Origin: an uncultured virus (IMG/VR IMGVR_UViG_3300020469_000045)
Taxonomy: Duplodnaviria; Heunggongvirae; Uroviricota; Caudoviricetes
Reading direction: 5' to 3' (one strand)
IMG/VR virus record: IMGVR_UViG_3300020469_000045
DNA: 20,000 bases
The position numbers and the translations under genes were made by a program. Positions 1 to 20,000 of this stretch are shown piece after piece. The notes beneath the pieces are model-generated. The model did no database searches and was not told the DNA's origin. It was given only the letters and a program-made list of their open reading frames with translations. Position 1 is the stretch's first letter. Each line of letters starts with the position of its first letter.

Positions 1-173
1 ATAAAGATGAACAAAGATTTCCTTCAGGACCTTGGTGTCAAAAAGGAGATTGGGTAATCTTTAGAGCCTACTCAGGTACTCGTATGGTCATGTATGGACA
101 AGAGTTTCGTTTAATTAATGACGATACTGTGGAAGCAGTCGTTGATGACCCAACAGGAGTAGTAAGAGCATGA
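1..173 (+). CDS. groES: GroES/Cpn10-like co-chaperonin, 5'-truncated (not in the ORF track)
   Basis: Frame starting at nt 3 reads KDEQRFPSGPWCQKGDWVIFRAYSGTRMVMYGQEFRLINDDTVEAVVDDPTGVVRA*. It matches the GroES C-terminal pattern (KxGDxV.F..YSGT....G.E..L.NDD.V.AVV). Its stop overlaps the next start (ATGA, 170-173). Confidence 0.8.
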   Translation, partial: KDEQRFPSGPWCQKGDWVIFRAYSGTRMVMYGQEFRLINDDTVEAVVDDPTGVVRA

Positions 174-1198
174 GTAATACAGAGATTATAAATGAAGAGC
201 CGATTATAGATAATCAGCCTACAACGTCTGAAGAAGAAAAATTCTTTGGCAAAACAATGGAAGTTGATAATACAGTTCCAGAAGATTTATCTGTTGAAAT
301 TGTAGATGATGTTCCTACAGAAGATAGAAGACCTCCACGAGATGAAAGCGTTGCAGAAACAGAAGTTGATGATGATACTTTAGACGCAGAAATTACCGAC
401 TATTCAAAGAGAGCCGGTGACAGAATTAATAAATTAAAATACGATTACCATGAGGAGCGTAGAGCTAAAGAACAAGCTGCTAGAGAGTCTCAAGAAGCAA
501 TACAAAGACTGTCTTCTCTTATTGACGAGAATAAAAAGCTACAAGCTTTAGTAGACCAAGGTGGAGAAGTATTAAATAAACAAGCAGCTAACAATGCTTT
601 GTGGGCAAAACAAAATGCACAAGCAATGTATAAGTCTGCTTATGAAGCAGGTGATGCAGATAAAATGGCTGAGGCTCAAGAACAACTTTCAAAAGCAGTT
701 CTTGCAGAGCAAACAGCTAACAATATGTCTCAGCAAGTACAAACACAAATACTAAATGACTTGCCGGTTGAGGAAACGCCTGAACAACAACCTCAACAAA
801 TAGATGAAGATTTACAAAAGTGGGCAGCTAAAAACCCATGGTTTATGGGTACTGAGCCAATCCACAAAGAAATGTCATCATATGCTATGTATGTTGACAA
901 CGCATTAAGAACTAATGGCATAGACCCTGCTAAAGAATCAGGTAAGTATTATGCAGAAGTAGATAAAGAAATGCGTAATAAGTTCCCGAATTTTTTTGGT
1001 ATTCAACAAACAGCTTCGGAAGAAGTAGTTGAAACAAAAAATAAACAACCTCAAACAGTTGTTGCCGGTGCCACGAGGAACACCGGAAACTCTAAACCCT
1101 CGCAAGTACGTCTGACCCAGACTCAAGTTAAGATAGCTCGACAACTTGGTATAAGTCCGGAGCAGTATGCAAATCAATTATTAAAGGAGCAAGTATGA
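170..1198 (+). CDS. Putative capsid scaffolding protein
   Basis: 342 aa with an acidic disordered N-terminus, a long coiled-coil centre and a short C-terminal helical motif (LTQTQVKIARQLGISPEQYANQL). It lies upstream of the capsid gene. Function is inferred from composition and position. Confidence 0.6.
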   Translation: MSNTEIINEEPIIDNQPTTSEEEKFFGKTMEVDNTVPEDLSVEIVDDVPTEDRRPPRDESVAETEVDDDTLDAEITDYSKRAGDRINKLKYDYHEERRAKEQAARESQEAIQRLSSLIDENKKLQALVDQGGEVLNKQAANNALWAKQNAQAMYKSAYEAGDADKMAEAQEQLSKAVLAEQTANNMSQQVQTQILNDLPVEETPEQQPQQIDEDLQKWAAKNPWFMGTEPIHKEMSSYAMYVDNALRTNGIDPAKESGKYYAEVDKEMRNKFPNFFGIQQTASEEVVETKNKQPQTVVAGATRNTGNSKPSQVRLTQTQVKIARQLGISPEQYANQLLKEQV

Positions 1199-1719
1199 CA
1201 GAGCAAGATAACACATCAAATGAAAATGAAGTGGAGGAAAGTTCTGTGAACTCCTCTGACCAAGAGCGTTCCCCTAGGGGATTAGATAGCCGAGAGGCTA
1301 CCCAACGTTATCAGAATTGGGAAAACACAGCCAATTTACCTGACCCAGACCCACAAGAAGGGTGGGTTTTCAGATGGGTAAGAACTTCCTTAGTTGGAAA
1401 TTCAGACAACCCTAATGTATCTAAAAGTTTTCGAGATGGTTGGTCACCTTGTCGTTTAGAAGACCACCCAGAACTACAGATACATATGCAAGACCATAAT
1501 TCAGAATGGGCAGCAAAAGGTAATATAGAAGTTGGTGGATTGCTATTATGCAAAATGCCTGAAGAACGAGCAAAAGCACGTGAAAAGCATTTTTCAGATA
1601 TGGCACAACAACAGGTTGAAACTGTTGATAACACTTACTTCAAAGACCAAGATAGTAGAATGGCAACTAAACAAGTTTACGAACGCAAATCAAAAACGAC
1701 TTTTGGTAAAGACTCATAG
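1195..1719 (+). CDS. Conserved phage head-module protein, function unknown
   Basis: 174 aa ORF with SD AAGGAG and an ATGA overlap with the previous gene. Motifs PDPQEGWVFRWVR and IEVGGLLLCKMPEE resemble proteins found upstream of capsid genes in this type of phage. Confidence 0.7.
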   Translation: MTEQDNTSNENEVEESSVNSSDQERSPRGLDSREATQRYQNWENTANLPDPDPQEGWVFRWVRTSLVGNSDNPNVSKSFRDGWSPCRLEDHPELQIHMQDHNSEWAAKGNIEVGGLLLCKMPEERAKAREKHFSDMAQQQVETVDNTYFKDQDSRMATKQVYERKSKTTFGKDS

Positions 1720-1760
1720 AGTCTTTTAATTAATAATTTTTTTCTGCAACTATTTGCAGA
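1708..1760 (+). promoter_or_regulatory. Two tandem hairpins in the intergenic region before the 1774 ORF
   Basis: AAAGACTC-ATA-GAGTCTTT (1708-1726) spans the stop codon. TCTGCAA-CTAT-TTGCAGA (1743-1760) abuts the GGAG SD of the next gene. Confidence 0.4.
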
Positions 1761-1773
1761 GGAGTAAACAATT

Positions 1774-2361
1774 ATGGCTTCAACAGCTTCACCTATGGGT
1801 GCAAGACCAATGGGGTCGTTAGTATCGTGTGCTTACAATGCGAAGATTACTCACTATAAAATTAACAATGGCTTTGCTACTGATATTTTTTATGGTGACT
1901 TTGTTAAGTGGGCAGACAACAACCCAAACACTACAATCCAAAAGGATACAGGAACTACTTCCTTGACTCCTATTGGTGTATTCTTAGGTTGTTCATATAC
2001 TGACCCCTCAACCGGTCAAACTACTTTTAATCAATATTATCCTGCTAATACAGCAGCCGATGATATTATGGCATATGTTGCTTCTGACCCTTTTCTGATT
2101 ATGCAAATGCAATCAGACGAGGCTTTAGACCAAGATGACTTAGGCAAGAACGTAGCAGTTATACAAACTGCAGGGTCTACTTCTATTGGCACAAGCAAAA
2201 ATGCAGTAGACGGGAGTACAGCTAACACTACCAATACACTACCTTTAAAGATTATCGACTTTGTCGATGGTCCTGATAGTACAATTGGTGATGCAAAAAC
2301 AGATGTACTTGTAATGTTTAACGTAGGACATCAGTTGCTTAATGCAACGGGTATCGGATAA
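1774..2361 (+). CDS. Putative minor capsid/decoration protein
   Basis: 195 aa with SD GAGGAG, rich in T/G/A/D with beta-strand character, immediately upstream of the major capsid gene. Confidence 0.55.
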   Translation: MASTASPMGARPMGSLVSCAYNAKITHYKINNGFATDIFYGDFVKWADNNPNTTIQKDTGTTSLTPIGVFLGCSYTDPSTGQTTFNQYYPANTAADDIMAYVASDPFLIMQMQSDEALDQDDLGKNVAVIQTAGSTSIGTSKNAVDGSTANTTNTLPLKIIDFVDGPDSTIGDAKTDVLVMFNVGHQLLNATGIG

Positions 2362-2373
2362 GGAGAATAAATT

Positions 2374-3285
2374 ATGGCTGCTATATCAAGAGCAAATGAG
2401 CTTAAACAGCTCCTACCGGGTCTTAACGCATTATTTGGCGAAGAGTACAACAACTACGAAAATGAGCACGAAGATATCTACGTGACTGAAAACTCTGAAA
2501 GAAGTTTCGAGGAAGAGTTAAAGTTATCAGGTTTCGGAGCTGCTCCTGTAAAAGATGAGGGTGCTGCTATCAGTTATGACACAGCTCAAGAATCTTTCGT
2601 AGCTCGTTACACTCACGAAACTATTGCAATGGGATATGCTATCACTGAAGAAGCAATGGAGGATAACCTCTATGTTTCGCTTTCAGCTAGATACACTAAA
2701 GCCTTAGCTAGAGCTATGGCTTACACCAAACAAGTAAAAAGTGTTGTTCCTTTGAACAATGGTTTTACTTCGTTTAATGGTGGTGATGGTGTAACTTTAT
2801 TTAGTACAGCACACCCATTAGTTAATGGTGGTACAAATAGTAATAGACCTGCCACAGGTGCTGATTTGAACGAAGTATCTTTAGAAGATGCAATTATTCA
2901 AATCGGTGGATACACAGACGAAAGAGGTCTGAAAATCGCTGCCAGAGCAAGAAAGTTAATCATACCTTCTGCTCTTCAGTTTGTAGCAACTAGACTGCTA
3001 CAAAGTGACTACCGAGTAGGAACAGCAGATAATGACATTAACGCTATTAAAACTAATGGCGTTATTCCAGAAGGTTTTTCAGTTAATCATTATTTAACTG
3101 ACCCTAATGCCTTCTTCATTACTACTGACATTCCTGACGGAATGAAGCACTTTGTAAGAAGTCCAATGACTACAAGCATGGACGGGGATTTTGACACAGG
3201 AAACGTTAGATACAAGGCTAGAGAAAGATATTCCTTTGGAGTATCAGACCCTCTAGGTATCTTCGGCTCTCCGGGGTCAAGCTAA
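2374..3285 (+). CDS. Major capsid protein (Mu gpT-like, HK97 fold)
   Basis: 303 aa. AISRA..LKQLLPGLNALFG.EY, SFEEE..LSGFGAAPVKDEG, ARYTHETIA.G.AITEEAMEDNLY and DFDTGNVRYKARERYSFG.SDP.GIFGSPG are hallmark motifs of a widespread aquatic phage capsid family. Strong SD AAGGAG, followed by a terminator. Confidence 0.92.
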   Translation: MAAISRANELKQLLPGLNALFGEEYNNYENEHEDIYVTENSERSFEEELKLSGFGAAPVKDEGAAISYDTAQESFVARYTHETIAMGYAITEEAMEDNLYVSLSARYTKALARAMAYTKQVKSVVPLNNGFTSFNGGDGVTLFSTAHPLVNGGTNSNRPATGADLNEVSLEDAIIQIGGYTDERGLKIAARARKLIIPSALQFVATRLLQSDYRVGTADNDINAIKTNGVIPEGFSVNHYLTDPNAFFITTDIPDGMKHFVRSPMTTSMDGDFDTGNVRYKARERYSFGVSDPLGIFGSPGSS

Positions 3286-3290
3286 GAATT

Positions 3291-3317
3291 AAGGGAGGAC
3301 TTCGGTCCTCCCTTTTT
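3291..3317 (+). terminator. Rho-independent terminator after the capsid gene
   Basis: AAGGGAGGAC-TTCG-GTCCTCCCTT-TTT: a perfect stem with a C(UUCG)G tetraloop and a U-tract, 5 nt after the stop codon. Confidence 0.92.
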
Positions 3318-3321
3318 CTAC

Positions 3322-3383
3322 ATCTAGGATTAATTAACTTCTCTATCAACTGACCTAGCAGACAACCCAAGATGATAGAGTTT
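3322..3383 (+). ncRNA. Structured RNA element with a predicted pseudoknot; candidate Mu-gpT-DE motif
   Basis: CTCTATCA (3341-3348) pairs with TGATAGAG (3373-3380). An inner hairpin CTG-ACCTAG-CAG (3350-3361) has a loop CCTAG complementary to upstream CTAGG (3324-3328). It sits directly downstream of a gpT-like capsid gene. Confidence 0.6.
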
Positions 3384-3402
3384 TTCCTTTAAGGAGGGAA
3401 TA

Positions 3403-3858
3403 ATGGGAACTACAACATTCTCAGGACCTGTTAAAGCAGGGACTATCAAAGACACAACCGGAACTACTGTAGGTACTGATGTCGCTAATACCGGCTCAGT
3501 TGTTATGGCACAATCTGCAGTTGTAGATATTATTGGTGCAAGTCACTTAAACCAAGTAATAGCTACTGTACCGGCTAATTCACAAATTATTGATGTCGTA
3601 TTAAACGTTACTGTCGTTAATAACGATGGTGGTGCAGCTACTGTATCAGTTGGTACAGCAGCAGACGGAAATGCTTTTATTAATGCACAAAATGTAAAAG
3701 CACTTGCAACAACAAGAGGTACTTTAGATACTGAAGCTACTGATGTTGGAACATCTGACATTCAAGTTCTAGCCGACTTTACCGGAGCAAATGGTGATGC
3801 AACCACCGGAGCTGCTACGGCAACAGTCTTATATATCCAAAACAACAATTTAAGTTAA
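3403..3858 (+). CDS. Putative virion structural protein
   Basis: 151 aa with SD AAGGAGG, an MGTTTFSGPVKAG N-terminus and T/A/V/G-rich beta composition; follows the capsid gene. Confidence 0.65.
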   Translation: MGTTTFSGPVKAGTIKDTTGTTVGTDVANTGSVVMAQSAVVDIIGASHLNQVIATVPANSQIIDVVLNVTVVNNDGGAATVSVGTAADGNAFINAQNVKALATTRGTLDTEATDVGTSDIQVLADFTGANGDATTGAATATVLYIQNNNLS

Positions 3859-3867
3859 AGGTAAATT

Positions 3868-4269
3868 ATGGCAGATGCAGTCACAAGCCAGACTATTATA
3901 GATGGCGACAGAAACTGTGTTATGAAATTTACCAATGTAAGTGATGGTACGGGCGAAAGTGCTGTAGCTAAAGTAGATGTTTCTGCTTTATCTGCTAACT
4001 CTGCAGGAACAGCTTGTTCCGGAGTTAGAATAGTACGAGTAAGCCATGCCATTGTTGGTATGTCTGTTCAATTATTTTTTAATGCTAACGCTAATGTTTT
4101 AATCATGGAGTTAGCTGAAAGTAGTAATGGACATATGGACTTTTCGGATTTTGGTGGTATTCCTAATAATGCAGGAACAGGAAAGAATGGTGACGTTCTT
4201 TTCACAACTAAGGGTGCTAGTAATGGGGATACCTATTCTGTTACTCTTGAAATGATAAAAACGTATTAA
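3868..4269 (+). CDS. Putative virion structural protein
   Basis: 133 aa (MADAVTSQTIIDG...DFSDFGGIPNNAGTGKNGDVLFTT), beta-rich, within the structural operon. Confidence 0.65.
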   Translation: MADAVTSQTIIDGDRNCVMKFTNVSDGTGESAVAKVDVSALSANSAGTACSGVRIVRVSHAIVGMSVQLFFNANANVLIMELAESSNGHMDFSDFGGIPNNAGTGKNGDVLFTTKGASNGDTYSVTLEMIKTY

Positions 4270-4278
4270 GGAGTTAAT

Positions 4279-4578
4279 ATGGCAAGTAAGAAAGCAATAA
4301 TTTCTACAAGTGGTTTTCCCCCACAGTATTTTGTTTTACAAGCAAATGATGAAGGTATTTTTGAAGTTGTATTTGGACCTGACCCTGATTTAGTTGATGC
4401 TCAAAGAAAAGCAGATGAACTAAATGGTGTCAGAGCTAGAACAACAAAAGGTCACTATGTGGCTGATGACCCTTCAACACCTGATGTAAATGAAGCATAT
4501 GTAGGTGGAAAAACACCAAAGAAAAAAACAACTAAGAAAAAACCCGTAGCTAAGAAAAAAGCTACTACAAAAAAGTGA
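4279..4578 (+). CDS. Hypothetical protein with a Lys-rich C-terminal tail
   Basis: 99 aa with SD AAGGAG; ends GGKTPKKKTTKKKPVAKKKATTKK. Confidence 0.7.
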   Translation: MASKKAIISTSGFPPQYFVLQANDEGIFEVVFGPDPDLVDAQRKADELNGVRARTTKGHYVADDPSTPDVNEAYVGGKTPKKKTTKKKPVAKKKATTKK

Positions 4579-4585
4579 GGTAATA

Positions 4586-4741
4586 ATGCCGGGTACAATG
4601 AAAAAAGATAAAAAAGGCATGGCTTATGGTCATGGTGGTGGTCTTAAAAAAAATAAACATCAAACCTATATGGGTGGTGGTGTTATGAAAAAGAAAGCAC
4701 CTATGTCTGCAATGTTCCGTGGTGGTAAAACAGGCAAATAA
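4586..4741 (+). CDS. Small basic Gly/Lys/Met-rich protein, 51 aa (not in the ORF track)
   Basis: MPGTMKKDKKGMAYGHGGGLKKNKHQTYMGGGVMKKKAPMSAMFRGGKTGK*. SD GAGGT upstream, TAATG overlap with the 4741 ORF, and it fills the gap exactly. Confidence 0.75.
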   Translation: MPGTMKKDKKGMAYGHGGGLKKNKHQTYMGGGVMKKKAPMSAMFRGGKTGK

Positions 4742-5034
4742 TGTCAGGAGCTAAGAAGGACTCTCGTTTAAAAAGAGCAGGAGTATCAGGTTATAACAAA
4801 CCAAAGCGTACTCCTAGCCACCCTAAGAAGTCTCATATTGTTGTTGCCAAAGAAGGTAGCAAAGTAAAAACCATTAGGTTTGGACAGAAAGGTGCTAAGA
4901 CTGCAGGTAAACCTAAAGCAGGAGAGTCTGCAAGAATGAAAGCAAAACGAAAATCCTTCAAAGCTCGTCATGCAAAGAATATTAAAAAAGGTAAGATGTC
5001 AGCAGCTTATTGGGCAGATAAGGTGAAGTGGTGA
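4741..5034 (+). CDS. Small highly basic protein
   Basis: 97 aa with motifs GYNKPKRTP.HP.KSH.VVAK.G..VK.IRFGQ.G and RKSFKARH....KGKMSAAYWADKVKW, recalled as recurrent in aquatic phages. Confidence 0.75.
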   Translation: MSGAKKDSRLKRAGVSGYNKPKRTPSHPKKSHIVVAKEGSKVKTIRFGQKGAKTAGKPKAGESARMKAKRKSFKARHAKNIKKGKMSAAYWADKVKW

Positions 5035-5219
5035 GTAGAGCAAAAAAATCAAAATCAAAAGTCAATGAGGCAGGAAACTATACTAAACCTACTATGCGTA
5101 AAAATTTATTCAACAGAATTAAAGCAGGTGGTAAAGGTGGTAAGCCGGGTCAATGGTCTGCACGTAAAGCTCAGATGTTAGCTAAACAATATAAAGCAAA
5201 AGGTGGTGGATATAAATGA
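5028..5219 (+). CDS. Small basic protein resembling the N-terminal half of DUF5872-like proteins
   Basis: 63 aa with a GTG start (5028 or 5031) and the motif NYTKP.MRK.LF.RIKAGGKGGKPGQWSARKAQMLAKQYKAKGGGYK. Confidence 0.7.
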   Translation: MVSRAKKSKSKVNEAGNYTKPTMRKNLFNRIKAGGKGGKPGQWSARKAQMLAKQYKAKGGGYK

Positions 5220-5476
5220 ATAAAAAACTTAGAGAAGTACCTGATAGCAATTCAGGATTAAAAAAACTTCCTTCTGATGTAAGAAATAAAATGGGATTTA
5301 TGAAAGCAGGTGGTAAGACACCTTCTCAAAAAGGAGTTAAAGCTCCAGAAGGATTTCATTTTATGAAACAAGAAGGTGGTGGATATAAATTAATGAAACA
5401 TGAAGGAAAGTTTAAATCTCATAAGGGAGCTACATTAGTAGCAAAGTTTGATATTCAAGAAAAACATAAAGCTTAA
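5216..5476 (+). CDS. Small basic protein
   Basis: 86 aa with ATGA and TAATG overlaps at the two ends; segments GLKKLP.DVRNKMGFMKAGG and KAPEGFHFMK..GGYKLMKH. Confidence 0.7.
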   Translation: MNKKLREVPDSNSGLKKLPSDVRNKMGFMKAGGKTPSQKGVKAPEGFHFMKQEGGGYKLMKHEGKFKSHKGATLVAKFDIQEKHKA

Positions 5477-5715
5477 TGCCTTTAAAAAAATCACAAAGGT
5501 CTTTAAAAAATTGGACTAAACAAAAATGGAGAACAAAGTCTGGGAAGCCTTCAGGTAAAACCGGAGAGCGATATCTTCCAGAAAAAGCAATCAAAGCTTT
5601 ATCTTCTTCAGAGTATGCAGCTACAACTAAAGCTAAAAGAAAAGGAACTAAAAAAGGCAAACAGTTTGTTAAACAACCAAAGAACATTGCAAAAAAAACA
5701 GCGAGGTACAGATGA
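5476..5715 (+). CDS. Small basic protein resembling the C-terminal half of DUF5872-like proteins
   Basis: 79 aa; KSQRSLKNWTKQKWRTKSGKPS.KTGERYLPEKAIKALS..EYAATTKAKRKG. Confidence 0.7.
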   Translation: MPLKKSQRSLKNWTKQKWRTKSGKPSGKTGERYLPEKAIKALSSSEYAATTKAKRKGTKKGKQFVKQPKNIAKKTARYR

Positions 5716-5834
5716 CAATAGCTAGAACTAATATGCGTGAACAGATTGACAAGTCTGGTAAAAAAAAACAAAAAATAGTAACCCAAGAAAAACGAGGAGA
5801 CATAACAGTTATAAGAGTTAGATATGGCGACTAG
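5712..5834 (+). CDS. Small basic protein, 40 aa (not in the ORF track)
   Basis: MTIARTNMREQIDKSGKKKQKIVTQEKRGDITVIRVRYGD*. SD GAGGT, ATGA overlap with the upstream gene, and an 11-nt overlap with the downstream gene. Confidence 0.6.
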   Translation: MTIARTNMREQIDKSGKKKQKIVTQEKRGDITVIRVRYGD

Positions 5835-6513
5835 TGGAACTTACGGATTTAATTTAGACATTACAGAACTTATGGAAGAGGCATTTGACCTCTGTGGTTT
5901 ATCTATAATGTCAGGTGGAGACTACAACACAGCAAAACGTGCATTGGATTTAATTTTTTTGGAATGGCAAAACAAAGGACTTAATCTTTGGAAAGTAGAA
6001 CAAGGCAGTATAACTTTGACTGCAGGTACTAATATATATGATGCAGATAGTACAGCATTAGAAATAGTTGATGCTGTAGTAAGGACTGATGCAGGAGATG
6101 TATCAGAACAATTTGACCAACGACTTACAAGAATAAGTAGAACTGAATACAATCATCAAGCTAAAAAACTTTTACAATCTAAGCCAACACAATACTATGT
6201 TGATAAAGGATTAACATTAAAGATAGGGATTTGGGCAACACCTGACTCACAACAAACTTATACTTTAATATATGATTACATAAAAAGAATTGAAGATGCA
6301 GGAGTTAATGCAAGTATAAATCCAGATGTTCCTGCTAGATACTTACCATGTTTAACTTATGCTTTGGCATACAACATAGCTTGTAAGAATGACCAATCAC
6401 AAAGTCGCATACCTATGATAAAGCAAAGGTATGATGAATTATGGAAAGAAGTATCAGAAGCAGATAGAGAAAGAGCTGCTATAAGATTTGTACCTAATAC
6501 TAATAGTTATTAA
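5824..6513 (+). CDS. Putative head-tail adaptor / tail tubular protein
   Basis: 229 aa, MATSGTY.FNLDI.E.MEEAF..CG...; helical N-terminus, beta centre (ISRTEY....K....KPTQYY) and helical C-terminus (P.RYLPCL.Y.LAY.IA), the architecture of podovirus adaptor proteins. Confidence 0.6.
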   Translation: MATSGTYGFNLDITELMEEAFDLCGLSIMSGGDYNTAKRALDLIFLEWQNKGLNLWKVEQGSITLTAGTNIYDADSTALEIVDAVVRTDAGDVSEQFDQRLTRISRTEYNHQAKKLLQSKPTQYYVDKGLTLKIGIWATPDSQQTYTLIYDYIKRIEDAGVNASINPDVPARYLPCLTYALAYNIACKNDQSQSRIPMIKQRYDELWKEVSEADRERAAIRFVPNTNSY

Positions 6514-6515
6514 AT

Positions 6516-7292
6516 ATGGCATATGCAGCAGGTAAAAAAGCAATTGGTATCTGTGACAGATGTGGTTTCACTTATAAATTAAGAGATTTAAAATACGAAG
6601 TACAAGACCAAAAAAAAACAGGTAGTAGAATATGCCCGTCTTGTATAGACCCAGACCAACCTCAGTATAGAGTAGGAGAGGTTGATACTTCAGATAATAT
6701 AGGTTTGTTTAATCCTAGACCTGACTCAGGCGAAAAGACTTCAACAACTTATTTTGGATTTAATCCATTAAATAGCACGGGTATGGTAATAAGAGGAGGT
6801 ATAGGCTTTAGTAGAATTACAACAACTAATGCACCTAGTCCTTCTCCTAGTCCTAGTCCTAGTCCTAGTCCTAGTCCTTCACCAAGTCCGGCTAATGTAG
6901 CAGTTCAATTAACACAAAATTTATTAACAACAAGCTTAAATGCTGTTAGTACTTTAGCTGTAACAAACTATGTAGTTACAGTACAAGCTTATGGTGGAGG
7001 TAATCGTTATTATATTGACTCTGTAAGACAGCCTACATTAACTTTAGAAGAAGGTAAGACTTATAGATTTGACCAAGGTAATGCTAGTAATGGAACTCAC
7101 CCATTAAGATTTTCTACAACTTCCGATGGAAATCATGGAGGAGGAAGTGAATATACAACAGGTGTGACAACAAATGGAACACCGGGTAATGCAGGAGCAT
7201 ATACTCAAATAACTGTAGCTGTTGGAGCACCTACTCTTTATTATTACTGTACCAATCATAGTGGTATGGGAGGACAAGCAAACACACCATGA
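6516..7292 (+). CDS. Modular virion protein: CxxC-CxxC N-domain, (Pro-Ser)n linker, cupredoxin-like C-domain
   Basis: CDRC and CPSC motifs, a (PS)9P tract and a C-terminal HP...YYYCTNHSGMGG. Confidence 0.65.
   Translation: MAYAAGKKAIGICDRCGFTYKLRDLKYEVQDQKKTGSRICPSCIDPDQPQYRVGEVDTSDNIGLFNPRPDSGEKTSTTYFGFNPLNSTGMVIRGGIGFSRITTTNAPSPSPSPSPSPSPSPSPSPANVAVQLTQNLLTTSLNAVSTLAVTNYVVTVQAYGGGNRYYIDSVRQPTLTLEEGKTYRFDQGNASNGTHPLRFSTTSDGNHGGGSEYTTGVTTNGTPGNAGAYTQITVAVGAPTLYYYCTNHSGMGGQANTP
6834..6890 (+). repeat. CCTAGT hexanucleotide tandem repeat encoding (Pro-Ser)9-Pro
   Basis: Five perfect CCTAGT units at 6846-6875, flanked by further perfect or degenerate units. Confidence 0.95.
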
Positions 7293-7930
7293 CATATAGT
7301 GAATTAAAATCTTTAATACAAAATTATTTAGAAAATAACGAAACTTCGTTTGTTTCTAATCTTCCTGATATTATTAAACAAGCTGAAGAAAGAATTGTTA
7401 AATCTGTAAAACTTCCAAACTTTAGAAAAAATGTTACAGGTCAATTAAGTGCAGGTAATGAATATTTATCAACACCTTCAGACTTTTTAGATAATTTTTC
7501 TTTAGCTGTTTTAGATGGGCAATCTCAAAACTTTTTATATTTTCGTGATGTTAATTATATAAGAGAAGCATATCCGGATAGAACAGTAGCAGGAGCACCA
7601 CAACATTATGCTCTTTATGACAATGATAGTTTTATAGTTGCACCAACACCTAATCTAAGTTTAACAGTTGAGCTACATTATTTTTATAAACCTGCTTCTA
7701 TTACAGCAGGAGCAGAAGGTGGAACAACATGGCTATCAGAAAATGCAACTAATGCTTTGTTGTATGGTTGTTTAATAGAAGGCTATGTTTATATGAAAGG
7801 AGCACAAGATATGTTAGCTGAGTATGAAAAAAGATATTTTCAAGCTATATCTAGATTAAAGAATTTAGGGGAAGCAGATAATACTATAGATACCTATGCC
7901 GAAGGTATGCTAAGACAGAAGAGGACATAA
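7289..7930 (+). CDS. Putative second adaptor / tail tubular protein
   Basis: 213 aa; MTYSELK..IQNYLEN.E..F...LP.IIKQAE.RI, G.PQHYA..D...F.VAPTP and TTWLS.NA.NALLYGCL.E.Y.YMKG. Overall architecture is similar to the 5824 ORF. Confidence 0.6.
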   Translation: MTYSELKSLIQNYLENNETSFVSNLPDIIKQAEERIVKSVKLPNFRKNVTGQLSAGNEYLSTPSDFLDNFSLAVLDGQSQNFLYFRDVNYIREAYPDRTVAGAPQHYALYDNDSFIVAPTPNLSLTVELHYFYKPASITAGAEGGTTWLSENATNALLYGCLIEGYVYMKGAQDMLAEYEKRYFQAISRLKNLGEADNTIDTYAEGMLRQKRT

Positions 7931-8220
7931 TGTTTACAGTTGATATAGAAACAACTACAGGTACTGTTGGAGTACAGACAACAGAAAATAAAGGTTTAAG
8001 TCCTGAATATTGGACAGATAGAATTGTTGAAAGGTTAGTTTCAATAAGTGATACAGCAGACCCTATGGTTAAGGCACAAGCTGAAGCATTTAAAGACTCT
8101 ATACAACAACTTATCCTGCACTATCTAAAACAAGCAGTAGCTAGTGATAGAAGTACAGTCGCAGGTTTATTAGAAAAACAAGGTCATAAAGATATGGCTG
8201 AAATTATAAGGAGGCTGTAA
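7930..8220 (+). CDS. Hypothetical tail-module protein
   Basis: 96 aa with TAATG overlaps on both sides and SD GAGG. Confidence 0.65.
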   Translation: MFTVDIETTTGTVGVQTTENKGLSPEYWTDRIVERLVSISDTADPMVKAQAEAFKDSIQQLILHYLKQAVASDRSTVAGLLEKQGHKDMAEIIRRL

Positions 8221-8648
8221 TGGCAATTTCTCAAGCAATGTGTACTTCGTTTAAAGTTGAACTTATGACAGGTACGCACAATTTTACAAACAGTAGTGGT
8301 AATGCTTTTAAGTTAGCTTTGTACACAAGCTCGGCTACACTAGGTGCAGCTACAACTGCTTTCTCAGCAACTAATGAAGTTTCTGGTACAGGTTATTCTT
8401 CTGGTGGAGGAGCATTAACAAATGTAACACCAACCTCAAGTGGAACAACTGCATTTACTGATTTTGCTGATTTAACTTTTAGTAGTTCTACAATAACTGC
8501 TAATGGTGCTTTAATTTATAACAGCACTAATAGTAATAAAGCTGTATGTGTATTAGCTTTTGGTGGAGATAAAAGTTCTACCAATGGTGACTTCACAATA
8601 CAATTTCCTACACCTGACGCTTCAAACGCAATTATTAGAATAGCTTAA
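8220..8648 (+). CDS. Putative tail structural protein
   Basis: 142 aa; MAISQAMCTSFKVEL..G.HNF...FKLALYTSSATL.A.TTA...ITANGALIYN...FTIQFP..DASNAIIRIA, a family recalled as preceding fibre genes. Confidence 0.7.
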   Translation: MAISQAMCTSFKVELMTGTHNFTNSSGNAFKLALYTSSATLGAATTAFSATNEVSGTGYSSGGGALTNVTPTSSGTTAFTDFADLTFSSSTITANGALIYNSTNSNKAVCVLAFGGDKSSTNGDFTIQFPTPDASNAIIRIA

Positions 8649-9790
8649 TGGCATTTGTTCTTAACGATAGAGTTAAAGAAACAACAACAACTGCAGGAAC
8701 AGGCACAGTAAATTTAGCAGGTGCTGAAACAGGTTTCGAGTCGTTTGTTGCAGGTATTGGTAATTCCAATACAACTTACTATGCTATCGTTCATCAAAGT
8801 TTAGACGAGTTTGAAGTTGGTTTAGGAACTATAACAGACGCAAGTCCAGACACTTTAGCGAGAACTACAATAATAAGTAGTTCTAACTCTGACTCTGCAG
8901 TAAATTTTTCTGCAGGAACTAAAGATGTATTTTGTACATTACCTGCAAGTAAAGCCATAGTAGAAGATGCTTCTGACAATGTAGCATTAGGTGCTGCACC
9001 AACGATTAGCAATGCTTCTGGAGATTTAACTTTAGATGTTGCAGGTGTCATTAAATTAGATGCTGATGGAGCAGAAATACAAATAAAAGATGGTGGTACT
9101 GAAATAGGTGCTATAAACATGGCTAGTAGCAACTTAAACATAGATGCAAAAGTAGCTGATAAAGATATAGTATTTAGAGGAATAGATGGTTCTAGTGATG
9201 TTACTGCTCTTACTCTTGATATGTCTGATGCAGGTAGAGGAGTCTTTACTGGTGGTATTGATATAGTTGCTAATAAAGATATTGAACTTAATTATGGTAC
9301 TTGGACAGGAGAAAAGTCAGCAAAAATACAAGCTCATTCTAATAATATATATGTGCAATACGTTTCAAATGTTATTTTTAGAAATAGTAGTGCAGTAGAC
9401 AGGTTTTTCTGCGATGCTTCTGGTAATGGTTATTTTGACGGAAATGTTACAGCTTATTATTCAGATGAAAGATTAAAAGATAAACAGGGCAAAATAGAAA
9501 ATGCTTTAGATAAAGTAGAACAAATTGAAACTTTTTATTTTACAGAAAATGAATTAGCAAAATCTTTAGGAAATACTGTAGATAAAAAACAAGTAGGTGT
9601 ATCTGCACAATCTGTTAAAGAAGTATTGCCAGAAATAGTACACTTAGCTCCTTTTGATACAGACGCAGAAACAGGCGAATCTAAATCTGGCGAAGATTAC
9701 ATGACTGTTGATTATGCAAAATTAACTCCATTACTAATTGAAGCTATCAAAGAATTACAATTAAGAATAAAAGAATTAGAGGATAAGTAA
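8648..9790 (+). CDS. Tail fibre 1 with a C-terminal intramolecular chaperone (peptidase S74) domain
   Basis: 380 aa with a beta-repeat body, then AYYSDERLKD, GVSAQSVKEVLPEIV and MTVDYAKLTPLLIEAIKEL plus a coiled coil: the canonical S74 signature. Confidence 0.85.
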   Translation: MAFVLNDRVKETTTTAGTGTVNLAGAETGFESFVAGIGNSNTTYYAIVHQSLDEFEVGLGTITDASPDTLARTTIISSSNSDSAVNFSAGTKDVFCTLPASKAIVEDASDNVALGAAPTISNASGDLTLDVAGVIKLDADGAEIQIKDGGTEIGAINMASSNLNIDAKVADKDIVFRGIDGSSDVTALTLDMSDAGRGVFTGGIDIVANKDIELNYGTWTGEKSAKIQAHSNNIYVQYVSNVIFRNSSAVDRFFCDASGNGYFDGNVTAYYSDERLKDKQGKIENALDKVEQIETFYFTENELAKSLGNTVDKKQVGVSAQSVKEVLPEIVHLAPFDTDAETGESKSGEDYMTVDYAKLTPLLIEAIKELQLRIKELEDK

Positions 9791-10596
9791 TGGCATTTCC
9801 TTCTAGTTCAGTTTCAATGTCACAGATGAATACAGAAAGAGGATTGCCTTCAAGTACAAGTGTTTCTATAAATAATACTGAAGTTAAACAAATGGCATAT
9901 CAGTATACTCCCGGAACTACATCTGTGAACTTTGCACAATGGCGAAGTAAGAGTGGCTTTAGTAATCAAGTAACTTTTACTATAGGATATGAACAGCAAA
10001 CTACAGCATCAGGACCTCTTGTACCTGCTGCTTCTGCTTATTATTGGGGATATGGATTTGTAGGTGTAGCACCATTTCCGAGCACAGGAAACGATGCGGC
10101 TCAAGGCTCAATGGGACGTATGCCTCTAATGTATCCGGGTGGGTTTGCTACAGGATTGTATAATGTTGCAGGAGGCACAAGAACTTCAAATCCTTTGTTA
10201 TCCTTCCGTGAAATACGTTGTTTTTCACCCTCAGTACCGGGAACTTCTGCAGGACCATGGGGTCCTTCTACTCTTCAAATGGGTTTTAGACACACACTTA
10301 TTAATGGTGGTGGTACATATCCTGCAACTTTTACTAATGCAGGTTGGACAACTATGAACATAACTAATCCTGCATATAATGTGAATTACCCTAGGGCATC
10401 AGCAACATTTAGTAGTTTTATGGGTCCTTTTCAAATTAGTGGAACCCCTACTCCGGGAAGTGCTAGTTGTACTTTTTCATGGACAAATCAACCAGCATGG
10501 GCAAACAACACAAGTAATATGTATCCTTTTGGTCCAACACCTAGTGGTACTTTTCCTTCAACAGGTAGTACAACAAACACTCTCACAATAACTTAA
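9790..10596 (+). CDS. Putative fibre-tip / receptor-binding protein 1
   Basis: 268 aa rich in S/T/G/P and aromatics, coupled to fibre 1 by TAATG; its N-terminus is paralogous to the 14973 ORF. Confidence 0.55.
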   Translation: MAFPSSSVSMSQMNTERGLPSSTSVSINNTEVKQMAYQYTPGTTSVNFAQWRSKSGFSNQVTFTIGYEQQTTASGPLVPAASAYYWGYGFVGVAPFPSTGNDAAQGSMGRMPLMYPGGFATGLYNVAGGTRTSNPLLSFREIRCFSPSVPGTSAGPWGPSTLQMGFRHTLINGGGTYPATFTNAGWTTMNITNPAYNVNYPRASATFSSFMGPFQISGTPTPGSASCTFSWTNQPAWANNTSNMYPFGPTPSGTFPSTGSTTNTLTIT

Positions 10597-10602
10597 TGAT
10601 AT

Positions 10603-10611
10603 TGTTATAAT
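10603..10611 (+). promoter_or_regulatory. Extended -10 sigma70-type promoter, probably giving a leaderless mRNA
   Basis: TGTTATAAT is a perfect TGnTATAAT. The ATG at 10618 starts 7 nt after the hexamer and there is no SD in the 21-nt gap. Confidence 0.6.
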
Positions 10612-10617
10612 AACAAA

Positions 10618-11526
10618 ATGGTAGCAAGTGTAAGAAAAGATATAGATGAATTTGGAAAAGAATTTTATCGTCTAAGGTTTGAAAGCACATACAATCATCA
10701 AGAAATAAATTATATTATTGAATGGAGTAAACAGGACTCGGCTTTGCTTGTTGATGAATTTGGAAACTTTGATAAAGAAGGAGCAGAAACTTTAGAACGT
10801 TGGCATAAAGAAGCTGAAGCATATAAACACGCTATAGGAAGAAACGACTCTTTTTTATTTAGAACAGATATATATGATGAAGTATACGTCAATCAAAAAC
10901 TTGTAAGAAAAGATTGGAATATTGCAACAGGAGATGGTCCGGCTCTTTTAGAAAAAGTAAAAGCTGCATTTCCTAAAGAAGAAGAAATATGGGAGTCTGG
11001 TGCTTTAAATGTTATAGGAACTTACTATGCTCCTGATGGTGCACCTTTAAGACCTCCATACAAAAATACTAATTCTATTAGTATGTACCATGTACAAAGG
11101 GAGCCTAGTTCTTATCTTTTACAAAGTTATGGTATAGACCCTAGCACTCATACATGGTGTCCTTGGTACGGATTAAAATACGATTTAGAAACTAAAGAGC
11201 GTATGTTAAAGATTGTTTATTATGGAATAAAACAAACTGAAAACATTCCTAGACCTGAAGGTTTGCCTGAAGATATAAACCCTTATTGGTATTTTTTTGC
11301 TGATATTTATCATGAAGATGGCAGTAAGTCTCAAGAAAGAGATATATTTTTATTTGCAACTGAAGAAATATTTCGTCCTTGGTGTGAAAAATATGGACAT
11401 ACTTATCCCATACCTGATGAAAAACTAAGAGACGATATATGGTGTTATGGAATAGTTTATGACTTTGAAACACTAGAAGTAAAACAAGTTAAAGGTTATA
11501 TAAGATATAGAGTAGATGGAATATAA
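10618..11526 (+). CDS. Hypothetical soluble protein, aromatic-rich
   Basis: 302 aa with a charged, globular, enzyme-like composition unlike the flanking fibre genes; no family recognised with confidence. Confidence 0.7.
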   Translation: MVASVRKDIDEFGKEFYRLRFESTYNHQEINYIIEWSKQDSALLVDEFGNFDKEGAETLERWHKEAEAYKHAIGRNDSFLFRTDIYDEVYVNQKLVRKDWNIATGDGPALLEKVKAAFPKEEEIWESGALNVIGTYYAPDGAPLRPPYKNTNSISMYHVQREPSSYLLQSYGIDPSTHTWCPWYGLKYDLETKERMLKIVYYGIKQTENIPRPEGLPEDINPYWYFFADIYHEDGSKSQERDIFLFATEEIFRPWCEKYGHTYPIPDEKLRDDIWCYGIVYDFETLEVKQVKGYIRYRVDGI

Positions 11527-12229
11527 TTTTTTAAAAGCAGTAGAAAAAGCTGATGATAAGTTTTTTGATACTATAGAAAAAGAAAAAATTAATTTTTTAC
11601 AAAACAGATTTCAAGAGCAGGGATTTGTTTTAGTTAAAAACTTTTTATCTGAAGAAGTTGCAGACTTAGTTAACGAAAGCTTTGAAATACATTACGCTAA
11701 AGCAGAATATATAGAAAAATATTTTGAAAATACAATACCAATTAGTTTAACAAAACCTAATATGCCTTCTCCTTTTTATGGAAAGTTTGGAAAGATAGAT
11801 AAAAAAATGGGATTTGCTAATAGAGATTTGCATAGTTATGCTTATAGTGTTGGAGAGGCTTTGCTAAAAAAGAAAAAAGATTTTATAGAAAAGATTTCAC
11901 AACAAGAGTTAGATTTTACAAATTCTTTTTGTAGAAAATATACTGAAGGAAGTAGTTTAGGAAAACATAAAGACAGACCTGCACTTCAAGTTTCTGCTAC
12001 TATTTGTCTGGGTGGAGAAAAGTGGGAGATATTTATAAAAGATAAGTCAGATAATACACATGGCATAACTATGAGTGCAGGTGATGCAATAGTTTATTCA
12101 GGCACAGAGCTTGAACATTGGAGAGAAAAATTAGATAAAGGATATGTTAATATGTGCTTTATACATTATTGCAAAAAAGGCTCAGAATATAAATTAGACG
12201 GAAGAGAATTTATAGGACAGCCAAGATAA
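11516..12229 (+). CDS. 2OG-Fe(II) oxygenase
   Basis: HxD (LGKHKDRP), then SATICLG and GDAIVYSGTELEHWRE containing the distal His: the double-stranded beta-helix facial triad. Confidence 0.85.
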   Translation: MEYNFLKAVEKADDKFFDTIEKEKINFLQNRFQEQGFVLVKNFLSEEVADLVNESFEIHYAKAEYIEKYFENTIPISLTKPNMPSPFYGKFGKIDKKMGFANRDLHSYAYSVGEALLKKKKDFIEKISQQELDFTNSFCRKYTEGSSLGKHKDRPALQVSATICLGGEKWEIFIKDKSDNTHGITMSAGDAIVYSGTELEHWREKLDKGYVNMCFIHYCKKGSEYKLDGREFIGQPR

Positions 12230-12241
12230 ACGGGGTTAAAT

Positions 12242-12841
12242 ATGTTTGGGAAAGTAGGAATGTTTCATGGAGAGCAAGGTTTGCCTCGTGATTTATGTGA
12301 CGAATTGAATGAAGAAATAATGAATAAAGTTCCACCTACAGATGGAGAGATAGGAGCAGGAACAGAGGGTATAAAAGAAACTAATACTAGAAATTCAATT
12401 TTACGTTGGGTCACATCAGAAACACCTCAACTCTGGGATAAAACACTTAACTTAATAATGCCTTATGTTGTAGGCACAAATAGAACAAACTTTGGTGTTG
12501 ATATTTCTGGTGGGTGTAATGAAATACAGCATACAGAATATCAAGAAGGACAGCATTATACTTGGCATATGGACTCAGATTTTGCACCTTTAGAAGTTGT
12601 AAAGAGTCGTATAGCATATGATAGAAAGTTAAGTGTCACAATACAACTTACGCACGAAGACAATTATGATGGAGGAGATTTAGAAATTTTTGAAAGAGAA
12701 TTAAATTTACCAAAACATTTAGTAAGACAACAAGGTACTGTAATTATATTTCCTTCTTTCATACAACATCGTGTGACACCTGTCACTTCGGGAATAAGAC
12801 ATTCATTGGTAACTTGGATAGAAGGTACGCCATGGAGATAA
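12242..12841 (+). CDS. 2OG-Fe(II) oxygenase (prolyl-4-hydroxylase/PKHD-like)
   Basis: YTWHMD, RKLSVTIQL, YDGGDLE and GTVIIFPSFIQHRVTPVTSGIRHSLVTW give a complete HxD...H...RxS signature. Confidence 0.92.
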   Translation: MFGKVGMFHGEQGLPRDLCDELNEEIMNKVPPTDGEIGAGTEGIKETNTRNSILRWVTSETPQLWDKTLNLIMPYVVGTNRTNFGVDISGGCNEIQHTEYQEGQHYTWHMDSDFAPLEVVKSRIAYDRKLSVTIQLTHEDNYDGGDLEIFERELNLPKHLVRQQGTVIIFPSFIQHRVTPVTSGIRHSLVTWIEGTPWR

Positions 12842-12847
12842 TAAAAT

Positions 12848-13585
12848 ATGTTTGGAATAACAGCTTTTGCTCAATCGCCTTTTGCAGGTTTGGGCAGCAT
12901 AACAGGAAACGCTTCTTTTGTACCGGTAGGCTTTGAACTAACCGGCTCTATCAATTCTGTCACACCTGTCATTACAGTAAATGTACCTGTAGTTAGTGGT
13001 TTTATTTTTGCAAATGTTGGTTTAGGAACAGTCACAATAAGTGGAGATGCCAACATTCACGAGTTTATTACAGGCGTACAAGGTGTTTCAGTTTTAGGAG
13101 TAATACAAAATACAGCAGGTGCAATTGTAAATGTAACAAACACTTTTGATACTGATACTGTTACAGGAACAACAGCAGTAGGAAATGCAGTTGTATTTGG
13201 TGGCTCAGTTCAAGGAGTTTCAAGTTCAGGTAAAACTGCAGCTTTAGGAGATGAAATAATTATTGGTGACTGTAACATTACAGCAGCACAGGTTGGAGAT
13301 GTAACAGCTACAACTGCGTTAAGTTCTATAAGTTTACAAACTTTTAATGTATTACCTATGACAGGCTTAAGCAGTTCTGCTTCTTTAGGCACAGTAATAG
13401 TAATTCCTGAATGTAAAGTTTCTGTAAGCTCAGTAAGTGCAAGTGGAAGCTTAGGAGTTTTAAATATTTGGAGTTTAGTTAATGATGAACAAACACCAAA
13501 CTATACACCCGTTAATGATAATCAGTCTGCAGGATATTCTGAAGTTAATACAACTCAAAATCCTAATTGGACTGACGTAGCATAA
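12848..13585 (+). CDS. Putative tail structural protein with beta repeats
   Basis: 245 aa; MFGITAFAQSPFA N-terminus, V/T/G/S-rich repeats and a C-terminal 11-aa periodicity (VNDEQTPNYTP / VNDNQSAGYSE / VNTTQNPNWTD). Confidence 0.65.
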   Translation: MFGITAFAQSPFAGLGSITGNASFVPVGFELTGSINSVTPVITVNVPVVSGFIFANVGLGTVTISGDANIHEFITGVQGVSVLGVIQNTAGAIVNVTNTFDTDTVTGTTAVGNAVVFGGSVQGVSSSGKTAALGDEIIIGDCNITAAQVGDVTATTALSSISLQTFNVLPMTGLSSSASLGTVIVIPECKVSVSSVSASGSLGVLNIWSLVNDEQTPNYTPVNDNQSAGYSEVNTTQNPNWTDVA

Positions 13586-13605
13586 TTTTTTAAAAGAGGA
13601 ACAAT

Positions 13606-14973
13606 ATGGCAAGTACATATGATAACGATTTGCGTTTAAATGAAATGGCAACCGGTGACCAAAGTGGTACATGGGGTGACACTACAAACTTAAATTTACG
13701 TTTGATAGCAGAAGCTTTTTCATATCAAACAGACGCAACATTTACAACAGATGCAAATAAACAAGTAACCATAGCAAATGGAGCTTCTGATAAATATAGA
13801 GGTATGTATATCAAAGTAACATCAACAGTAAATGGTGGTCTTACTGCTACAAAAGATTTAGAAATTTTACCTACAACTGTATCTAAAGTTTTGTTTGTAG
13901 AAAACTCAACAACAGGAGGACAATCTATTGTAGTCAAACAAGGCTCTGGAGCTTCTGTAACTATAGCTAATGGAACTTGTAAATTATTATTTTTAGATGG
14001 AGCAGGTGCAGGTGCTGCTGTTTATGATGGCTTGAATAATCTAGCTTTGAGTGGTGACCTAACTATAGAAGGTGACGATTTAAAAATGGGTACTAATACT
14101 AGTGGTCATGTATTAGTTGCAGATGGCACAAACTATAATCCTGTTGCAATTAGTGGAGACGCTACTATTGCAGCTAATGGTGCTATAACTATTGCTAATG
14201 ACGCAGTAGAACAAGCTATGATTGCAGACGATGCAGTTGGTGCAGACCAATTAGCTTCAGACGCAGTTGTCAATGCTAGTGTAGATGCTAATGCTGCTAT
14301 TGCTTTTAGTAAAATGGCAAACTTAACTACTAGTAGAGCTTTAGTATCTGATGGTAATGGAGATGTCACACCGGCAACTACAACATCTACAGAAATAGGT
14401 TATGTAAATGGAGTCACATCAGCAATACAGACACAATTAAATACAAAACTAAGCAATGCTACTAATACATGGGTAAGCTCTTCTGATGGAATAAATAGAT
14501 TTTACTTTACTAATGCAGGTGCTACGCTTTATAAAACAGGAGCCGACCATCAATTTAGAAATGGCTCAGATGTAACAGTAGTTGAGTTTACTTCTACCGG
14601 AGTAGGAAGATTTGATAATGATGTTGTCGCTTACTACTCGTCAGATGAAAACTTAAAAGAAAATATAAAAGAATTACAAAGTCCATTGGAAAAATTAAGT
14701 CGTATTAGAGGAGTGACTTTTGATTGGAATGATAATCAAGATACTTATGAAGGTAGCGATATAGGTGTCATTGCACAAGAAGTACAAAGACAATTTCCTG
14801 AGCTTACTACTACTCGTTCTGATGGATATATGGCAGTAAAGTATGAAAAGCTTACTGCTGTATTGATAGCAGCAGTCAATGAGTTAGCTGATGAAGTTCG
14901 TGGCAATAGAGAATTGATAAAAGCAATGGAAGCTATTTTAATTGCAGATAAAATACCTGAGCAAACTAACTAA
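13606..14973 (+). CDS. Tail fibre 2 with a C-terminal intramolecular chaperone (peptidase S74) domain
   Basis: 455 aa; MASTY..DLRL..MATGDQSGTWGDTTN.NL anchor, IADDAV-type repeats, then AYYSSDENLKENI, GVIAQEVQRQFPEL and AVKYEKLTAVLIAAVNEL. Confidence 0.87.
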   Translation: MASTYDNDLRLNEMATGDQSGTWGDTTNLNLRLIAEAFSYQTDATFTTDANKQVTIANGASDKYRGMYIKVTSTVNGGLTATKDLEILPTTVSKVLFVENSTTGGQSIVVKQGSGASVTIANGTCKLLFLDGAGAGAAVYDGLNNLALSGDLTIEGDDLKMGTNTSGHVLVADGTNYNPVAISGDATIAANGAITIANDAVEQAMIADDAVGADQLASDAVVNASVDANAAIAFSKMANLTTSRALVSDGNGDVTPATTTSTEIGYVNGVTSAIQTQLNTKLSNATNTWVSSSDGINRFYFTNAGATLYKTGADHQFRNGSDVTVVEFTSTGVGRFDNDVVAYYSSDENLKENIKELQSPLEKLSRIRGVTFDWNDNQDTYEGSDIGVIAQEVQRQFPELTTTRSDGYMAVKYEKLTAVLIAAVNELADEVRGNRELIKAMEAILIADKIPEQTN

Positions 14974-15644
14974 TGCCATTACCTAGTTCCGGACAAATAA
15001 CTTTAAATGAAATGCACGTTGAGGCTAGTGGCTCTTCTGGGACACAATCAAACGTAAACTCTGCACCAATACGTTCTTTAATAAATAAATCAGCAAGTGT
15101 ACAGATGGCTTTTACAGAATGGTATGGAGCTTCTTCTGGACCTCCACCTGCAGTTGCTGCAACAGGAACAACTACACAAACACACACAATGACTTATGTT
15201 CCTTTTAATAATCCTTTTGTTAATGTAGATGGTTATGTAAATGGACCTGTGACTCTTTCTCCTTCAGATATGGGTGGATTTAACCCTGCCGGAGTTCCTT
15301 ATGGAAGCAGTACCCTTGGCTCTTTATCTCCTTCTACATATACCGGTTGGTCAGGAGCTTATTTTTCCTCATCTATTTCATATCAAAAATCAGGTTTTGG
15401 TAATGCTCGTTTAGAAGTAACATTTAGTCAAAGAAGAACTAATAGTAATTGGAATACAATGAGACATACCCAAACAACTCTTGGACAACTAACAATTCCA
15501 AGAATAAGTATGACTTATGCAACATATTGGACGCCCGGACAACCTGCTACAACAGGTCAAACAAAGTATACATATACTGCAGCTCCTTCTGTCAATACAA
15601 TTTATTTTAATAATAGTCAAACAAACTACGTACATTGGACATAG
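14973..15644 (+). CDS. Putative fibre-tip / receptor-binding protein 2
   Basis: 223 aa; MPLPSSGQITLNEMHVE N-terminus of the type that follows S74 fibres; coupled to fibre 2 by TAATG. Confidence 0.6.
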   Translation: MPLPSSGQITLNEMHVEASGSSGTQSNVNSAPIRSLINKSASVQMAFTEWYGASSGPPPAVAATGTTTQTHTMTYVPFNNPFVNVDGYVNGPVTLSPSDMGGFNPAGVPYGSSTLGSLSPSTYTGWSGAYFSSSISYQKSGFGNARLEVTFSQRRTNSNWNTMRHTQTTLGQLTIPRISMTYATYWTPGQPATTGQTKYTYTAAPSVNTIYFNNSQTNYVHWT

Positions 15645-15645
15645 C

Positions 15646-15822
15646 ATGAAAGATGAAGCTTTAAATAAAATACATTCACACGAAAGAGAATGTACTATTA
15701 GATATGAGAATTTAGAAAAAAGATTAGAGGAAGGCTCTAAAAGATTTGTACGTATTGAATTGCTTATATATGGTTTATATGCAGGTATGGCAGCAATAGA
15801 AATAACTTCGAGGTTTATATGA
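15646..15822 (+). CDS. Small coiled-coil protein with a C-terminal hydrophobic helix (possibly lysis-related), 58 aa
   Basis: MKDEALNKIHSHERECTIRYENLEKRLEEGSKRFVRIELLIYGLYAGMAAIEITSRFI. Start reassigned from 15517 to the ATG just after the upstream stop. Confidence 0.65.
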   Translation: MKDEALNKIHSHERECTIRYENLEKRLEEGSKRFVRIELLIYGLYAGMAAIEITSRFI

Positions 15823-16013
15823 AATTATTTTTAACAGAATTTACACATGATAAAAAAAGATACTCAGGACCTACTATAGTTGCTGAGAGTTTACAAATGG
15901 CAGAAGACTCTGCTGCAGACCTAGGTGTAGAAGTAGTAGGGGAACTAGACAGTTTAGTTTCAGTAGTTTTAGAGTCACTATGGGAAGCTGACGAAGACAA
16001 AGTCTTGCATTGA
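15819..16013 (+). CDS. Hypothetical acidic protein, 64 aa
   Basis: SD GAGGT, ATGA overlap, and an acidic C-terminus ending KVLH. Confidence 0.65.
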   Translation: MKLFLTEFTHDKKRYSGPTIVAESLQMAEDSAADLGVEVVGELDSLVSVVLESLWEADEDKVLH

Positions 16014-16165
16014 ATAGCGAGTTAGTTTTTGTAATAGCTTTAAATGTAATATTCTTAATAGGATTATTAGGATTAAAATTTTATTTGAAAAGAAAAGCTG
16101 AAAAAAATATGAAAGCTTATCTTAGATATTTAAGACACAAGAGAAAATATAATGTACGAATATAA
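16010..16165 (+). CDS. Small single-pass membrane protein, 51 aa, TTG start (not in the ORF track)
   Basis: (M)NSELVFVIALNVIFLIGLLGLKFYLKRKAEKNMKAYLRYLRHKRKYNVRI*. TTGA overlap with the upstream stop; a hydrophobic helix followed by a basic tail; fills the gap. Confidence 0.45.
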   Translation: MNSELVFVIALNVIFLIGLLGLKFYLKRKAEKNMKAYLRYLRHKRKYNVRI

Positions 16166-16574
16166 ATGCACAATAGATAGAGTAGTAGATGGAGATACTG
16201 TAGACGCTACTCTTGATTTAGGATTTTCTGTTTTATACAAAAGTAGAGTAAGGCTTTTTGGCATAGATACTCCTGAGTCTAGAACAAGAAATAAAGATGA
16301 AAAAGCTAGAGGTAAACTAGCTGCTAAATTTTTAAGTGATGCTATAGATAAAGCAGATACTGTAGTTATACGTACAGAACTAAGAGACTCTAGAGGAAAG
16401 TTTGGCAGAGTTTTAGGCACAATTGTTTGTGATGATATAGATATAAATAATTCTATGATAGAAAATTTTATGGCAGCAAAATATTTTGGTCAAAACAAAA
16501 CTGCAATAGAAGCTGTACATCAATCTAATAGAACTAAACTTATTGAGTTAGGTTTGTTTGAGCCTGTTGAATAA
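16152..16574 (+). CDS. Thermonuclease (staphylococcal nuclease-like, SNase)
   Basis: RVVDGDTVD, RVRLFGIDTPES and GKFGRVLG contain the SNase catalytic and Ca-binding motifs; no signal peptide. Confidence 0.92.
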   Translation: MYEYKCTIDRVVDGDTVDATLDLGFSVLYKSRVRLFGIDTPESRTRNKDEKARGKLAAKFLSDAIDKADTVVIRTELRDSRGKFGRVLGTIVCDDIDINNSMIENFMAAKYFGQNKTAIEAVHQSNRTKLIELGLFEPVE

Positions 16575-16924
16575 TGGACGATATTGTAAAGTTAATAACT
16601 GAGTTAGGATTTCCTGTTGCTGCAGCATTAGGACTAGGTGTATTTGTTTGGAAACTAATTAATAGAATTATAGACGGCATGGAATCTAAGATTGATGTTG
16701 TTGATGATAAAGTAAATGAACAATTAAAAGCTATGGAAGGTAGGCTAGATGCTAAATTAGAAGCACAACATGGAATATTGATTGCTTTGATAGACAGAGT
16801 TAGAAGTGTAGATAATGAAATTATTAGACAAGATACTTTACTTAAGACTATGTTAGGTGTACCTAATCTAGTACAGAACGATAAAATAGCAAAGGCAGAT
16901 AGAGATGACCAAAGAAAAGATTAA
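16574..16924 (+). CDS. Inner-membrane protein with an N-terminal TM helix and coiled coil (holin-like or csg-cassette-associated)
   Basis: 116 aa; ITELGFPVAAALGLGVFVWKLI TM segment, then a heptad-rich region; overlaps csgF by 20 nt. Confidence 0.65.
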   Translation: MDDIVKLITELGFPVAAALGLGVFVWKLINRIIDGMESKIDVVDDKVNEQLKAMEGRLDAKLEAQHGILIALIDRVRSVDNEIIRQDTLLKTMLGVPNLVQNDKIAKADRDDQRKD

Positions 16925-17447
16925 AAGAAAAAGAGGCAGACCTTCTAATGCAGAACTAGTTGCTAGAAAGAAAGCAAGAGATAAAGACGTAGCTTTAATT
17001 ATTTGTATGTATGTTGGTTTATTTATAGTCATAGCATTTTGTGTAAATCTAGCATTAGCTGATGAAATGAATTTTAAATTTAAGTCACCAAGCTTTTCAG
17101 GTATCAATACATCTCAACATTATTTAACAATAGAAAATCAAGAACATACTAGATATAAAACATTGCAAGAAGAAGTAGAAGCTTTAGTAGAACAGGCAGA
17201 AAGAGATGAACAGAATACTACAACTGCAAGATTTATAAGAAACTTTGAAACAAGAGTTTATGCAAAATTATCTCAACAATTAGTTGATAAGTTGTTTGGA
17301 GAAACTGCACAAGATAACGGGACAATAGAACTTGAGGGGAATACTATTGACTATAAGGTTGATGAAACCAATATAATTTTGACAGTTACTAATGAAGCTA
17401 ACAAACAAACAGTTATTACTTTTCCTCTTAATAGTTTTACTTTCTAG
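16905..17447 (+). CDS. csgF: Curli assembly protein CsgF homolog
   Basis: Hydrophobic signal ending ALA|DE. The mature N-terminus EMNFKFKSPSFSG aligns with E. coli CsgF TMTFQFRNPNFGG, followed by a helix (RFIRNFETRVYAKLSQQLVDKLFG) and beta C-domain (IILTVTNE..KQTVI.FP). Directly upstream of csgG. Confidence 0.85.
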   Translation: MTKEKIKRKRGRPSNAELVARKKARDKDVALIICMYVGLFIVIAFCVNLALADEMNFKFKSPSFSGINTSQHYLTIENQEHTRYKTLQEEVEALVEQAERDEQNTTTARFIRNFETRVYAKLSQQLVDKLFGETAQDNGTIELEGNTIDYKVDETNIILTVTNEANKQTVITFPLNSFTF

Positions 17448-18195
17448 CTGTACTGTCTTTTATGATGATGCTTTACAAAATCAAAAGATTTCAAAGTATG
17501 CTGAAAGAGTTGGAGTTATTAATAAAGAAATAGAGACTATTTTACCGGCAGATAAAAAACCTATAGTAGCTATATACCCAACTTCTTTTACAGACCAAAC
17601 AGGACAAAGAAGAAGTAATAGTAATTTTGCAACGTTTAGCACAGCAGTCACACAAGCACCATATGTGCTTTTGATAAAGACTTTAAAAGCTGTATCTAAC
17701 GGAGAGTTTTTTGAAGTTGTAGAAAGAATAGGTTTAGATAATCTAACTAAAGAAAGACAACTAATAAGAAATACCAGAGAAACATTTGATGACCCACAAA
17801 AATTAAAACCATTAGTTTTTGCAGGTCTTATAATGGAAGGAGCTATAGTCGGCTATGAAACCAATACAAGAAGTGGAGGTCGTGGAGCTAGACTTTTAGG
17901 TATAGGGTTATCAAAACAATATAGACAAGATACTGTCACACTGTCTTTGAGAACTGTATCTGTTTTAACCGGTAGAGTTTTAATAGAAGTTACAGTATCA
18001 AAAACTATATTAAGTGTTGGAACTAATCAAGACGCTTTTAGATTTATAGAAAATAAAACCGAATTGATTGAAATAGAAAATGGTGATGTAGAAAATGAAA
18101 GCGTAACGATAGCTGTACAAGCAGCAATTGAAGAAGCTATTTTGTCTACAATCAAAAAAGGAATTGAAAAACAATATTGGAGCTATAAAGAATGA
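17392..18195 (+). CDS. csgG: Curli secretion channel CsgG homolog (outer-membrane lipoprotein)
   Basis: Lipobox LSSC (Cys20). FTDQTGQ...FSTAVTQ, VVERIGLDNLTKERQLIR, MEGAIVGYETNTRSGGRGARLLGIG.SKQYRQDTVTLSLRTVSVLTG.VL..V.VSKTILS are collinear with E. coli CsgG. Confidence 0.95.
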   Translation: MKLTNKQLLLFLLIVLLSSCTVFYDDALQNQKISKYAERVGVINKEIETILPADKKPIVAIYPTSFTDQTGQRRSNSNFATFSTAVTQAPYVLLIKTLKAVSNGEFFEVVERIGLDNLTKERQLIRNTRETFDDPQKLKPLVFAGLIMEGAIVGYETNTRSGGRGARLLGIGLSKQYRQDTVTLSLRTVSVLTGRVLIEVTVSKTILSVGTNQDAFRFIENKTELIEIENGDVENESVTIAVQAAIEEAILSTIKKGIEKQYWSYKE

Positions 18196-18899
18196 AAAAG
18201 TATTTACCAGTAATTATTTTTTTAAGTATAAATATTTTTGCTACAGACAATGAAATATCTATAGACCAAGCAGGAGCTACGGCAAATATAGATATTGAGC
18301 AGCTTGGGTCTGGAAACTTAATCGGTGGAGCTACTGCTGTATCAGGTACTATGACACCATTAGATTTAGATGGTGCAACAATGACACTTGATGTAAACCA
18401 ACTAGGTAATTCAAATATATTTAAAGGCGATATATATGCTGATAGTTATACAGGCTTTTTTGAATTTACCGGAGACTCTAATACATTTGCCATACAGACA
18501 GACCCTAATAATACTTATGGTGCAGACAGTTCTAATATAAATGTACAAGTGTCTGGGTCATCAAATGCTTTTACTTTTAATCAGGCGACTAATGCACAAG
18601 CTTCTACATTAGATTTAGATTGGACAATAAATGGCTCTAATAATTCAATTACATCTGCAATTGACCAAGACTTAGCTACAAACTATATGAACATAGATGG
18701 GTCTGATAATACTGTGACATTTGATGGTGACGGGTATCAAGGAGCATATTTTCATTTGACTCATACAGGAGGGTCAAGAACAATAAATGTTACACAACAA
18801 AGCACACTTGATAATGATTGGCTTAAGATTACTTCTAATGGCTCTAATGGTACTTTCTGTGTCAATCAAAACGACCAAGGCACTAGCACAAGCTGTTGA
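18192..18899 (+). CDS. Secreted curlin-like repeat (beta-solenoid) protein
   Basis: Sec signal peptide (MKKYLPVIIFLSINIFA) and repeated strand-G-x-x-N arcs: NIDIEQLGSGN, TLDVNQLGNSN, GFFEFTGDSN, NINVQVSGSSN, DWTINGSNN, YMNIDGSDN. N/Q/G/S/T/D-rich; immediately after csgG. Confidence 0.72.
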   Translation: MKKYLPVIIFLSINIFATDNEISIDQAGATANIDIEQLGSGNLIGGATAVSGTMTPLDLDGATMTLDVNQLGNSNIFKGDIYADSYTGFFEFTGDSNTFAIQTDPNNTYGADSSNINVQVSGSSNAFTFNQATNAQASTLDLDWTINGSNNSITSAIDQDLATNYMNIDGSDNTVTFDGDGYQGAYFHLTHTGGSRTINVTQQSTLDNDWLKITSNGSNGTFCVNQNDQGTSTSC

Positions 18900-19932
18900 T
18901 ATAGGAACTGTAGAACAAGTATCAGGATATGCCAGAATAGAACGTGACAAAAATTATGATGTAATTACAGACTTTGGCATACAGTCTTACGACAAAGCAC
19001 AAACAGAAGCAGGTCGTATGGGTATTAGATTTATAGACGATACAAGTATTCGGATTACTGAACATTCAATGGTAGTCATAGATGAATTTGTATTTGATGC
19101 AAACCCAGATAATTCTAGATTAGCTTTAAATTTTGTAAAAGGTACAGCAAGATTTACTTCAAGTCTTACTAATAAAATATCTAAAAAAAATATAAAGCTT
19201 ACAACAAATAGTGCAGTAGTAGGAATTAGAGGAACAGACTTTACAATAACAGTAGAGCCAGATACAGGAAAAAGTTTGTTTATATTATTACCTGACAAAG
19301 ATGGCAACCCATCAGGCGAAATATCTGTGACAACAGCAATGGGTACAGTAATACTTAATAAACCTTATCAGGCTACAACTACTAGAGTTTATGAAGCTCC
19401 ACCAAGTAATCCGGTTATTTTAGATTTGTCTTTGGATTTTATAAACAATATGTTATTGATTGCTCCACCCGAAGAAGATAAGGATATAGAAGAAAATACT
19501 GAAAAAAAACAAGAGAATAATTTATTAGATTTTGATGAACTAGATGTAGATTATTTAGCTGATGATTCGCTAGATAAAGACGAACTAGAATTTACAGAAT
19601 TAGACTATGATGCTTTGAATGTAAATTTTTTAGAAGATTTGTTAGATATAATTACTGAACTTGATGTTTTAGATAATGAGAAAGAATTAACTCAAACAAT
19701 ATCAGCAGTAAATATAGAAGGCACTACTATAGGGCAAGACCAAAAAACACAAATAACTACAATAGTTTCTGGACAAGAAGTAAAATTAACAAGGTCAGTC
19801 GCTTCATCTACATCAATACAAATAGATAGTGGAGAAAGCTACTTAGTAGTTTTAGAACAAGATGGTGTCACTAATCAAGTTAAAGTAAATGGTGGTGGCT
19901 CTTCTGTAATTGTAATAAGGCAAAGTCAATGA
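18787..19932 (+). CDS. Exported FecR-domain protein with an acidic C-terminal region (start may be 18787, 18814 or 18838)
   Basis: Signal peptide ending ALAQA; FecR-type beta domain (IGTVEQVSG, GRMGIRFIDDTSIRITEHS.VVIDEFVFD, NFVKGTARFTS, AVVGIRGTDF); long D/E/L-rich tract; C-terminal GGSSVIVIRQ strand. Confidence 0.8.
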   Translation: MLHNKAHLIMIGLRLLLMALMVLSVSIKTTKALAQAVDIGTVEQVSGYARIERDKNYDVITDFGIQSYDKAQTEAGRMGIRFIDDTSIRITEHSMVVIDEFVFDANPDNSRLALNFVKGTARFTSSLTNKISKKNIKLTTNSAVVGIRGTDFTITVEPDTGKSLFILLPDKDGNPSGEISVTTAMGTVILNKPYQATTTRVYEAPPSNPVILDLSLDFINNMLLIAPPEEDKDIEENTEKKQENNLLDFDELDVDYLADDSLDKDELEFTELDYDALNVNFLEDLLDIITELDVLDNEKELTQTISAVNIEGTTIGQDQKTQITTIVSGQEVKLTRSVASSTSIQIDSGESYLVVLEQDGVTNQVKVNGGGSSVIVIRQSQ

Positions 19933-20000
19933 GTAAAATTTTATTAGGTGTAATAGCAGTTTTGATTTCTATATGTGGATTTTTGTATTGGCAAAATTCT
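19929..20000 (+). CDS. 3'-truncated ORF with an N-terminal TM helix (possible i-spanin-like)
   Basis: MSKILLGVIAVLISICGFLYWQNS...; ATGA overlap with the FecR gene; only 24 codons are visible. Confidence 0.5.
   Translation, partial: MSKILLGVIAVLISICGFLYWQNS

Follow-up and report, generated by a model that had tools for sequence, protein, structure and literature searches.

Gene organization and phage origin of the locus

The DNA analyzed here (the window) is a 20,000-nt stretch of an uncultured virus recorded in IMG/VR (IMGVR_UViG_3300020469_000045). Five overlapping open reading frames, all on the plus strand, were found where a first-pass annotation made from the sequence alone had placed them. 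They encode a TM/coiled-coil protein (16574-16924; 116 aa), CsgF (16905-17447; 180 aa), CsgG (17392-18195; 267 aa), a curlin-like protein (18192-18899; 235 aa) and a FecR protein (18814-19932; 372 aa from the conserved start, with an alternative start at 18787). The start of an i-spanin-like gene (19929-20000, plus strand) follows; it belongs to the adjoining lysis cassette and lies outside the module.

The five genes are real and phage-borne. A complete 58,166-bp IMG/VR genome with terminal repeats was collinear with window positions 13945-20000 (98.1%), a public 7,192-nt contig covered positions 13000-16909 with zero mismatches, and the GC content was flat throughout the cassette (0.31-0.34). 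Together, these data ruled out a chimeric join to bacterial DNA, the possibility against which the first-pass annotation had cautioned. The two DNA runs compared appear to be one data set. A promoter and terminator scan stayed at chance level (23 found versus 22.7 in shuffles). Two RNA-labelled runs yielded just 5 and 4 short, low-depth contigs and gave no evidence of transcription.

The proposed non-T4 backbone was borne out. The capsid was 61-64% identical to those of HTVC023P, HTVC027P and psg01, and the capsid, GroES, virion gene order and synteny were of the HTVC023P type, as was the genome size (58,166 bp versus approximately 58 kb). PolA (PF00476) was absent from the two complete near-identical genomes (G002 and G003), with HTVC027P and G006 positive in the same search, and a fused primase-helicase was present; these genomes therefore fall outside the PolA-based set of PMC9599517. 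Recorded hosts of the capsid relatives include cyanobacteria, Gammaproteobacteria, Pelagibacter and Roseobacter.

We also searched for a bacterial version of the whole module, and none was found among the loci searched. In GTDB, full-length FecR matches occurred at 3 of 80 loci and close CsgG matches at 6, all on contigs of assembled or binned genomes. Eight of these nine matches carried a phage-type cassette, two of them with lysis genes too (L195 and L200), and these are probably phage contigs rather than bacterial operons. In one alphaproteobacterial sample, csgF was present in 8 of 401 genomes, and neither FecR nor a cyclase lay near csgF in any of the eight loci examined (seven from this sample and L198).

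The first gene encodes a membrane helix and a coiled coil (PHROG 18771) and is labelled 'HK' (histidine kinase) in PMC9599517. Among the best 150 of 1,044 representatives of this protein (75-209 aa), none matched a kinase Pfam family, including HisKA and HATPase, and no column, such as a conserved His, was invariant. On sequence grounds, the gene is not a histidine kinase, and the published label should go. The TM gene adjoined csgF in 75 of 78 scorable loci and thus travels with the module. Its product aligned at 27-37% to genes upstream of csgF in HTVC008M and Melnitz, and 023Pt_env09 has one short 'HK' of the same TM family as judged by eye. ESM Atlas matches were confined to unnamed viral clusters.

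The CsgF and CsgG homologs

Profile searches upheld the proposed identities: CsgF (PF10614, 53.8 bits, cut-off 25.8; PHROG 35372), CsgG (PF03783, 152.7 bits, cut-off 20.8) and FecR (PF04773, 36.8 bits, cut-off 24) all exceeded their Pfam cut-offs, and the fourth gene product models as a curlin-like solenoid (see below). The CsgF profile matched E. coli CsgF weakly (E 0.005). Its N-terminus bears a signal peptide and an n-region that is long and basic, with cleavage near Ala52 as judged by eye. The RGRP stretch of the n-region was considered as an AT-hook; this role was rejected, because RGRP occurred in just 5 of 43 homologs.

The CsgG profile matched the E. coli CsgG chains in the PDB with an E value of about 1e-65. 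The lipobox (LSSC) is intact, and its Cys20 was nearly invariant across 13 aligned homologs. The CsgG signal peptide is encoded within the 3' end of csgF, and the spacing from the csgF stop to the lipobox was identical in 39 of 43 loci. CsgG is predicted from these sequences to be an outer-membrane lipoprotein pore. The reported lack of csgE also held, as no CsgE match was found in any of four records, three of them complete, with a positive E. coli control. Neither CsgC nor CsgD was detected among the 27 window ORFs scanned.

The curlin-like protein

The product of the fourth gene is acidic and predicted to be secreted, with a conserved C-terminal cysteine pair (Cys223/Cys235) that could cap a solenoid. 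It had no match to the Pfam Curlin_rpt family (PF07012) at E<=0.01; the Melnitz ortholog clears the cut-off of this family (26 bits versus 20.7). The AlphaFold model was a beta-solenoid (pLDDT 83.5) whose top PDB match was Pontibacter CsgA (8c50; Z 17.2, rmsd 8.8, 196 aligned), with SufB/D-type solenoids tying within 1 Z (16.4-16.5). The top viral matches in BFVD were 'Curlin associated' phage proteins (TM 0.74-0.76). A Foldseek search against the PDB returned nothing at E<=0.001 for either this model or that of FecR.

The window protein had three strict half-motifs and no full canonical arch, and only 5 of 52 curlin rows had one or more full arches. The terminal strand, as scored, was mostly absent from the first curlin (7 of 63 and 18 of 81 copies) and present in the second curlin of relatives (5 of 5 and 23 of 24, compared with 11 of 301 and 18 of 529 background ORFs). 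The protein models as a degenerate curlin-like beta-solenoid.

The FecR protein and its curlin-like tail

The start of fecR is more likely at 18814 than at 18787, because a Met stands there in 40 of 52 rows. From its N-terminus, the protein, which is predicted to be exported, comprises a signal-peptide-like segment, a FecR domain, an acidic linker (19525-19644, plus strand) and a C-terminal curlin-like tail, and it matched PHROG 37870 along its entire length. The model of the domain resembled PupR (6ovm; Z 13.6, rmsd 2.3, 120 aligned). PF04773 was the sole Pfam match, and neither a cytoplasmic anti-sigma domain nor a FecR_C subdomain was matched. The linker carries Leu at every fifth residue from L238 to L273 (eight repeats), each of these positions being hydrophobic in 94-100% of 52 rows; a looser pattern was seen in only 16 of 37 distant FecR copies.

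The tail carries a motif arch (19837-19923, plus strand) with the pattern psi-x-psi-x-Q-x-G-x-x-N-x-psi-x-psi followed by a terminal psi-x-psi-x-Q strand (psi, hydrophobic), which conforms to the curlin consensus of PMC10192328. The full arch stood at the FecR C-terminus in 43 of 52 rows, elsewhere in the protein in 0 of 52 and in shuffles at 0.0006, although the pattern was written after the sequence was seen and the rows scored are related. Phage FecRs had the terminal strand in 70 of 70 and 72 of 81 copies, compared with 1 of 77 bacterial FecR-domain proteins. The 37 distant FecRs had no full arch, with the terminal strand in 27.

A profile-profile comparison of FecR with curlin fell on the tail but lacked significance (probability 2.6% and 0.5%). 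In the AlphaFold model, pLDDT was below 50 for residues 186-340 and for most of the tail, and the ESM Atlas gave no usable match for the C-terminal part. In complex prediction, curlin residues 18-235 with FecR residues 288-372 scored a median of 0.27 (runs 0.27, 0.41 and 0.14) against a mark of 0.32, which counts neither for nor against such a pairing.

Conservation of the module and the optional cyclase

At least 592 FecR relatives were confirmed in IMG/VR, and the module is common among ocean phages. The gene order was conserved: csgF, csgG and curlin lay upstream of fecR in all 40 scorable clusters, and the TM gene did likewise in 38 of 40. A CHASE2 cyclase was found downstream in 35 of 47 related clusters, and the catalytic motifs were intact in 52 of the 58 full-length cyclases that relatives encode. 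Cyclase domains (PF00211 and PF05226) were absent from two complete near-identical genomes, with the control record G006 having both; this genome-wide absence holds for the window clade only, and other 'cyclase-less' labels refer to the local neighborhood. In a tree of 52 curlin and FecR sequences, the cyclase label changed 5 times (shuffle mean, 13.9), and several losses or regains of the cyclase are likely.

In seven disjoint cyclase-less pairs, the pooled dN/dS was 0.034 for the TM gene, 0.063 for csgF, 0.070 for csgG and 0.047 for curlin, and, within fecR, 0.038 for the domain, 0.028 for the linker and 0.062 for the tail. Purifying selection therefore acts on every gene in these pairs (dN/dS 0.03-0.07), and the core of the module seems independent of a phage cyclase.

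Proposed function of the module

The most likely role of the module in the infected Gram-negative cell is to build a surface structure with its anchor across the outer membrane, in keeping with the trans-envelope device suggested by the first-pass annotation, an idea that holds up as a reading. CsgG would form the pore and CsgF would line it, by analogy with the E. coli CsgG:CsgF assembly to which both are homologous. The curlin-like protein would be exported by Sec and then by CsgG, and, given its predicted fold, might form a beta-solenoid rod or short fiber docked on CsgF. FecR would be a second client of the pore, with the motif-bearing tail entering the channel and stacking on the solenoid and the folded FecR domain remaining periplasmic, so that the protein could act as both a tether and a plug replacing the missing CsgE. 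In most relatives, given the gene linkage, the FecR domain might relay the state of the structure to the CHASE2 adenylate cyclase. The window phage has the core but no cyclase, so the structure would be useful in itself, most likely through a cell-surface change such as adhesion or the blocking of competing phages. The odds are about even that the product is a curlin rod anchored at the cell surface, with the pore occupied by a FecR-curlin tether or plug. The strand counts of the FecR tail and of the second curlin speak for this explanation; the non-significant profile comparison, the low pLDDT of the tail, the missing full arch in distant FecRs, the first curlins that mostly lack the strand and the lack of clumping in Melnitz infections (PMC9004378) count against it.

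A more tentative speculation is that FecR and curlin are joined in the phage 'FecR' as a chimera that is a CsgG client, a single polypeptide spanning the outer membrane with its tail in the surface solenoid and its FecR domain in the periplasm. The module would then be a through-pore tether and sensor, the Leu pentapeptide linker its pore-resident segment, and cyclase-free phages its minimal structural core.

Classical bulk curli, in which long amyloid fibers would aggregate ('sibling capture') or shield host cells and FecR would merely be a regulator, is an unlikely alternative. This model was put forward in PMC7029224 and PMC9599517; PMC7029224 describes CsgA/B, CsgF and CsgG as sufficient for curli, and the top PDB match of the curlin-like model is itself a CsgA. 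However, the repeats are degenerate, as detailed above for the missing arches and the Curlin_rpt search, imperfect terminal motifs block solenoid polymerization (PMC10192328), and there is a single curlin gene, whose conserved cysteine pair might act as a cap. The Melnitz result counts against bulk curli as well.

A sensor or uptake channel is less probable still. The FecR domain would signal to a host CHASE2 or other inner-membrane protein, or an ungated pore would import a nutrient, an idea raised in PMC9599517. The domain has the fold of cell-surface-signaling proteins and appears equally constrained without a phage cyclase (dN/dS 0.038 versus 0.084 with one), although the groups are not strictly comparable, as their dS differs (0.84-1.23 versus 0.38-0.74). 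On the other hand, bacterial FecR-domain loci had a CHASE2 gene nearby in just 5 of 77 cases and csgG in none. Import alone would also leave CsgF, curlin and the curlin-like tail unexplained.

The spanin-like ORF at 19929 was confirmed from its full copy in a near-identical genome (PHROG 739 Rz-like spanin, E 2e-15), where a second spanin and an endolysin (lysozyme) follow. This position directly upstream of lysis genes favors a lysis accessory, in which CsgG/CsgF would make the outer membrane permeable or set the timing of lysis, with the small TM protein as the holin; so do the lysis genes that 26 of 47 clusters have within a distance of 3.5 kb, the weak PHROG 'holin' matches of 26 of the best 150 of 1,044 TM relatives (best E 1e-7), and the TM gene amid lysis genes on the 13.5-kb fragment L234, which has no csg gene. 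Set against these are 11 clusters without a nearby lysis gene (2 were mixed and 8 unscorable), the TM pair of the large-phage group beside the cyclase at 61 of 63 loci and beside lysozyme at 0 of 63, and the absence of csgG from HTVC027P and 023Pt_psg01. No lysozyme or spanin model matched in the stretch listed around the HTVC008M or Melnitz cassette. Pinholins act in the inner membrane, unlike CsgG, a predicted outer-membrane lipoprotein. A pinholin idea has been raised (PMC9004378), but this reading, about as improbable as the sensor, is the weakest of the first-pass proposals, as the phage encodes an endolysin and a spanin pair, the latter already covering outer-membrane disruption, and the module of relatives lies away from lysis genes.

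Comparison with known systems

If the tether reading is true, a curli pore would serve the unusual purpose of linking the periplasm with the cell surface; in the case of a FecR-curlin chimera, the module would not be an amyloid factory but a tether and sensor passing through the pore. The FecR tail leads to the specific, testable prediction of surface exposure that depends on CsgG. The window cassette, with five genes under selection and no cyclase, is the smallest natural version for expression. By title or opening of the abstract, the papers listed on pelagiphage curli and on phage type VIII secretion included no experimental test of the module. A literature search joining FecR, curlin and CsgG found nothing, a weak negative given that it missed PMC9599517.

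Enterobacterial curli (CsgBAC/CsgDEFG, T8SS) have in common with the window CsgF, a lipoprotein pore of CsgG and a secreted client, modeled in the window as a beta-solenoid; the window, in contrast, has no CsgE, one degenerate curlin, and additional TM and FecR genes. A periplasmic FecR-type domain is shared with FecR/PupR signaling; in the window, however, the outer-membrane part is the CsgG pore, and no anti-sigma N-terminal or FecR_C match was found. Signaling from the outer membrane to CHASE2 cyclases has a precedent in S. meliloti NsrA with CyaD1/D2/K (PMC13001267), and FecR/CHASE2-cyclase clusters occur in Campylobacterota (PMC9239204); most relatives link the module to such a cyclase, whereas the window phage lacks one. 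HTVC008M (Pelagibacter; gp011-019) and Melnitz (Methylophilales; gp97-104) carry TM genes, csgF, csgG (44-47% identity), curlin, annotated after csgG in both records, and FecR in the same order. Both differ from the window phage: they are T4-like myoviruses, have two TM genes and two curlins, and encode a CHASE2 cyclase.

The window cassette is an already published type, the marine-phage T8SS/curli module in its five-gene, cyclase-free form: it has the csgF-csgG-curlin order, an 'HK'-type gene upstream and fecR after curlin, the cyclase being optional. Wittmers et al. 2022 (PMC9599517) describe marine podoviruses with the same five genes and no cyclase. Among eight podovirus rows of its Data Set S1E, the cyclase is absent from three (023Pt_env09, env03 and env04), which have module genes and a similar 58-kb genome size. 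The features held to be novel in the first-pass annotation, namely the non-T4 backbone, the curlin substrate, the missing csgC/D/E and the attached FecR, are all already reported there for HTVC023P-type podoviruses, so the novelty claim does not stand. Two differences concern the proteins themselves: the 'HK' label fails for the window TM gene, and FecR, taken in the available part of that paper as an iron-type regulator with no mention of a curlin-like tail, has such a tail in the window. The window copy is thus not a discovery; the new hint is the curlin-like tail on FecR, which may be threaded through the channel.

Layout and integrity of the curli-like cassette

A Pfam and PHROG scan of the ORFs shows the window to be the late region of a marine podovirus-like phage: it identified a capsid gene (PF25209/PF10124), adaptor genes, two fibre genes carrying intramolecular chaperones, oxygenase genes and a nuclease gene. 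After the virion, oxygenase and nuclease genes, all five overlapping ORFs claimed in the first-pass annotation were found on the + strand at 16574-19932, encoding a TM/coiled-coil protein (TM protein), CsgF, CsgG, a curlin-like protein and a FecR-domain protein. The claimed identities of CsgF, CsgG and FecR were confirmed, as all three products passed the Pfam cut-offs, and CsgG kept its lipobox and matched solved CsgG structures. A Pfam search of the curlin-like product returned no match; its structure model was a confidently predicted beta-solenoid, for which Pontibacter CsgA, tied with SufB/D, was the top PDB match and viral 'Curlin associated' models were also best matches.

The near-identical, complete 58,166-bp IMG/VR genome G002 showed 97-98% identity over most of the window with a collinear cassette, and a public contig bridged cassette and virion genes; the join is therefore real and not chimeric. 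The window cassette is genuine and intact: it belongs to a phage module described before, has the cyclase-free arrangement already published for that module, and sits on a PolA-less backbone.

Three tiny ORFs (58, 64 and 51 aa) without Pfam or PHROG matches occupy 15646-16165; judging from a hydrophobic segment in each, the 58- and 51-aa ORFs could be holins. The capsid-adaptor interval (4586-5715) holds a run of five or six short ORFs very rich in Lys and Gly, and a similar ORF comes after fecR in the surveyed locus L012. In a virion protein at 6516-7292, a (PS)n linker precedes a domain common to tail-fibre PHROGs.

No match to a class III cyclase, CHASE2, CsgE or PolA was found in the two complete near-identical genomes, G002 and G003. 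G002 encoded a fused primase-helicase that was common to G003, G418 and G420 (3/5 records searched). The window capsid was 70% identical to that of MinM2/Pag-Yong1 and 61-64% identical to those of the podoviruses HTVC023P, HTVC027P and psg01, and the virion gene order was HTVC027P-like; thus, the virion is HTVC023P-like, whereas the replication module is not. G002 (L203:8696-19827), which also carries Sak and RusA, G003, G418 and G420 form a group: all are complete phage genomes of 58-59 kb that lack PolA and use the fused primase-helicase, and they have the HTVC023P-like virion or the window-type cassette. The best capsid and primase relatives of this group include the 65,014-bp MinM2/Pag-Yong1/JY27 phages.

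Gene neighbourhood and the TM protein

The survey covered 110 viral loci, of which the 108 with FecR formed 47 clusters at 90% identity; because it drew on the top 80 of at least 592 relatives, the sample leans to close kin. Within this sample, the expected co-occurrence was borne out: csgF, csgG and the curlin-like gene lay upstream of fecR in 40/40 scorable clusters, accompanied by the TM gene in 38/40, and a CHASE2 adenylate cyclase lay downstream in 35/47 clusters.

A TM profile built from 54 proteins retrieved 1,044 representatives, the best 150 being 75-209 aa long. The alignment comprised the window protein plus 149 of the best representatives; none of these 150 members matched a kinase family, ruling out the published histidine kinase ('HK') label, and 26 weakly matched a PHROG annotated as holin. 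The TM protein spans the membrane once and has a coiled coil. Under the script rule of a TM-gene-centred survey, csgF adjoined in 75/78 scorable loci, and it was visibly absent from the listing in L234 only. In a distant large-phage group, the TM pair adjoined the cyclase in 61/63 loci and lysozyme in 0/63, and csgG and fecR were located elsewhere in the genome in all five tested records with the TM pair. The csgF adjacency and the cyclase pairing therefore indicate that the TM gene is a module member and not a lysis gene.

These large phages (L281-L360; contigs up to 383 kb) have a rearranged module, in which the TM pair and the cyclase lie on opposite strands, facing each other, csgG/fecR lie further off, and second curlins are often long (up to about 760 aa). 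At L011:3548-4693 and L012:2708-3793, an ART-PolyVal ADP-ribosyltransferase-domain gene occupies the usual TM slot directly upstream of csgF, with no TM-gene match within these loci. Downstream of the module, there seem to be two alternative lysis sets, in which lysozyme is joined either by a spanin pair or by a 160-aa membrane protein (PHROG 1544). The phage-type cassette also occurs on contigs from bacterial MAGs or binned genomes with unrelated labels (L037, L038, L039, L195-L197, L199 and L200); they are probably phage contigs binned with bacteria and thus give no host evidence. OR851715.1, an unannotated 1,499-bp 'Salmonella phage' record with a 39% match to CsgG, may be host DNA.

FecR anatomy, gene overlaps and selection

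The FecR protein comprises, in order, a signal peptide, a PupR-like FecR domain (structural match to PupR, Z 13.6), an acidic linker in which Leu recurs every five residues between positions 238 and 273, and a beta-rich tail. Its last 30 residues fit the curlin consensus stated by Sleutel et al. 2023 (PMC10192328). Using arch and strand patterns defined post hoc from inspected sequence, the full curlin arch was found in the tail in 43/52 rows and in no other part of the protein, and shuffled sequences gave it in 0.06% of cases; the terminal strand was found in phage FecRs (70/70 and 72/81) and second curlins (5/5 and 23/24), compared with 11/301 and 18/529 other ORFs and 1/77 bacterial FecR-domain ORFs. 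The FecR-versus-curlin profile comparison was not significant, and the tail was poorly modelled. Among 37 distant FecR copies, the strict arch pattern occurred in none and the Leu linker pattern in 16.

The CsgG signal peptide is encoded within the csgF 3' end (17392-17447) and that of FecR within the curlin-gene 3' end (18814-18899). The spacing at the csgF/csgG joint was kept in 39/43 loci, and the overlap at the curlin/fecR joint measured 86-92 nt in 37/45. The CsgF n-region (16905-16990) is unusually long and basic, with an RGRP stretch shared by 5/43 homologues.

Across seven disjoint cyclase-less pairs, all genes and FecR regions had a pooled dN/dS of 0.03-0.07, compared with 0.06-0.16 across 6-10 cyclase-bearing pairs, divergence being unequal between the two sets; the cyclase itself reached 0.19 in the latter. 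Core genes without the cyclase showed no sign of relaxed selection or decay, genome-wide cyclase absence being established for the window clade only. The cyclase label switched five times on a 52-sequence tree, and catalytic motifs were kept in 52/58 cyclases of relatives.

Proposed mechanism

In E. coli curli, curlins are exported through, and anchored at, an outer-membrane channel formed by CsgG:CsgF. By analogy, the phage CsgG:CsgF would form such a channel, and the single degenerate, Cys-paired curlin would form an anchored rod or short fibre. The FecR tail would thread through the pore, with FecR acting as its plug or tether on the periplasmic side. FecR of most relatives would also drive the CHASE2 cyclase, as suggested by S. 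meliloti NsrA/CyaK (PMC13001267) and Campylobacterota FecR-cyclase clusters (PMC9239204); a FecR-domain gene is also listed among cAMP targets (PMC5498481). The parts with direct support are the gene identities, their linkage, the selection on them and the motif in the tail. As a joint reading, an anchored curlin rod, a FecR tether or plug and a relay in cyclase-bearing relatives has about an even chance of being correct; passage of the curlin-like tail through the CsgG pore, with the FecR domain in the periplasm, is a tentative proposal.

Bulk amyloid seems unlikely. Buchholz et al. 2022 (PMC9004378) suggested a function in lysis and observed no clumping. In G002, the cassette precedes two spanins and a lysozyme; across the 47 clusters of the survey, which drew on the top 80 of at least 592 relatives, lysis genes within 3.5 kb were present in 26 and lacking in 11, with 2 clusters mixed and 8 unscorable. 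An accessory function of the cassette in lysis is improbable. Host-directed sensing or uptake is equally improbable. The anchored rod with a FecR tether or plug is preferred.

Comparison with known systems

Compared with HTVC023P-type podoviruses, the virion is alike, whereas PolA is absent and a fused primase-helicase is present (G002/G003). Unlike the window, the annotation of the T4-like myovirus HTVC008M has no signal-peptide overlap at the csgF/csgG or curlin/fecR joints. The lack of csgE, csgC and csgD, regarded as unusual in the first-pass annotation, is unremarkable, because alphaproteobacterial curli operons are described by Dueholm et al. 2012 (PMC3521004) as normally without csgC/D/E. 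Sibling capture was proposed in Zaragoza-Solas et al. 2020 (PMC7029224). The arrangement of the cassette was already published: eight podovirus rows of Wittmers et al. (PMC9599517) include three without the cyclase, env03, env04 and env09, the last with a single short 'HK'. The window architecture, cyclase-free and with one short 'HK', corresponds to this env09-type arrangement.
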